Positions 1 through 64,000 of a stretch of DNA of 64,000 nucleotides are shown piece after piece. Positions within the stretch are counted from its first letter, which is position 1. Each line of letters starts with the position of its first letter. The notes under the pieces are model-generated. The model worked only from the letters and a program-made list of their open reading frames with translations, was not told where the DNA came from and ran no database searches. Location of the stretch: contig JBJXGH010000037.1 in assembly GCA_046153685.1 (NCBI GenBank), positions 38,323 through 102,322 of the forward strand, written 5' to 3'. Position numbers and translations under genes: made by a program. The stretch comes from Alphaproteobacteria bacterium (GTDB lineage: Bacteria > Pseudomonadota > Alphaproteobacteria > CADEGL01).

Positions 1-42
1 GCAGCTTTGAACGTTTACGTCTCAAGCTCTGAGGAGGGGAAT

Positions 43-270
43 GTGGAACTGTTCGACAAGGCGAAGGGGTGGATCGTCCGAATCACCGAGTTGGGCCTTC
101 TGCTCGTCGCGCTCGGAATCGTGCTGCAGGTTCTGTTCGGAACCGCAGTGCCGTTTCTCGGCGGCGACATTGTCGGTAATCTGATCAAACTCGTAAGCGC
201 CCTCGGCAGCAATGGCGTGGTTGGCCTCGTGGCCATCGCGGTCATTCTGTGGCTGTTCAACAGGAAGTGA
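43..270 (+). CDS. Small hydrophobic membrane protein (75 aa), paralogue 1
   Basis: GTG at 43 after GAGGAGGGG RBS; two long hydrophobic segments; aligns without gaps to 342..569. Confidence 0.85.
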   Translation: MELFDKAKGWIVRITELGLLLVALGIVLQVLFGTAVPFLGGDIVGNLIKLVSALGSNGVVGLVAIAVILWLFNRK

Positions 271-341
271 TGACCGCAAACGACCGACGCGGCGGTGCCG
301 CGCCGGCAAGACATGCGTGCGAACTATCGGGGAGATGAACC

Positions 342-569
342 ATGCAGTTTTTCGACAGTGCAAGATCCGTCGTCGTCAAGCTGACCGATCTCGGGGTCAC
401 GTTGCTGGCTCTTGCGATCGTGCTGCAACTGCTCTTCGGCTCAGCCATGCCGTTTCTCGGCAGCGATATCGTTGCCAATCTGATCGCCTTCATTGGCGGG
501 CTTGGCAATAACGGCCTCGTCGGCCTCGTCGCCATTGGCGCGGTCGTTTGGATCCTTACGCGGCGCTAG
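342..569 (+). CDS. Small hydrophobic membrane protein (75 aa), paralogue 2
   Basis: GGGGAGA RBS; shares T(E/D)LG, LFG-A-PFLG-DIV-NLI and LG-NG-VGLVAI motifs with 43..270. Confidence 0.85.
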   Translation: MQFFDSARSVVVKLTDLGVTLLALAIVLQLLFGSAMPFLGSDIVANLIAFIGGLGNNGLVGLVAIGAVVWILTRR

Positions 570-615
570 CCGCGTGATCGACGCCGGCAGGATGCCGGTC
601 GATAGCCGAATTTCT

Positions 616-650
616 GGGCCCGCCGCGACCGCCGGCGGGCCTTTCGCTTT
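616..650 (+). terminator. Probable intrinsic terminator
   Basis: Stem GGCCCGCCG / CGGCGGGCC followed by TTTCGCTTT, downstream of the paralogue pair. Confidence 0.65.
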
Positions 651-682
651 CGCGGCCCAGGATAGGGCGCGGCGGCGCCACG

Positions 683-707
683 AAAAAGGGGCGGTTTCCC
701 ACCCCTT
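683..707 (-). terminator. Probable intrinsic terminator of the purL-bolA-grxD transcript
   Basis: Minus strand AAGGGGTGG-GAAA-CCGCCCCTTTTT just after the grxD stop. Confidence 0.7.
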
Positions 708-731
708 CGCCGGTTGGTGGATGCGCGACCC

Positions 732-1064
732 CTAGGCGGGCTTTACACCCTTGTCTTTGAGCACGGTTTCGAGTTCGCCGGTCTGGAACATCTCGCGCAC
801 GATGTCGCAGCCGCCAATGAACTCGCCCTTGACATAAAGCTGGGGGATCGTCGGCCAGCTGCTGAATTCCTTGATGCCCTGGCGCAATTCCATGCTCTCG
901 AGCACGTTCACGCTCTTGTAGCCGACGCCGACGTGATTCAGCACCTGGACGACCGTGGCGGAGAAACCGCACTGGGGCGCGGCGGGCGTGCCCTTCATGA
1001 ACAGCACGACGTCGTTTTCCGCCACGTCCTTGGCGATCCGTGTCTGCGCAGAGGTTTGGGTCAT
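732..1064 (-). CDS. grxD: Monothiol glutaredoxin (Grx4)
   Basis: FMKGTP, CGFS active site, [19 protein letters not shown]. Confidence 0.97.
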
Positions 1065-1102
1065 GTCGATGCTCCTTCTCGGTTCGGTGCGCGCGAAATG
1101 CG

Positions 1103-1333
1103 CTAGTCGGCGCTCGTCTGCAGGGCGAGCGCGTGAAGCTCGTTGCCCATCCGGCCTTGGAGAGCCTGATAGACTATTTGGTGCTGCTGCACGCGCGACT
1201 TGCCCTTGAAGGCCGAGGAGACGACGCGGGCGGAGTAGTGATTGCCGTCGCCCGCGAGATCCTCGATGGTCACGCGCGCATCGGGCAAGGCCGTCTTGAT
1301 CATGCGTTCGATTTCCCCCGCATCCATCGCCAT
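1103..1333 (-). CDS. bolA: BolA family protein
   Basis: [25 protein letters not shown] motifs; adjacent to grxD. Confidence 0.95.
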
Positions 1334-1350
1334 GGCCTTGCCTCCGCTCC

Positions 1351-3546
1351 TTAGGGCCGCGCCATATAGGAAGGCAGCCAGCCTTCGTGCGCTTCGCTTA
1401 ACTCAGTCAGCGATATAGGTTCGAACCCGCCGCCGGTCAACGTGGCGGCTTTGGTCGTCGCGCCGATGTGTTTTGCGGGCACGCCCGCCTTGGCCGCCAG
1501 CGCCAGAACTTCGCCGGGAGCGCGCGTCGCAACGAGGTAGCGCGCCTGGTCCTCGCCGAACCACCAGCCATGGGCGGGAACGCCCCCTTGCGGGCCTTCG
1601 AGGGCGGCGCCAAACCTGCCGGCGAGAGCCATTTCCGCGAGCGCGACCAACAGCCCGCCGTTCGAAACATCGTGGCAGGCGGTGATGTGGCGGGCTTCGA
1701 TTACCGCGCGCACGAATTCGCCGTTGCGCCGCTCGGCGGCCAGATCGACGGGCGGCGGCGCGCCGTCCTCGCGCCCGAACAGGGCCGAAAGGTAAAGCGA
1801 ACAACCCAGCCAGCCCGATGTGTCGCCGATCAGCACGATCGCCTCGCCCGCGTCCTTGAACGCGATCGACACGGCGTCCGCCACGTCGTCGAGCAAACCC
1901 ACCCCGCCGATCACGGGCGTAGGATGAATGCCCTTGCCGTTGGTTTCGTTGTAAAGCGAGACATTACCCGACACGATCGGGAAATCGAGCGCGCGGCAGG
2001 CTTCGGCTATGCCCTCGATGCAGCCGACGAGCTGGCCCATGATCTCGGGCCGCTCGGGATTGGCGAAATTGAGATTGTCGGTCGCGGCCATCGGGCGTGA
2101 TCCGGTGGCGACGAGATTGCGCCAGCATTCCGCCACTGCTTGTGCGCCGCCGCGCTTGGGATCGGCAAAGCAATAGCGCGGCGTGCAATCGGTCTTGACC
2201 GCGAGGCCCTTCTTCCGACCGGCGAGGCGCACGACCGCGCTGTCGCCTCCGGGGCGCACGATGGTGTTGCCCATCACGAGGTGATCGTACTGCTCCCAAA
2301 TCCAGCGCTTGCTCGCAAGATCGGGTGTGCCGAGAAGGCGCGTCAGCGCCTCGCGCGCGCCGAGGGCGGGCACGTCGGCGGCGGCGAGCGTCGGGCGTTC
2401 GGGCGTCTTCACCCAGGGCCGGTCGTAGAGCGGCGCCTGATCGACCAGCGGCTGGACGGGAATCTCGGCGACGACCCGCCCGCCTTCCTTGAGAACGAGG
2501 TGCCCCGTCTGCGTCACCTGGCCGATAACGGCGAAATCGAGCTCCCATTTCTCGAACACCGCGCGCGCGAAATCCTCGCGCCCGGGTTTGAGCACCAGCA
2601 GCATGCGTTCCTGGCTTTCCGACAGCATGATCTCGTACGCCGTCATGCCGGTTTCACGGCGCGGGACGCGGTCGAGGTCGAGTTCGGTACCAAGCCCGCC
2701 GCGCGCCGCCATCTCGACCGAGGACGAGGTAAGACCGGCGGCGCCCATGTCTTGAATGGCGACGATGGCGTCCGAGGACATGAGTTCGAGGCAGGCCTCG
2801 AGCAGCAATTTCTCCGTGAACGGGTCGCCGACCTGCACCGTGGGGCGCCTTTCGGCCGAGTTGTCGTCGAATTCGGCGGAGGCCATGGTCGCGCCGTGGA
2901 TGCCGTCGCGGCCGGTCTTGGAGCCGACATAAACGATGGGATTTCCGGGGCCCGAGGACCGGGCGTAAAAAATCCGATCCGCGCGTGCGATGCCGACCGT
3001 CATCGCATTGACCAGGATATTGCCGTTATAGCTCGCATGAAATTCGCATTCGCCCGCGACCGTGGGGATGCCCATGCAATTGCCGTAGCCGCCGATACCA
3101 GAGACGACGCCGCCCACGAGGTGGCGGGTCAGGGGGTGATCGGGGTCGCCGAAGCGGAGCGCGTTCAGGTTGGCGATCGGGCGCGCGCCCATGGTGAAGA
3201 CGTCGCGCAGGATGCCGCCGACGCCGGTCGCAGCCCCCTGATAGGGCTCGATGAACGAAGGGTGGTTGTGGCTTTCGATCTTGAACACGGCCGCGTCGCC
3301 GTCGCCGATATCGATGACGCCCGCGTTCTCGCCTGGCCCCTGGATGACCCAGGGCGCCGTGGTCGGCAAGGTGCGAAGCCATTTGCGCGAGGATTTGTAC
3401 GAGCAGTGCTCGCTCCACATCACCGAGAAGATGCCGAGCTCGGTCCGATTCGGCGTCCGTCCCATGATGGTCAGAATCCGGCCGTATTCCTCCGCGGAAA
3501 GGCCATGCTCACGGGCGAGCGCGGGCGTGACTTCGGGCTCGCTCAA
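1351..3546 (-). CDS. purL: Phosphoribosylformylglycinamidine synthase subunit PurL
   Basis: [39 protein letters not shown]; start re-assigned to TTG at 3546 behind GGAGG. Confidence 0.97.
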
Positions 3547-3646
3547 ATCGCATCCTCCTGGAACGATTCCCTTCGGCATCCGCCGTCGGGACTTTGCGCG
3601 CGGGCGCGCGCGGGCGTGACTTTGGGCGGCGGCGGCACGACAGGGA

Positions 3647-4336
3647 TCAGGCAAGGGCCCGGGCCAAGCCCTGGAACAGGCCGAGGCCGTCGGTGCCGCC
3701 GTGCAAGGGGTCGGAGGCGTTCTCGGGATGGGGCATGAGGCCGAGCACGGTCTTGGTTGCGTTGAACACCCCGGCGATGTGGCGCGCGGAGCCGTTGGGA
3801 TTGGCGCGGTCGGAAAGCTCGCCCGCGGGCGTCGCATAGCGGAACGCCACGCGACCATCGCCTTCAAGGCGTTCGAGCGTCGCGTCATCGGCGAAATAAT
3901 TGCCGTCATTGTGGGCGACCGGCGTGCGGATCACCTGACCTTGGGCATAGGCGGCGGTGAACATCGTCTGGGCGTTCTCGACCCGCAGGTGCACGTCGCG
4001 GCAGACGAATTTGAGCCCGGCATTGCGCATCAGCGCGCCAGGCAGCAACCCCGCTTCGGTCAGCACCTGGAAGCCGTTGCAGATGCCGATGACCGCGACG
4101 CCGCGCTTGGCGCGCTCGACGATGGCGCGGACGATGGGCGAATGCGCGGCCATGGCGCCCGAGCGTAGATAATCGCCGTAGGAAAATCCGCCCGGCACGA
4201 CGATGAGATCGACCGTGGGAATCTCGGATTCCCGATGCCAGACCATGATCGGTTCCTGGCCGCTGGCCGCGCGCAGGGCGGCGGCGGCATCGTGTTCGCG
4301 GTTGGTGCCGGGGAAGACGACGATGGCAGATTTCAC
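3647..4336 (-). CDS. purQ: FGAM synthase glutaminase subunit PurQ
   Basis: [30 protein letters not shown]; GTG start at 4336. Confidence 0.97.
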
Positions 4337-4367
4337 GGCGCGCACCGCGCGGCGAAGGCCGCAACTT

Positions 4368-4610
4368 TCACGGCGCGACCTCGATGGCGTAATTCTCGAT
4401 CACCGTGTTGGCGAGCAGCTTCCTGCACATGTCGTCGAGTTTTTGCCGCGCCCGCGCCGCGTCGGCTTCGGCGATTTCGAGCTCGATGTACTTGCCCTGG
4501 CGGACATTGCCGATGCCGCCGAAGCCCAGGCCCGACAATGCGTTCTCGATCGCCTTGCCCTGCGGATCGAGCACGCCGGATTTGAGGGTGATGTGTATGC
4601 GCGCCTTCAC
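4368..4610 (-). CDS. purS: FGAM synthase subunit PurS
   Basis: [25 protein letters not shown]; GTG start at 4610. Confidence 0.95.
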
Positions 4611-4624
4611 CGCCGCCTCGTGCG

Positions 4625-5392
4625 TTATTGTAAGGTCTTGGGGCCCTTCAGGTCCTGCGCCGCGGCTTCCGGCATGATGCCGAGCCGGCGCGCGACTTCC
4701 TGATAGGCTTCCACGACATTGCCGAGATCGCGCCGGAAGCGATCCTTGTCCATCTTTTCGTTGGTCTTCAAATCCCACAGCCGGCAGCTATCGGGCGAGA
4801 TTTCGTCGGCGAGCACGATGCGCATTTCGTCGTTCTCGTTCCACAGTCGGCCGAATTCGAGCTTGAAATCGACCAGGCGGATGCCGACGCCGAAGAACAG
4901 ACCTGAGAGAAAATCGTTGATGCGCAGCGCGAGCGGCAGGATGTCGTCGAGATCCTGGGGCGCGGCCCAGCCGAAGGCGGTGATATGTTCTTCCGACACC
5001 ATTGGATCGCCGAGCTTGTCGTTCTTGTAATAGTACTCGACGATCGAGCGCGGCAGGGCGGCACCTTCGGCGATGCCCAGGCGCTGGGACAGCGAGCCCG
5101 CGGCGACATTGCGGACCACCACTTCCAAAGGAATGATCTCGACTTCGCGGATCAATTGCTCGCGCATGTTGAGGCGGCGCACGAAATGGGTCGGCACGCC
5201 GATCTCGTTCAGGCGCGTGAATAGGTATTCCGAAATGCGGTTGTTGATCACGCCCTTGCCGGTGATCACGCCGCGCTTCTGGTTGTTGAAGGCGGTGGCG
5301 TCGTCTTTGAAGTACTGCACGAGCGTACCCGGTTCGGGGCCCTCATAGAGCACCTTGGCCTTACCTTCGTAGATGCGCTTGCGTCTGGACAT
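4625..5392 (-). CDS. purC: SAICAR synthetase
   Basis: [43 protein letters not shown]. Confidence 0.97.
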
Positions 5393-5543
5393 GGCAGGCC
5401 GTTTCGATGGCAGGGCGCGGACCAGGCGGGACATCCGCGCTCGGATGCGGCCCCGCTCCTGGATCGCCCCCGTATACCAAGGTGGGCACGGGGTGACAAC
5501 GAAACTGGAAAGCATTTCGACCGGAGAGAATTGGCGTCTTGCG

Positions 5544-6347
5544 TCAATGTCTTACGGGTTCGGCTTCGGGCATCGGGGCGCGAGCGGGCAAGACGGAGGC
5601 AAAAGGGGCCGCATCGGGCCGGCCATTGGAATAACGCCATATTGGGCGCGCGCCATCGCCCGCGTGTTCCGCCGAAGGCAGGGCCAGCAAGGAGGACGAC
5701 ACGGTGCCGAAGCCGCGCTCGGTCACGACGGTCATGGCCTCCTCGGGACCCGAGCCCGCTGGCGGGGCGCGCGCGGCCAGCAAGACCTCCCAAGACAGCC
5801 AATTGCCGGCGTCCGGGTCTGGCGCGGGAGCGGAATCGAAGCGTGGTTTGTAGGTGTGGATGCGCGGCGAGGTGGGATCGTTCAGATCGCGGGCGGTCAG
5901 CATGGCCAGGCCTGGCGGCACGACGGCTAGGGCAGGCGTCTTGGGCCCTTCGGGGCCGAGGCCCTTCAGCCAATAGGCGTCGCGGTTGTCGGCGATCAGT
6001 AGATTGAAGGCGCGGTAGCTCGGCGCGTGCAATTCCCGCAGCGCTTGGGCGGCGTTGCGGGCGTCTGCGTGTTCGAGCGCCTCCAGCACGAGCTCGCCCC
6101 GGCTGCGCGCGTCCGGCGCAGGGCCGAGCGAGCCCACGCGGTTCATCACGGCGGCTACGACGCCGAAATCATTGACCCCCAGCCAGGTGCCGCCCGCGAG
6201 TTCGTCGAGACCCGCCACGATCTCGGGTCGGTCGGGCCAATGGCGGGCGGGGGGGCGGCTGGGTCGATCGAGCATTTCGTCGCGATTGGCCCCCAGGAGC
6301 ACGGGCCATGATTGTCCGGGACGTCTCAAGATCACGACGGTGCACAT
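5544..6347 (-). CDS. NRDE/TANGO2 family protein
   Basis: N-terminal MCT, ANRDE motif, D-AGGTWLG-N, SRGELV, FGTVSS. Confidence 0.9.
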
Positions 6348-6565
6348 GTTCCTAGGGCGATTTTGGGTTAATCTTCGGGTTCGACAGCGGCGTGGAAATT
6401 GCCCTATCTAAACCACGGTGCGAGATGCGTGCCGAGGGGCCTGGCAAGGCGCCCCTTGAGCGCATGATAGAATTGTCATGACAGGGCGGCATGATAGAAC
6501 TTCGTGGCATCTAGCGGCCCCGTCGAATCAAATAGTCCCAAGCAATCGAACGTTGAGGAATCCGC

Positions 6566-6889
6566 ATGGCGAGCTTTCAAGATCGCGAGAAGGGCTTTGA
6601 GAACAAGTACAAGCACGACCAGGAAAAGTTGTTCAAGATCACCGCGCGGCGCAACAAGCTTCTTGGCCTATGGGCGGCCGGGCAGATGGGAATCGCGGGC
6701 GAGGCGGCGGAAGCCTACGCCAAGACCATGGTCGCCGCCGATTTCGAGCGGCCAGGCGATTCCGACGTGGTCGAGAAGGTGCTGGGCGATTTGAAGGCCA
6801 AGGGTCTGGAGATCACGGAGCACAAGCTGCGTGCGGAGATGGAGCGCCTGGGCCACGAGGCCGAAGCCCAGATCAGCGCCCAAAGCTGA
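6566..6889 (+). CDS. DUF1476 / ATP synthase inhibitor zeta-subunit family protein
   Basis: F-DREKGFENKY-HDQE, ARRNKLLGLWAA, D-DVV-KV-DL motifs typical of alphaproteobacterial zeta. Confidence 0.9.
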   Translation: MASFQDREKGFENKYKHDQEKLFKITARRNKLLGLWAAGQMGIAGEAAEAYAKTMVAADFERPGDSDVVEKVLGDLKAKGLEITEHKLRAEMERLGHEAEAQISAQS

Positions 6890-6904
6890 CGGCAAGCTCA
6901 AAGC

Positions 6905-8254
6905 TCAGCCGCGCGTTCGCCTAGGCGCGGCGGGTCTTGCGCGCCGGCTTGCCTTGCCCGCGCGACCGAAGACGCGCGCGAAAATTGTATCGACGTGCTT
7001 CAGGTGATGGCCGAGATCGAATAGCCGGCCGAGTTCCTTGGCGCCGAGATGTTTGGCGACCGCGGGATCGGCGGCCAGCAGGGCGCGGAAATCCTTGCCC
7101 TGTTCCCATGCCGCCATGGCGTGGCGCTGGACGGCTTTGTAGGCATCCTCGCGGCTCATGCCCGCTTGCGTCAGTGCCAGCATGACGCGCTGGGAATGCA
7201 CCAATGCGCCCTGGCCGTCGAGATTTGCGCGCATGCGCGTGGGATAGACCACCAATTTCGCCATCATGGCTTCGAGGCGCGCGAGCGCGAAATCGAGCGC
7301 GATCGTCGCATCGGGCGCGATCACGCGCTCGACCGCGGAATGGGAGATATCGCGTTCATGCCACAATGCGACGTTTTCCATCGCGGGCGCCGCCATGGCG
7401 CGCACAAGGCGCGCGAGGCCCGTGAGATTCTCCGACAACACCGGATTGCGCTTGTGCGGCATGGCCGAGGAACCCTTTTGACCGGGGTGGAAGAATTCCT
7501 CGGCCTCGCGCACCTCGCTGCGCTGCAGGTGGCGGATTTCGGTCGCCAGGCGCTCGACCGAGGACGCGATGACCCCGAGGGTGGCGAAGAACATGGCGTG
7601 GCGGTCGCGCGGGATGATCTGGGTCGATACGGGCTCGACCTTAAGCCCGAGCGCCTTGGCGACGTGCGCCTCGACCCGGGGGTCGATATTGGCAAAGGTG
7701 CCGACCGCGCCCGAAATGGCGCAAGTGCCGATCTCGGCGCGGGCGGCGACCAGGCGCACGCGGGCGCGCGCGAATTCGGCGTAATAGGTCGCGAGCTTCA
7801 GGCCGAAGGTAATGGGCTCGGCGTGAATACCGTGGCTGCGGCCGACGCACGGAGTCATCTTGTGCTCGCGCGCGCGGCGGGCGAGCGTGGCCAGAAGCGC
7901 GTCCAAATCTTCGAGTAGGATGTCCGAGGCTTGGACAAGCTGCACCGCGAGGCAGGTGTCGAGCACATCCGACGATGTCATGCCCTGGTGGACGAAGCGC
8001 GCTTGCGGGCCGACATGCTCGGCCAGATTGGTCAGGAAGGCTATGACGTCGTGGCGCGTCTCGCGTTCGATGTCCTCGATGCGCGCGATCTCGAAATTGC
8101 CGCGTTTCCACACGGCGCGCGCGGCGGATTTGGGAATGACGCCCAGCTTCGCTTGCGCGTCGCACGCATGGGCCTCGATCTCGAACCAGATGCGGTAGCG
8201 ATTCTTGGGTTCCCAGATGGCCGCCATGCGCGGCCGGGAATAGCGCGGGATCAT
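6905..8254 (-). CDS. purB: Adenylosuccinate lyase
   Basis: MIPRYSRP, HDVIAFL, GRSHGIHAEP, GSSAMPHKRNP. Confidence 0.97.
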   Translation of the reverse strand: MIPRYSRPRMAAIWEPKNRYRIWFEIEAHACDAQAKLGVIPKSAARAVWKRGNFEIARIEDIERETRHDVIAFLTNLAEHVGPQARFVHQGMTSSDVLDTCLAVQLVQASDILLEDLDALLATLARRAREHKMTPCVGRSHGIHAEPITFGLKLATYYAEFARARVRLVAARAEIGTCAISGAVGTFANIDPRVEAHVAKALGLKVEPVSTQIIPRDRHAMFFATLGVIASSVERLATEIRHLQRSEVREAEEFFHPGQKGSSAMPHKRNPVLSENLTGLARLVRAMAAPAMENVALWHERDISHSAVERVIAPDATIALDFALARLEAMMAKLVVYPTRMRANLDGQGALVHSQRVMLALTQAGMSREDAYKAVQRHAMAAWEQGKDFRALLAADPAVAKHLGAKELGRLFDLGHHLKHVDTIFARVFGRAGKASRRARPAAPRRTRG

Positions 8255-8424
8255 GGCGTCATCTTAACCGCCCCGACGGGTGCGGCGGAAGGCGTAATTG
8301 CCCCAGGCGCGAAGGTGTCCCCAGCGCCTTGGCGGCCGGGTTGACCGCGGATAAGCTCAAGGCCAATTGCATGGCGCCGACCGGGATTTCGACCCGACGG
8401 TGCTGCAGCTTGGGGGAGGGTGTC

Positions 8425-9522
8425 ATGGTTCCTGGCGCGGTCAAGACAGTCGCGGTCATCGGCAATGGGCTCATCGGCCACGGCGTGGCCCAGGTCTTCG
8501 CGGTCGCGGGCAAGGATGTGCGGCTCATCGGTCGGCGGGCGGAAAGCCTGAGCGCCGCCATGGGCAAGATCAAATCGAGCTTGGACAGCTTCGCCGCCTA
8601 CGGCCTTGTGCCAGGCTCGGGTGTCAAGGCGGCGATGAAACGCATCCATCCCACGACCGATATGGGCGAGGCCTCCGCCGCGGAGCTGGTGGTCGAGGCG
8701 GTGCCCTTCGAGCAGAAATTGCAGCACGAGGTGTTCGGCGAACTCGACCGCATTTGCACCGGCCCCACGATCCTTGCGTCATCGAGCGGGGCGCTGGCGA
8801 GCGAGCTGGTCGCGCGCGTGAAGCGCCGCGACCGGGTGGTGGCTTCGCATTTCTGGTACCCCTCGCAGCATATTCCGGCGGTCGAGGTCTGCGCCGGGCC
8901 CGAGACCGGGCCGGACGTCGTGCCCTGGCTGTGCAAGGTTTTGGAAAGCGTGGGCAAGGTGCCGGTGGTGCTCAACCGCGAGATCCGCGGCTTCATCGGC
9001 AATCGTATGCAGATAGCGCTGTTGCGCGAGGCTTGGGCGCTCTGGGCCTCGGGTGTGGCATCGGCCGAGATGATCGACACGGTGGTGCGCTCGAGTTTCG
9101 GCCGACGCCTGGCGATCACCGGGCCCATCGAATCGGCCGATGTGGGGGGGCTCGAGACGCTCTATAACTTTGCGGGCTGGCTGTTGCCCGGTCTCGACCG
9201 CGACACCGTGCCCTCGCCGAAAGTGGGCGAACTTGTGAAAGGCGGGGCCAAGGGCCCGTCCACGGGGCGCGGCGTGTACGACTGGAAGAAGCGCGACGCC
9301 AATGCGCTGATTTCGCGGCGCATGGACGAACTTCTGCGCTGGTTGCAGGTCGATAAAGGCGTCGCCAAGAAGGCTCCCATGAAAAAGGCCAGCGCGAAGA
9401 AGGCGCGCGCGCGCAAGGCGGCGAGAACGACCGCAAAACGCGCGACGCCCAAGCGCAAGGCGGCGCGGACGAGCGCAAAACGCGCGGCGCCCAAGCGCAA
9501 GGCGGGGCGCCGCAAGCGTTAG
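8425..9522 (+). CDS. 3-hydroxyacyl-CoA dehydrogenase family protein with a Lys/Arg/Ala-rich C-terminal tail
   Basis: VIGNGLIG Rossmann motif, VVEAVP, ILASSS, SHFW-P, GFIGNRMQ, GP-E-D-GL; ATG 8425 after GGGGAGG. Confidence 0.88.
   Translation: MVPGAVKTVAVIGNGLIGHGVAQVFAVAGKDVRLIGRRAESLSAAMGKIKSSLDSFAAYGLVPGSGVKAAMKRIHPTTDMGEASAAELVVEAVPFEQKLQHEVFGELDRICTGPTILASSSGALASELVARVKRRDRVVASHFWYPSQHIPAVEVCAGPETGPDVVPWLCKVLESVGKVPVVLNREIRGFIGNRMQIALLREAWALWASGVASAEMIDTVVRSSFGRRLAITGPIESADVGGLETLYNFAGWLLPGLDRDTVPSPKVGELVKGGAKGPSTGRGVYDWKKRDANALISRRMDELLRWLQVDKGVAKKAPMKKASAKKARARKAARTTAKRATPKRKAARTSAKRAAPKRKAGRRKR
9411..9504 (+). repeat. In-frame imperfect 42-bp tandem repeat (about 2.2 copies)
   Basis: GCGCAAGGCG begins at 9411, 9453 and 9495; encodes RKAART(T/S)AKRA(T/A)PK. 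Confidence 0.85.
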
Positions 9523-9574
9523 AAATTGCCCATCGGTTCGAGCGGGTCCCGTCGGCTAAAGCAAGCCTTGGCGG

Positions 9575-10264
9575 TTAAAGCAGGCCCAGGCTCTTGAAGC
9601 TCGCATGGCCCCGCTTGGCGATGATCAGGTGATCGTGGATTTCGATGCCTAGGGGCTTGGCCGCGGCCACGATCTGGCGCGTCATCTCGATATCGGCCTT
9701 GGACGGCGTGGGATCGCCCGAGGGGTGATTGTGCACCAGGATCATGGCGGCGGCGCCCAATTCGAGCGCGCGCTTGACCACCTCGCGCGGATAGACGGGC
9801 GTATGGTCGATGGTGCCGCGGCCTTGCGCCTCGGCTCGGATCAGCACGTTTTTGGTGTCGAGAAACAAGATGTGGACCCGCTCGGTCGGCTCATGGGCGA
9901 GCGCCGTCCGGCAATAGGCGAGCACCCGGTCCCAGGACGACAGCACGGTGCGTTCGGACGCGTCCTCGCGCGCAAGGCGCACGGCGGCGGCCCGCACCAC
10001 GCGCAAGGCGGCGATCGTCGTCTCGCCCACGCCCTTGATCTCCTTGAGGGCGCGCGAATCGGCGGAGATCGCGGCGGAAAAACCGCCGAAGCGCTGGATG
10101 AGTTCCTTGGCCAGCGGCTTCACGTCGCCGCGCGGATGCGCGAAGGACAGCACCAGTTCGAGCAGTTCGTAATCCTGTAGCGCGTCGGCTCCGCCTTCGA
10201 GGAATCGCTCGCGCAGGCGCGCGCGGTGCCCGGCGTAATGTGGCGACTTATCCTTCGCGGTCAT
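9575..10264 (-). CDS. radC: RadC family JAB-domain protein
   Basis: GHRARLRERF, DYELLEL, VYPREV, ILVHNHPSGDPTPS-D, HDHLII; ATG overlaps upstream stop. Confidence 0.95.
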   Translation of the reverse strand: MTAKDKSPHYAGHRARLRERFLEGGADALQDYELLELVLSFAHPRGDVKPLAKELIQRFGGFSAAISADSRALKEIKGVGETTIAALRVVRAAAVRLAREDASERTVLSSWDRVLAYCRTALAHEPTERVHILFLDTKNVLIRAEAQGRGTIDHTPVYPREVVKRALELGAAAMILVHNHPSGDPTPSKADIEMTRQIVAAAKPLGIEIHDHLIIAKRGHASFKSLGLL

Positions 10265-11691
10265 GGTTGGTGCTTGCCCACGGGAACCAGACTCGAGGGT
10301 GCGAGCTTGGCTAGGCCCGCGTCCAAGCGACGGGGCCGCCTGCCTTCGTCCTCTGCCGCTTCCTTTCGCACGATGGCGCCCCGAACCATGTACGCGCCGA
10401 CATAGCGGAACGGTTCGGGTGGAAATCGGCCATCGGGAATGCCGCGCGCCATCGGCATGGACGACCATTCGTCGCGCCGTTCGAGGGCAAGCGAGGCGAG
10501 GATGCGCCCGCCCATCCAGGACGGCCCCACGCCATTGCCGCAGTAGCCGTGGCCGTAAACGATGTCGGGGCAATCCGGATAGACACCGAAGAACGGCATG
10601 CCGCTTTTGGTGCGGGTCACCTGGCCGCGCCAACTCGATTCGATCGGCAGATCGGCGAGCGCGGGCAGGGTGCGGCGAAATTGGCCGACGACCTCGTCCG
10701 CGCGCGTGGCATGGCAATCGAACTTGCCGCCGATGCGTCCCGCGAAGACGAAATCGCCCCCGCCCTTCGAGAAATTGAGCCGCCCATCGGGTGTCGCGCG
10801 ATAGCCGTAAACGAGAAGGCGCGAATCCGCGACGCCCGTGCCGTTGTCCAAGCCCAATTCGCGCAGGCGTCCGGGTGCCTGGGCGGTGATGAGCTGATCG
10901 GAAGCGACGACGAGCACGCTGCGGCGGAATTCTGGCAGCGCCGCCGCCCAGGCATTGAGCCCGAGCACGATTTTCTTCGCCGTGATCGTGCCGCCGGGGG
11001 TGCGCACGCGCGCCGGTCGGGTGCGCTCAAGCCGTGTCATGGGGGTGTTTTCGTAAATGCGCACGCCGCGCGCCAAGGCCGCGCGCCTGAGGCCCCGCAC
11101 CAGCTTGGCGGGCTGCAAGGTCGCCATGTCCTTATCGAAAACGCCGCCGCGCGCCACCGCCATGCCGGTGCGCGTCCGTGCGTCCTTCGCCGACAGCACC
11201 TCAAAGGGGTGCTCGCCCGCGCGGTCGAGCGTGTCCACGGTCGTCCGCCATGCCCCGTCTTGCGCCGCGTTCGTAGCGGTCCAAATCCAGCCGTCGCGCC
11301 TGAGTTCGCAATCGATGCCCTCGGACGCGGCGAAGCCGATGATCCGTTCGACGGCCTCGCGCGTCGCGCGGTGGATGCGCACCGCCTCCTGTGCGCCTGC
11401 AATGGCTACGAGCTTCTCGAACTTGGCCGTCCACGACAGCAACATCCCGGCATTGCGCCCCGAGGCGCCGTAGCCGCAATAGCGCGCCTCGATGAGCGCG
11501 ATGTCGAGAGCGGGTTCGAGTTCCTTGAGGCGAATGGCCGTCCACAGCCCGGTATAGCCGCCGCCGACGATGCAAATATCGGCCTTGGCGTCGCCCGTCA
11601 GCGCGGGCGCGTCCGCGATGCCGTCCTTGGCCTCGATCTCGAAGGCCTGGTCGAGCCAGAAGCTCGGCGCGCGCGAGGCGGGGGCGCGCAT
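10261..11691 (-). CDS. FAD-dependent oxidoreductase (DAO/PuuB-OrdL-like), paralogue A
   Basis: IVGGGYTGLWTA, GASGRNAG, QPAKLVRGL, GYCGNGVGP. Confidence 0.88.
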   Translation of the reverse strand: MRAPASRAPSFWLDQAFEIEAKDGIADAPALTGDAKADICIVGGGYTGLWTAIRLKELEPALDIALIEARYCGYGASGRNAGMLLSWTAKFEKLVAIAGAQEAVRIHRATREAVERIIGFAASEGIDCELRRDGWIWTATNAAQDGAWRTTVDTLDRAGEHPFEVLSAKDARTRTGMAVARGGVFDKDMATLQPAKLVRGLRRAALARGVRIYENTPMTRLERTRPARVRTPGGTITAKKIVLGLNAWAAALPEFRRSVLVVASDQLITAQAPGRLRELGLDNGTGVADSRLLVYGYRATPDGRLNFSKGGGDFVFAGRIGGKFDCHATRADEVVGQFRRTLPALADLPIESSWRGQVTRTKSGMPFFGVYPDCPDIVYGHGYCGNGVGPSWMGGRILASLALERRDEWSSMPMARGIPDGRFPPEPFRYVGAYMVRGAIVRKEAAEDEGRRPRRLDAGLAKLAPSSLVPVGKHQP

Positions 11692-11695
11692 GGCG

Positions 11696-13105
11696 CTAGG
11701 ATTTTTTCTTCAGCGGAGTCAGACCGGCGGGCGCGAGCGAGGCCAGGAAATTGTCGATCCGGCTCGCGTTCCTGCCCGCCGCCTCGGCGCTTTCCTTGCG
11801 CTTGACGGCGCCCCGGACCATGTGGGCGCCGACATAGCGGAAGGGCTCGGGCGGAAAATTTCCGCGCGGGCCCTGGGCCAGCGGCGTCGAGGACCATTCG
11901 TCGCGAAGTCCGAGCGCGAGCGAGGCGAGGATGCGGCCGCCGAGAAAACATGGACCCACGCCATTGCCGGTATAGCCGAGGCCGTAAAACACATCGGGTT
12001 GGCCGGGCAGGCTGCCGAAGAACGGCAGGCCCGTGGCCGTGCGCTCGACAGGGCCGATCCAGCTATCGGTGATAGGCACGGCGGCGAGCTTGGGATACCA
12101 GCGCTTCAAGGTCGTTGCCATTTCTCCCGCGCGCGGCGCGCGGCCGTCGAAGCGCGTGCCGACCCGGCCCGCGAAGGCGAAGGCGCCGCCGCCCTTGCCG
12201 AAGACGATGCGGCCATCGACCGTCGTGCGATAATAATGCACGAGCATTGAGGAATCCGAGATCGCGACGCCCGTGGTCAGGCCGCTCTCGGCAAGTTTCT
12301 CGGGCGCCGGCGCGGTCACGATCATATCGGCGGCGAGCGGCATCATCGTGCGCCGGAACGCCGGCATTTGGGCCGCCCAGGTGCCGGTGGCGAGCACGAT
12401 TTTTTCCGCCGCGACCGAGCCCTTGGGCGTGCGCACGCGCATCGGCCGGCCTTGATCCAAGCCGGTCATGGGCGTGCCTTCGTGGATGCGCACGCCGAGC
12501 GCCAAGGCGGCCTTGCGAAGCCCGCGCGCAAGACGCGCAGGCTGTACGGTCGCGACCGCTTCCTCGTACACGCCCGCGAGATGGGCGGCCGAGCCCGCGC
12601 GGCGCGCGAGCTCGGCGGGACTCAAATCGGCGAAGGCGTCGGAGCCGAGATTCCTGTGCGCCTCGACGATGTCTTCCCAGGCGCCGAGCTGACCCCGATC
12701 GGCGGCGGTCCACAGCCAACCATCGGGGCGAAAATGGGCGTCGAAGCCGTGCTGGCGAGCGAACGCGCCGATGGCTTTCACCGCATCCTGCGAGGCGCGT
12801 AGCAGGCGCAGGCCTTCTTGCGCGCCGCAAATCTTTAGAATGGTCGAGAGCTTCGACGCCCAGGTCATGGCGAAGCCGCCATTGCGCCCCGAGGCGCCGC
12901 TGCCGCACACGTCCATTTCCAGGACGACGACATCGGCGGATGGGCGAAGTTGTTTCAAGTGAATGGCGGTCCACAAACCGGTGTAGCCGCCGCCGATGAT
13001 GCAGACATCCGCCCGGCCTTCGCCCTCCCAAGGTGAAGCGGGCACGGGGTTGCCCTCGGCGGCCAGGGCTTCGGCGAGCCAATAGCTTTTTTGCCGCGCT
13101 TCCAC
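11696..13105 (-). CDS. FAD-dependent oxidoreductase (DAO/PuuB-OrdL-like), paralogue B
   Basis: IIGGGYTGLWTA, GASGRNGG, QPARLARGL, GYTGNGVGP; near-identical C-terminal FPPEPFRYVGA-MVRGA to paralogue A. Confidence 0.88.
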   Translation of the reverse strand: MEARQKSYWLAEALAAEGNPVPASPWEGEGRADVCIIGGGYTGLWTAIHLKQLRPSADVVVLEMDVCGSGASGRNGGFAMTWASKLSTILKICGAQEGLRLLRASQDAVKAIGAFARQHGFDAHFRPDGWLWTAADRGQLGAWEDIVEAHRNLGSDAFADLSPAELARRAGSAAHLAGVYEEAVATVQPARLARGLRKAALALGVRIHEGTPMTGLDQGRPMRVRTPKGSVAAEKIVLATGTWAAQMPAFRRTMMPLAADMIVTAPAPEKLAESGLTTGVAISDSSMLVHYYRTTVDGRIVFGKGGGAFAFAGRVGTRFDGRAPRAGEMATTLKRWYPKLAAVPITDSWIGPVERTATGLPFFGSLPGQPDVFYGLGYTGNGVGPCFLGGRILASLALGLRDEWSSTPLAQGPRGNFPPEPFRYVGAHMVRGAVKRKESAEAAGRNASRIDNFLASLAPAGLTPLKKKS

Positions 13106-13114
13106 GAGGGGCTC

Positions 13115-13936
13115 CTAATTCGAGCCGTAGGGCGGGCAGTGCCAGCCCTTGGGCGAGAGGGTGAAGATTTCGTGCCCCGTCGCCGTCACGCCGAGGGAAT
13201 GTTCGAACTGCGCGGACAGCGAGCGATCCTTGGTCACGGCGGTCCAGCCGTCCGAAAGGATCTTCACGTCCCAATCGCCCGCGTTGATCATGGGCTCGAT
13301 GGTGAAGAACATGCCTTCGCGCAAGGCAAGTCCCGTGCCCGGCTCGCCGAAATGCAGGATGCTCGGCGCATCGTGGAATACGCGGCCGAGGCCATGGCCG
13401 CAGAAATCGCGGACCACCGAAAACCGCGCGCCTTCGGCATGGTCCTGGATGGCGTGGCCGATATCCCCAAGGGTCGCGCCAGGACGCACTTGCGCGATGC
13501 CGCGCATCATCGCCTCGTATGTCACCTCGACAAGTTTCCTTGCCTTAACCCCGATCTTGCCGACGGGGAACATGCGGCTGGTGTCGCCATGCCAGCCGTC
13601 GAGAATGACGGTCACGTCGATGTTCGCGATGTCGCCGTCCTCCAGGCGCTTTTCGCCGGGAATGCCGTGACAGACGACGTGATTGACCGAGATGCAGATC
13701 GATTTGGGAAATCCCCGGTAGTTGAGCGGCGCCGGAATCGCGCCGTGAGCGATGATGAAATCGTGGCACAGTTGGTCGAGCGTCGCCGTGACCGCGCCCG
13801 GCACGACATGGGGCGTGATGAAGTCGAGCGTTTCCGCCGCCAGGCGCCCGGCCCGGCGCATGGCCTCGAACTCGGCGGGGCCGTGCAGCTTGATCTTCTG
13901 CTCGGGCGGATCCCATTTGGTCTCGATGTCGTTCAT
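13115..13936 (-). CDS. map: Methionine aminopeptidase type I
   Basis: CISVNHVVCHGIP, NIDVT, GDTSRM, GHGLG-FH, FTIEPMIN, AQFEH. Confidence 0.97.
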   Translation of the reverse strand: MNDIETKWDPPEQKIKLHGPAEFEAMRRAGRLAAETLDFITPHVVPGAVTATLDQLCHDFIIAHGAIPAPLNYRGFPKSICISVNHVVCHGIPGEKRLEDGDIANIDVTVILDGWHGDTSRMFPVGKIGVKARKLVEVTYEAMMRGIAQVRPGATLGDIGHAIQDHAEGARFSVVRDFCGHGLGRVFHDAPSILHFGEPGTGLALREGMFFTIEPMINAGDWDVKILSDGWTAVTKDRSLSAQFEHSLGVTATGHEIFTLSPKGWHCPPYGSN

Positions 13937-14037
13937 TGCAAGATCGCTTTTGGGGCAAGTCGGTTTAGATCCGGATCGGCTCCGGCGTGCCGCCGGCGCG
14001 CCAGGACGCCAGAGGGCAATCTAATCCGCAAGTGGGC

Positions 14038-14787
14038 CTAATCCGCAAGCGGGCCGGTTTCGATGGAATTTTCGCGGGCCGTCTCGATGGGCAAGGGGCG
14101 CGCCAATTCGATCGCCGTGCGGCCGACCTTGCAACCATAACATAGCGCCTCGACGCCGCGCGCGCGGGCCTTGGCGAAGGCGGTGGCGTAATTGGGATCG
14201 ATGTCGGCGGCAAGGCGAAAGCGATCGCAATCGCCGCGCTGGACCACGAACAGCATCACCGCCCGGCGGCCCGCGGCGACCATGCGCGACAATTCATCGA
14301 GATGCTTGGCGCCGCGCGCGGTGACGGAATCGGGAAATTCCGCGGCTCCGCCCCGGCCCCGGTCGCGCTTGAGGTGGACGTTCTTGATCTCGACATAGCA
14401 AGCGGGCTTGCCCGGCGCCTCGAGCAGCAAGTCTATGCGCGAGGCGCGGCCATAGGGCACCTCGCGCCGCACCGTTTCGTATCCAGCGAGCTCTGGAATC
14501 CGCCCGGCGGCGAGCGCCTCCTCGGCGAGCGCATTGGGCCGCCCGGTGTGCACGCCCACCAGGGCATTGCCGACGCGCACGAGTTCAAGGGTATGGGGCA
14601 GGCGGCGATTGGGCGTGGCGGCCCGCGACAGCCAGATCTGCGCGCCGGGGGCCGAGACGCCCAGCATCGAACCCGAATTGGCGACGTGCACCACCTCCTC
14701 GCGTCCATCCTCGAAGCGCACATCGGCGAGGAAGCGCTTGTAGCGGCGCAGCAGCGTCGCGCGCACAAGAGGGGAGGCGAAGCGCAT
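14038..14787 (-). CDS. sfsA: DNA/RNA nuclease SfsA
   Basis: RRYKRFLADV, H-NSGSM, SRIDLLL, VEIK, FPDSVT-RG-KHL-EL. Confidence 0.95.
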   Translation of the reverse strand: MRFASPLVRATLLRRYKRFLADVRFEDGREEVVHVANSGSMLGVSAPGAQIWLSRAATPNRRLPHTLELVRVGNALVGVHTGRPNALAEEALAAGRIPELAGYETVRREVPYGRASRIDLLLEAPGKPACYVEIKNVHLKRDRGRGGAAEFPDSVTARGAKHLDELSRMVAAGRRAVMLFVVQRGDCDRFRLAADIDPNYATAFAKARARGVEALCYGCKVGRTAIELARPLPIETARENSIETGPLAD

Positions 14788-14816
14788 GCGGCTCCTGGGC
14801 GGTTCCCGAAAGGTCC

Positions 14817-14854
14817 AAAAAGAGAAAGGGCGCCGCCCTCGCGGGCGGCGCCCC
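14817..14854 (-). terminator. Probable intrinsic terminator after the OmpA-family gene
   Basis: Minus strand GGGGCGCCGCCC-GCGA-GGGCGGCGCCC then TTTCTCTTTTT. Confidence 0.75.
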
Positions 14855-14876
14855 GTCCCATTCCATTGGAAGCGAA

Positions 14877-15761
14877 TTACTTGCCGAGCACGATAACGGC
14901 GCGGCGGTTTTTCTCTTCCTTCGTGTTGTCGCCGGTCGAGACGGCGAGGTCGTCTTCACCGACCCAGTACGTTGCGACCAAAGTCGTCACACCCATTTTC
15001 TTGAGCGCGGCGGCAACCGTGGCCGCCCGCTTCTCGGACAGTTTCAGGTTATGCGCATAGCTGCCCGTGGTGTCGGTGTGGCCGGTGACATTGACCACAT
15101 TGGGCTTCGCCTTGCTGATCGCGTCCGAAGCCTGCTTGAGCACGGTTTCCTGGTCCGCGCGGACATTCGACTTGTTGAGGTCGAACAGCACGGTGAAGGG
15201 ACCGGGCGCCTTGGCTGCCGGCGCGGGAGCCGGAGCGGGCGGCGGAGCGGGAGCCGGAGCGGGCGCCTTGATGGCCGCTTCGACGATCGTGATCGCATCC
15301 ACGAACTTGTTTTTGCACTTTGCGATGTGCTCCGGCTGGACGTTTTCTTCCTGCTGCTCGACCCAGCAATCAAAGGCCGCTTGGGCTTCGGCCGCCTTCT
15401 CGGGGGCCTTCACGGTGCCGTTGCCGTTGAGCGCCGCATTCAAGCGCAGATATGCCGACTGCAACTCGCCCTTCTTGTCGGGCGCGAGCATGGTCGATTT
15501 GGACGGATCGGTGGCCGGAGGTGTCTGACCCTTGCCGGCCATCATCGCCTTGTCGATATTCCGCTCGGCGGTGCCGAGATCCGACATGAGGTTAAGCTCG
15601 TAATCCGCGTAGGTCAGATATTCCTTCCACAACGCATTCTGGAACGCGCTTCCAGCGGGCTTCATCGCTCGCGCTTCGGTCAGGCGCTCCGAGGTCAGCG
15701 GACCGCAGGCCCCAACCACCAAAAGCAGCGCGACAGCCGTGCAGTATTTAATGAATCGCAT
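14877..15761 (-). CDS. OmpA-family peptidoglycan-binding lipoprotein
   Basis: Signal peptide with lipobox VGAC; AQ-AFDCWVEQQEEN-Q domain; Pro/Ala linker; GHTD-G-N-LS-RA and NRRA OmpA_C motifs. Confidence 0.92.
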   Translation of the reverse strand: MRFIKYCTAVALLLVVGACGPLTSERLTEARAMKPAGSAFQNALWKEYLTYADYELNLMSDLGTAERNIDKAMMAGKGQTPPATDPSKSTMLAPDKKGELQSAYLRLNAALNGNGTVKAPEKAAEAQAAFDCWVEQQEENVQPEHIAKCKNKFVDAITIVEAAIKAPAPAPAPPPAPAPAPAAKAPGPFTVLFDLNKSNVRADQETVLKQASDAISKAKPNVVNVTGHTDTTGSYAHNLKLSEKRAATVAAALKKMGVTTLVATYWVGEDDLAVSTGDNTKEEKNRRAVIVLGK

Positions 15762-16229
15762 TTTTTTCCCCAGCGTTGCAGCAACACCAACTCGGCCAAT
15801 CGCCAGGACTTTCCTGACCCGACCACTCAATCTTCGAGATAATTTAGCAAAACTAATGATTTGGCGCAATCCCCATGGGTGCAATCTGGTGTCATGTTGC
15901 AGAAATAACACTTTAGATTCCAATCAAGTTGCCGCCACTGCTTTCTTGCCGTTCATTGACTTCGGACAAGGAGTTACGGTTTTCGCGGCAATCGCCAGGG
16001 GTATCACGGTCCGGGTCAAGCCAATTCCACGATGGACTTATTCCCCCGACCGTGCCCTTCGCCCTTTGGCTCGTCTATCGCCTGGCCAAGCCCGTTTCGC
16101 ATGCCAGCGGGCGGCGGATCGGCGAGCGGACAGGGCGGCTTGGTTTTCACTATGATGGCGCATGATGAAGCCGCGACGCGGCCGTCGAGCGTCGGCGCGA
16201 GAACGCTTCGCTTCGAATGGGAAATCCGA

Positions 16230-17006
16230 ATGTCCAATACCGCCGCCGATGCCGCCGTTGTTACCGCCGCCGTACTCGTCATCGGTAACGAGATTCTCTC
16301 CGGGCGCACGCAGGACGCGAATCTGAACTACATCGCCAAGGGTCTCACGGGCGTGGGCGTGCGCCTGCGCGAGGCACGCGTGGTCGCGGACCTCGAGGGC
16401 GAGATCGTCGCGGCGTTGAACGTGCTCCGCGCCAAATACGATTATGTCTTCACCACCGGCGGCATCGGCCCGACGCACGACGACATCACTTCGCCGTGCA
16501 TCGCCAAGGCGTTCGGCGTGGCGCTGCACCACCATCCCGAAGCGGTTGCGGCGCTTGAGGCGGCCTACCAGCCCGGCCAGTTGAACTCGGCGCGCCTGCG
16601 CATGGCCGAGGTACCCCTCGGCGCCGCTCTCATTAAGACGGCGGCGTCGGCGGCGCCCGGTTTCCGGATGGAAAACGTCTTCGTCATGGCGGGCGTGCCG
16701 TCGATCATGCGCGCCATGTTCGACGCGGTGAAGCACTCGCTGCGTTCGGGTCCGCCGGTGCTCGCGCGCAGCATCCTGACGCATCTGCCCGAGGGCACGA
16801 TCGCATCCGGCTTCGCCGCGTTGCAGGAGAAATATCCCGAGATCGATCTCGGCAGCTATCCGTTCTTCCGCCAGGGCAAGTTCGGAACCTCCCTGGTCGC
16901 GCGCGGCGTCGATCGTGCGCGCCTCGACGCGGCCGCGGGCGATGTCGCGAACATGATCCGTGCGCTCGGCGGCGAGGCGGTCGAGGAACCTGAGCCCAAT
17001 TCCTGA
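16230..17006 (+). CDS. CinA-like molybdopterin-binding domain protein
   Basis: VIGNEILSGRTQDAN, TTGGIGPTHDDIT, VMAGVP, GSYPF. Confidence 0.92.
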   Translation: MSNTAADAAVVTAAVLVIGNEILSGRTQDANLNYIAKGLTGVGVRLREARVVADLEGEIVAALNVLRAKYDYVFTTGGIGPTHDDITSPCIAKAFGVALHHHPEAVAALEAAYQPGQLNSARLRMAEVPLGAALIKTAASAAPGFRMENVFVMAGVPSIMRAMFDAVKHSLRSGPPVLARSILTHLPEGTIASGFAALQEKYPEIDLGSYPFFRQGKFGTSLVARGVDRARLDAAAGDVANMIRALGGEAVEEPEPNS

Positions 17007-17035
17007 GGGCGAATGATCCCGAAGGGCGCCCAATC

Positions 17036-17152
17036 GCGACGATTGAAGGTGAAGTCGCTCGCGCCCTCGGCACCGGCCTGGGTGAAGGTGCCGTGCTCGG
17101 GCATCTGACTCGAAATATTGGTGACGGCGCGGATCAGCTTGTCGAACGCCTA
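17036..17152 (-). pseudogene. Possible remnant of the C-terminus of a caspase-like (peptidase C14) gene
   Basis: *AFDKLIRAVTNISSQMPEHGTFTQAGAEGASDFTFNRR resembles the Q-P-x-G...AG-EG-DF-F end of bacterial caspase domains; recognition by eye only. Confidence 0.4.
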
Positions 17153-17207
17153 AAGGCTTGAGACGCCGAGGCTAGGATGGCACGCCGCGCGGCGGTTATG
17201 ATTGGCC

Positions 17208-19256
17208 ATGGCTAGATCCGTCGCCTTACGTTCGTCCGCGCCCAACACCGCCGCGCCCAATGTAGCGCGGCCGAAAGTCTGGCGCGCGCGCTCTCTCTCC
17301 GTTCTGCTTGCCGCATGTATCGCGGTGGGGGCTTACATGTTGGCGCGGTTTCTGCCGTTCGCCGATGCAGCCGAGGAGGCGATCGCCGATCTTCGCTTCG
17401 CGGCCTTGGGCAGCCGCGCGCCGAGCCAGAATACCGACATTGCGCTCGTCACGGTGACCGAGGACACGCTCGCAAACCTCCCGTACCGCTCGCCCGTCGA
17501 TCGCTTGGTCTTGGCCCAGGCGGTCGCGGTGCTGGCCAAGGCCGAGATAGCGGCGCTCGGCTTCGACATCCTGTTCGACCGGCCGACCGAGCAAGCCAAG
17601 GACGAAGCGCTCGCCCAGGCCCTGGCCGATTTTCCCGCCCCCGTCGTCCTTGCCTGGGCCGATGCGGCGGACGGGCTTGGCGCCGAGCAGACCGCCTGGA
17701 TCGAGGCCTTTGCCGCCGCCGCTGGCGCGCGCACCGCCTTGCCCGTGCTCGCGCGCGATGCCGATGGCGCGATCCGGCGCTGGCCGCGCTTGGCCCGTGC
17801 GGCCGAGCGCCAGACGAAGCCCGGATTCGCCGCTGCGCTCGTGCCCGCTCGCGCGGCCGAGGCCGCGAAGCTCGAGGGCAAGCGCATCGATTATTTGGGC
17901 TTGCCGCTCGACGGCGCGGATGGCTTCGCGACCTTGCCCATCCATGCCCTGCCCGTGCTTGCGGCGCTAAATCCGGCGGCGCTGTCGGCCGCGTTCAAGG
18001 GCCGCGTCGTCATCCTTGGCGCCGATCTTCCGGGCATCGATCGCCATCGCACCCCGCTTGCCGCGCGCGCGGGCGCACCCGCCGATATGGCGGGAATGGA
18101 AGTCCACGCCCAGATGGTGGCTCAGCTTCAGGACGGCAGGCGCGTGCTTGAGCCGGGCCTGGCCGGGGAATTAATTTTCGCCTTTGTGTTCGCGCTCGCG
18201 GGCGCGGCGCTCGCGCACTGGGAACGCCCGGGCTGGCAGAAGGCCCTGATGCTCGTCGCCGCCGCGCTCGGTTTGTGGGTCATCGGCTTTGCGCTCGTTT
18301 CGCAGGCGCGCATCCTGATGCCGCTTGTCGCGCCGAAGCTTGCCTTGTTCGGCGCCTGCGGTATTGAAAGCGCGCGCGCGCACCGTCGGGAACGCGCGCT
18401 GCGCCGCTTCATCCGCGGCGCCTTCATGATGTTCGTGCCGCCGGCGGTGGTCGAGGAGCTGACGCGCAATCCCGCGAGCCTCGCGCTCGGCGGCGAGCGG
18501 CGCGTGATCACCGCGCTGTTCACCGATGTCGAGGGCTTTACCGCGCTCGCCGAGCGCCTGCCCGCGCACGAACTCGTGCCACTGCTCAACGCCTATCTCG
18601 ACGGCGCCTCGCGCATCGTGCTCGCGCACGGCGGCACGATCGACAAATTCGTTGGCGACGCGGTCGTGGCGTTTTTTGGCGCACCGCTCGCCCAGGACGA
18701 CCACGCCCGCCGCGCGGTCGATTGCGCCTGCGCGCTCGATACCTTCGCCGAAGAGTTCCGCGACGGCCATCCAGGCTTTGGGCGCACGCGTATCGGCGTG
18801 CACACCGGGCCGGCTACGGTCGGCAATTTCGGCGGCGAGGGGCGATTCGATTACACCGCCATGGGCGACACGATGAACATCGCCGCGCGACTTGAAAGCG
18901 CGAACAAGCACTTGGGCACCCGGGTCTGCGTGAGCGCCGTCACAGCGTCGGGCCGCGACTCTGATATGCTAGTGCCGGTGGGCGATATCGTGCTTAAGGG
19001 CAAAACCGAGGCCGTCGGCGTGTTCACACTTCTGGCCGGGCAGGACGAATCCGGAAACGCGTCAATCGGAAGCGGGGCAGCCTGGAATGACCGCTACCGG
19101 GCGGCCTATGCTGCCCTGGTGAACGGCGAGGAATCGGCGGCGGAAGAATTCCGGGCGCTCGCGGACGAGCGGCCGGGCGAACCGCTCGCGCGGCTGCATC
19201 TCGTCAGAATCCGCGCTGGCGCGCGCGACGCCCGAATCGTGTTGGAGGAGAAGTGA
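17208..19256 (+). CDS. CHASE2-domain class III adenylate cyclase
   Basis: N-terminal TM, CHASE2 motifs (GFDILF, DADG-IRR, D-H-TP, G-EVHA), 3 TM helices, FTDVEGFT, DKFVGDA, YTAMGDTMNIAARLE. Confidence 0.92.
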   Translation: MARSVALRSSAPNTAAPNVARPKVWRARSLSVLLAACIAVGAYMLARFLPFADAAEEAIADLRFAALGSRAPSQNTDIALVTVTEDTLANLPYRSPVDRLVLAQAVAVLAKAEIAALGFDILFDRPTEQAKDEALAQALADFPAPVVLAWADAADGLGAEQTAWIEAFAAAAGARTALPVLARDADGAIRRWPRLARAAERQTKPGFAAALVPARAAEAAKLEGKRIDYLGLPLDGADGFATLPIHALPVLAALNPAALSAAFKGRVVILGADLPGIDRHRTPLAARAGAPADMAGMEVHAQMVAQLQDGRRVLEPGLAGELIFAFVFALAGAALAHWERPGWQKALMLVAAALGLWVIGFALVSQARILMPLVAPKLALFGACGIESARAHRRERALRRFIRGAFMMFVPPAVVEELTRNPASLALGGERRVITALFTDVEGFTALAERLPAHELVPLLNAYLDGASRIVLAHGGTIDKFVGDAVVAFFGAPLAQDDHARRAVDCACALDTFAEEFRDGHPGFGRTRIGVHTGPATVGNFGGEGRFDYTAMGDTMNIAARLESANKHLGTRVCVSAVTASGRDSDMLVPVGDIVLKGKTEAVGVFTLLAGQDESGNASIGSGAAWNDRYRAAYAALVNGEESAAEEFRALADERPGEPLARLHLVRIRAGARDARIVLEEK

Positions 19257-19975
19257 TGATCCGCTTCGCGATCCGTCTCACGCTCGCTACTCTCGCGTGG
19301 GTAACGCCGGCCGTGGCCGCCGATATCGTGATCGTGGCCTCGAACGTGCCCGCCCACAAAGCGGGACAAATCATCGATTCGGCGGCAATGCTCGATCTCG
19401 CGGCTGGACAGAAACTCACCTTCATCGCCGGCAACGGCAAATCGGTCACGCGCGCGGGTCCGTACAAGGGTCCGGTATGGGACACCGCGCCGCCCGCCGC
19501 CGACAAGAAATTCATGGACGCCTTGGCGAGCCTTGCGGCAGGCCAAGCCAAGGGCGGGCAGACCCTCGGCGCCGTGCGCGGCGCGCATAAGGGCGAGCCC
19601 GTCGATCCCTGGGTGGTCGATATCGGGCGCGGGGGCGATCAGTGCGTGGCGTCTGGCGCCGCGCTCCAGCTTTGGCGCGCATCCGCCGACAAGCCGGCGG
19701 TGTTGCACCTTGCGGGCGCGAAGGACGAAGGCCGCGCCCAGACCGATTGGCCGGCTGGAGCGGCGATGCTGCCATGGCCCGCCGAGGTCAAGCTCGCCGA
19801 CGGCGCGGTTTACATGGCGCGGCTCGACGGCGCGCCGAGCGCGCGGCGCCTCGTTCTGCATCTCGCGCCTGATGGGCTGTTGTCCGACGCGCACCGCGCG
19901 GTGTGGATGGCTGAGATGGGCTGCGCGCTCCAGGCCCGAATCCTGCTATGGGGTGCCGCGGGGGCGTCGAACTAG
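19253..19975 (+). CDS. Exported hypothetical protein coupled to the cyclase
   Basis: Signal peptide ending AVA-A; start overlaps cyclase stop; codon style matches neighbours. Confidence 0.75.
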   Translation: MMIRFAIRLTLATLAWVTPAVAADIVIVASNVPAHKAGQIIDSAAMLDLAAGQKLTFIAGNGKSVTRAGPYKGPVWDTAPPAADKKFMDALASLAAGQAKGGQTLGAVRGAHKGEPVDPWVVDIGRGGDQCVASGAALQLWRASADKPAVLHLAGAKDEGRAQTDWPAGAAMLPWPAEVKLADGAVYMARLDGAPSARRLVLHLAPDGLLSDAHRAVWMAEMGCALQARILLWGAAGASN

Positions 19976-20047
19976 CGGTCCGGGCTGAAGGACCGTGTTC
20001 GGGCTGTCCGGGCCGGACCGCTGGCTGGCCGCGCGGCGCGAGGTATT

Positions 20048-20275
20048 TTATTTGCGCTCGTCGGCTTTCGTCGGCGGCCGCGTCTTCGGCTCGGCGCCAA
20101 GAATCGCGCGCCGCGCGACGATGAGCGTCGCCCACAGCGCGAGGGGCGCGAGAAAGACGAAGCGAAACAGTGGATGCGCGGCATCGCCTCGCGTCACCTC
20201 GACGACGTAGATTGCCCAGAGCGCGGTCAGCACCCAGCCCGCGCGATTCCAATTCGCCCGATCCCGCCAGTTCAT
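20048..20275 (-). CDS. Small two-TM hypothetical protein
   Basis: MNWRDRANWNRAGWVLTALWAIYVV...FVFLAPLALWATLIV; fills the gap before the tRNA. Confidence 0.6.
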   Translation of the reverse strand: MNWRDRANWNRAGWVLTALWAIYVVEVTRGDAAHPLFRFVFLAPLALWATLIVARRAILGAEPKTRPPTKADERK

Positions 20276-20366
20276 GCCCGCTATCTGCCCCCGGCGCGCG
20301 GCGTCTGGCAAGGGCGTGCGCGAAGGCGCGCCCCGCGACGCGGGCACGTGGTAATGTCCCGCCCGT

Positions 20367-20455
20367 GCGGGTGTGGCGGAATTGGCAGACGCGCGGGACT
20401 TAAAATCCCGTTCGCCTCGCGGCGAGTGTGGGTTCGATTCCCACCGCCCGCACCA
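20367..20455 (+). tRNA. tRNA-Leu (anticodon TAA)
   Basis: Acceptor GCGGGTG/CGCCCGC, D arm GCGGAATTGGCAGACGC, anticodon arm CGGGA-CTTAAAA-TCCCG, long variable arm, GTTCGATTC T loop, encoded CCA. Confidence 0.97.
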
Positions 20456-20516
20456 TCGGGGCCTCCGGCCAGGCGCCCCGTACTCCTGCCAGCCATGGGG
20501 CGCTTGGGCCGGTCGG

Positions 20517-21080
20517 TCAGGGAAGATTCGCCAGCCGGTTCCGGTTCTTCATGCGCAAGGCCAATCCCGCCAATAGGGCGCCGAACGCGATGGCGAAGAG
20601 ACCGAGCCACCAGGAAAACGCGACCGCCGCGATGCTTGGCCAGAGGATCAGCACGAGGCCGAACGCCATTGAGAGCGCACCGGGCAGGGCGGACAGCCAT
20701 TGCCTGGGCGTGTCGGCGAGAAAGGGCCGCGCCGCGAACAGCAGGAACCCGCCCGTCAGCAAGGCCCAGATGCCGATGAGGGTGATGATCGCCGCGATCG
20801 TTTGGTCCGGCCAGATGACGGCAAGCGCGGCGACGGCGATGGCGAGCGCGCCTTCGAGATAGAACGCCATCGCGCGGCCGCCGCGCCGGGCGATGCGCCG
20901 GCCGGCCAGGATGGCGAAGGTGCCGCCGAATGCCAGGCACAGGGCGAACACCGCCATGAGTGCGGCCAAGGTCATGTCCGGTAGAAATAGAGCGATAACG
21001 CCGAACAGAATGGCGAGCGCGCCGCAAAGAAGAAGCGCCTTCCAGCCATCGAACGCACGCGAAACGAAAGTCAAATACAC
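20517..21080 (-). CDS. HdeD/DUF308 family membrane protein
   Basis: Six hydrophobic helices with G-LAILFG--AL--P repeats; start uncertain (GTG 21080). Confidence 0.82.
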   Translation of the reverse strand: MYLTFVSRAFDGWKALLLCGALAILFGVIALFLPDMTLAALMAVFALCLAFGGTFAILAGRRIARRGGRAMAFYLEGALAIAVAALAVIWPDQTIAAIITLIGIWALLTGGFLLFAARPFLADTPRQWLSALPGALSMAFGLVLILWPSIAAVAFSWWLGLFAIAFGALLAGLALRMKNRNRLANLP

Positions 21081-21151
21081 CCTCGGATCCCTTTCGCGCG
21101 GCGCACCGATCGGCGCCGCGCCAAGCGTTTTTCGCTCAGTGCGCCATGAAC

Positions 21152-22009
21152 TCAGTGCGCCATGAACACCGGCATCTCGGTGTGCGCCAGGATGTGCGAG
21201 GTCGCGCCGCCGAAGATCATCTGGCGCAGCCGGCTTTGGGTATAGGCGCCCTTCACCATCATGTCCGCGCCGTGCTTGGCGGCCTCGGCCAACATGGCCT
21301 CGCCCGGATTGCGCCCGCCCGAGGCCGCCTCGACCGCCGTTGCGGGAACGCCGTTGCGCGAGAGATTGGCGGCGACTTCGGCACCCGATGGCCCTGGCAC
21401 CCACGCGCCCTCGACCGTCAGCACCGTTACCTTTTGTGCGCGCACAAGGAACGGCATGGCGAAGGCGATGGTGCGCGCGGTCTCGGTCGAGCCATTCCAC
21501 GCCACGGTGATGGTATTGCCGAGCGCCGCCGGACCCTTGGGCGGCGCGATCAGCAGCGGCCGTCCCGCCTCGAACAGCGCCGCCTCGAGCGTGCCCATGG
21601 CGGGTGTCGCCTGGCCCCGCACCGGCCGGCCGACCACGATCAAGTCGAATGCCCGGCCGCGGTGCGCGACCGCATCATCGCCCGGCGCCGAATCCTCGAC
21701 CCAGCCATGGCTGGGCTGGGTATCGGGCGAAGTACCCTTGGCCGCGCCGACGCCCTTGGCGCGCATGAATTCGTGGAACAGGCGCTTGGCGCGCTCGCTG
21801 CGCTCGCGGTCCTGCTTCTCGAAGCTTTCGACCAAGTCCGGCGTCGCCGCGACGAGACCCGCGGCCCCTGCCGCCACCACGCCCGGCAAGGCCGGGCGGA
21901 CGTGCAATCCCTCGATATAGGCGTTGAAGCGCCGCGCCGCGAGCAGGGCAGTCTCCAGCATCGACGGCAATACGGAGCTTTCCTCGACAGGGATCAGAAT
22001 GGTGCGCAT
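21152..22009 (-). CDS. Universal stress protein (two-domain)
   Basis: TILIPV, DLIVVGRP, VAWNGS-E-AR, KGAYTQSRLRQMIFGGAT. Confidence 0.93.
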   Translation of the reverse strand: MRTILIPVEESSVLPSMLETALLAARRFNAYIEGLHVRPALPGVVAAGAAGLVAATPDLVESFEKQDRERSERAKRLFHEFMRAKGVGAAKGTSPDTQPSHGWVEDSAPGDDAVAHRGRAFDLIVVGRPVRGQATPAMGTLEAALFEAGRPLLIAPPKGPAALGNTITVAWNGSTETARTIAFAMPFLVRAQKVTVLTVEGAWVPGPSGAEVAANLSRNGVPATAVEAASGGRNPGEAMLAEAAKHGADMMVKGAYTQSRLRQMIFGGATSHILAHTEMPVFMAH

Positions 22010-22119
22010 GGCTGCCTCCCATAATCTCGCTTCAGTCTGTATAGTAACCCGAAAGCGGCGGGGCGACAGCGCGAAAGCGATGGGCGCTCGATGATAAAGG
22101 GCCGCGCGGGGAGGCGGGC

Positions 22120-22953
22120 ATGGCGGGGCGCATGGTGGAGGCGCGCGGCGGGATGATGATGCCCGCGCTCGGCCTTGGCACCTGGAAAATGGGCCGTGAT
22201 TCGGCGCGGCGGAAGTCCGAGATTGCCGCCCTCCAGCTCGGCATCGATCTGGGGGTCGCCATGATCGACACGGCCGAAATGTACGACGACGCGGAAAGCG
22301 TCGTCGGCGAGGCGATCGCGGGGCGGCGCGAAGGCTTGTTCATCGTCAGCAAGGTTCTGCCCTCCAACGCCTCGCGCAAGGGCACCATCGAGGCGTGCGA
22401 GCGGAGCTTGCGCAAACTCAAGACCGATCGTCTCGACTTGTATCTCCTGCACTGGGAAGGCTCGTACCCGCTCGAAGAAACCTATGCTTCCTTCGCGGAG
22501 CTCTTGAGGGCGGGCAAGATCCGCCATTTTGGCGTATCCAATTTCGACGCCGGCAAGATGGCCGAAAGCGAAGGCGCGGCGGGCGGAACGCAGGTCGCGT
22601 CGAACCAGGTGATGTATTCGCTCGCCCGGCGCGGCATCGAGCGCAAGCTCATTCCCTGGTGTCGCGCGCGCAAGGTCTCGCTCATGGCGTACTCGCCGCT
22701 CGACCAGGGCGGCCTCAAGGCCAAGCCCGCTCTTGCCGCCATCGCGCGCCGCCACGGCGTCGCGCTGGAAACCGTGGCGATTGCCTGGACGATGCGCGAT
22801 CCCCTCGTGTGCTCGATTCCGAAGGCGAGCAATGCGGAGCATGTGCGCGCGAACGCCGCCGCGCGCGACCTCGTGCTCGCGCCCGAGGATTTGGCCGAAC
22901 TCGACCGTGCCTATCCCGCACCCGCGCGCGACGTGCCGCTCGACATGAGCTGA
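22120..22953 (+). CDS. Aldo/keto reductase
   Basis: LGLGTW, IDTAEMY, SKVLP, DLYLLHW, GVSNF, AYSPL, IPKAS. Confidence 0.93.
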   Translation: MAGRMVEARGGMMMPALGLGTWKMGRDSARRKSEIAALQLGIDLGVAMIDTAEMYDDAESVVGEAIAGRREGLFIVSKVLPSNASRKGTIEACERSLRKLKTDRLDLYLLHWEGSYPLEETYASFAELLRAGKIRHFGVSNFDAGKMAESEGAAGGTQVASNQVMYSLARRGIERKLIPWCRARKVSLMAYSPLDQGGLKAKPALAAIARRHGVALETVAIAWTMRDPLVCSIPKASNAEHVRANAAARDLVLAPEDLAELDRAYPAPARDVPLDMS

Positions 22954-22961
22954 GCCTGGCC

Positions 22962-25001
22962 ATGGCTGAATACGACTCGCTGCTTCGGCCGCTGACGATC
23001 AAGCACCTCACGATCCGCAACCGGATCATGAGCACGGGTCACGCGCCATCCTACGGCGATGACGGCATGCCGGGCCTGCGCTACCAGCTCTATCACGAGG
23101 AAAAAGCCAAGGGCGGCATCGGCCTCACCTGTTTCGGCGGCTCGACCGTGGTCTCGCCCGATTGTCCGGCGGTATTTGGCCAGCTCGACGCCTCCGAGGA
23201 TCGCATCGTGCCCTATTTCCGCGAGCTGTCCGAACGCGTGCACCGCCACGGCGCGGCGCTGTTCTGCCAGCTCACCCATATGGGCCGCCGCGCGCGCTGG
23301 GACGTGGGACCGTTCCTCGCCCCCACTTCGCCCTCGGCGGTGCGCGAGCCCGAGCACCGCACCTTCCCCAAGGTCATGGAGGACTGGGACATCGCGCGCG
23401 TCCTTCGCGATTTCGGCGCGGCGGCAAGACGGTGCCAGGACGGCGGGCTCGACGGCATCGAGCTGTCCTATTCCGCCTCGCATCTCATCGCCCAATTTTG
23501 GTCAAAGGGCACGAACGCGCGCACGGACGAGTACGGCGGCGGTCTGGCGAACCGCATGCGCTTCTCGCTCGAGGTGTTGGCGGAGGTGCGTCGGCAGGTG
23601 GGCGCGGATTTCATCGTCGGCGTGCGGTTTTCGGGCGACGAGCTGAAGCAGGACGGCATCGATCAGGACGAGGCCCTGGCGATCGCCAAGGTGTTGGCCA
23701 AATCGGGACTCGTCGATTTCATGAACGTGATGCACGGCCAGCCCACGGATTACCCCTCGCTCGCGACCTTGCAGCCGAACATGGCTTATCCGATGGCGCC
23801 GTTCCTATATCTGGCCAGCGCGATCAAGGCCGAGATCGATTTGCCGGTCATGCATGCCGGGCGCATCGTGGACATGGCGACCGCCGCGCGCGCGGTGAGC
23901 GAGGGCCATGTGGACATGGTCGCCATGACGCGCGCGCATTTGGCCGACCCGCACTTGGTGCGCAAGCTTGCGGCGGGCCTCGGCGAGGATATTCGCCAAT
24001 GCGTCGGCGCCAACTATTGCGTCGATCGCCTGTTGCTCGGCGGCGAGGCCTTGTGCGTGCAAAACCCCGCGACCGGGCGCGAGGCAACGATGCCGCACGT
24101 CGTGCCGCGCGGAAATGGGGGCAAGACCATCGTCGTCGTGGGCGCGGGGCCCGCGGGGCTGGAAGCCGCGCGGGTTTCGGCCGAGCGCGGGCACAAGGTC
24201 GTCTTGTTCGAGGCCGCAAGCGCCACGGGCGGACAAATCAAAATCGCGGCCAAGGCCCCGTGGCGCGAACAGCTCGCCGGCATTTCGCGTTGGCTCGATA
24301 TGCAGGTGCGCAAGCTCGGGGTCGATCTGCGGCTTTCGACCGAGGCAAACGCCGCGCGCGTGCTGGCCGAAATCCCCGATATCGTCGTTATCGCCACGGG
24401 CGGGGCACCCAGTCCCGGACGCTTCGAGGGCGCGGAACACGCCGTGTCCACCTGGGATATTCTTGAAGGCCGGGCGGCGCCTGCCGAAACCGTTCTGGTT
24501 TACGACGACCACGGCGGCCATCAGGCGGCGTCCGTTGCCGAATTCATGGCCAAGCGCGGCAGCAAGGTCGAATTGGCCGCGCCCGAGCGACAGATGATGA
24601 TTGAAATCGGCGCGACCAATTTTCCCGTCCATTTGCGCGAACTCTACAAGGCGCGCGTGGCGCTGACCCCCGATGTGCGTCTGCGCCGTCTCTACCGCGA
24701 AGGCAATCGGCTGATCGCGGTGCTGCGCAACGAATATTCACGCGAGGAGGAAGAGCGCGAGATCGATCAGGTGGTGGCCGAGCACGGCACGCTGGCCCGC
24801 GAGGAGCTGTATTTCGCGCTCCGGCCGGACTCGATCAATTTGGGCGAGGTCGATCTGCCCGCGCTTATCGAGGGCCGCGCGCAGAATATCGTCAACAATC
24901 CCGCAGGCCGGTTCCGGCTATTCCGCGCCGGCGATTGCGTGGCATCGCGCAATATTCATGCGGCGATTTACGACTCGCTGCGGCTGTGCAAGGAGTTTTG
25001 A
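22962..25001 (+). CDS. NADH:flavin oxidoreductase, StcD (N-methylproline demethylase)-like, paralogue 1
   Basis: HLTIRNRI, E-AKGG-GL, QLTHMGRR-RWD, HR-FPK-MEDWDI, CVGANYC, NPATGRE, GAGPAG, SRNIHAAIYD. Confidence 0.88.
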   Translation: MAEYDSLLRPLTIKHLTIRNRIMSTGHAPSYGDDGMPGLRYQLYHEEKAKGGIGLTCFGGSTVVSPDCPAVFGQLDASEDRIVPYFRELSERVHRHGAALFCQLTHMGRRARWDVGPFLAPTSPSAVREPEHRTFPKVMEDWDIARVLRDFGAAARRCQDGGLDGIELSYSASHLIAQFWSKGTNARTDEYGGGLANRMRFSLEVLAEVRRQVGADFIVGVRFSGDELKQDGIDQDEALAIAKVLAKSGLVDFMNVMHGQPTDYPSLATLQPNMAYPMAPFLYLASAIKAEIDLPVMHAGRIVDMATAARAVSEGHVDMVAMTRAHLADPHLVRKLAAGLGEDIRQCVGANYCVDRLLLGGEALCVQNPATGREATMPHVVPRGNGGKTIVVVGAGPAGLEAARVSAERGHKVVLFEAASATGGQIKIAAKAPWREQLAGISRWLDMQVRKLGVDLRLSTEANAARVLAEIPDIVVIATGGAPSPGRFEGAEHAVSTWDILEGRAAPAETVLVYDDHGGHQAASVAEFMAKRGSKVELAAPERQMMIEIGATNFPVHLRELYKARVALTPDVRLRRLYREGNRLIAVLRNEYSREEEEREIDQVVAEHGTLAREELYFALRPDSINLGEVDLPALIEGRAQNIVNNPAGRFRLFRAGDCVASRNIHAAIYDSLRLCKEF

Positions 25002-25003
25002 GC

Positions 25004-27043
25004 ATGGCCGCGACGGATGTTCTGCTGAAGCCGTTCAGGATCAAGCATCTCACGCTCCGCAACCGGATCATGAGCACGAGTCACGCGCCTGCCTATGCCA
25101 AGGACGCGCTGCCGCAGGAACGCTATCAACTCTATCACGCCGAGAAGGCCAAGGGCGGCATCGGCCTTACCATGTTCGGCGGCTCCTCGGTCGTGTCGCT
25201 CGATTGCCCCTCGACCTTCGGCCAGCTTTCGGTCGCCCATGACGACATCGTGCCCTATTTTCGCGAATTCGCCGCGCGCGTCCACGCGCACGGCGGCGCG
25301 CTGATGTGCCAGCTCTCGCACATGGGGCGGCGCACGCGCTGGGACGCCGGGAATTGGCTGCCGCCGGTTTCGCCCTCGGCCCTGCGCGAGCCCGAGCACC
25401 GTTCATTTCCCAAGGCGATGGAGGACTGGGACATCCGCCGCATCGTCAAGGATTTCGGCCAGGCCGCGCGGCGCTGCCGGGACGGCGGACTCGACGGCAT
25501 GGAGGTGTATTTCTCCGCTGCCCACCTGGCCGCGCAGTTCTTCTCGACCTGGACCAACACGCGCATCGATAATTATGGCGGCGGCATCGAGAACCGCATG
25601 CGCTTTGCGCTCGAAGTCCTGGCCGAGGTGCGCCGATGCGTGGGCGAGGACTTCATCGTCGGCGTGCGCGTGGTGGTGGACGAGCTCATCAAGGAAGGTC
25701 TCTCGCAGGAAGACGGCATCGAGATTTGCCGGCGCCTGGCCAAATCCGGCATGGCGGATTTCATGAACGTCATGCACGGCACGCCCGAGGATTACCGCAA
25801 TCTCGCCATCGTCATTCCCAATATGTCCTTCCCCGCGGCGCAGTACCTGTACCTCGCCAGTCTCATCAAGGCGGAAATCGACATCCCCGTGTTCCACGCC
25901 GGGCGCATCGCCGATCTCGAAACCGCCGCGCGCGCGATCGAAGACGGCCATCTCGACATGGTGGCGATGACGCGCGCCCATTTGGCCGATCCGCATATCG
26001 TGCGGAAATTGCGCGAGGGCCGGGCCGACGACGTGCGCCAGTGCGTGGGCGCGAACTACTGCATCGACCGCATCTACACGGGCGGCGAGGCCTTGTGCAT
26101 CCAGAACCCGGCCACGGGGCGCGAGGCGACCATGCCGCACGTCGTGCCCAAGGCCGCGCGGGCGAAAACCGTGGTCGTCGTGGGCGCGGGTGTCGCCGGG
26201 CTCGAGGCCGCGCGCGTCTCGGCCGAGCGCGGGCACAAGGTCGTCTTGTTCGAGGCCGGCGCGCGCACGGGCGGTCAGGTCAATCTCGCGGCGCGCGCGA
26301 CCTGGCGCGAGGGCCTGGCGGGCATTCCGCGCTGGCTAGACCAGCAGGTGCGGAAACTGGGCGTCGATCTCCGGCTGGCGACGAAGGCTGGTGCCGAGAA
26401 CGTGCGGGCGCTGGCCCCCGACGAGGTGGTGATCGCCACGGGCGGCCGGCCGAACAAGGGCGCGTTCGCCGGCGCGGAGCTGGCGGTTTCGACCTGGGAC
26501 ATTCTCGCGGGCGCCGCCGAACCGGGGGGAACCGTGCTGCTCTACGATGATCACGGCGGCCATGCCGGGCCATCGGTCGCGGAAGTTCTGGCCAAGCGCG
26601 GCGCACGCGTGGAAATCGCCACGCCCGAACGCGCGGTGGGCGTCGAGTTCGGCGCGACCAATTTCCCCATCCATCTCCGCGAGCTGTACAAGATGGGCGT
26701 GGTGCTCTCGCCCGATCTGCGCCTGGTGCGTCTGGCGCGCGAGGATGGGCGCATCCTCGCGATCTTGCGCAACGAATATTCCGGCGAGGAGGAAGAGCGT
26801 CTGGTCGATCAGGTGGTGGCCGAGCACGGCACGCTGGCCGAGGACGAATTGTATTTGTCGCTGAAATCCGGCTCGACCAATAACGGCGAGGTTGATCTCC
26901 GCGCGCTCGCGCGCGCCGAGAAACAGAACGTCGTGCGCAACACGCAGGGCGCGTATCGTTTGTTCCGCGTCGGCGACTGCGTCGCCTCGCGCAATATCCA
27001 CGCGGCGATCTTCGACTCGCTGCGTCTCGCGAAGGATTTTTGA
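25004..27043 (+). CDS. NADH:flavin oxidoreductase, StcD-like, paralogue 2
   Basis: Same motif set as 22962..25001 and collinear with it along the full length. Confidence 0.88.
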   Translation: MAATDVLLKPFRIKHLTLRNRIMSTSHAPAYAKDALPQERYQLYHAEKAKGGIGLTMFGGSSVVSLDCPSTFGQLSVAHDDIVPYFREFAARVHAHGGALMCQLSHMGRRTRWDAGNWLPPVSPSALREPEHRSFPKAMEDWDIRRIVKDFGQAARRCRDGGLDGMEVYFSAAHLAAQFFSTWTNTRIDNYGGGIENRMRFALEVLAEVRRCVGEDFIVGVRVVVDELIKEGLSQEDGIEICRRLAKSGMADFMNVMHGTPEDYRNLAIVIPNMSFPAAQYLYLASLIKAEIDIPVFHAGRIADLETAARAIEDGHLDMVAMTRAHLADPHIVRKLREGRADDVRQCVGANYCIDRIYTGGEALCIQNPATGREATMPHVVPKAARAKTVVVVGAGVAGLEAARVSAERGHKVVLFEAGARTGGQVNLAARATWREGLAGIPRWLDQQVRKLGVDLRLATKAGAENVRALAPDEVVIATGGRPNKGAFAGAELAVSTWDILAGAAEPGGTVLLYDDHGGHAGPSVAEVLAKRGARVEIATPERAVGVEFGATNFPIHLRELYKMGVVLSPDLRLVRLAREDGRILAILRNEYSGEEEERLVDQVVAEHGTLAEDELYLSLKSGSTNNGEVDLRALARAEKQNVVRNTQGAYRLFRVGDCVASRNIHAAIFDSLRLAKDF

Positions 27044-27056
27044 GGAGGGGCCGAAC

Positions 27057-27980
27057 ATGGCCAAGGCGAAGTTCATCACGGTCGACGGTGTGCCGCGCGC
27101 GTACGAGCAGGCGGTCGTCCACGTCCATTCGGCGGCGGTCAAGTACGGCGCCTCGGTGTTCGAGGGCTTGCGTGCCTATTGGAACGCCGAGCGCGGCGAG
27201 CTCTATGTCTTCCGCCTGCGCGAACACATGGTACGCCTGGTTCAGTCGATGAAGATCATGCGCTTTCGCACCACTATAGGGGTGGACGAATTGTGCGAGC
27301 AATTGCTCGTCCACATGCGCGCCAACGGCCACAAGACCGATTGCCATATCCGCTTCAACGCCCTCGTCATGGGCGAGGGCGCCATGGACACCGCCGGCCC
27401 CATCCAATTCGCCTGCGTGAGCGAGGAACGCGCCGCCAAGCCCATCGCCGAGAAGGCCATCAAGGCTCAGGTCAGTTCCTGGCGGCGCATCGACGACACG
27501 ACCATGCCGCCGCGCGTGAAATCGGCGGCGAACTACAATAACGGCCGCTTCGGCACGCTTCAGGCCCGCGCCGACGGCTATTCCGAGCCGATATTCTTGA
27601 CTCAGCAGGGCAAGGTCGCCGAATCCGGCGGCGCCTGCCTGTTCATGGTGCGCGACGGCGTGCCCATTACGCCCTCGGTTACGGGCGGCATCCTCGAAAG
27701 CGTGACGCGCGCCTCGCTCATCGCGCTGTTCGAGAATAAGTTCGGCAAGGCCGTGGTCGAGCGCGATATCGACCGCACCGAGCTGTACGTCGCCGACGAA
27801 TTGTTCCTGTGCGGCACGGCCTACGAAATCACGCCCATCGTCGATGTCGATCGCTTGCCCATCGCCGACGGCCAGATCGGGGCCGCGACGAACGCGCTGT
27901 GGCGCGCCTACGAGGACGTTGCGCGCGGTCGCGACAACGCCTTCGCCGAGTGGCGCACGCCCATTTACGCCCAGCGCTAG
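27057..27980 (+). CDS. Class IV PLP aminotransferase (IlvE-like)
   Basis: YG-SVFEGLRAY, FRL-EH--RL, K-AANY, IL-SVTR, ADELFLCGTA-EITP; GAGGAGG RBS. Confidence 0.9.
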   Translation: MAKAKFITVDGVPRAYEQAVVHVHSAAVKYGASVFEGLRAYWNAERGELYVFRLREHMVRLVQSMKIMRFRTTIGVDELCEQLLVHMRANGHKTDCHIRFNALVMGEGAMDTAGPIQFACVSEERAAKPIAEKAIKAQVSSWRRIDDTTMPPRVKSAANYNNGRFGTLQARADGYSEPIFLTQQGKVAESGGACLFMVRDGVPITPSVTGGILESVTRASLIALFENKFGKAVVERDIDRTELYVADELFLCGTAYEITPIVDVDRLPIADGQIGAATNALWRAYEDVARGRDNAFAEWRTPIYAQR

Positions 27981-27985
27981 ACGCC

Positions 27986-28768
27986 GTGGCGACGCTCGGC
28001 TTCATCGGCGCGGGACACATCGCCGCCGCCATGGTCGAAGGCCTGCGGGCGGCGGACTCGCCCGAGGACATCGTGCTGTCCCCGCGCAATGCCGGCGTGG
28101 CGTCGATGCTGGCGGCGCGCTTTCCCCGCGTGACGGTGGCGGCGGACAATCAGGTGGTGGTCGAGTCCAGCGAAATCGTCTTTCTCGCCGTGCGCCCGGA
28201 TGTCGCGCCGGAGATCGTGCGGGCGCTGCGCTTTCAGAGCGAGCACATCGTGGTCTCGCTGGTGGCGCTGCGGCCCGAGGGGGAGATGCGCGCGCTCGTT
28301 TCCCCCGCCCGTCATCTGGTGCGCGCGGTACCCTTGCCCTCGAACGCGCGCCGCCTCGGCCCCATCGCGTATTTTCCCGAGAGTGCGCGCGTGCGGGCGA
28401 TCTTTGCGCGCATCGGCACGCCGGTGCTCGCCGCCGACGAACGCGCCTTCCATCGGTTGTGGTCGTTCACCGGATTGATCGCGCCCTATTACGCTCTGAT
28501 GGAATCGCTCGCGTCCTGGGCGGAGGAAGGCGGCGTCGCGCGCGAGGCGGCCCAAGGCTATGTGCGCGCGCTGTTCCAATGTCTTTCCGCCATGGCCCAG
28601 GACGGGAAGTTCGACGATCTTGCCCGCCAGGCCCAGACGCCCGGCGGGATCAACGAACAGGCGATCGCCCAATTGCGCGCTTCGGGCGCGTTCGGCCCCT
28701 GGCGCGAGGCGCTCGCGGCCGTGAACGCGCGCATGAATCGCGGGCTCGACGATAAGGCCGGCTGGTGA
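27986..28768 (+). CDS. Pyrroline-5-carboxylate reductase-like protein
   Basis: LGFIGAGHIA, LSPRN, FLAVRP, RAVP-P, TPGGINEQ. Confidence 0.85.
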   Translation: MATLGFIGAGHIAAAMVEGLRAADSPEDIVLSPRNAGVASMLAARFPRVTVAADNQVVVESSEIVFLAVRPDVAPEIVRALRFQSEHIVVSLVALRPEGEMRALVSPARHLVRAVPLPSNARRLGPIAYFPESARVRAIFARIGTPVLAADERAFHRLWSFTGLIAPYYALMESLASWAEEGGVAREAAQGYVRALFQCLSAMAQDGKFDDLARQAQTPGGINEQAIAQLRASGAFGPWREALAAVNARMNRGLDDKAGW

Positions 28769-28769
28769 A

Positions 28770-28896
28770 GCGCGGCGGGCTTGCGCGTTGGCGCGTGGTC
28801 TTGGCGCGTTGGCGTGGTGGGCTTGCGCGTTGGTGCATTGGGGTGGCGCGTTGGCGCGGTGGGCTTGCGCGTTGGAGCATGGGGGCAGACGCGTTC
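28770..28896 (+). repeat. Degenerate 21-bp tandem array with 42-bp higher-order period
   Basis: Core GCGCGTTGG recurs every 21 bp; GGGCTTGCGCGTTGG recurs every 42 bp (3 times). Confidence 0.85.
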
Positions 28897-28971
28897 GACC
28901 CCTGGCGCGAGGCGCTGGAGGCGGTGAACGCGCGCATGAATCGCGGCCTCGCCGATAAGACCGGCGAGTGA
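28891..28971 (+). repeat. Diverged copy of the last 81 nt of the ProC-like gene (28688..28768)
   Basis: 72/81 nt identical by manual alignment, ungapped, TGA retained. Confidence 0.9.
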
Positions 28972-29047
28972 GGCGCGGCACGCGCCCGCCTGGCCGCCTG
29001 GCCTCGGCGCGTTGGCGGATAGGGGCGGCGCGTGGCAAGGTGGCGCG

Positions 29048-30232
29048 ATGGACCTGACGATCCCCGAGCATATCCTGGCCGCGCGCGACAGCGTGACGCG
29101 CCTGTTCGAAGGCGAAATCCTGCCCGCCATGCCCGGCTATGAGGAGCGGCGGGAATTCCCGCGCGCCCTCATCGCTCGCTTGGGCGAGGCGGGCGTGTTC
29201 GGCGCCGCTTTTCCCGAGGAGGTAGGCGGCACGGACATGGGTTTCCTCGCGGTCGCGCTCATCGCCGAGGAAATCTCGCGCCTCGCCCCCGAATGGGGCT
29301 ATGCGATGAACATGCAGGCGATGACCTGCCCGTTCACGATCTTCAATTGGGGCACGCCCGCGCAGGTGCGCCGCTTCGTGCCCGATCTCATCGCGGGCCG
29401 GAAAATCGGCATGTTCGCGCTGTCGGAGCCTGGCGGGGGCTCGGACGCCGCGGGTGCCATGAAGACCACGGCCAAGCGCGCGGGCGAGGTCTATCGGCTC
29501 AGCGGTTCGAAACAATGGATCACGTTCGCCGACCAATGCGATGCGGGCGTCTTGTTCGCCAAGACCGACCCCGCCGCCGGCCATCGCGGCATCACGGCTT
29601 TCATTGTCGAACCCAAGCGCGTACCTAGATTCACCGCCAAGCCCATCGTCATGGGGGGGCTTTCGCCGTGCTTTAATTCCTGCGCCGTGTTCCTCGACGA
29701 TTTCGCCGTGCCCGCCGAAAACCGCCTGGGCGAGGAGGGCGAGGGCTTCAAGGTCGCCATGAGCGCGCTCGATTATGGCCGGCTCACCGTGACCGCGCGT
29801 CTTCTCGGCATGGCGCAGGCCTGTCTCGACATGGCCAAGCGCTATGCGCGCGAACGCATCGTGCGCGGCCAGGAAATCGGCCGTTTCCAGATGGTGCAGC
29901 AGCTCATCGCCGACACGGTGGTCGAGGTCGAGGCCGCGCGTCTCATGCTGTACCGCCTCGCCTGGACGATGGACGCGGGCAGGCCCGCGACACGCGAGGC
30001 GGCGCAGGCGAAATTCTTCGCCTCCAAGGCGGCGAAGGGCGCGGCGGCGGCGGCGGCGGAAGTCCACGGCGCCTACGCGCTGACCGACGAATTCCCGATC
30101 AAGAAATTCGCCGCCTATGTCAACGTGCTGAACGTCGGCGAGGGCGCGCCGGCGGTGCAGCGCGTGCTCATCGCCGAGGATGCGCTGGGATACAAGGACG
30201 CCAATCGCCACCCGCCCCGAAGGCGTCGCTAG
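29048..30232 (+). CDS. Acyl-CoA dehydrogenase
   Basis: FPEEVGG, FALSEP-GGSD, GSKQWIT, LG-EG-GF, LD-GRL, FQMVQ, HGAY, GEG. Confidence 0.93.
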   Translation: MDLTIPEHILAARDSVTRLFEGEILPAMPGYEERREFPRALIARLGEAGVFGAAFPEEVGGTDMGFLAVALIAEEISRLAPEWGYAMNMQAMTCPFTIFNWGTPAQVRRFVPDLIAGRKIGMFALSEPGGGSDAAGAMKTTAKRAGEVYRLSGSKQWITFADQCDAGVLFAKTDPAAGHRGITAFIVEPKRVPRFTAKPIVMGGLSPCFNSCAVFLDDFAVPAENRLGEEGEGFKVAMSALDYGRLTVTARLLGMAQACLDMAKRYARERIVRGQEIGRFQMVQQLIADTVVEVEAARLMLYRLAWTMDAGRPATREAAQAKFFASKAAKGAAAAAAEVHGAYALTDEFPIKKFAAYVNVLNVGEGAPAVQRVLIAEDALGYKDANRHPPRRRR

Positions 30233-30255
30233 GCGCGCCATTCGGCGGCGCGCGC

Positions 30256-30510
30256 CTAGGGTTTGGGTTTGTCTTTCGCGCGCCGGGCGGCGAGCGCTCC
30301 GTCGATGAGATTTTTCCCCGCGTAGAGCACCAGCGCGATCAAGATCACGCCGGCGATATCGAGGCCCCAATGTCCCGAATCGACCTCGATGGGGCCGATC
30401 TTCGCGCTCGTCGGCACCTCGCGCCACCCGTCCGTCTCGACGCCGAGCATCCGGCGCCACAGATCGCGCAGGTGCTCGACCCGCGACCAGAGCGATCCAA
30501 GAATGTCCAT
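30256..30510 (-). CDS. Small single-TM hypothetical protein
   Basis: ATG immediately after the DUF1428 stop; one hydrophobic helix and a basic tail. Confidence 0.6.
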   Translation of the reverse strand: MDILGSLWSRVEHLRDLWRRMLGVETDGWREVPTSAKIGPIEVDSGHWGLDIAGVILIALVLYAGKNLIDGALAARRAKDKPKP

Positions 30511-30511
30511 G

Positions 30512-30880
30512 CTAGCGCGCGTGCTTGATCGCGGTGGTGAAGCCGCCCCAGTACATACGCTTGGCGTCGAAGGGCATTGCACCCGGCTTCATGAACTTGG
30601 CCAAGCGCGGGTCCGCCATCACCTTGGCCAGCACCCTGTCGCGATCCTTGCGCGAGCGATAGATCGCCCAGGACAGCCAGACGACCTCGTCCTTCTTGAG
30701 CTTGACGCTGCGCGGGAAGGATGTGCGCTTGCCCCAGCTCACGTCGTCGGCGATGCACTCACGGTAGGCAAGCGCGCCGTGGTCCATCCACACCTTTGCC
30801 GCGAGTGCTGCTTGGCGCTTGTAGCGCGCGACGTTTTTCTTCGGCACCGGCACGACGAAGCCGTCCACGTACTCGGCCAT
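30512..30880 (-). CDS. DUF1428 (YbaA) family protein
   Basis: YVDGFVVPVP, DDV-WGK-TSFPR-V, MPFD-KRM-WGGF. Confidence 0.93.
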   Translation of the reverse strand: MAEYVDGFVVPVPKKNVARYKRQAALAAKVWMDHGALAYRECIADDVSWGKRTSFPRSVKLKKDEVVWLSWAIYRSRKDRDRVLAKVMADPRLAKFMKPGAMPFDAKRMYWGGFTTAIKHAR

Positions 30881-30926
30881 CGCTCTCTCCCTCGGGTTTT
30901 CGGGCGCCGCCCGCGCTCGGCGCCGC

Positions 30927-31847
30927 CTATTTCGCGGCCTTGGTTTCGAGCCGCGGCAAATTGGGGCGCGTGGCGAGGGCGTGCTCGAATGCGGCCACGG
31001 CGTCCGCCCGGTCCTTGCCGTCGAGTTGCAAGCGCGGCAGGCGCAATTTTTCCGAACCATACCCCGCGAGGGCGGTGAACAGCTTCATGTAGTGCACAAA
31101 GCGTGGATCGTTGTCATAGCGCACGATGGGCGCGAGCCAGGCATTGATCGCCATGGCCTCGCCGTAGCGCCCGGCGCACGCCAAATCGAACAACGCGATG
31201 GTTTCCGCGGGGAAGGCGTTGACCACGCCCGCGACGAAGCCGCGCGCGCCGCCGAGCACGCTTTCGACCGCGATATCGTCCATGCCGGCGAAGATGGTGA
31301 AACGGTCGCCGCACAGCGTCTTGATCTGCTGGATGCGGCGGATATCGGTCGAGCTTTCCTTGAGCGCGACGATGTTCGCCTCGTCGGCGAGATCGCGGAA
31401 CATGGCGGGTGTGACATCGCCGCCATACGCCGGCGGGTTGTTGTAAATCATGATGTTCTTTTTGGTCGCGCGCGCGACCGTTTGGAAGTGGCGCATGACC
31501 TCGTTCGGCGAGAGCTTGTACACGAGGGTGGGAAGGACCATGAAGCCGTCCACGCCCTCGCGCTCGCACGCCGCCATGTACTTCAAGCAAAACCGCGTCG
31601 TGGTCTCGGCGACGCCCGCGACCATGGGCACGCGGCCCGCGGTCGCGCGCACCGCGAGCTTGACGATTTCGAGTTTTTCGTCGGCGTCGAGCGCGTAGTT
31701 CTCACCGACGCTGCCGCACACCGTGAGGCCGCCGATGCCGGCCTTGATGAGGGCGTCGATGTGGCGCTCCATCGCGGCGATGTCGAGTCGCTCGTCGTCT
31801 TTGAACTGGGTCGTGAAGGCGGGAAATACACGGGTCCACTTCGCCAT
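30927..31847 (-). CDS. DapA-family lyase, closest in motif pattern to pyrroline-4-hydroxy-2-carboxylate deaminase (LhpC/HypD)
   Basis: VFPAFTTQF, GSVGEN, GVAE-TT, IYNNPP-Y, LKESS-D-RR. Confidence 0.85.
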   Translation of the reverse strand: MAKWTRVFPAFTTQFKDDERLDIAAMERHIDALIKAGIGGLTVCGSVGENYALDADEKLEIVKLAVRATAGRVPMVAGVAETTTRFCLKYMAACEREGVDGFMVLPTLVYKLSPNEVMRHFQTVARATKKNIMIYNNPPAYGGDVTPAMFRDLADEANIVALKESSTDIRRIQQIKTLCGDRFTIFAGMDDIAVESVLGGARGFVAGVVNAFPAETIALFDLACAGRYGEAMAINAWLAPIVRYDNDPRFVHYMKLFTALAGYGSEKLRLPRLQLDGKDRADAVAAFEHALATRPNLPRLETKAAK

Positions 31848-32026
31848 GCGGCTCTCCCTTCGAAACGGAGCGTTCTTGATATGGGGCTTCTGATCCGGCC
31901 ATCGCGCGTTGCCCTGAAAGCCTACCATGGGATATTGGGGTGCGATATGCGCCGGCGTGCCGCCGTGGCGCGGAGCGGTCGCGCTGGCTAAGCTCCTGGT
32001 CGATACGACACGCCCGAGGATCGCGC

Positions 32027-34111
32027 ATGCCCAATCTCGACAAATTGTTCAAACCCGCCTCGGTGGCCTTCATCGGCGTCTCGGCCGACCGCCCGCTTGT
32101 CGCCTCGCGCACCTATCGCAATATGAAACGCCTCGGCTATCCGGGCCGCCTCTACCCCGTCCATCCCCGCGCGGAAAGCTTCGAGGGCGACACATGCTAC
32201 CCCTCGCTTTCGGCCTTGCCCGAGGTGCCGGACCTGGCATTCATCGCCGTGGGTGCCGCGCGCACGGAGGAGCTGCTCCTCGAATGCGCCCGCCTCGGCA
32301 TCCCCGCCGTCGAGATCGGCGCCGCCGGTTACGCCGAGGCGGGGGCGGAGGGACTCGCGCGCGAAGCGCGTCTCAAGGCCATCGCGTCGGAGGCGGACAT
32401 CGCGCTGTGCGGCCCGAACAATATGGGATTCATCAACGCGCTCGACGACGTGGTCGCCTGGCCGCCCGCGTCCACTGTCCGGCCCGAAAAGGGCGGGATC
32501 GCCGTCGTCACGCAAAGCGGCTCGATCGGCATCTTGCTCTCGCAGGACGAACGCAAGCTGGGCCTCGCCTATCTCGTGACCGCAGGCAACGAAACCGGCC
32601 TGACCGCCGCCGATTACCTCGCCTATTTCATCGAGGATCCGCGCGTTTCGGTCGTTCTCCTGTTCCTTGAAGCCTTGCGCGCGCCCGAACGCTTCGCGCG
32701 CGCGGCGGAACGCGCCCGCGAACTGGGCAAGCCCGTGGTCGTGCTCAAGGTCGGGCGCAGCGCGGACGGCGCGCGCGCCGTCGCCGCGCACACCGGCGCG
32801 ATCGCCGGCGACGCGGCGCTCTACGACGCCTTCTTCGACGCCCACGGCATCATGGTCGCGCACGAACTCGACGCCATGCAGGAATTGGCGGTCTTGCTGT
32901 CGTCCTATCCCGAGCCGCCCAAGAACCCGCATGTCATTCCGATCACGCTCTCGGGCGGCGAGGCGGCGTTGCTCGCCGATTTGGCGGGCCATCACGGGGT
33001 GAGCCTTGCGCCCTTGCCGCCCGCGCTCGCCGCTGCCTTGCAGCCGCACATCCCCGATTTCCAACGCCCCCGAAATCCCCTAGATGCCTTCGGCCTCGGC
33101 TGGGACGAGGCGCGCGTCGAGGCGATCCTTGCAACGCTCGCTTCCGACCCCACTTACGGCACCATCGCGATCGCGTTCGATGCGCCGGCCACGGGCGCGG
33201 CCGACGGCCCCTATGCCAAGGCAGTGGCCGCGATGTGCGGCCGGCTCAAGGACAAGACCGACGCCAAGTTCGTTTTCTTCAACAACATGGCTGCGGGCGG
33301 GCGGAGCGAGGACATGCGCCTGACCCTCGACCGGCTTGGCATTCCGTTCCTCTCCGGCATGGGTCACGCCTTCGCTGCCATCGGTGCTTGGGCGGCGCGT
33401 GCGCGTCCGCGCGCGCCGTCGCCGTCGCCGCGCAAATTGGCGGCCATTCTTCGCCGCGCGGCCGAGGGTGCCGCGAGTCTGGGGGAGCCCGAGCGCTTTG
33501 AAATGTTGCGCGCGGCGGATGTGCCCATGATCGCTTGCGTGGCGGTCGCCAGCGCCGGGGAAGCCGTGGCCGCGCAACGGCGCTTTGGCGCCAAGGTGGC
33601 GATGAAGGCGACGGCGCCGCACATCCTGCACAAGACCGAGCTGGGTCTGGTGCGCCTCGGGCTCGACGGCGCGGCCTCGGTAAAGGCGGCCTTCGCCGAA
33701 CTCTCGGGCAAGGTCGCGGGCACGACCGTGTTCATGCAGCCCATGGCGGGGCCGGGGGTCGAGCTCATTCTCGGCGCGCGCACCGAGCCAGGTTTCGGCT
33801 CCGTCATCGTCGTCGGCTTGGGCGGCACCTATGTCGAGGTCTTTCGCGCGGCGACGCTTCGCATGGCGCCCATCGGCATCGAGGAGGCATCCGAGATTCT
33901 CCAGGCCGGCCCCGTGGGGAAAATTCTGGCGGGGACGCGCGGGCGCGGGCCCTATGATGTGGATGCGGCGGCGAAGGCCGTCGCCGCGTTTTCTCAATTC
34001 GCGGCGGCGACGGCTGATCTGTTTGCCGCCATCGAGATAAACCCGCTGATCGTCCTGGCTCAGGGCCAAGGCGTGGTCGGCGTTGACGTTGTGTTCGAGG
34101 CGCGGGGTTGA
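32027..34111 (+). CDS. ADP-forming acyl-CoA synthetase (acetate-CoA ligase family)
   Basis: P-SVA-IG-S, GPNNMG, TQSG, AHTGA phospho-His motif, NPLD, HKTE-G-V, EINPL. Confidence 0.9.
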   Translation: MPNLDKLFKPASVAFIGVSADRPLVASRTYRNMKRLGYPGRLYPVHPRAESFEGDTCYPSLSALPEVPDLAFIAVGAARTEELLLECARLGIPAVEIGAAGYAEAGAEGLAREARLKAIASEADIALCGPNNMGFINALDDVVAWPPASTVRPEKGGIAVVTQSGSIGILLSQDERKLGLAYLVTAGNETGLTAADYLAYFIEDPRVSVVLLFLEALRAPERFARAAERARELGKPVVVLKVGRSADGARAVAAHTGAIAGDAALYDAFFDAHGIMVAHELDAMQELAVLLSSYPEPPKNPHVIPITLSGGEAALLADLAGHHGVSLAPLPPALAAALQPHIPDFQRPRNPLDAFGLGWDEARVEAILATLASDPTYGTIAIAFDAPATGAADGPYAKAVAAMCGRLKDKTDAKFVFFNNMAAGGRSEDMRLTLDRLGIPFLSGMGHAFAAIGAWAARARPRAPSPSPRKLAAILRRAAEGAASLGEPERFEMLRAADVPMIACVAVASAGEAVAAQRRFGAKVAMKATAPHILHKTELGLVRLGLDGAASVKAAFAELSGKVAGTTVFMQPMAGPGVELILGARTEPGFGSVIVVGLGGTYVEVFRAATLRMAPIGIEEASEILQAGPVGKILAGTRGRGPYDVDAAAKAVAAFSQFAAATADLFAAIEINPLIVLAQGQGVVGVDVVFEARG

Positions 34112-34169
34112 ATTTCTTCAATCGCATGGATCAATCATAGTACCCAATAGCAAATCGAGGGAGGACGAC

Positions 34170-34991
34170 ATGGCTTACGAACATATCCTGTACGTGGTCG
34201 AGGACCGGGTAGCGACCATCACGATGAATCGCCCGACCAAGATGAACGCCATGAGCCTCGATCTGTGCGCCGAGGTGAAGGCGGCCGTCGCCGCCGCCGA
34301 TGCCGATCCCGAGGTGCGCGTGGTCATCCTCACGGGCGCGGGCGGAAAGGCGTTCTCGGCCGGCTTTGATCTCGCAGATCCCAAGGCCAAATCCTACCGC
34401 GACCGGGGGATCGAGGGCTGGCATTGGCGGATGAATCACGATCTCGACTACAACTATTCGGTTTGGCGCTGCTCGAAGCCCGTGATCGCCGCAATCGACG
34501 GCTTTTGTCTTGCGGGCGCACTCGAACTCGCCCAGATGTGCGATGTGCGCTATTGCTCGGACGACGCGCGCTTCGGCGTGGTCGAAACGCGCTTCTCCGC
34601 CGCCATCGCCTGCCTGTCCATGCCCTGGGTCATCGGCGCGCGCGCGAGAGAGCTGATCTATACGGGCGATGTCTTCGGCGCCGACGAGGCCTTGCGCTTG
34701 GGCCTCGTCAGCCGGGTGTTCAAGAAGGCCGAGATCCACGCCGAGACCATGAAGATCGCCAAGCGCATGAGCCGCGTGGCGCTCGCCTGCCTGCAATGGA
34801 ACAAGCGCGCGTTGAACCAAACCCAGGTGGCGCAGGGCATGGCGTCGGCGCTGCAATACGGCGCCGAGGCCGGCGCCATCCTCGATGCGACCGAGACGCC
34901 CGAGCTCAAGGAGTTCAACCGCTTGCGCAACACCGTGTCCCTGGCCGCCGCCATGAAGTGGCGCGACGACCAGTTCAAGCAATTCGAATAG
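34170..34991 (+). CDS. Enoyl-CoA hydratase/isomerase family protein
   Basis: NRP-KMNA, AFSAGFDL, KPVIAAIDG, GALEL, G-VE, EALRLGLV; GGGAGG RBS. Confidence 0.92.
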   Translation: MAYEHILYVVEDRVATITMNRPTKMNAMSLDLCAEVKAAVAAADADPEVRVVILTGAGGKAFSAGFDLADPKAKSYRDRGIEGWHWRMNHDLDYNYSVWRCSKPVIAAIDGFCLAGALELAQMCDVRYCSDDARFGVVETRFSAAIACLSMPWVIGARARELIYTGDVFGADEALRLGLVSRVFKKAEIHAETMKIAKRMSRVALACLQWNKRALNQTQVAQGMASALQYGAEAGAILDATETPELKEFNRLRNTVSLAAAMKWRDDQFKQFE

Positions 34992-35096
34992 GAAATTTCG
35001 TCTAAGTCGGGGATTGCGCGCCGCCGCCCGCGATGCGGCTGGCGGCGCGCGGTATCAGGCTTACGGGCGCGCGCGAAATCGGCTAAGACAAGCGTC

Positions 35097-35918
35097 ATGG
35101 ACGGGCCCTTTCTTTCGCTCGAAAACCTGGCCGCCGAGGTGCCGGACGGCGCCATGCTTGCCGTGCCGCCCGATTATTCCGGCGTGGCCATGGCGGCGAC
35201 GCGGGCGCTCATCCGCCGGGGCGTGAAGAACCTCCATCTTCTGGCCGTGCCGACGAGCGGTATCCAGGCCGAATTGCTGATCGGCATCGGTGCCGTCTCG
35301 ACGCTCGAGGCTGCGGCGGTGACGATGGGCGAGCTTGGCCCCGCGCCGCGTTTCACCGCCTTGGTCAAATCCGGCGCCTTCGTACTCAAGGATTCGACCT
35401 GCCCCGCCATACACGCAGCGCTCCAGGCGGCCGAAAAGGGCCTGCCCTTCATGCCGCTGCGCGGCCTCATCGGCTCGGACATCCTGGCCTTCCGCCCCGA
35501 TTGGCGGATCGCGGAGAATCCTTTCGGCGACAACGATCCCGTGGTGCTGTTGCCGGCGCTCCAGCCCGATATCGCCCTGTTTCACGCGCCGCTGGCGGAT
35601 CGGGCGGGCAATGTCTGGATCGGCAGGCGGCGCGAGCTCATGGTCATGGCCCATGCGGCGCGCCGCACGCTTGTCACGGTCGAGGAAATCTACGACGGCG
35701 ATTTGCTCGCCGACGAGCGCATGGTGTCGGGCACCATCCCGTCGCTCTATATCGGCGCCGTCGCCGAGGCGCAGCGCGGCGCCTGGCCCATCGGTCTCGA
35801 AGGTCGGTACGAGGCGGATGGAGAACATCTGGCGCTGTATGCGCGCGCGGCGCGTACGGAAGATGGTTTCCGGCGCTATCTGGCCGAGCACGTTCTCGTC
35901 GAACGCCGGGCGGCGTGA
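35097..35918 (+). CDS. CoA-transferase family I subunit A (GctA-like)
   Basis: ALIRRG-KNL, GLPFMPLRG--GSD, PAL-PD-A-H---AD--GN, VTVEEI. Confidence 0.85.
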   Translation: MDGPFLSLENLAAEVPDGAMLAVPPDYSGVAMAATRALIRRGVKNLHLLAVPTSGIQAELLIGIGAVSTLEAAAVTMGELGPAPRFTALVKSGAFVLKDSTCPAIHAALQAAEKGLPFMPLRGLIGSDILAFRPDWRIAENPFGDNDPVVLLPALQPDIALFHAPLADRAGNVWIGRRRELMVMAHAARRTLVTVEEIYDGDLLADERMVSGTIPSLYIGAVAEAQRGAWPIGLEGRYEADGEHLALYARAARTEDGFRRYLAEHVLVERRAA

Positions 35919-35919
35919 G

Positions 35920-36651
35920 GTGCCGGAGTTTTCGCACACCGAGCTTCTGATCGGCGCGGTTGCGCGCATGCTTGACGGTTTGCGCCATGTCGCGGTCGGC
36001 GCGTCCTCGCCCATCCAGGGGGCGGCCGCCTTGCTCGCGCGCGCATTGTCGGGCGGGCGGATGCGCGTCTCCGTGCTCGGCAGCCGGACGAACAATTTCT
36101 TCACCGATGGCGGGCGTGAATTGTTCGACTGCGCCGCGCAAGGGCGCATCGACGCCTTTTTCCTTGGCGGCGGGCAAATCGACGGCCAGGGCAATATCAA
36201 TCTTGTCGGTATCGGCCCCTATCCCAAGCTTGACGTGCGTTGGCCGGGTTCGTTCGGCTCGGCCTATCTCTATTTTCTCGTGCCGCGCGTTATCTTGTTC
36301 CGCGAGGAACACAGCGTGCGCACTCTCGTGCCCAAGGTCGATTTCATCAGCGCGCCCGGAACCTCGGCGCCGAACATCCACCGCCCCGGTGGGCCCTACG
36401 CGCTTCTCACCGGCAAGGCTCTATTCTTGTTCGATCGCGCGCTTCGGCGTTTTCGCCTCGAAAGCGTCCATCCCTTCTCCTCGGTCGAGGACGTGGCGGC
36501 GAACACCGGGTTCGAGTACGACCGCGCGCCCGTTATCGGTCCAACGCCGGGGCCGCCCGTGGAGTGGCTCGCATTGTTGCGCGGGCGCGTGCGCGATGAG
36601 ATCGCCGAGACCTATCCCCAATTCGCCGCCACCGCGTTGTCGGCACCCTAG
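35920..36651 (+). CDS. CoA-transferase family I subunit B (GctB-like)
   Basis: FLGGGQID--GNIN, PGS-G, V-KVDFIS, L-SVHP, NTGF; GTG start at 35920. Confidence 0.85.
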   Translation: MPEFSHTELLIGAVARMLDGLRHVAVGASSPIQGAAALLARALSGGRMRVSVLGSRTNNFFTDGGRELFDCAAQGRIDAFFLGGGQIDGQGNINLVGIGPYPKLDVRWPGSFGSAYLYFLVPRVILFREEHSVRTLVPKVDFISAPGTSAPNIHRPGGPYALLTGKALFLFDRALRRFRLESVHPFSSVEDVAANTGFEYDRAPVIGPTPGPPVEWLALLRGRVRDEIAETYPQFAATALSAP

Positions 36652-36667
36652 CGACGGAGCCCAAGAC

Positions 36668-37870
36668 ATGACCGCACACCAAGGGGCCCTTTCGGGCCTG
36701 CGCGTCGTCGATATCTCGCGTGTGCTCGGCGGGCCGTACTGCGCCCAGATCCTCGCCGATCACGGCGCCGAGGTGATCAAGGTCGAGCCGCCCCAGGGCG
36801 ACGACACCCGCGAATGGGGCCCGCCGTTCCAGGAGGGCTTGAGCTCGTATTTTGCCGGGCTCAACCGCAACAAGCGCTCGATCGCCCTCGATCTCGCCTC
36901 GCCGAAAGGGCGCGAGGTGCTTCACCGCTTGCTCGAAGGCGCCGATGTGCTGGTCGAGAATTTCAAGACCGGCACCATGGAGCGCTGGGGCATCGGCTAC
37001 GAGTCCCTGTCCAAGCGTTATCCCAAACTCATCCATTGCCGCGTCACGGGCTTCGGCGCCGATGGACCGTTTGGCGGCTTTCCCGGCTACGACGCGGTGG
37101 CCCAGGCGTTGTCGGGCCTCATGAGCATCAACGGTACGCCGCAATCGGGGCCGGTGCGCGTGGGCATCCCGATCGTCGATCTGTGCGCGGGGATGAACGG
37201 CGCCATAGGCGTGCTCATGGCGCTGCAGGAACGTGCGCGCTCGGGCAAGGGCCAGTTTCTCGAAGTCTCGCTCTACGACACGGGCGTGGCCCTGCTGCAC
37301 CCCCACGCACAGAACTATTTCATGTCGGGTAAGACGCCCGCGCCGACAGGCGACTCCCATCCCAATCTCACGCCCTACGACCAATACAAGACCAAGACAC
37401 GCAACGTCTTCATCGGCGCGGGCAATGACCGGCAGTTCCGCATTCTGTGCGCCGCCATCGGCAAGAAGGAACTCGCCGAGGACGCGCGCTTTCGCACCAA
37501 TGGCGAGCGGCTGAAGAACCGCCTGGAACTCGACGACATTCTGCGCCCGGCCATGCTGGAGGTCGATGCCGAGGATCTGTGCAAGCGCCTGCTAGAAGCC
37601 GGCGTGCCCGCGGGTGCGGTGCAGCGCATGCCCGAGGTGGTCGCCCATCCCCATACCGTGCATCGCGAGATGGTGGTCGAGAAGGACGGGTTCCGTTTCA
37701 CTGGCATTCCGGTGAAGATGGGACGCACGCCGGGCGCCGTGTACTCGGCGCCGCCGCAATTTGCGGGGCAGGGGCGGGAAATCCTCAAGGAAGCAGGTTA
37801 CGACGATAAGGCCATCGACGAGCTTGTGTCCGATAAGGCCGTCGTCTTCGAGCGCACGAAGCTGCGCTAG
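36668..37870 (+). CDS. CaiB/BaiF family III CoA-transferase
   Basis: LSGLRVVD-SRVL-GP, GA-VIKVEPP-GD-TR, NRNKRS, DVLVENF, GYD--AQA-SG-M. Confidence 0.95.
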   Translation: MTAHQGALSGLRVVDISRVLGGPYCAQILADHGAEVIKVEPPQGDDTREWGPPFQEGLSSYFAGLNRNKRSIALDLASPKGREVLHRLLEGADVLVENFKTGTMERWGIGYESLSKRYPKLIHCRVTGFGADGPFGGFPGYDAVAQALSGLMSINGTPQSGPVRVGIPIVDLCAGMNGAIGVLMALQERARSGKGQFLEVSLYDTGVALLHPHAQNYFMSGKTPAPTGDSHPNLTPYDQYKTKTRNVFIGAGNDRQFRILCAAIGKKELAEDARFRTNGERLKNRLELDDILRPAMLEVDAEDLCKRLLEAGVPAGAVQRMPEVVAHPHTVHREMVVEKDGFRFTGIPVKMGRTPGAVYSAPPQFAGQGREILKEAGYDDKAIDELVSDKAVVFERTKLR

Positions 37871-37910
37871 GCCGTCGTCTTTATGCGCACGAATCTGCGC
37901 TGGGCCGTCG
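37836..37910 (+). repeat. 33-bp tandem duplication spanning the CaiB-family stop codon
   Basis: 37836..37868 vs 37869..37901, 29/33 identical, plus partial third copy GGGCCGTCG. Confidence 0.9.
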
Positions 37911-37982
37911 GCGTCCAGGACGCAAGCGCGCCCGGCGCATTCGCGGCCCTCGCGTGGATCGTGGGTGAAATCGAACGGCGCT

Positions 37983-38453
37983 CTAACCGTCCCGCCGACG
38001 CAAAAGGTCCACCGACAGCATCGACATCACCTCCTCGCCGCGCTGGTTTTCCGCGCGCACGCGACTTTTGACGACGCCGCAATTCGCCACCGAGCGCGAT
38101 GGGCGCGCCTCGACGATTTCCATGATGGCGGTCAAGGAGTCGCCTGGGCGCACCGGTCGTGACCAGCGCATGTCGTTGGCGCCGACGCCGCCCTCGAAAT
38201 AATCACCGAAGACGCGTGCCTCGTCGAACAGGCGAAAGATCACCGAGAAGGTGTGCATGCCGCTGGCGATCAAGCCGCCATAGATGGACTTCTTCGCCGC
38301 TTCGGCGTCGAGATGGAAACGCTGGCGGTCCCAATCCTTGGCGAACGCGATGATCGAGGCCTCGGTGAAGGGCTCGGACGGTCCGGCGCGCCAAATCCTG
38401 CCGGGCGTGAAATCCTCGAACGGGTGTCCGGCCAAGTGGGGCTCATTGTTCAT
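37983..38453 (-). CDS. MaoC family dehydratase
   Basis: FEDF-PG, IIAFA--WD-Q-FHLD, LIASG-HT, PVRPGD, NQRGE-V. Confidence 0.9.
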   Translation of the reverse strand: MNNEPHLAGHPFEDFTPGRIWRAGPSEPFTEASIIAFAKDWDRQRFHLDAEAAKKSIYGGLIASGMHTFSVIFRLFDEARVFGDYFEGGVGANDMRWSRPVRPGDSLTAIMEIVEARPSRSVANCGVVKSRVRAENQRGEEVMSMLSVDLLRRRDG

Positions 38454-38472
38454 TTCGTGGCCGTCGAGGCGG

Positions 38473-39273
38473 TCAGGCGTTGCCTGCGGGCTTTTCCGTG
38501 CGCACGCGCCTTCCCATTCGCTGGGCGAGCGGCTGCCAATTGCCCTGCGAGATGAAATGGGCGTGGATGGCGAACAGATAGCCGTTCTTGTGCCAAGCGG
38601 CGACGGTGGCGTCGTCGATCGCGCGGAACTTTTCCTCGTCGATTTGGCGGATGCCTTGAAGCGCCATCTGACGCTGGCCGGGCAGAGTGACGTTCGCGGT
38701 CTTGGCCGAGAGCAGGCCCTTGGCCTCTAGCTCCTCGGTGAAGGCGCGCGTCATCATGTACTGGCGGTGATAGGCGGCGCAGAACTCAAGCGCCTTCTTG
38801 GTCAACTCGGATGGTTCATCGCCCTCGAACATCGGTCGGTCGCCGCCTTCCGTGATCAAGCCCGAGGCCTCGTCGATGCACAGGGTGAATTTGTTCTGCT
38901 CCTTCATCTCCATGAAGATGAACGGGTAGCGGCGCACATATCCGGGGATGTAGTGATGTTCGGCCCAGCCGCCTTGGCCATCGACATAAATGTTTTCGCC
39001 GCGCCGGAAGCCGAGCACGGCGACTGGCACGGCCGGGCGCTCCATGCTGAAGACGATCGGATAATCGCGCGCGATGGCGGGAAACTCCTCCATCGTGACG
39101 GGCACGGAATTGGAACCCGCCGCGAAGGCGAGATTGACCGTGGACTTGATTCCCTTGCCCTTGTGGCGATCGCGCGCCACCGGCTGCGGGTCGCGATAGA
39201 ACAGCGGCAGGCCGGGCTGGCGTTCCTGCGGTCCATCGACGGCGGGCGTCGGCGTCTTTGTGTCTTCGGCCAT
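38473..39273 (-). CDS. SapC family protein
   Basis: LPLFY, VP---EF-----YPIVF, YIP-YVRRYPF, IDEEK, AH--S. Confidence 0.88.
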   Translation of the reverse strand: MAEDTKTPTPAVDGPQERQPGLPLFYRDPQPVARDRHKGKGIKSTVNLAFAAGSNSVPVTMEEFPAIARDYPIVFSMERPAVPVAVLGFRRGENIYVDGQGGWAEHHYIPGYVRRYPFIFMEMKEQNKFTLCIDEASGLITEGGDRPMFEGDEPSELTKKALEFCAAYHRQYMMTRAFTEELEAKGLLSAKTANVTLPGQRQMALQGIRQIDEEKFRAIDDATVAAWHKNGYLFAIHAHFISQGNWQPLAQRMGRRVRTEKPAGNA

Positions 39274-39295
39274 GGTGATCTCCTCGGGCAATGCC

Positions 39296-40054
39296 CTAAA
39301 TGCAGCGGCCGCCGTCCACTTCGAGCGCGACGCCAGTAATGAACTCGGCTTCGTCGGATGCGAGATAAAGCGCGGCGTTGGCGATGTCGATAGGCTTGGA
39401 CAACCGTCCCATGGGCACGGTGGCGATGAAGCGTGCCCGGTGTTCGGGCGTATCGCCGCCAAGAAATTTGTGCAGCATCGCCGTGTCGCCTGCAACCGGG
39501 CAGATGCAGTTCACGCGGATTTTTTCCGGCCCCAGTTCGGCGGCCATGGATTTGGTCAGCGTGATCGCGGCGCCCTTGCTGCCATTGTACCAGGTCAGAC
39601 CCGGGCGCGGCCGCAGGCCGGCGGTGGATGCGGTGGTGATGATGCAGCCGCCCCGGCCCTGTTTGCGGAAAACGGGCACGGCATGAACGGCGGCGAGATA
39701 GATGCCCTTTACGTTGACCGCATAGATGCGGTCGAAAGTTTCCTCGTCGACGTTCAGCATCGGCTGGTTGACGTGGGTATAGCCCGCGTTGTTCACGACG
39801 ATGTCGAGGCCGCCGAATTGGTCGAGGGCGCACTGCACCATTGCCTTGACCTGGGCGCTCTGTGTCACATCGCCCTGCTGGGCGGCGGCCTTGCCGCCCT
39901 CTTGCACGATCGAACCCGCGACACGCTTGGCGCTGGCGGGATCGACGTCGTTGACGATCACCTTGGCCCCTTCCTCGGCATAACGCCGAGCGATGGCCTC
40001 GCCGAAACCCGAACCTGCGCCGGTCACGATGGCGATTTTGTCCCGAAGACGCAT
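39296..40054 (-). CDS. Short-chain dehydrogenase/reductase
   Basis: TGAGSGFG, NNAG, RPRPGL-WYNGSKG, IRVN-ICP, VDGG. Confidence 0.93.
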   Translation of the reverse strand: MRLRDKIAIVTGAGSGFGEAIARRYAEEGAKVIVNDVDPASAKRVAGSIVQEGGKAAAQQGDVTQSAQVKAMVQCALDQFGGLDIVVNNAGYTHVNQPMLNVDEETFDRIYAVNVKGIYLAAVHAVPVFRKQGRGGCIITTASTAGLRPRPGLTWYNGSKGAAITLTKSMAAELGPEKIRVNCICPVAGDTAMLHKFLGGDTPEHRARFIATVPMGRLSKPIDIANAALYLASDEAEFITGVALEVDGGRCI

Positions 40055-40077
40055 GGTACCCTCCAAGGAGGCGAAGA

Positions 40078-41706
40078 TTAGAGCTTCGCCGCCCGTTCGC
40101 GCAGCACGAATTTCTGAATTTTGCCCGTGGACGTCTTGGGCAATGGGCCGAATATCACCGTCCTAGGTACTTTGTAATGAGCCATATGGGCGCGGCAATA
40201 GGCAATGATGCCGTCTGGGTCGGTCTTCAGGGCGCCCGGCTTGAGGGTCACGAAGGCGCAAGGCGATTCGCCCCATTTGGGGTCGGGCCGGGCGACGACC
40301 GCGGCCTCCATGATCTCGGGGTGGCGGTACAGCACCTCCTCTACCTCGAGGCTCGAGATGTTCTCGCCGCCCGAGATGATGATGTCCTTCGAGCGATCCT
40401 TGATCTCGACATAGCCGTCGGGATGGCGCACCGCGAGATCGCCGGTATGGAACCAGCCGCCCGCGAACGCCGCAGCCGTGGCCGCCGGGTTCTTGAGATA
40501 GCCCTTCATCACGGTATTGCTGCGCACCATCAACTCGCCGATCGTCGCGCCGTTCGCGGGTACGGGCGCGAGGCTGTCGGGATCGGCCACCATCAAAGCA
40601 TCGAGCGTGGGATAGGCGACCCCTTGGCGCGCGACCATGGCGGCCTGTCCGGCCTTGTCGAGCGTGTCCCACTCGTCCTGCCAGGCGCACAGCGTTGCAG
40701 GGCCGTAGGTCTCGGTGAGGCCGTAAAGGTGATGGACGCGGAAGCCCATGCGCTCCATGCCCTCGATCACGGCCGAGGGCGGAGCGGCGCCGCCGGTCGC
40801 CACTTGCACGGTTTGCGCCAGCGCTACGCGGTCGGCGTCGGGGGCGTGCACCAGCATGTTGAGAACGATGGGCGCGCCGCATAAATGGGTCACGCCATTG
40901 GCCAGGATCGAAGCGAAAATCGCCTTCGGCTCGACACGCCGCAGACAGACATGCGTTCCGCCCGCGGCCGTGACCGCCCAGGTGTAGCACCAGCCATTGC
41001 AGTGAAACATCGGCAGCGTCCACAGATAGGACGTATCGGCGCGAAGCTGAAAGGCGAGGATCTGCCCGATGGCATTCAAGGCCGCGCCCCGGTGATGGAA
41101 AACGACGCCCTTGGGATTTCCCGTGGTGCCCGAGGTGTAATTGAGCGCGATGGCGTCCCATTCGTCGTCGGGCATGCGCCAGGCGAATTCGGGATCGCCG
41201 GCAGCGATGAAGGATTCGTAATCGCACGCGCCCAGAAGTTCGCCCGAGGAATCGAGCGGGTCGTCGATATCGATGACGAGGGGGCTGGTGGCGGTTTCCG
41301 CCAGGGCCGGCTTCACGACGGCGCTGAAGCAGCGATCGGTGATCAGGATCTTGCTGCCGGCGTGGGCGAGCGTGAAGGCGATGGTGCGCGCATCAAGCCG
41401 CGTATTCATCGCGTTCAGCACGGCCCCAGTCATCGGCACGCCGAAATGCGCCTCAAGCAGCGCCGGCACGTTCGGGGCCATGACCGAAACCGTATCGCCC
41501 TTGCCGACGCCGCGCGCCGCAAGCGCGGACGCAAGCCGCCGGCAGCGCGCATAAAACTCGCCATAGCTGTAACGGCGCGCGCCGTGGACGACAGCCAGCT
41601 TGTCGGGCCAGGTGGACGCCACGCGCTGAAGCTGGGTCAGCGGCGTCAAGGGCACATGGTTCGCCGGGCCGCGCTCGAGATCGGTATCGTAGGGATCGCC
41701 GGTCAA
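40078..41706 (-). CDS. AMP-dependent acyl-CoA synthetase
   Basis: YTSGTTGNPKG, PMFHCNGW, YGLTE, WFHTGD, DRSKD-IISGGENI, PKTSTGKIQK; start re-assigned to TTG 41706, uncertain. Confidence 0.93.
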   Translation of the reverse strand: MTGDPYDTDLERGPANHVPLTPLTQLQRVASTWPDKLAVVHGARRYSYGEFYARCRRLASALAARGVGKGDTVSVMAPNVPALLEAHFGVPMTGAVLNAMNTRLDARTIAFTLAHAGSKILITDRCFSAVVKPALAETATSPLVIDIDDPLDSSGELLGACDYESFIAAGDPEFAWRMPDDEWDAIALNYTSGTTGNPKGVVFHHRGAALNAIGQILAFQLRADTSYLWTLPMFHCNGWCYTWAVTAAGGTHVCLRRVEPKAIFASILANGVTHLCGAPIVLNMLVHAPDADRVALAQTVQVATGGAAPPSAVIEGMERMGFRVHHLYGLTETYGPATLCAWQDEWDTLDKAGQAAMVARQGVAYPTLDALMVADPDSLAPVPANGATIGELMVRSNTVMKGYLKNPAATAAAFAGGWFHTGDLAVRHPDGYVEIKDRSKDIIISGGENISSLEVEEVLYRHPEIMEAAVVARPDPKWGESPCAFVTLKPGALKTDPDGIIAYCRAHMAHYKVPRTVIFGPLPKTSTGKIQKFVLRERAAKL

Positions 41707-41812
41707 TTCTCGCCTCGTTTTGCCCGAGCTTAGACCATGACCGGGGTGGGCGGGAACGCGCCAATAGGCCAGCGGCGCTCGGGGGTGAAAGCCGTGGTCA
41801 GCCGGTTGGGCG

Positions 41813-43795
41813 CTAGGTTTTCGGCTTCCAGGCGTTGACGCGGGATTCGATTTCGGGGCGCTTGGATTCGTCAACCGCCCGCATCGCGCGGCGCAAGAGC
41901 GCCTCGGCGCCGGGATATTTGGCGCGCGCGGCGAGCGTCAGCCACATCGCGGATTCCAAAGTGTCGCGCGTCACGCCGTCGCCATCGAAATACAGATTCC
42001 CAAGGTGAAACTGCGCTTCCGCATGGCCCCGTTCGGCGGCGCGGCGATACCAATCCGCGGCCAAGGAAAGGTTTTTCTCGTAGGGATCGCCCATCTCGTA
42101 GGCGCGGGCGAGCGCGGTCTGAGCCGCCATGTCGCCGGCGGCGGCCTTTTCGTATTGCTCGGCGATTTCGACGAACACGCCGCGTTCGTCTTCCTTGAAG
42201 CGCTGCACGATGGCCTCGCGCGCGGCCACCGCCGGCTCGAAGCCGCGCCGTGCCGCGCGGTCCGCCAGGACATAGGCCTCGGCCTGGTTGGTTCTTCCGC
42301 CATCGCCGCGCGAGAGCATGACCGCGAGATTGTATTGAGCCTGCGCGTCACCCTGCTCGGCCGCGCGGCGGAACCAGTACGCGGCGAGGGCAAAATCCTT
42401 GTCGATGCCGCGGCCGCGATAGCGCATGAGGCCGAGCGCGTATTGGGCGGGGGCATTGCCCTTTTCGGCGGCGCGTTCGTACCAGCGCGCGGCCTCCAGG
42501 CCGTTCGCGGTCACGCCGTCGCCGCGCCGGTATTGCTGGGCGAGATTGAACATGGCTGCTACATGCCCCGCTTCGCCGGCCTTGCCAAAAAGCTCGGCCG
42601 CGCGCGCGGGATCCCGCGCGACGCCCCGGCCCTCGAGATAAAGCGTCGCGAGACCGAATTGCGCCGATGGCAGGCCTTGTGCCGCCGCGCGTTCGAACCA
42701 TTGGCGCGCAACCGCGGGATCGGGAGCGACGCCGCGCCCTTCGGAAAAAAGAATTCCGAGCTGGAGCTGGGCATCGGCATCGCCGCGTTCGGCGGCGGGG
42801 ATTAGGGCCTCGAGCGCGCGGGAATAATCGCGCGCGGCCGCCGTGCCCTGGCCGCCTCTTCGCGCATCGATGCGCGCTTGTGCCTCGGGCAGGCCCAGGG
42901 CGGCCGCCTTGGTCAGAAATTTTGCCGCCGCGTCCTCGTCGCGCGGCACGATCTCGCCCTTGGACAGGATGTCCGAGAGGCGCATCGCCGCTATGGCCCG
43001 CCCGCTATCGGCTGCCGCCTTTAGCAATGCGACAGCTTTCGCGTTGTTGCGCTCAACGCCCTGGCCCGACAGCAAAAGCCCCGCCAAATCCTCGGCCGCT
43101 TCGGCATCGCCGCGCGCTGCCGCCTCGCCCAGAAGCGCCGCGGCGCGCGCGGGATCCGCCGCGACACCCCGCCCGGCGAGATAGAACCGCGCCAGGACGA
43201 TCTGCGCCTCGACCACGCCAGCGGCCGCCGCACGGGTAAAGAACGTGGCCGCTTGCGCGTCGTCGCGCGCGACGCCCCGGCCTTGGGCTAGAAGCGTGCC
43301 GAGCGCGTATTGCGCCGAGGCGTGGCCTTGATCGGCGGCCGCCCGGTACAGCCGCGCCGCGCGCGCGGGATCGGCGGCGACGCCGCGTCCATCGTCATAA
43401 AGCGCGCCCAAGCCGTATTGCGCGTCGGCATCGCCCTGCGTCGCCGGACGCTCCAGGAGGCGCAGGGCCGCAGCCTCGTCGCGCGCGACGCCTTGGCCCT
43501 CGGCGAACATGAGGCCAAGCATGGTGGCGGCCTTGGCATGGCCGCGATCGGCGGCGGCGCGAAACAACTCGGCGGCGCGCCCGGGGTCGCGCACGACGCC
43601 GAGGCCGCGCAAATATAACAGTCCCATGCCGAATTTGGCGCGTATGTCGCCGCCATTGGCCGCCGCTTCCCACAATCGGCGCGCTTGCCCGAAATCGCCG
43701 GTTTCGTACGATTTTTGACCCAATTCGAAATTCGCCGCCGCCGGGCTTGCGGCGAGCAATACGAGGATCGCGAGAGCGGCCGCGCAACGCCTCAT
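41813..43795 (-). CDS. Exported Sel1-like repeat protein
   Basis: Signal peptide (ASPAAA); many A(Q/M)--LG--Y--G-GV--D---A---F--AA--G units. Confidence 0.92.
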   Translation of the reverse strand: MRRCAAALAILVLLAASPAAANFELGQKSYETGDFGQARRLWEAAANGGDIRAKFGMGLLYLRGLGVVRDPGRAAELFRAAADRGHAKAATMLGLMFAEGQGVARDEAAALRLLERPATQGDADAQYGLGALYDDGRGVAADPARAARLYRAAADQGHASAQYALGTLLAQGRGVARDDAQAATFFTRAAAAGVVEAQIVLARFYLAGRGVAADPARAAALLGEAAARGDAEAAEDLAGLLLSGQGVERNNAKAVALLKAAADSGRAIAAMRLSDILSKGEIVPRDEDAAAKFLTKAAALGLPEAQARIDARRGGQGTAAARDYSRALEALIPAAERGDADAQLQLGILFSEGRGVAPDPAVARQWFERAAAQGLPSAQFGLATLYLEGRGVARDPARAAELFGKAGEAGHVAAMFNLAQQYRRGDGVTANGLEAARWYERAAEKGNAPAQYALGLMRYRGRGIDKDFALAAYWFRRAAEQGDAQAQYNLAVMLSRGDGGRTNQAEAYVLADRAARRGFEPAVAAREAIVQRFKEDERGVFVEIAEQYEKAAAGDMAAQTALARAYEMGDPYEKNLSLAADWYRRAAERGHAEAQFHLGNLYFDGDGVTRDTLESAMWLTLAARAKYPGAEALLRRAMRAVDESKRPEIESRVNAWKPKT

Positions 43796-44844
43796 CGCTG
43801 GAGCTTCCGCATCATGCGATAGACAAACGGCGCAATGACCACGACATAGGCGATGCGCACGACATGGTGGGTGGACACGAAGGCGGCATCGGTCGCAAGC
43901 GCGAGCGCGACCAGGCTCATTTCCGCAAGCCCTCCCGGCGCGAAGGCCAGCACGAGCGCGGGCACCGGCGCGTCCACCGCTTGGTGCAGCAATGCGCTTG
44001 CCACGATCGTGCCCGCGAGCATGATCGCGGTCGCGCCGGCCGCATGACCGAGCGTGCGTAACACTTGAGCGACGGCAAGCCCCGCGAAGCGGCAGCCGAT
44101 CGCGGCGCCGACCACGACCTGCGCCAGGGTCACGAATTCGGCGGGCGGACGGAAGGTCGTCCAACCCAATAGATGCGCGATCGCGCTCGCGACCATGGGC
44201 CCGATCAGATAGGTCGCGGGCAGGCGCACGATGCGCGCGCCGAGGGCGCCGGCATAGCCGATCAGGGCGAGGATCGCCATTTCGGCCAGTGGGGCATCGA
44301 CGAGCGAGAGGTCTTCCGCCGTGCGTCGCGCGGCGTCGTAACTTTCGACCATGCGGAACCAGAACGGAATCGTCAGCACGATCAACATGACGCGCGCGGT
44401 GTGAACGAGCGCGACCACCCGGTCGTCGCCGCCGTTCTCCTGGGCAAGCAGGGTCATCTCAAGCAGGCCGCCCGGCATGGCCGCGAAATAGGCCGTCGGC
44501 CGGTCGTACCCCGCCCAATGTCGGAACAGCACGAAACTCGCGCCGCCGACCACGGCCGAATAGATCAACAGCGCCGACAAGGTGATCCACCAATCGCCCG
44601 CACGCTCGAGCAGATCGGGGGTAAAGGCGCTGCCCAGCATCACGCCGAGCAAGGCGATCATCACGGCGCGCAGGCGCGGCGGCAAGGCCACGGGCAAGCG
44701 CGCGAGCGCCGCCACCGTGACAAACAACATGGCGCCGATCATCCAGGCAAGGGGCAGGTCGATCAGGTTCGCTACGTATCCGCCCGCAGCGCCGATCGCG
44801 AGCGCGAGCGCGATCGGACCCAGGCCGCGCCGTCCGTCCGACAC
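43792..44844 (-). CDS. AbrB family membrane protein (putative ammonia monooxygenase family)
   Basis: PLAWMIG-M, AMPGGL-EM, P--YLIGPM, APGGLAEM; duplicated multi-TM unit; start uncertain. Confidence 0.88.
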   Translation of the reverse strand: MSDGRRGLGPIALALAIGAAGGYVANLIDLPLAWMIGAMLFVTVAALARLPVALPPRLRAVMIALLGVMLGSAFTPDLLERAGDWWITLSALLIYSAVVGGASFVLFRHWAGYDRPTAYFAAMPGGLLEMTLLAQENGGDDRVVALVHTARVMLIVLTIPFWFRMVESYDAARRTAEDLSLVDAPLAEMAILALIGYAGALGARIVRLPATYLIGPMVASAIAHLLGWTTFRPPAEFVTLAQVVVGAAIGCRFAGLAVAQVLRTLGHAAGATAIMLAGTIVASALLHQAVDAPVPALVLAFAPGGLAEMSLVALALATDAAFVSTHHVVRIAYVVVIAPFVYRMMRKLQR

Positions 44845-44849
44845 GATGC

Positions 44850-45791
44850 CTAACCGATGATGCGGCCGAGCCGGACCGCGGTCAGACCCTTGGACAAGCG
44901 CATCGACGGCATGATCAGAATGCAATTGTCGTAGGGCGTGCGGATCTCAGCCGGGCCGTCATGGGCGATGAGCGTGCCGGCCTTGGGGATGATTTCGAGG
45001 CCTTGGTAGGGTGCCATGAAGACGAAGGGTTCATTGGCGATGGTCACCGCGTGCGTGACCTCGATGACGCGCTGGGGCGGGGTCGCGGCCTCGAGATGCG
45101 GGGCGGCGATCGCGGCGTCGATGGCGCCGGTCGCCAGGAGGAAGCGCAGCGCCGATTGGATGGCCATGTCGGCGGTTGGCGCCGTCCAATGTTGACCGCA
45201 TTCGACCAGCGCGGCGCATTTCGGACTCGCGGGATCGCCGAAGCCGGCGTAATCGCGCAAGCGCACGCCCGCTTTGTGGCCCCGGTCGGACACGACATTC
45301 GCCGGGACCTTCATCGCCAAGCCGAGCGCGCGACCTTTCTCGGTCGGCCCGCACAAGGCAATGGGCGCCGAAAGGCGCTGCATGGAATGGATATCGAGCA
45401 TGAGATCGATGCCGTCGAACAGCGGGCGCATTTCGCGCGCACGGCGGAGCTCGACCGAATTGCGCGGACCTTCAAGAACGTCGGGCGACCACACGCGGTT
45501 GAAATCCTCGTCCACGAAGCGCGAAGCGGTCGGATTCTCCGGATCAAATCGCTCATAGGCCGCGATATTGGCGAACGACAATGTGAGGGCGCCGCGCTTG
45601 GGTCGGACGCCCAGCTTGAACAAGAAATCGAGCGCGATGGCGCCGCACAATTCATTTCCGTGAACCAGGGCGTTGACCGCGACGTGCGGCCCGGCCTCGC
45701 GGGCGCGGAACGTGGTGGCGTAGGGAATGCCGGTATTGCCCTTTCGGTAGGGCGCGATGTCGGGGGCCTTCAGCTCGACGATCTCAGCCAT
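44850..45791 (-). CDS. Succinylglutamate desuccinylase/aspartoacylase (M14-like) family protein
   Basis: HGNE, D-NR, LDIHS, ECGQH. Confidence 0.88.
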   Translation of the reverse strand: MAEIVELKAPDIAPYRKGNTGIPYATTFRAREAGPHVAVNALVHGNELCGAIALDFLFKLGVRPKRGALTLSFANIAAYERFDPENPTASRFVDEDFNRVWSPDVLEGPRNSVELRRAREMRPLFDGIDLMLDIHSMQRLSAPIALCGPTEKGRALGLAMKVPANVVSDRGHKAGVRLRDYAGFGDPASPKCAALVECGQHWTAPTADMAIQSALRFLLATGAIDAAIAAPHLEAATPPQRVIEVTHAVTIANEPFVFMAPYQGLEIIPKAGTLIAHDGPAEIRTPYDNCILIMPSMRLSKGLTAVRLGRIIG

Positions 45792-45793
45792 GG

Positions 45794-46966
45794 TCAGTGC
45801 TGAGGCCGGCAGGCGCGATCGGCCAGGCGGCGCATCATCGCTTCGCATAGCGCGATCTGGTCGAGGCTCACGAATTCGTTCGGTTTGTGCGCCTGATCGA
45901 TGCTGCCCGGTCCGCAGATGACGGTTGGAATCCCGGCCTTCTGGAACAATCCCGCCTCTGTGCCGAAGGCGACCTTGCTGGTGGCGTTTGCCCCGGTCAG
46001 GTTTTTGGCGAGCTCCACGGCCGCGTCATCCTCGGCCGAATCGAGACCCGGTGTCATGCTGAGCTGGCTCCAGGTGAAGCCCGCATCCTGTGCGATCGCG
46101 CGCATTGCGGGCTGCAACTCGTCCTCGGCGTAGTGTTTGACGGCGGCGAACATTTCGTTCGGGTCGTCCGCCGGCAGGTGGCGAAACTCGAAATCGAATT
46201 GGCAATCCTTGGGCACGATGTTCAGCTGCGTGCCGCCGCGCACCACCCCGGTGTGGACGGTTGTGTAGGGCACGTCGAATTCGCGGTCATAGGGTCCGTT
46301 TACGCGCTTCTCCTCGGCCATCGCGCGCAAACGTACGATGACGAGGGCGGCCATCTCCACCGCGTTCACGCCGTGCGGGGCGAGGGAGGAATGGGCCTCG
46401 AAGCCGCGAACATGGCAGCGGAAGCTCAGTTTGCCCTTGTGGGCGCGCACGACTTTCATACCTGTCGGCTCGCCGACAATGCACAGGGCCGGACGGCTGG
46501 AATGGGTGCCCAGCTTGTCGATGAGGCGGCGCACGCCGAGGCAGCCCACCTCCTCGTCGTAGGAAAAGGCCAGATGGATGGGCGTCTCGATGCCGCGCTT
46601 CAGAAACTCCGGCACATAGGCCAGCGACACGGCGACGAAGCTTTTCATGTCGCAGGCGCCGCGGCCGTATAGCTTGCCGTCCTTCTCGATCACCTCGAAG
46701 GGGTTGGAGTGCCATTCCTGCCCGTCGATGGGCACGACATCGGTGTGCCCCGACAGGCAGATGCCGGGCTTTCCCGCAGGTCCGAGCGTGGCGTAGAGAT
46801 TGGCCTTCTTACCGGTTTCGTCGTGGACGAGCTCGCTTTCGACGCCGTGGCCCTTGAGATAGCCTTGCACCCACGCGATGAGGGCGAGATTGGAATCGCG
46901 GCTGGTGGTGTCGAACGAGATGAGCTTCTTGATCATCTCGATGCAGGCGGGCGATGGTCGGACCAT
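45794..46966 (-). CDS. argE: Acetylornithine deacetylase (M20)
   Basis: SGHTDVVP, GRGACDMK, YDEEVGC, GEPT, FGTEAG, QAHKPNE. Confidence 0.93.
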   Translation of the reverse strand: MVRPSPACIEMIKKLISFDTTSRDSNLALIAWVQGYLKGHGVESELVHDETGKKANLYATLGPAGKPGICLSGHTDVVPIDGQEWHSNPFEVIEKDGKLYGRGACDMKSFVAVSLAYVPEFLKRGIETPIHLAFSYDEEVGCLGVRRLIDKLGTHSSRPALCIVGEPTGMKVVRAHKGKLSFRCHVRGFEAHSSLAPHGVNAVEMAALVIVRLRAMAEEKRVNGPYDREFDVPYTTVHTGVVRGGTQLNIVPKDCQFDFEFRHLPADDPNEMFAAVKHYAEDELQPAMRAIAQDAGFTWSQLSMTPGLDSAEDDAAVELAKNLTGANATSKVAFGTEAGLFQKAGIPTVICGPGSIDQAHKPNEFVSLDQIALCEAMMRRLADRACRPQH

Positions 46967-46977
46967 GGTTCGATGTC

Positions 46978-47745
46978 CTAGGCTTGAAATTGTTCCTTGA
47001 GGATGCGTTCCTCGTAGCTGTGCTCGGCATCGAATAGAATCGTCAGCGTGATCGCTGGGTCCTCGCACACCGTCACCTCGGTCACGTCGCGAATCTCGGT
47101 GTTATCGGCGACGGCGCTGACCGGCCTGAGCCTCGGTTCGTTGACTTCGAAGGCGACGGTTGCGGCGTGCGGCACGATGGCGCCGCGCCAGCGGCGAGGC
47201 CGGAACGCGCTGATGGGCGTGAGCGCCAAGACGCCCGAACCCATCGGCAGGATAGGGCCGTGGGCGGACAGATTATAGGCGGTGCTGCCCACGGGCGTCG
47301 CCACGAGCACGCCGTCGCAAATGAGTTCGTCGAGGCGCACGATGCCGTCGACCTTGATGCGAATCTTGGCCGCCAGGCGCGTCTCGCGCAGCAGCGATAC
47401 CTCGTTGATCGCGATGGCTTCGCCGGCGCTGCCGTCGAGGCTGCGCGTGCGCATGCGCAAGGGATGAAAGCGCGTGGGTACCGCGCGCGCCATACGCTCG
47501 AGCAGGCCGTCCTCGCGGTATTCGTTCATCAGGAATCCGACCGTACCGCGGTGCATGCCGTAAATCGGCAACCCCCGCTCGCGGAAGCGGTGCAGCATTT
47601 CGAGCATGAATCCGTCACCGCCAAGCGCCACCACCGCCTCGGCGTCCTCGCTTGGGACATGCGGATAGCGCGCCGACAGCCGGGCCAAGGCTTCCTGGGC
47701 CGGCGGCGCTTGGGCTGCGGCGAATGCGATCTTCGGACCCGGCAT
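46978..47745 (-). CDS. nadK: NAD kinase
   Basis: [34 protein letters not shown]. Confidence 0.95.
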
Positions 47746-47985
47746 GGTTGGGCGGTCTCTCCCGTGGGACGGCCGCGTGGGGCGCGCGGGCGGGGGAGTA
47801 TAGCGCCCATAGCCGGCTAGAGAAGCCAGGCGAAAGAATCGGGCACGGCGGGAGCAGCCGGCCCCGGCGCGGGCTTGGATCGCGGTGAAGGAGCGCGGCA
47901 CCCGAGTCGGGGCGGCGGCGACATTGCCAATTCGGTGTGTCCCGGCCATCGTGGAGCGCTCGTGGACGGGATGGTCGCTGAGGGG

Positions 47986-48474
47986 ATGGGGATGGCGAGG
48001 GCATTGGGATTGTTGGCCGCTTTGGCGGTCTTGGCGCTGGTCGCGCCGGTGGAAGGCGGCAAGGTGGACCGCCATGCCGGCTATTACTACCCCGCGCCGC
48101 GCACCGAAGAGGTCTATACCGCGCGCGCCCAGACCCTGCCTGATAGCGATCGCGCGCGGCGCATCGGCTTTGTCACCAGCCTATCGCTGCAATTGCAGTC
48201 GAATGCCTATTCGCCGCCCTTTGCCGTTTTCGCCAAGGGCGAGGACGGCGAGAAAATGATCATCATCGGCCTGCGCGACGGCGAGCTCAACACGATCTAC
48301 CGGGCGCGCGCGCTGTTCGCCATGCTGACGTCGTCGGCGCGCGGCTCGCAATTTTTCGTCGATCACCATGTCGAGGATTACTTCACGTTCTTCGATTTGG
48401 CGAAGCTCTTGGGCTTTTCCCAGATCACGATTAGCGACGGCCAGCGATTCTCGCACCGGGTCACGATAAAATAG
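47986..48474 (+). CDS. Exported conserved hypothetical protein
   Basis: Signal peptide; [28 protein letters not shown] motifs of an alphaproteobacterial family. Confidence 0.8.
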
Positions 48475-48481
48475 GTCGCTC

Positions 48482-50665
48482 TCAGCGCTTGGCTTGCGAG
48501 AGGAGCTGTACCAAGTCGGCATAATTTTCCTTCTTGGCGTGATCGAGGGCGGAGAATCCGGCCTTGTCCTTGGTTTCAGGCTTGGCGCCGCCGGCAAGCA
48601 GCGTCTTCACGACGGCGACGTGGCCGTTAATGGTCGCCCGAATAAGCGCCGTGCGCCCGAAAATATCCGGATAATCGATTTCGACGCCTGATTTGATCAG
48701 TTTGTCCACGACGTCCTGATAACCATTGCTAGACGCCCAGTTGATCGCCGAACGTCCGTGCTTGTCGATCAAATCGGGATCCGCCCCGGCCTCGAGCAGC
48801 GCGCCGACCATCATGGGCTCGCCGCGCCAGCCCGCGTTGATGAGTGCGGTCTTGCCCTCGATGTCGCGGCCATCGGCGTCCTCGCCGCGCGCGATCAGGG
48901 TGCGCAGTTCGGCCAGATCGCCCTTGGCGACGGCATCGAGCAAGGCCTGCTTCTTGGTTGCGGCGCCGACTTGCGCTGGCTCGCCCAATACGGCCTTCAG
49001 CTCGCTGACCTCGCGCCGCGTGCGCATGAGATCGCTGGAGTTGAGCTGGGGTTCGATCAGCGCCGCCGCCCGCGCCGCCGATTCATTGCCCTGGCTGGCC
49101 GCGAGGGCAAGCCAAGTCCGGGCGTCGGCAAGATCCTGTTTCATGCCGTAGCCGCGCGCCGCCATGAAGCCGAGCGTCACTTGCGCATTGACGTGACCTT
49201 GACGGGCGGCGCGTTCGAGCATCTCCACGGCATGAGCAGGGTCGCGCGGCACGCCCTGGCCGAGCAGCTCGCGGCGCGCGAGGCCGTACTGCGCGTGGGC
49301 GGCGCCGCGCTCGGCGGCCTTGCGAATGCGCTCGACCACCTGCTGGCGTCGCGGCGTGGGCGGCAATTGGGGCACGGATTCGGGCGTCGTGATCGCGGCG
49401 GCTATATCCGAGTCCACGCCCGGCATCTGATTCACCAAGAGGCGCAGCGCCACATTGCCTTGGCGTTCCGCCGGGGCTTGGGACAAGCCTTGCGCCTGCG
49501 CCGATTTGCCGCCGCCGCCGGTGGCTGGATCGCCCAGCGGGGCATTGCCGGCCTTGCTGCCGGACGCCAGGTTCTCGATCGAGTTCGCGCCCTTCGCGGC
49601 CACCGCTGTGGTGCTCTTGGTCGAGGTGAGCACGGTCTCGGCTTCGGTCCTGCCGCCTTGCGCCTTGCCATCGGTCTGCAACGCCCCGCTCGTGGGCGTT
49701 TGGCTCTTGCCTTGCGAGTCCGGCGCGGCATCGGGATTGGCCGAGAGGGCGGCGAGTTTGGTCGATTTTCCCGGGCCCGGCAGCGCGGTCGCGCCTTTGC
49801 GCGCCGCCTGCACTTCGGCACGGCTGCGCGCCGCGTCGGCGGACATCGCGGGGTCGGCTTTTTCACTATCGGCTTGGCTTGGCGCGTCCTGTTGGGTGCC
49901 GGAAATCGGAGTGATTTTGGCGAGATTCCCCTTGGCGGCGAGCGCTTTGTCTTCTTTTTCCTTCGCGTTCTTCGTGCCTTGGACGATGGCGTCGGGTTTT
50001 TCGCTGCCGGGTGCGGTCTGATCGGGGGCGCCACCGCGGCTCTCCTCGCCGCGCTCGGACGATTTGAACTTCGCGGGCTTGGCGCTCTCTTGGTCCGCGC
50101 GCTCGGATTTGGGCGCGCTGGTCGGGTTGTCTTGATGCGCTTCAGGCGGCGTGGGCTTGGGGGTCGCATCCTGCGCCGCCTTCACGGCGGACGGCGCGCG
50201 CCGTGGAAGGGGCGCCAACGCCTTGCCGTCATCGCTACCGCCGGTCTTGAGATTGATTTTGCTGGCGTCGTTGGGCGGCGAGGCTGGCACTTGATCGCCT
50301 GCGTCGGGGCCGATCTTGGGCCCGGAACCCTTGCCCAAGCGCGACTGATCCCAACTGACCGAGCCGTAGGCGCGCAGGACCTCCGGATCTTCCTTCGGAC
50401 CCATGAACACGACATCGACACGGAAGTTCTCGGGGCGCGTGCGTTCCTCAAGCCAGTCGAGATCGAGTTGCGGCAGGCCGAACACGAACACCGTCACCGC
50501 GCAGATATGAAGCACAACCGATAGGAGAAGGGCGGGTTGGCTCATAAGCGCCACCTGGCGCGCCGTATCCGAGAGCGCCACGCGCCCTTCCGCGCGCTCG
50601 ATCATGAGGGGCGCGTTCACCGAATCTCCACCATCCTCGCGGTATGGGTCCGACATGGCCGCCAT
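48482..50665 (-). CDS. Membrane-anchored protein with long low-complexity linker, Sel1 repeats and C-terminal ankyrin repeats
   Basis: TM with S--LH motif; ~300 aa P/A/K/S/G-rich region; AQY-LA...G-GV--D Sel1 units; G-TALI-A...G...LL-AGA ankyrin units. Confidence 0.88.
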   Translation of the reverse strand: MAAMSDPYREDGGDSVNAPLMIERAEGRVALSDTARQVALMSQPALLLSVVLHICAVTVFVFGLPQLDLDWLEERTRPENFRVDVVFMGPKEDPEVLRAYGSVSWDQSRLGKGSGPKIGPDAGDQVPASPPNDASKINLKTGGSDDGKALAPLPRRAPSAVKAAQDATPKPTPPEAHQDNPTSAPKSERADQESAKPAKFKSSERGEESRGGAPDQTAPGSEKPDAIVQGTKNAKEKEDKALAAKGNLAKITPISGTQQDAPSQADSEKADPAMSADAARSRAEVQAARKGATALPGPGKSTKLAALSANPDAAPDSQGKSQTPTSGALQTDGKAQGGRTEAETVLTSTKSTTAVAAKGANSIENLASGSKAGNAPLGDPATGGGGKSAQAQGLSQAPAERQGNVALRLLVNQMPGVDSDIAAAITTPESVPQLPPTPRRQQVVERIRKAAERGAAHAQYGLARRELLGQGVPRDPAHAVEMLERAARQGHVNAQVTLGFMAARGYGMKQDLADARTWLALAASQGNESAARAAALIEPQLNSSDLMRTRREVSELKAVLGEPAQVGAATKKQALLDAVAKGDLAELRTLIARGEDADGRDIEGKTALINAGWRGEPMMVGALLEAGADPDLIDKHGRSAINWASSNGYQDVVDKLIKSGVEIDYPDIFGRTALIRATINGHVAVVKTLLAGGAKPETKDKAGFSALDHAKKENYADLVQLLSQAKR

Positions 50666-50702
50666 CTTTTCCGTCAATCCAGTCCGGAAATCGCCGCGCC
50701 GC

Positions 50703-51005
50703 GTGATAAGGCGGGCTTATGTTCCGGTCCTAAGTCTCCCGGTCCTATGGGCGGTTTGCTTTGGCACGGCCGCCTCGGCGAATGCGCAAGAAGCAGGCCC
50801 GAGGGGCGCAGCTTACACCTTTCGCTGTTATCAAGCCGGGGTGCTGATCGTCAGCGAACAAGTTCGGGCGCCGCCGCGAAAAGATCAAGGGATATGGAAG
50901 GGCGAACGCTGGAGCACGGAGCAAGGCGAAAGCGGCCTTGCCATCGTGTTCGATCCCGGCGAAAGCGCCGCGTGTCTGGCGACCGAAAACCCCAAACGCA
51001 AGTGA
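50703..51005 (+). CDS. Small exported hypothetical protein
   Basis: Signal-like N-terminus ending ANA-QE; two Cys; fills the gap up to the moaA stop; start uncertain. Confidence 0.55.
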   Translation: MIRRAYVPVLSLPVLWAVCFGTAASANAQEAGPRGAAYTFRCYQAGVLIVSEQVRAPPRKDQGIWKGERWSTEQGESGLAIVFDPGESAACLATENPKRK

Positions 51006-51006
51006 C

Positions 51007-52050
51007 CTAGCCGCCGGTGACGCTCATGTGGCGGGAAATGGGCCGAAGCGCGTGGCGCCGGTCGATGATGAAGTCGTGACCCTTGGGCTTGCGGGCAATG
51101 GCCGCACGAATGGCGCGCGTCAGCGCTGCGTCGTCGGCATGCGCGCGCAACGGCGTGCGCAGGTCCGCCGCGTCCTCTTGGCCCAAACACATGAACAGCG
51201 TGCCCGTGCAGGTCAGGCGCACGCGGTTGCAAAGCTCGCAGAAATTGTGAGTGAGCGGGGTGATGAACCCGAGACGCCGCCCGGTTTCCTTGACCGTGAA
51301 ATAGCGCGCCGGCCCGCCCGTGCGGTAATCGCTGTCCTCGAGCGTGAAGGCGCGCGCAAGCTCGGCCCGCACCATCGAAAGTGGATAGTATTGATCGACG
51401 CGCTGCGCGCCGATATCACCCATGGGCATGACCTCGATCACGGTCATGTCGTAGCCGCGCCGGCCGCACCAGCGCACCATGGCTTCGAGTTCGCCGATAT
51501 TCACGTCCTTGAGCGCGACCGCGTTGATCTTGACCGCTAGACCCGCTGCGTCCGCCGCGTCGAGTCCGGCCAAGACCTGTTCCAGCCGTCCCCAGCGTGT
51601 GATTGCGGCGAATTTTTCCGGATCGAGCGTGTCGATGGAAACATTGATGCGCCGGACCCCGGTTGCGGCCAATTCGCCCGCGTATTTCGCCAGTTGGCTG
51701 CCATTGGTGGTGAGGGTTAATTCTTCGAGCGCGCCGGATTCGAGATGGCGACCGAGCGAGCGAACGAGCGCCATGATATTACGCCGCACCAAGGGTTCGC
51801 CGCCCGTGAGGCGCAGCTTGCGCACGCCGAGATCGATGAAGGCCGAGCACAGCCGGTCGAGTTCCTCGAGCGACAGGACCTCGGCCTTGGGCAGAAAGGT
51901 CATGTCTTCGGCCATGCAGTACACGCAGCGAAAATCGCAGCGATCCGTGACCGAAACCCGGAGATAGCGAATCGCGCGCGCGAAGGGATCGACGAGAGGC
52001 GCGTCTTTGGCGGCGAGTGGTGTGGGCGTCGGGGCGTTCATTTGGTTCAC
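51007..52050 (-). CDS. moaA: GTP 3',8-cyclase
   Basis: [35 protein letters not shown]-terminal MSVTGG. Confidence 0.97.
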
Positions 52051-52217
52051 GCCTTTAACATATGCCTCCCGGCGGCGCGATCAATGGCCGATCGCGGCGT
52101 CGGCTCTGCGCGCCCTTCAAACCCCTTCCGCCTTGTTCGCGCCCATCCCAGAGCGCATATTTCCCTTGCCATGGCCGCTCGCAAGTCTTGCATCCGCTCC
52201 ATTCCCCCGTCACGGCC

Positions 52218-52838
52218 ATGTTCCCCGACACCGTAGGAATCTTGCTTGCGGGTGGGCTTTCCCGTCGAATGGGCGTGGGTGACAAGACGCTTTGCCTCCT
52301 TGGCGGGCGACCCATTCTCGATCATGTGATCGCCCGCGCGCGACCCCAGGTCGGACGCCTTATCCTCAATGCCAATGGCGACCCTGCGCGGTTTGCTTCG
52401 TTCGGCCTGCCGGTCATCGCGGATGCGATCGCGGGCCATGCGGGCCCACTCGCGGGAATTCTCACCGGTCTTGAATGGCTATCGGCCCATGCGCCCGAGG
52501 CGCGGTGGCTCGCGAGCTTTCCAGCCGATGCGCCGTTCCTGCCGCATGATCTGGTCGTGCGCCTGCGCGCGGGTATCGTGGATGGGGGGGCGGAAATCGC
52601 TTGCGCCGTCTCCGCAGGGCGCAGCCATCCGGTCTTGGCCCTTTGGCCGCAAGGCCTCGCGGGCGAATTGCGCCGCGCCATGATCGAGGACGGCGCGCGC
52701 AAGGTCGAAGACTGGATCGCGCGCCGCCGCCTCGCGCGCGTTGAGTTTTCAGCCGCGCCGAGCGATCCGTTCTTCAACGTGAATCGCCCGGCGGATTTGG
52801 CCGAGGCAGAGCGGCTGCTCGGCCGATCTCGAACATGA
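52218..52838 (+). CDS. mobA: Molybdenum cofactor guanylyltransferase
   Basis: LAGGLSRRMG--DK, GPLAGI, P-D-PF, DPFFNVN-P-DL. Confidence 0.95.
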   Translation: MFPDTVGILLAGGLSRRMGVGDKTLCLLGGRPILDHVIARARPQVGRLILNANGDPARFASFGLPVIADAIAGHAGPLAGILTGLEWLSAHAPEARWLASFPADAPFLPHDLVVRLRAGIVDGGAEIACAVSAGRSHPVLALWPQGLAGELRRAMIEDGARKVEDWIARRRLARVEFSAAPSDPFFNVNRPADLAEAERLLGRSRT

Positions 52839-52861
52839 CGTGGCGCGTTGGCCGCGATCTC

Positions 52862-54034
52862 TCAGCCGATGGCCTCGGCGTATAAATTCTGGAAATTATG
52901 CACGCTCCGCTCCCAATAGGGTGAAAACCGCGTGCGGATGCCCGCCGCGTCGCGCACGCGGGCCATTTCCTGGACATTGCGCACGAGCGCAATGTCCTGC
53001 TCGCCGATGGTGCGCCAGCTATCGAAAACGGCTTCGCGGTGTTCGCGGTGGTCGGGAGAGGTCGCCCCGTCGCCGAATAAATAAAGATGGCGCACATAGC
53101 GCGTTCGATCGTGCCCGTGCGGCAGCAGGAAGTTCAATCCGACATGGTTGGCATTTATGAAAAAGATGCCGGTCGGGAAAATCGTGATGAGATATTGCCG
53201 CTTGCCCAGATCGGGCGGCGATCGGGGGCAGCGGGGCAACGCGTTTTGCCGGACGATGCTGCCGCCCTCGCCGAGCTTGCGAAACGCCTCCGGCAGGTAG
53301 TGCATGGATATGGCGCAATCGCCGAGCACCTCGTGCCGCCAATCGGCCTGCTTTTCGCCCGTGGCGAGTTGGGGATGGCAGAACGGCACGTGATAATTCT
53401 CCATCGCCCCCTCGACGACGAATTTCCAATTTCCTTCGAAGGGCGTGTCGATCGTGGTGCCGTAGCTGAGTCCGGACAGGTCGAACTCCGCGAAGAACCC
53501 CGCAAGCGGCGCCAGCCAGTCCTCGAAGGGCCGCGCCCGGCCGTCGATATTGACGAAGACGTAGTCCAGCCAGCGCGCGCTGCGGATTTCGACGAGGCCG
53601 AGCGTCGAGTTGTCGAAGGCTTCGTGCCGATGCGCGTCGTCGCCGGCGATCATGGGCGTGGCGGAAAGCGCGCCGTCGAGATCGTATGTCCAAGAATGCC
53701 ACGGGCATTGGATCGCGCGCTTCCTGCGGCAGGGCTCGGCCACGAGCTTCATGCCGCGATGCCGGCAAATATTGTGGAAGCACTTCACGCGCCCCTCGCG
53801 CGTGCGCACGACCAGAACGTGCCAGCCCGCTATCTCCACGGGCTTCATGTCGCCAGGCTCCGGAACCTCGGCTCCGACCGCGACGGGCACCCAGCGGCGC
53901 GCGAAGATGCGCTCGTGCTCCAGCTCGAAACTTCCCGGTCCATAATATCCGCCGGGCAATCCGATGGCGTGCGCCGTCGGCCGCGCGAGCGCGTTTCGAT
54001 CCGATCGATCCGAAGGGGCGGTGGGCGGGGTCAA
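52862..54034 (-). CDS. Rieske non-haem iron oxygenase alpha subunit (choline monooxygenase/Stc2-like group)
   Basis: CRHRG...CPWHSW Rieske ligands; GNWK, E-YH---CHP and EQD mononuclear iron ligands. Confidence 0.9.
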   Translation of the reverse strand: MTPPTAPSDRSDRNALARPTAHAIGLPGGYYGPGSFELEHERIFARRWVPVAVGAEVPEPGDMKPVEIAGWHVLVVRTREGRVKCFHNICRHRGMKLVAEPCRRKRAIQCPWHSWTYDLDGALSATPMIAGDDAHRHEAFDNSTLGLVEIRSARWLDYVFVNIDGRARPFEDWLAPLAGFFAEFDLSGLSYGTTIDTPFEGNWKFVVEGAMENYHVPFCHPQLATGEKQADWRHEVLGDCAISMHYLPEAFRKLGEGGSIVRQNALPRCPRSPPDLGKRQYLITIFPTGIFFINANHVGLNFLLPHGHDRTRYVRHLYLFGDGATSPDHREHREAVFDSWRTIGEQDIALVRNVQEMARVRDAAGIRTRFSPYWERSVHNFQNLYAEAIG

Positions 54035-54062
54035 GGTGGGTGTGCGTCTGGTTGGTTGTGCG

Positions 54063-54845
54063 CTAATTGGTCTCGGGCATGACGTAGTTTAGCGCCAAGC
54101 GCCCGCCATCGGCGTAATAAGTTTGACCGGTTACGAAGCTCGCCTCGTCCGAGGCAAGGAATACCGCCACCGCCGCGATTTCGTACGGTTCGGCCGCCCG
54201 GCCGAGCGGCGTGCGGGCCTTCAAGCCCTTGAGCCGCACGGGGTCCGATAGCGGTTCGGCCATCATCGCGGTCTTCACGGGACCCGGGCCGATGGCGACA
54301 ACGCGGATGCCGTGCGGCGCCATGGATAGCGCGAAGGTGCGGGTGAGGAGATTGACCGCGCCCTTGCTCGCGGAATAGCAGCCCTCGTAATTGTCGCCGA
54401 CGACGGCGACGGTCGAGGCGATATTGATGATCACGCCCTTGCGCTTACCCGCGATCATGCGCTTGGCCGCTTCCTGATCGGTCAGTAAGACGCCTTTGAC
54501 GTTGACCGCGAATACCTTGTCGAAGGTTTCGTCGGTCACGTCCATCACGTCGCCGACATCAATCAGCGCGGCATTGGCGATCACGATATCGAGCTGGCCG
54601 AACGAGGTCACGGCGCGATCCATCAGCGCGCTGACCTGGGCGCGCGAGGTTACATCGCAGCGCGCATAGATCGCCCGCCCGCCCTTGGCCTTGATGCCGG
54701 CGGTCACCTCTTCGCCCTCGCGGTCGAGGATGTCGGCGATCACGACGGCGGCGCCCTCCTGGGCGAAGCGTTCGGCATATGCTTGACCGATGCCGCGCGC
54801 GGCTCCGGTGATGACGGCGACCTTGTCCTTGAGGCGCATGGGCAT
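54063..54845 (-). CDS. Short-chain dehydrogenase/reductase, paralogue A
   Basis: TGAARGIG, INIAS, YSASKG, ADGGRL. Confidence 0.92.
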   Translation of the reverse strand: MPMRLKDKVAVITGAARGIGQAYAERFAQEGAAVVIADILDREGEEVTAGIKAKGGRAIYARCDVTSRAQVSALMDRAVTSFGQLDIVIANAALIDVGDVMDVTDETFDKVFAVNVKGVLLTDQEAAKRMIAGKRKGVIINIASTVAVVGDNYEGCYSASKGAVNLLTRTFALSMAPHGIRVVAIGPGPVKTAMMAEPLSDPVRLKGLKARTPLGRAAEPYEIAAVAVFLASDEASFVTGQTYYADGGRLALNYVMPETN

Positions 54846-54873
54846 TCTCTCCGCTATCGGCGCGGGGGCTGAG

Positions 54874-55641
54874 TCAGCCGCGCTCTTTCATATTGAGGTT
54901 CAGCACGAGGCGCCCGCCATCGGCGAAGATGGTCTGGCCGGTAATATAACTCGCATCGTCCGAAGCAAGAAATACCGCCACGCCCGCCATTTCCTCGGGC
55001 TCGCCCATCCGGCGCATGGGTGTGCGCAGTTCGATGTTCCGCAGGCGCGCGCTTCCCGGCGCCGCGTCGGCCATCATGGCGGTCCTAGTGCCGGCCGGCC
55101 CGATGGCGACAACGCGGATGTTGTGATCGGCCAATTCCACCGCCAGCGTGCGCGTGAGCGCGCCCACGGCCCCCTTCGACACCGGATAACAGCCTTCGCC
55201 GATCTCGCCGAGAATGGCCACGATCGATGAGATATTGATCAGCACGCCGCCCGTCTTGCGCGCGATCATGCGCCGCGCCGCCTGGCGGCAGGTGAAGAAC
55301 ACGCCCTTCACGTTGATCGCCATCATCCGGTCGAACATGGCCTCGTCCGATTCCATGATCGAGCCCGAATCGACGATGCCCGCATTGGCGACGGCGATAT
55401 CGAGCCCGCCATGGACCGAGAGCGCCTCGTCCATGAGCTTGGCGACATCGCCTTCCCGAGTGACATCGCAATGGACATAGCTCGCCGCGGGGCCGAGTTC
55501 GCGCGCCAGGTCCTGGCCTTCCTTATCCTGGATATCGCCGATGGCGACCTTCGCGCCCTCGGCGACGAAGCGGCGCACATAGGCGGCGCCGATTCCTTGG
55601 CTGCCGCCGGTGATGACCGCCACTTTGTTCTTGAGCCGCAT
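54874..55641 (-). CDS. Short-chain dehydrogenase/reductase, paralogue B
   Basis: TGGSQGIG, ANAG, YPVSKG, ADGGRL; collinear with 54063..54845. Confidence 0.92.
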   Translation of the reverse strand: MRLKNKVAVITGGSQGIGAAYVRRFVAEGAKVAIGDIQDKEGQDLARELGPAASYVHCDVTREGDVAKLMDEALSVHGGLDIAVANAGIVDSGSIMESDEAMFDRMMAINVKGVFFTCRQAARRMIARKTGGVLINISSIVAILGEIGEGCYPVSKGAVGALTRTLAVELADHNIRVVAIGPAGTRTAMMADAAPGSARLRNIELRTPMRRMGEPEEMAGVAVFLASDDASYITGQTIFADGGRLVLNLNMKERG

Positions 55642-55853
55642 AGGCGTTCCTTTCGCGGATTACCCGCCGCAAATTGCCAATGAATTGCGCTGAAAACCCT
55701 AGGCCAGCGACGCCGGGTCCGTGACGGGGAAAATTTACGCGCCTTGCGAATCGTAACTGCCCGCCCGACCGCCGCCCCGGTCTGCCGAGCCTGCCGGCGC
55801 GGCAATCCAAGACGAAGGAACATGCAAGCGCGGCGGGCGGCACGGAAGTCGAA

Positions 55854-55868
55854 TTAACGGACATTTAT
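55854..55868 (+). promoter_or_regulatory. CtrA-box-like site upstream of chpT
   Basis: TTAA-CGGACAT-TTAT, one mismatch to TTAA-N7-TTAA, in an AT-rich patch. Confidence 0.5.
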
Positions 55869-55962
55869 CTGTTAGAGCCATTTATTGATATGTTGGCATG
55901 GGGGTCAAGGCGAATGCGGCCTTCCCTTTCGCGCCGTGTCTGTTCGGAGCCTTGCCGTGACG

Positions 55963-56577
55963 ATGCTGCTCGATTTACAGGTTTTTGAGTTGCTGTGCTC
56001 GCGGCTGTGCCATGACTTGGTTAGCCCAGTCGGCGCCATCAACAACGGCGTCGAGCTCTTGGCGGAGCTGGGGCCGGACGAGGAGGCCTTGAAACTTGTT
56101 GGGCAGAGCGCGCAAGCGGCCGCCCGTCGTCTCAAGTTCTATCGCGTGGCGTACGGCGCGGCGGGCGCGGCGGAATTGCCCATGGACGAATTGCGCGACC
56201 TGATGACCGGGCTTCTCGTCGATCGCCATATCGCGCTCGGCTGGGACAGCCGCGGGGCCATACCCTTCGGCCTGCCGGGCCGGCGCTTACTGTTGAATAT
56301 GCTGGCATTTGCCGCGGAATCCCTGCCGCGTGGCGGCACCATCCATGTCGGCTCGCGCGAGGCGCCCGAAGCCATATTGCTGGCCGCCGAGGGCGCGGGC
56401 GCGACCCTACCCGAGGGCGCCCAAGCCGCGATCGACGGCTCGGCCCCACCTGGCGAACTAACCGCGCGTACGATCCAGGCCTATTTCGCTTCCAGGCTTG
56501 CCGAGGCGCTGGGCGCGCGGTTGTCGGTTTCGTGCACGCCTGGCCGCCTCGCCATCATCGCCGAGACCGGCAGCTAA
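55963..56577 (+). CDS. chpT: Histidine phosphotransferase ChpT
   Basis: LLCSRLCHDLVSPVGAINNGVELL, L-FYR-AYG, LPRGG; start 55957 or 55963. Confidence 0.93.
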   Translation: MLLDLQVFELLCSRLCHDLVSPVGAINNGVELLAELGPDEEALKLVGQSAQAAARRLKFYRVAYGAAGAAELPMDELRDLMTGLLVDRHIALGWDSRGAIPFGLPGRRLLLNMLAFAAESLPRGGTIHVGSREAPEAILLAAEGAGATLPEGAQAAIDGSAPPGELTARTIQAYFASRLAEALGARLSVSCTPGRLAIIAETGS

Positions 56578-56677
56578 CACGGTCCTTTACCGGATTTTTA
56601 CCCTGCCCCGCGAAGCTGAGGGTCGTCATGCGCGCGTCACTGGGACGCGCCGCTCCTCAGTCCGCCGGGTTCCAGTC

Positions 56678-59629
56678 ATGGATGAATTGCTTAAGGACTT
56701 TCTCACCGAGACCAATGAGAGCCTTGAAGTCCTCGATGTCGAGATCGTCAGGCTGGAACGGAACCCCAACGACCCCGAATTGCTCGGCAACATCTTCCGC
56801 CTCTTCCATACCGTGAAGGGCACTTGCGGCTTCCTCGGCCTGAGCCGGCTCGAGGCCGTGGCGCACGCCGCCGAGAACGTGCTCGGCAAATTCCGAGACG
56901 GCGAGATCAAGGTCACCGGCGACGCTGTGACGCTGATCCTGGCGTCCCTCGACTGCATCAAGACTCTTCTCGCCCAGCTTGAGGCGACCGAAGCGGAACC
57001 CGCTGGAGACGATAAGAATCTTATCGACCGCTTGAACGGATTCATCACGGCATCGAAGGCTGCATCGGCGCCAGCGGCAAGCGAGCCAGCGGCGCTCCCG
57101 GTCAAGCAGGCCACGCTTTACGATCGGCTCGGCGGAATGGGCGTAATCGATGCGGCGGTCGAGCTGTTTTACAAACGCGTGATGGCCGATCCGGAACTGA
57201 AGCCCTTCTTCCAGGGCGTCAACATGGACGTCGTCCAGGTGCAGCAAGTCGCCTTTCTGGCGCAGGCCTTCGGCGGCCCGCAGGGCTTTGACGGCCCCGA
57301 TCAAATGGAAGTGCACAAGGAGATGGCGGCGCGCGGTCTCAATGGCGCGCATTTCGACGCAGCCGCACTGCACCTCGAAGCAGCCTTGAAGCAGATGGAA
57401 GTCTCCGAGGATATGGCCGCGGAGATATTCGCCCTTGCCGCCAACGCCCGCGCCGCTGTGCTCGGCGAGGCGGGTCGTGCCGTTGGCGACGAGGTTTCGC
57501 TGGAGGGCGATAAGACGAAGTTCGACGACACGGAGCGCCCGGGTGCCAAGGCCGCGATCGACAAACCTGAAGCCGCCAAGCAATCGGCGGTCTCCCAGCA
57601 GAGCATCCGCGTCAATGTCGATCAGCTCGAAAGTCTGATGACGCTGGCCAGCGAGATGGTGCTGACGCGCAACCAGCTCCTGCAAGTATTGCGGACGCGC
57701 AAGGACAGCGAATTCGCCAGCCCGTTGCAGCGTCTGAATCAACTCACGACCGAGCTGCAGGAAGGCGTGATGAAGACCCGCATGCAGCCGATCGGCAATG
57801 CCTGGCAGAAACTGCCGCGCATCGTCCGCGACCTGTCGCGCGAATTGGACAAGAAAATCGACCTGCAGATGTCTGGCGCGGATACCGAGCTCGACCGCCA
57901 GGTCCTTGAACTGATCAAGGACCCGCTGACCCACATGGTCCGCAACTCGGGCGATCACGGTCTCGAGACTCCGGCGGGCCGCCTTGCCGCCGGCAAGCCT
58001 GAAACCGGGCGCATCAGCCTGTCCGCGCGGCACGAGGGCGGGCATATCGTCATCGAAGTCGGCGATGATGGCCGCGGACTCAATACCGAGCGCATCAGGG
58101 CCAAAGCCGTGTCCAACGGCCTGGTTTCGCAGGCCGAGGCCGAGACGCTGACCGATCGCCAAGTTCATCAGTTTATTTTCCATGCAGGCTTGTCGACCGC
58201 GGAAAAGGTCACGGCCGTATCGGGGCGCGGCGTGGGCATGGACGTGGTCCGCTCGAACATCGAGAAGATCGGCGGCGTGGTCGATGTCGCCTCGAAGGAG
58301 GGTGTGGGTTCGACCTTCACCATCAAGATTCCGCTAACCCTGGCCATCGTCTCGACGCTCATCGTCGAATGCGCCAAGGAACGATTCGCCATACCCCAGC
58401 TGTGCGTCCTCGAACTCGTGTGTACCTCGAGCGCCTCGGAAAACACCGTCGAATACATCGGTGGAACGCCGGTGCTGCGTCTGCGCGAGCGCCTTCTGCC
58501 GCTCGTCTCGTTGCGCGACCTCCTGAAGCTCGAGGCCTCGACCGACGCCGTGAACGACGGCAACTTCATCGTCGTCACCCAGGTCGGAAACTCAAATTTC
58601 GGAATCATGGTGGACCGGGTCTTCGACACCGAGGAAATCGTCGTAAAGCCGGTTGCGCCGGTGCTGCGCGACATCGCCATGTTCTCGGGCAATACCATTC
58701 TCGGCGATGGCGGCGTGGTCATGATCCTGGATGCCAACGGCATGGCCGCCGCTACGGGCGAGCTGGCCATCACCAAGACCGAGACGGCGGTCGAGAAAGT
58801 CGTTGCAGCCGATGCCTCGGACCGCATTCCACTCCTGCTGTTCCGCGCCGGCGCCGGCACGGCCAAGGCCGTGCCGTTGTCTCTCGTCGCGCGCCTGGAG
58901 GAAATCGAGGTCGGCAAGATCGAGTGGTCCGACGGCAAGCCCGTCGTGCAATACCGCGACCAACTCATGCCGCTGATTCCGATCGATAGTGAGCACGCTA
59001 TGCGCGAGACTGGACGCCAGCCCGTGCTCGTGTTCACGGACGGCGATAAATCCATCGGCCTCTTGGTCGATGAAATCGTCGATATCGTCGAACAGCGCCT
59101 GACCGTCGAGCTTACGGCGCGGCGCGAGGGTTACTTAGGCACAGCGGTGCTCGACGGCCATCCGACCGAAATCGTCGATGTCGGCCATTACGTCGGCCTT
59201 GCCTTCCAGAAGTGGTTCGCCAAAAGCGCGCGACCCACGGATGGCGCGGAGCGCAACGTGCTCTTGGTCGATGACAGTCCTTTCTTCCGCAATCTCCTGA
59301 CGCCGCTGCTTTCGGCGGTGGGTTACTCGGTCACGACGGCAACTTCCGGCAACGAAGCGCTGGAGTTGTGCGCGGCTGGCCGGACCTTCGACGTCATCAT
59401 CTCCGACATCGAGATGCCTGGCATGAGCGGCTTTGAGTTGGCCGAGACGTTGAAGCGCGATAAGCGCTGGCGTGACGTGCCATTGGTGGCTTTGTCGGGG
59501 CGCACGGCCGAGGCTGATCTCGATCGCGGCCGCCGCGCGGGCTTCACGGACTACGTGGCCAAGTTCGACCGTGATGCGCTTCTGGCCTCGCTTAAGGACA
59601 CGCTTGCCAATCTAGGAGACGCCGCATGA
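56678..59629 (+). CDS. cheA: Hybrid chemotaxis histidine kinase CheA (Hpt - truncated globin - dimer - HATPase - 2x CheW - REC)
   Basis: FHTVKG Hpt; IRVNV--LE-LM dimer; HMVRNSGDHG, DDGRG, SGRGVGMDVV; LLVDDS...SDIEMP REC. Confidence 0.96.
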   Translation: MDELLKDFLTETNESLEVLDVEIVRLERNPNDPELLGNIFRLFHTVKGTCGFLGLSRLEAVAHAAENVLGKFRDGEIKVTGDAVTLILASLDCIKTLLAQLEATEAEPAGDDKNLIDRLNGFITASKAASAPAASEPAALPVKQATLYDRLGGMGVIDAAVELFYKRVMADPELKPFFQGVNMDVVQVQQVAFLAQAFGGPQGFDGPDQMEVHKEMAARGLNGAHFDAAALHLEAALKQMEVSEDMAAEIFALAANARAAVLGEAGRAVGDEVSLEGDKTKFDDTERPGAKAAIDKPEAAKQSAVSQQSIRVNVDQLESLMTLASEMVLTRNQLLQVLRTRKDSEFASPLQRLNQLTTELQEGVMKTRMQPIGNAWQKLPRIVRDLSRELDKKIDLQMSGADTELDRQVLELIKDPLTHMVRNSGDHGLETPAGRLAAGKPETGRISLSARHEGGHIVIEVGDDGRGLNTERIRAKAVSNGLVSQAEAETLTDRQVHQFIFHAGLSTAEKVTAVSGRGVGMDVVRSNIEKIGGVVDVASKEGVGSTFTIKIPLTLAIVSTLIVECAKERFAIPQLCVLELVCTSSASENTVEYIGGTPVLRLRERLLPLVSLRDLLKLEASTDAVNDGNFIVVTQVGNSNFGIMVDRVFDTEEIVVKPVAPVLRDIAMFSGNTILGDGGVVMILDANGMAAATGELAITKTETAVEKVVAADASDRIPLLLFRAGAGTAKAVPLSLVARLEEIEVGKIEWSDGKPVVQYRDQLMPLIPIDSEHAMRETGRQPVLVFTDGDKSIGLLVDEIVDIVEQRLTVELTARREGYLGTAVLDGHPTEIVDVGHYVGLAFQKWFAKSARPTDGAERNVLLVDDSPFFRNLLTPLLSAVGYSVTTATSGNEALELCAAGRTFDVIISDIEMPGMSGFELAETLKRDKRWRDVPLVALSGRTAEADLDRGRRAGFTDYVAKFDRDALLASLKDTLANLGDAA
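57113..57466 (+). other. Group I (2/2) truncated haemoglobin domain in frame within CheA
   Basis: TLYDRLGG, FY (B9-B10), PFF (CD1), AFGGP, EVH (His F8), GLNGAHFDA. Confidence 0.9.
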
Positions 59630-60093
59630 CCCAGCCAGCCAATGACGACGCGATCGGCACGCGCGACCTTCTGACGGTTGCGGTCAATGGCCAAAGTTTC
59701 GGCCTGCCCGTGCTCGCCGTACAGGACGTACTGGGCCCGCAACGCATCACGCGCATCCCGCTCGCCCCGCGCGAGATCATGGGCGCGCTCAATTTGCGCG
59801 GACGCATCGTGACGGCGGTCGATTTGCGCCGCCGACTGTCGATGCCCGACCGCGTTCCCGATGCGCAGCACATGAGCGTGGTCGTCGATCATCACGGCGA
59901 ATACTACAGTGTGATCGTCGATAACGTGGGGGAGGTCTTGAGCCTCTCGCCCGAGGCCTTCGAGCACAATCCGACCACCCTCGATCCGCGGCTTAAGGCC
60001 GTGGCCGACGGGGTGTACCGCCTGAACAAGGACATTCTGGTGGTTCTCGATGTCCGCCGCCTGCTCGAAATCACCCGGGAGAAAGCCGCCTGA
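59626..60093 (+). CDS. cheW: Chemotaxis adaptor CheW
   Basis: FGLPV--VQDV, IPLAP--I-G-LNLRGRIVT--DLR, VD-VGEV. Confidence 0.95.
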   Translation: MTQPANDDAIGTRDLLTVAVNGQSFGLPVLAVQDVLGPQRITRIPLAPREIMGALNLRGRIVTAVDLRRRLSMPDRVPDAQHMSVVVDHHGEYYSVIVDNVGEVLSLSPEAFEHNPTTLDPRLKAVADGVYRLNKDILVVLDVRRLLEITREKAA

Positions 60094-60133
60094 TGGCGAC
60101 GTGTATCCGCCGCCATCGAGAAGGGTAAGCACC

Positions 60134-60499
60134 ATGAAGTCGTGTCTCATCGTTGACGACTCGAGTGTCGTGCGCAAAGTCGCGCGTCGAATCCTTGAGG
60201 ATTTGAAGTTTCGCATCGCCGAGGCGGCCAATGGCCAATTGGCAATGGACGAGTGCGTGCGCGAGATGCCCGACGTGATCCTTCTCGACTGGAACATGCC
60301 CGTGATGAACGGTCTTGAATTTCTCGGCAAGCTGCGCGCGCATTCGGGCGGCGACAAGCCGGTGGTGGTGTTTTGCACGACCGAGAACGATATCGGTCAC
60401 ATCCAGAAGGCAATCGCCGCAGGCGCGAACGAATACATCATGAAGCCGTTCGACAGCGAGATCATCCAGTCAAAGTTCGCGCAGGCCGGACTAGTTTAA
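60134..60499 (+). CDS. cheY: Chemotaxis response regulator CheY
   Basis: CLIVDDS, LLDWNMP, FCTTEN, EYIMKPF. Confidence 0.93.
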   Translation: MKSCLIVDDSSVVRKVARRILEDLKFRIAEAANGQLAMDECVREMPDVILLDWNMPVMNGLEFLGKLRAHSGGDKPVVVFCTTENDIGHIQKAIAAGANEYIMKPFDSEIIQSKFAQAGLV

Positions 60500-61632
60500 T
60501 GTTAGCAAAAAATGCCGCCGCCAAAATCGCGCCGAGCGGCGCGTGCCGCGTCATGGTCTGCGACGATTCCGCGGTGTTTCGGACCGTGCTCAAGCGCGCC
60601 CTCGAGGCCGATCCCGAGATTCTCGTGACCGCTGTTGCGTGCAATGGCCAGGAAGCGATCGCGTTCGCCCAGCGTGAGACGTTCGACGTGGTCGTACTCG
60701 ACATCGAAATGCCCATCATGGATGGCCTGACGGCCCTGCCAAAGATTCTGGCGGCGCAGCCCAGGACCAAGATCGTGATCGCATCCACGCTTACCCACCG
60801 CAATGCCTCGATCAGCCTTCAAGCGCTTGAGCGCGGCGCGGCCGATTACGTGACCAAGCCGACGGCGACGAGTTACATGTCGGGCGGAGGCGATGATTTC
60901 CGCCGCGAGCTGGTTGCCAAGGTTCGCGCCCTCGCGGGTAGAGGCGCGCCGACGGTCGGGGCCGCGCGGGCGATGCCGGCGGTTACCGGCGCGCCCCCGA
61001 TGGCTAAGGGCGGCAGGGATTTCGTGCTGCGCAAATCGACGTTGCGCCGGGTCGAGGCGCTGGCCATTGGCAGTTCGACCGGAGGGCCGCAGGCGTTACA
61101 GACGCTTTTGGTCGGCCTCAAGAACGACCTCAAGCGGGTACCCGTGCTGATCACCCAGCACATGCCACCGACCTTCACCAAGATATTGGCCGAGCACATT
61201 TCCCGCTCGACAGGGCTTCGCGCGAGCGAGGGTATCGATGGCGAATCGGTGTGCGCCGGGCGGATTTACGTGGCGCCGGGGGATTTCCACATGGAAGTCG
61301 TGCGCCGGGGTACGGAGGTGACGCTGCGCCTTCATCAGGGCGAGCGCGAGAATTTCTGCCGGCCGGCGGTCGATCCAATGTTGCGCAGCATGGTCACGTG
61401 CTGGTACGGCGCGGTGTTGACGGTCATCCTGACCGGCATGGGGCAGGATGGAATGAACGGCGCGCGCAACCTGGTCGAGGCGGGCGGCACCGTGGTCGCC
61501 CAGGACGAAGACAGCAGCGTCGTCTGGGGCATGCCCGGTGCGGTCGCCATGGCGGGCTTGTGCTCGGCGGTCATGCCCATCGATAAATTGGCCGAGCATG
61601 TCCGGGGTGTCCTGGCCGGTAGGGCAGGATGA
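60499..61632 (+). CDS. cheB: Protein-glutamate methylesterase CheB
   Basis: REC (LDIEMP) plus GSSTGG, QHMP, RPAVD, LTGMG-DG, VWGMP. Confidence 0.96.
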   Translation: MLAKNAAAKIAPSGACRVMVCDDSAVFRTVLKRALEADPEILVTAVACNGQEAIAFAQRETFDVVVLDIEMPIMDGLTALPKILAAQPRTKIVIASTLTHRNASISLQALERGAADYVTKPTATSYMSGGGDDFRRELVAKVRALAGRGAPTVGAARAMPAVTGAPPMAKGGRDFVLRKSTLRRVEALAIGSSTGGPQALQTLLVGLKNDLKRVPVLITQHMPPTFTKILAEHISRSTGLRASEGIDGESVCAGRIYVAPGDFHMEVVRRGTEVTLRLHQGERENFCRPAVDPMLRSMVTCWYGAVLTVILTGMGQDGMNGARNLVEAGGTVVAQDEDSSVVWGMPGAVAMAGLCSAVMPIDKLAEHVRGVLAGRAG

Positions 61633-62471
61633 ACCAAGTCGAATTCCAATTCGTGCGCGATCTTGTGCGCCAGCATTCGGGTCTGGTGCTGACCGACGAC
61701 AAGCATTACCTCGTTGAAAACCGGTTGATGCCCCTGGCGCGCCAGCGCCAACTCAAGGACGTCGAGGAATTGGCGCGTACCTTGCGCACGGGCGGCGACC
61801 GCGAGCTGATCCGCCTCGTCGTCGAGGCGATGACGACCAATGAATCGTTGTTTTTCCGCGACGGCCGGCCGTTCGAGCAGTTGAAGACGCTGATTCTGCC
61901 GCGCCTGTTCAAGGCCCGCGCGAACACCCGAACCTTGCGGATCTGGAGCGCCGCGTGCTCGACGGGGCAGGAACCATATTCGATCGCCATGACGATCAAG
62001 GAATTGGGATTGCCGCTAGGCGATTGGCGCATCGAAATCCTCGGCACGGATCTGTCCTCCGAGGTTCTGGAGAAGGCGCGCTCGGGCATCTATTCGCAGT
62101 TCGAGGTCCAGCGCGGCATGCCGATCCAGATGCTCGTGAAGTATTTCAAGCAGTCGGCCGAGCGTTGGCAGGTCGACAGCGCATTGCGCGCCATGGTGCG
62201 CTACCAGGCGTTTAACCTGTTGAGCGACCCGGCAACCCTCGGGCGCTTCGATATCGTGTTTTGCCGCAATGTTTTGATCTATTTCGACAACCCGACCAAG
62301 GCCAAGGTTCTGACCGGAATCGCCGCGAACATGGCCGATGACGGTGTCTTATTCCTGGGCGGAGCCGAGACCGTTTTCGGCATCACCGATCGCTTTGCCC
62401 CGGTTCCGGGCGAGCGGGGCACCTACGCCTGCGCGCGCGCGGGTGCTGCATCCTTGCGGCAAGCGGTCTAG
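61629..62471 (+). CDS. cheR: Chemotaxis methyltransferase CheR
   Basis: TTNES-FFRD, IWSAACSTGQEPYS, FDIVFCRNVLIYF. Confidence 0.96.
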   Translation: MNQVEFQFVRDLVRQHSGLVLTDDKHYLVENRLMPLARQRQLKDVEELARTLRTGGDRELIRLVVEAMTTNESLFFRDGRPFEQLKTLILPRLFKARANTRTLRIWSAACSTGQEPYSIAMTIKELGLPLGDWRIEILGTDLSSEVLEKARSGIYSQFEVQRGMPIQMLVKYFKQSAERWQVDSALRAMVRYQAFNLLSDPATLGRFDIVFCRNVLIYFDNPTKAKVLTGIAANMADDGVLFLGGAETVFGITDRFAPVPGERGTYACARAGAASLRQAV

Positions 62472-62524
62472 CGGCACGAGATCTGTCGCAAATCGTCTCG
62501 TCGCAATTCCGACCGACCACGCAG

Positions 62525-62555
62525 AAAAACGCCGCAGCCATGCCGCGGCGTTTTT
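62525..62555. terminator. Bidirectional intrinsic terminator between convergent cheR and ctrA
   Basis: AAAAACGCCGC-9 nt-GCGGCGTTTTT. Confidence 0.8.
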
Positions 62556-62599
62556 GACTTCGACGTTTGGATCCGGCTCCGCGTGGGGCCTAATGCGGT

Positions 62600-63316
62600 T
62601 CAGCGCGCTCCGGCGGCCAGGCGCTTTGGCATCTCGACCGCGGCGGGATCGCGCAGCACGTAGCCGCGACCCCAAACCGTTTCGATATAGCTGTCGCCGC
62701 CGGTTGCCGAAGTGATCTTCTTGCGCAGCTTGCATACGAAGACGTCGATGATCTTCAGTTCCGGCTCATCCATCCCGCCATACAGGTGGTTGAGGAACAT
62801 TTCTTTCGTCAGCGTCGTACCCTTTCGCAGCGAAAGCAGTTCAAGAATGCCGTACTCCTTGCCCGTGAGATGCACGGGCTGGCCTTCGACTTCAACCGTC
62901 CGGGTATCGAGATTGAGAACCATCCGACCGGTCTTGATCGTCGATTCAGCATGACCCTTCGAGCGGCGCACGATCGCCTGGATGCGCGCGAGCAGTTCGC
63001 GCTTGTCGAAGGGCTTGGTCAGATAATCATCGGCGCCGAAGCCCAGGCCCTTGAGCTTGTTGTCGAGCTGGGCCAGCCCGGAGAGGATCAATATGGGCGT
63101 CTGGATGCGCGCGGCGCGCATGCGGCGCAGGACCTCGTAGCCGTCGATGTCCGGCAGCATGAGATCGAGGATGATCAGGTCATAGTCGTAAAGCTTGCCG
63201 ATCTAGAGGCCGTCCTCGCCGAGATCGGTGGTATCGCACACGTAGTTTTCCGATTTCAGCATCAGCTCGATGCTCTTGGCGGTGGCGCTATCGTCTTCGA
63301 CCAATAAAACACGCAT
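62600..63316 (-). pseudogene. ctrA: Response regulator CtrA, interrupted by in-frame TAG at codon 38
   Basis: [23 protein letters not shown]...[22 protein letters not shown]...LTGKEY...[23 protein letters not shown]; TAG at 63203..63205. Confidence 0.9.
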
Positions 63317-63334
63317 CGGCGACCCTCGTTCAGC

Positions 63335-63478
63335 TTTACACGCATTTAACCATAGGGGAGCGAGCTTGGGAGAAAATGGTTAACAAAGGCTTTAACCAAT
63401 TGCCCGAGATGCCGAGTCCTAAAATAATCCCAATTTTTCAAATACTTGAATAAATACCCTGGATTTACCCAGCCTTAA
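63335..63478. promoter_or_regulatory. Cluster of CtrA-box-like sites in the divergent ctrA/fliI promoter
   Basis: TTTA-N7-TTAACCAT (63335..63353), GGTTAA-N8-TTAACC (63378..63397), TTTA-N7-TTAA (63464..63478). Confidence 0.65.
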
Positions 63479-63504
63479 GCGCAGCCGCCGCAAGATACCC
63501 GCGC

Positions 63505-64000
63505 ATGTCAGTGTCCGAGACCAAGAAATCGGTCGCCGCGGCTCAGACCGGGGGGCATATCGTCGCCCGGTTTGGCGCCGAACTCGCGCGAATCCCCGAG
63601 GCGCGCTGGTATGGGCGCGTCTCGACCGTGCTTGGTCTCTTGGTCGAGGTCGCGGGCGCCGATCACGAGCTCACGCTCGGCGGGCGCTGCCATGTTGCGA
63701 CGCGCGACGGCCGGCAGATTGAATGCGAGGTTATCGGCTTTCGCCAGGGTCGCGCGCTTCTCATGCCGTTTGGCACGCTCGCGGGGACGGGTGTCGGATG
63801 CAAGGCCGAGGTCGGCAGCGCCGATCCGGCGATCTACCCGACCCCTGCTTGGCTCGGCCGGGTCATCGACGGGCGGGGCGAAGCCATCGACGGCAAGGGG
63901 CCGTTGCCCCAGGGCGATGTCGCTTGCTCCATTCGACGCGAGCCGCCGCCCGCGCACGCGCGCGGTCGCGTCGGCGGCAAGTTGGATCTGGGCGTGCGTG
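63505..64000 (+). CDS. fliI: Flagellar export ATPase FliI (5' part, runs off the window)
   Basis: Not in the ORF track; translates YGRV--V-GLLVEVAG, CEVIGF, LLMPFG, WLGRVID--G--IDGKGPL, PPPAH-R-RVG--LDLGVR. Confidence 0.93.
   Translation, partial: MSVSETKKSVAAAQTGGHIVARFGAELARIPEARWYGRVSTVLGLLVEVAGADHELTLGGRCHVATRDGRQIECEVIGFRQGRALLMPFGTLAGTGVGCKAEVGSADPAIYPTPAWLGRVIDGRGEAIDGKGPLPQGDVACSIRREPPPAHARGRVGGKLDLGVR

Follow-up and report, generated by a model that had tools for sequence, protein, structure and literature searches.

The window, as we call the whole stretch of 64,000 nucleotides that was analysed, carries a chemotaxis operon in which a chpT-like histidine phosphotransferase gene is followed by cheA, cheW, cheY, cheB, and cheR (Table 1). 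The cheA gene is one open frame encoding 983 amino acids, and its product was confirmed as a hybrid CheA made up of an Hpt domain, a group I truncated globin, the P3 and P4 domains, two CheW-like domains, and a receiver (REC). In 22 aligned homologues the protein begins with MDDLL, in agreement with the start of this frame (56678, MDELL). No second CheA was found in the genome, and the PF10090 match of the chpT-like gene is the only one there. Convergent with the operon lies a gene for an OmpR-type response regulator, which we take to resemble CtrA; in the stop-to-stop frames, it is broken by an in-frame TAG at 63203-63205.

Table 1. Genes of the chemotaxis locus and domains encoded by cheA (positions in the window)
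Feature	Positions	Strand	Basis
chpT-like histidine phosphotransferase, operon head	55885..56577	+	PF10090, E 8.8e-22
cheA, hybrid kinase, 983 aa	56678..59629	+	Pfam domains; sole CheA found in genome
P1/Hpt	56684..56986	+	Pfam Hpt, residues 3-103, E 1.5e-15
Linker 1, residues 105-145, Ala/Pro-rich	56990..57112	+	Composition, A 27%, P 10%
Group I (N-type) truncated 2/2 globin	57113..57466	+	Pfam PF01152, solved-structure matches, key residues, Atlas model
Linker 2, residues 263-306, charged, low complexity	57464..57595	+	Composition
P3 dimerisation domain	57596..57778	+	Pfam H-kinase_dim, residues 307-367
P4 ATP-binding kinase domain	57920..58339	+	Pfam HATPase_c, residues 415-554
P5 CheW-like domain	58358..58747	+	Pfam CheW, residues 561-690
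Second CheW-like domain	58832..59185	+	Pfam CheW on 58778-59260, E 1.3e-7
C-terminal receiver (REC)	59258..59593	+	Pfam Response_reg, residues 861-972, E 5e-22
cheW	59626..60093	+	Pfam CheW, E 2.2e-30
cheY (ORF as listed; real start probably downstream)	60050..60499	+	Pfam Response_reg, E 3.1e-28
cheB (ORF as listed; real start probably downstream)	60373..61632	+	Pfam CheB_methylest, E 2.7e-56, plus REC
cheR	61629..62471	+	Pfam CheR, E 7.7e-60, plus CheR_N
OmpR-type response regulator, convergent	62600..63379	-	Pfam REC and Trans_reg_C

Pfam placed six domains on the window CheA, each scoring over its cut-off, and these include the series Hpt, dimerisation domain, HATPase_c, and CheW-like P5 that identifies a CheA. 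The phospho-accepting His44, within HTVKG at 56807-56809, is invariant across the alignment of homologues. Reading of the translation found the N, G1, F, and G2 boxes intact, together with the Asp, Ser, and Lys positions of REC; an earlier note on this DNA had described the kinase, CheW, and REC motifs as unbroken. The cut-offs of two NCBIfam CheA equivalog models were not reached (NF041336, 436.7 versus 950; NF007835, 375 versus 793). Their names mark them as the CheA models of the Halo type and of PRK10547. A hybrid that belongs to a different class should fall short of both, and the low scores are no argument against CheA identity.

The globin match (PF01152) covers residues 146 to 258 with 58.3 bits (cut-off, 21; E = 1.1e-15) and spans profile positions 1 to 116 of 121. 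Searched against the sequences of solved structures, a 126-residue stretch matched the Synechocystis cyanoglobin GlbN (2hz2; E = 2e-27), Chlamydomonas THB1 (E = 8e-27), and Mycobacterium tuberculosis HbN (E = 7e-19). The best 20 solved matches were group 1/N proteins (E = 2e-27 to 1e-8). The globins of Geobacillus and Thermobifida, which we take to be group II, scored weaker (2e-7 and 2e-4), placing the domain closest to group I. The Atlas predicted model of residues 141 to 264 gave TM scores of 0.88 to 0.90 to models of group 1 truncated haemoglobins, and the domain is accordingly predicted to have the 2-on-2 helical fold. Thus, the earlier claim of a complete, in-frame, strongly GlbN-like group I 2/2 globin between Hpt and P3 is supported by Pfam and the solved matches; related CheAs have only a linker at this place.

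Alignment to GlbN assigned Tyr165 to B10 (57170-57172), Phe178 to CD1, Val186 to E7, Gln189 to E10, Gln190 to E11, and His213 to F8 (57314-57316), with helix positions labelled in GlbN numbering. Both Gly-Gly hinge pairs are there (residues 152-153 and 199-200). The earlier manual alignment had reached the same residues, the same coordinates for Tyr B10 and His F8, and the same HbN-like TyrB10-GlnE11 pair, and the printed alignment shows that it was right. The window globin shares its Gly-Gly motifs, Tyr B10, Phe CD1, Gln E11, and His F8 with GlbN, THB1, and HbN, but these are free-standing proteins, whereas the window globin is an insert in a kinase. It also has Gln at E10 where GlbN has His. 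The bis-histidyl coordination of haem found in GlbN would therefore not be expected for the window globin. As judged from its residues, the TyrB10/GlnE11/HisF8 pocket is HbN-like; the domain is a putative haem protein, and the ligands considered below are likewise candidates.

A homologue (P0002) that is 76% identical to the window CheA allowed the globin to be compared with its surroundings. Identity was 89% in P1 and 64% in the globin, versus 56% in linker 1 and 30% in linker 2. The globin aligned without gaps and is more conserved than both linkers that flank it.

We compared the locus with the Che1 system of Azospirillum brasilense, which has the same gene order, cheA(REC)-cheW-cheY-cheB-cheR. 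The window CheA and A. brasilense CheA1 share two P5/CheW-like domains and a C-terminal REC, and in both cases the MCPs are encoded elsewhere. In the parts of the source available to us, CheA1 is reported with two P5 domains, and Che1 is a class F5 system that partners 38H receptors and modulates swimming speed (PMC6759762). Azospirillum loci have a P1 with 75% identity to that of the window and the same operon, including the upstream chpT-like gene; among the 30 related loci listed, 23 have a homologue of this gene immediately before cheA. In a kinase-core tree, the window fell with the Azospirillum loci in a well-supported set of 49 rows. By gene order, domains, and tree, the operon is probably of the Azospirillum Che1/F5 type. 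One difference is that the Azospirillum CheA1-like kinases have a P1-P3 linker without a globin. An N-terminal TMX domain has been described for A. brasilense CheA1. By analogy with Che1, flagellar motility is the candidate output. A flagellin gene is present at a contig end, while FliM, FlhA, and FliG were not found in this assembly (193 contigs, 96% complete).

The architecture is not unique to the window, nor is it rare. A truncated haemoglobin (trHb) between P1 and P3 of CheA was present in 28 of 401 sampled genomes of Alphaproteobacteria, spread over 17 family codes; roughly 7% of the species sampled from the class have this layout. In a phylum-wide sample, one that is dominated by a single family, no match outside the class lay in a long frame among the 150 rows listed, with 58 further rows beyond this listing, and the result carries little weight. 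A word-indexed protein search with residues 120 to 300 returned a single homologue, which reflects the low sensitivity of that search and not rarity. Two Microvirga loci (L079 and L080), taken as possible carriers from match length, were rejected since the globin profile finds nothing in either. Several degenerate inserts (P0016, P0017, and P0097) are missed by Pfam, and the family is therefore under-counted in domain databases.

Retention of the haem ligand varies among these inserts. Of the 31 inserts, 19 retain His F8 (15 of these 19 also retain Tyr B10) and 12 have lost it; in a wider set that includes two duplicate genomes, the loss affects 17 of 40. Loss and retention require at least 8 state changes on the kinase-core tree, and the closest relatives of the window (L008 and L009, from the nearest sister genus) are among the inserts without His F8. 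Retention of the domain thus does not always depend on haem. The operon type itself occurs both with and without the globin, and related globin-less CheAs have an Ala/Pro/Glu-rich linker and no P2 between Hpt and P3. Parsimony gave 13 changes in insert presence, of which at least 3 are forced by well-supported branches, and on this phylogenetic evidence the insert has been gained or lost repeatedly. The genome of the window also encodes a free-standing trHb. In the globin tree, 12 of 13 stand-alone trHbs formed one clade (SH-aLRT, 96) separate from the CheA inserts, so the window insert is not a recent copy of the free protein.

Globins of another kind occupy the same site. Four other CheA clusters (P0020 and three related ones) carry a canonical 3/3 globin (PF00042) in the P1-P3 linker, with Methylacidiphilum HGbRL (3wfw) as best solved match (E = 6e-26). 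These CheAs share the kinase type and the Hpt-P3 site with the window but have a globin of a different lineage, which argues that the 3/3 and 2/2 globins were captured independently. Other fusion partners of this 3/3 type are MCP signalling domains, cyclases, and MscS channels. Truncated haemoglobins were in turn found at further places: 3 proteins have one within P5 of CheA, 1 has it fused to CheW, and an Atlas cluster of 430 members joins it to PAS and MCPsignal domains. In what we could consult of one source, a PAS-Bac_globin-MCP receptor, Cc_4972 of Corallococcus coralloides, is put forward in silico as an aerotaxis sensor (PMC6194562). Cc_4972 and the window CheA thus have the same PF01152 domain on a chemotaxis protein and are both candidate sensors, but the globin of Cc_4972 is on a receptor, upstream of the signalling domain, and that of the window is in the kinase.

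HemAT and other globin-coupled sensors likewise couple a haem globin to chemotaxis, presumably for O2 sensing. In HemAT, however, a 3/3 sensor globin of the protoglobin family forms the N-terminal part of a receptor, whereas the window has an internal 2/2 kinase insert between flexible linkers. Pfam found no Protoglobin (PF11563) match in the window protein. Membership in the globin-coupled sensors (S family) was rejected, as the window globin is internal, belongs to the 2/2 T family, and is without PF11563; the window CheA may nevertheless work in a similar manner. We found no published report of a CheA with a linker globin, although surveys of multidomain truncated haemoglobins may list it. 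The accessible portion of a 2026 aerotaxis review covers only receptor-borne globins, and the word “truncated” is absent from it (PMC13401364). The linker-globin layout, recurrent in many alphaproteobacteria, therefore appears to be unstudied.

We propose that the window encodes a receptor-coupled CheA of the Che1 (F5) type with a haem-based O2, NO, or redox input in its P1-P3 linker, layered on receptor signalling, a reading on which we stand evenly divided. In this model, the globin would be a folded, putative haem-binding sensory module inserted in the linker. Docking of the globin on adjacent regions of the kinase would depend on which ligand its haem carries, or on the redox state of that haem; O2 is the first candidate, and the alternatives are NO or the Fe(II)/Fe(III) change. 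Altered docking could make phosphorylation of P1 by P4 easier or harder, or could affect phosphate transfer from P1 to CheY and the C-terminal REC. The gas or redox input would join at the kinase, on top of MCP input (one of the MCPs being of NIT type) that would arrive via CheW and P5 and be adapted by CheB and CheR. As a broader hypothesis, which we lean slightly against, F5-type alphaproteobacterial CheAs would be haem gas/redox sensors in which the ligand state of a linker globin gates phosphorylation of P1 or its phosphotransfer, as a kinase-level input on top of the receptor array; the 2/2 and 3/3 captures would be independent, and a wider, so far unrecognised class of array-embedded haem sensors would include the globins in P5 and on CheW.

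Several results count for a sensor. All of the globin determinants are present in frame, and the domain is better conserved than its linkers in the comparison with P0002. It recurs across the class, often with His F8 and Tyr B10; the 3/3 globin at the same linker is of a type fused elsewhere to signalling outputs; and trHbs also occur in P5, on CheW, and on MCPs. The insert is not a recent copy of the free trHb, and it sits in the sole CheA found in the genome. Other results count against it. Two low-complexity, P2-like linkers of about 40 residues offer no rigid path for a conformational signal. His F8 is missing from inserts that include the closest relatives, and the insert was repeatedly gained or lost. 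Characterised TyrB10/GlnE11 group I globins are mostly described as NO dioxygenases, not sensors. A search of the 96%-complete genome turned up neither nirK nor nirS, and hence no endogenous source of NO; FliM, FlhA, and FliG, not found in this assembly, weigh on the same side. The earlier proposal that gas is sensed at the kinase itself gains from the recurrent linker trHbs and the 3/3 globin at the same site and loses from the inserts without a haem ligand.

In the standard model of chemotaxis, receptors sense and CheA merely relays. If our reading is correct, signals, likely O2, would have a second entry point in a CheA that carries a haem sensor of its own, in hosts that would be microaerophilic or gradient-dwelling alphaproteobacteria, and the kinase itself may detect oxygen or nitric oxide through its linker globin. 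This would not be a mere curiosity, given the share of sampled species with the layout and a window genome with no other CheA. Pocket-intact inserts, ligand-lost inserts, the 3/3-globin version, and the globins in P5 or on CheW form a natural comparison series.

Alternatively, the globin could be a structural or docking module, i.e., a P2-like bead, a spacer, or a dock for CheY, CheB, or REC, with haem that is non-regulatory and at most stabilises the fold. The globin lies exactly where canonical CheA has P2, with flexible linkers on both sides, and the orthologues without it have no P2 in its stead. Moreover, the 12 inserts lacking His F8 have lost other pocket residues as well and are still in frame and detectable, although several of them have drifted beyond recognition by Pfam. 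If haem were irrelevant, however, we would not expect distant families to have kept His F8 in 19 of the 31 inserts, 15 of them with Tyr B10, nor would we expect a second, unrelated globin lineage of a signalling-fused type at the same site. We consider a purely structural role rather unlikely.

It seems improbable to us that the globin is a tethered enzyme, leaving the kinase unregulated while it shields or conditions the signalling complex as an NO dioxygenase, a peroxidase, or a scavenger of O2. The pocket fits the M. tuberculosis HbN type, which has an enzymatic role. A Roseobacter trHb is reported to have peroxidase activity (PMC4319818). Nevertheless, no reductase partner for the globin lies within the operon, tethering is of no clear use for fast-diffusing gases, and the genome already has its free trHb. 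Repeated fusion to chemotaxis proteins specifically points to signalling rather than detoxification.

The earlier note had instead suggested receptor-independent gas taxis, with O2 or NO sensed by the kinase on its own and no need for MCPs. Its observation that the operon has no MCP gene was correct and extends to the whole contig, and this is the sole CheA in the genome. As a sign of receptor independence, however, the observation fails, since two MCPs are encoded elsewhere in the genome (one NIT-HAMP-MCP and one truncated by a contig end). Genes for CheW, CheB, and CheR also belong to the operon, and two CheW-like domains form part of the kinase. An MCP signalling match was seen in just 3 of the 30 related loci listed, and the 27 without one include globin-less orthologous operons; operons of this type, whether they carry the globin or not, normally have no MCP gene. 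We therefore regard receptor-independent sensing as very improbable and favour a receptor-coupled kinase with a putative additional haem input.

That assembly or binning fused a free globin gene to cheA, conceivable for an assembly in 193 contigs, is practically negligible, as runs of two other studies contain short contigs that cross both globin junctions, the point that the earlier note had wanted checked, with 0 to 3 mismatches, the same architecture is found in dozens of independent genomes (some in 1 to 4 contigs), and the GC3 of the globin (0.77) is near that of the remainder of cheA (0.80 to 0.83). Of the 13 runs considered, none was listed as holding RNA. One other-run contig jumps 746 bases of the window, from 56903 to 57650, with just 29 letters on one side of the jump; we read it as the globin-less cheA of a relative.

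The window's CheA, P0001, was translated as a single open frame of 983 residues whose start (MDELL) fits those of 22 homologues (MDDLL). Six Pfam matches, each above its curated cut-off, define the domains, and a second CheW-like domain was matched more weakly between the CheW-like domain (P5) and the receiver (REC). A truncated haemoglobin (trHb) thus lies between the Hpt (P1) and dimerisation (P3) domains.

Positions of P0001 domains, neighbouring genes and the complete receptor of the host genome (G000)
Feature	Position	Located on	Basis or remark
P0001 (cheA)	56678-59629 (+)	window	translation
Hpt	residues 3-103	P0001	Pfam
Bac_globin (PF01152)	residues 146-258	P0001	Pfam, E 1.1e-15
H-kinase_dim	residues 307-367	P0001	Pfam
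HATPase_c	residues 415-554	P0001	Pfam
CheW	residues 561-690	P0001	Pfam
Response_reg	residues 861-972	P0001	Pfam
chpT-like gene	55885-56577 (+)	window	PF10090
OmpR-type response regulator	62600-63379 (-)	window	
NIT-HAMP-MCPsignal	L149:218-2461	contig C81	NIT, nitrate/nitrite-sensing domain; sole complete MCP of G000

Compared with solved group-I truncated haemoglobins, the globin matched Synechocystis GlbN (E 2e-27), Chlamydomonas THB1 (E 8e-27) and M. tuberculosis HbN (E 7e-19). Aligned to GlbN, in GlbN helix numbering, it has both Gly-Gly hinges and a pocket of Tyr165 (B10), Phe178 (CD1), Val186 (E7), Gln189 (E10), Gln190 (E11) and His213 (F8). The alignment bears out the pocket residues and coordinates (57170 and 57314) that an earlier note had read by eye. 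The Atlas predicted model of residues 141-264 gave TM scores of 0.88-0.90 to group-1 trHb models.

That the fusion is an artefact is excluded. Short contigs of other public runs, one source study of which may be the origin of the window assembly, bridge both ends of the globin, as the earlier note had asked of the reads: the linker-globin junction in X1 (57037-57230, 0 mismatches) and X2 (57062-57286), and the globin-linker junction in X1 (57282-57509), X2 (57360-57596) and X3 (57392-57736). The GC3 of the globin segment (0.77) is similar to that of the remainder of cheA, and the same architecture occurs in many independent genomes. We also observed an X3 contig in which P1 is fused straight to P3, skipping 746 bases (window 56903-57650) with 29 letters on one side; it is probably a globin-less cheA of a related organism in the same sample.

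A word-indexed protein search returned one homologue, P0002, 76% identical overall, a count that reflects the limit of the method, since six-frame searches found more. P0002 matches the globin without gaps (64% identity), the linkers at 56% and 30%, and the kinase core at 83-93%. The six-frame search of 41 relatives recovered the Hpt-globin-P3 layout in G007, G004, G020 and G036, plus the window's genome. Within family f1, G001, G002 and G005 had no CheA, and G004 and G007 each had one, of the globin type. Across 401 genomes sampled evenly from the class, trHb was present in 99, and trHb between P1 and P3 of CheA gave 29 matches in 28 genomes and 17 family codes (window's genome included). The Hpt motif, P3 motif and G1 box were all seen in 25 of these 29; in four (L040, L051, L052 and L055) the piece examined did not contain the Hpt motif. 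When 1.84 billion representatives were searched with a profile, 12 proteins among the best 150 matched positions 1-375 in one stretch, with further partial matches through the globin region. Pfam, run on 10 proteins from this search, found Bac_globin with CheA domains in four and recognised no globin in five, whose inserts are degenerate. Named carriers, all MAGs, were Hypericibacter, Dongiaceae, Emcibacter, Caulobacterales, Rhodobiaceae and one labelled Terriglobales. The last (L071) is probably mis-binned, because the kinase core of its globin-CheA operon is nearly identical to that of a Dongiaceae MAG and the bin is labelled Acidobacteriota.

His F8 is kept in 19 of 31 P1-P3 inserts, with Tyr (15) or Phe (4) at B10, and lost along with other pocket residues in 12. 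In a wider set of 40 inserts, which includes two duplicate genomes, it is kept in 23 and lost in 17, with at least eight changes of state on the kinase-core tree. That tree groups the window CheA with two loci of the same family, L008 and L009 (SH-aLRT 99), whose inserts carry Trp at B10 and Ile or Val at F8. Insert presence required 13 changes by parsimony versus a shuffled mean of 32.5, at least three of them forced by well-supported branches, which implies several gains or losses. In the globin-domain tree, 12 of 13 free trHbs formed one clade (SH-aLRT 96) separate from the inserts, which otherwise did not resolve.

The closest named globin-less loci belong to Azospirillum, Nitrospirillum, Arenibaculum and Stellaceae (P1 identity, 73-78%). 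Globin-less orthologues have an Ala/Pro/Glu-rich linker between P1 and P3, without a P2 domain, and often a short conserved motif of the form ...SLDELEAAF. The motif (P)GEVSLDELEAAF stands in otherwise low-complexity linkers of L011, L012, L015, L017, L036 and L039; it is common in globin-less orthologues, lies upstream of the globin in L036 and L039, and is absent from P0001. The window operon (chpT-like, cheA, cheW, cheY, cheB, cheR) agrees in layout with A. brasilense Che1. Excerpts of one study place Che1 in class F5, as a modulator of swimming speed, with 38H receptors as predicted partners and two P5 domains in CheA1 (PMC6759762). Of the 30 related loci listed, 23 had a chpT-like gene immediately 5' of cheA(REC)-cheW-cheY-cheB-cheR.

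The earlier note had proposed a candidate receptor-independent O2/NO-sensing system and had observed that the operon lacks an MCP gene. That lack was confirmed and extends to the whole contig. It does not support receptor independence: only 3 of the 30 listed loci hold an MCP signalling match, so the lack goes with this type of operon rather than with the globin. The CheA is receptor-coupled, and G000 (3.4 Mb, 193 contigs, 96% complete), in which P0001 is the sole CheA found, encodes two MCPs, one of 747 residues and one interrupted at the end of its contig. It also has one free trHb of 125 residues.

Globins recur elsewhere in this machinery. A canonical 3/3 globin (PF00042; best solved match 3wfw, E 6e-26) occupies the P1-P3 linker of CheA1-type kinases (P0020 and three related clusters, P0155-P0157), and elsewhere seven proteins join this globin type to MCP signalling domains, two to cyclases and three to MscS channels. 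A second trHb lies inside P5 in three CheAs (L050 in G232, L040 in G375 and L061 in G071); here, and in P0005, the CheW profile is split around the globin. A 372-residue protein (L066:1510-2625, G291) joins CheW to a C-terminal trHb whose pocket, with Tyr B10 and His F8, is intact. Two proteins combine trHb with PAS, and an Atlas trHb-PAS-MCPsignal cluster has 430 members. Among the top profile matches were also proteins with 4 to 13 truncated-globin domains in tandem, the longest of 1882 residues (P0003, P0004, P0008 and 12 others).

Two globin lineages were captured independently at the same site, and trHb has repeatedly been fused to CheA, CheW and MCPs; together these observations point to a signalling role. 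Taken with the receptor-coupled CheA and the intact pocket, they lead us to favour, with moderate confidence, a haem-based input at the kinase that would report O2 (or NO or redox state). Haem ligand state would set docking of the globin, which would alter P1 phosphorylation or phosphotransfer beside the MCP input. Against such an input, the linkers around the globin are flexible, the haem ligand is often lost among inserts, group-I globins with this kind of pocket have, where characterised, been described as enzymes, and nirK and nirS were not found in G000 despite its NIT-domain MCP. The main rival, a P2-like structural or docking bead, we consider possible but doubtful. A tethered NO dioxygenase or peroxidase ranks below it and is improbable, and a truly receptor-independent system, given the two MCPs, is very improbable.

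The literature searched did not describe a CheA with an internal globin, and earlier globin surveys may list the architecture. A figure legend of a 2020 globin review gives chimeric bacterial T globins as T2 and T3 types (PMC7475203), and excerpts of a 2026 aerotaxis review give only receptor-borne globins (PMC13401364). The nearest published idea, from the excerpted text, is an in-silico PAS-Bac_globin-MCP receptor (PMC6194562). The architecture is widespread, already in databases and apparently uncharacterised.

Searches of the whole G000 assembly did not find FliM, FlhA or FliG. A flagellin gene at a contig end (L151, contig C163) nevertheless makes flagella likely in the host, with their core genes absent from the assembly. 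Beside the flagellin gene are a TPR-GT41 glycosyltransferase and methyltransferases, a neighbourhood that looks like a flagellin-modification island.

Downstream of the che operon and convergent to it is an OmpR-type regulator that resembles CtrA. This gene is split by one in-frame TAG (63203-63205, between ...DLGEDGL and IGKLYDYD...), which may stem from an error in sequencing or consensus calling or may mark a true pseudogene of a regulator that is normally essential. With the sole ChpT-type histidine phosphotransferase gene of G000 upstream, the locus thus reads chpT-che-ctrA; a connection from the CheA REC domain to ChpT is conceivable.
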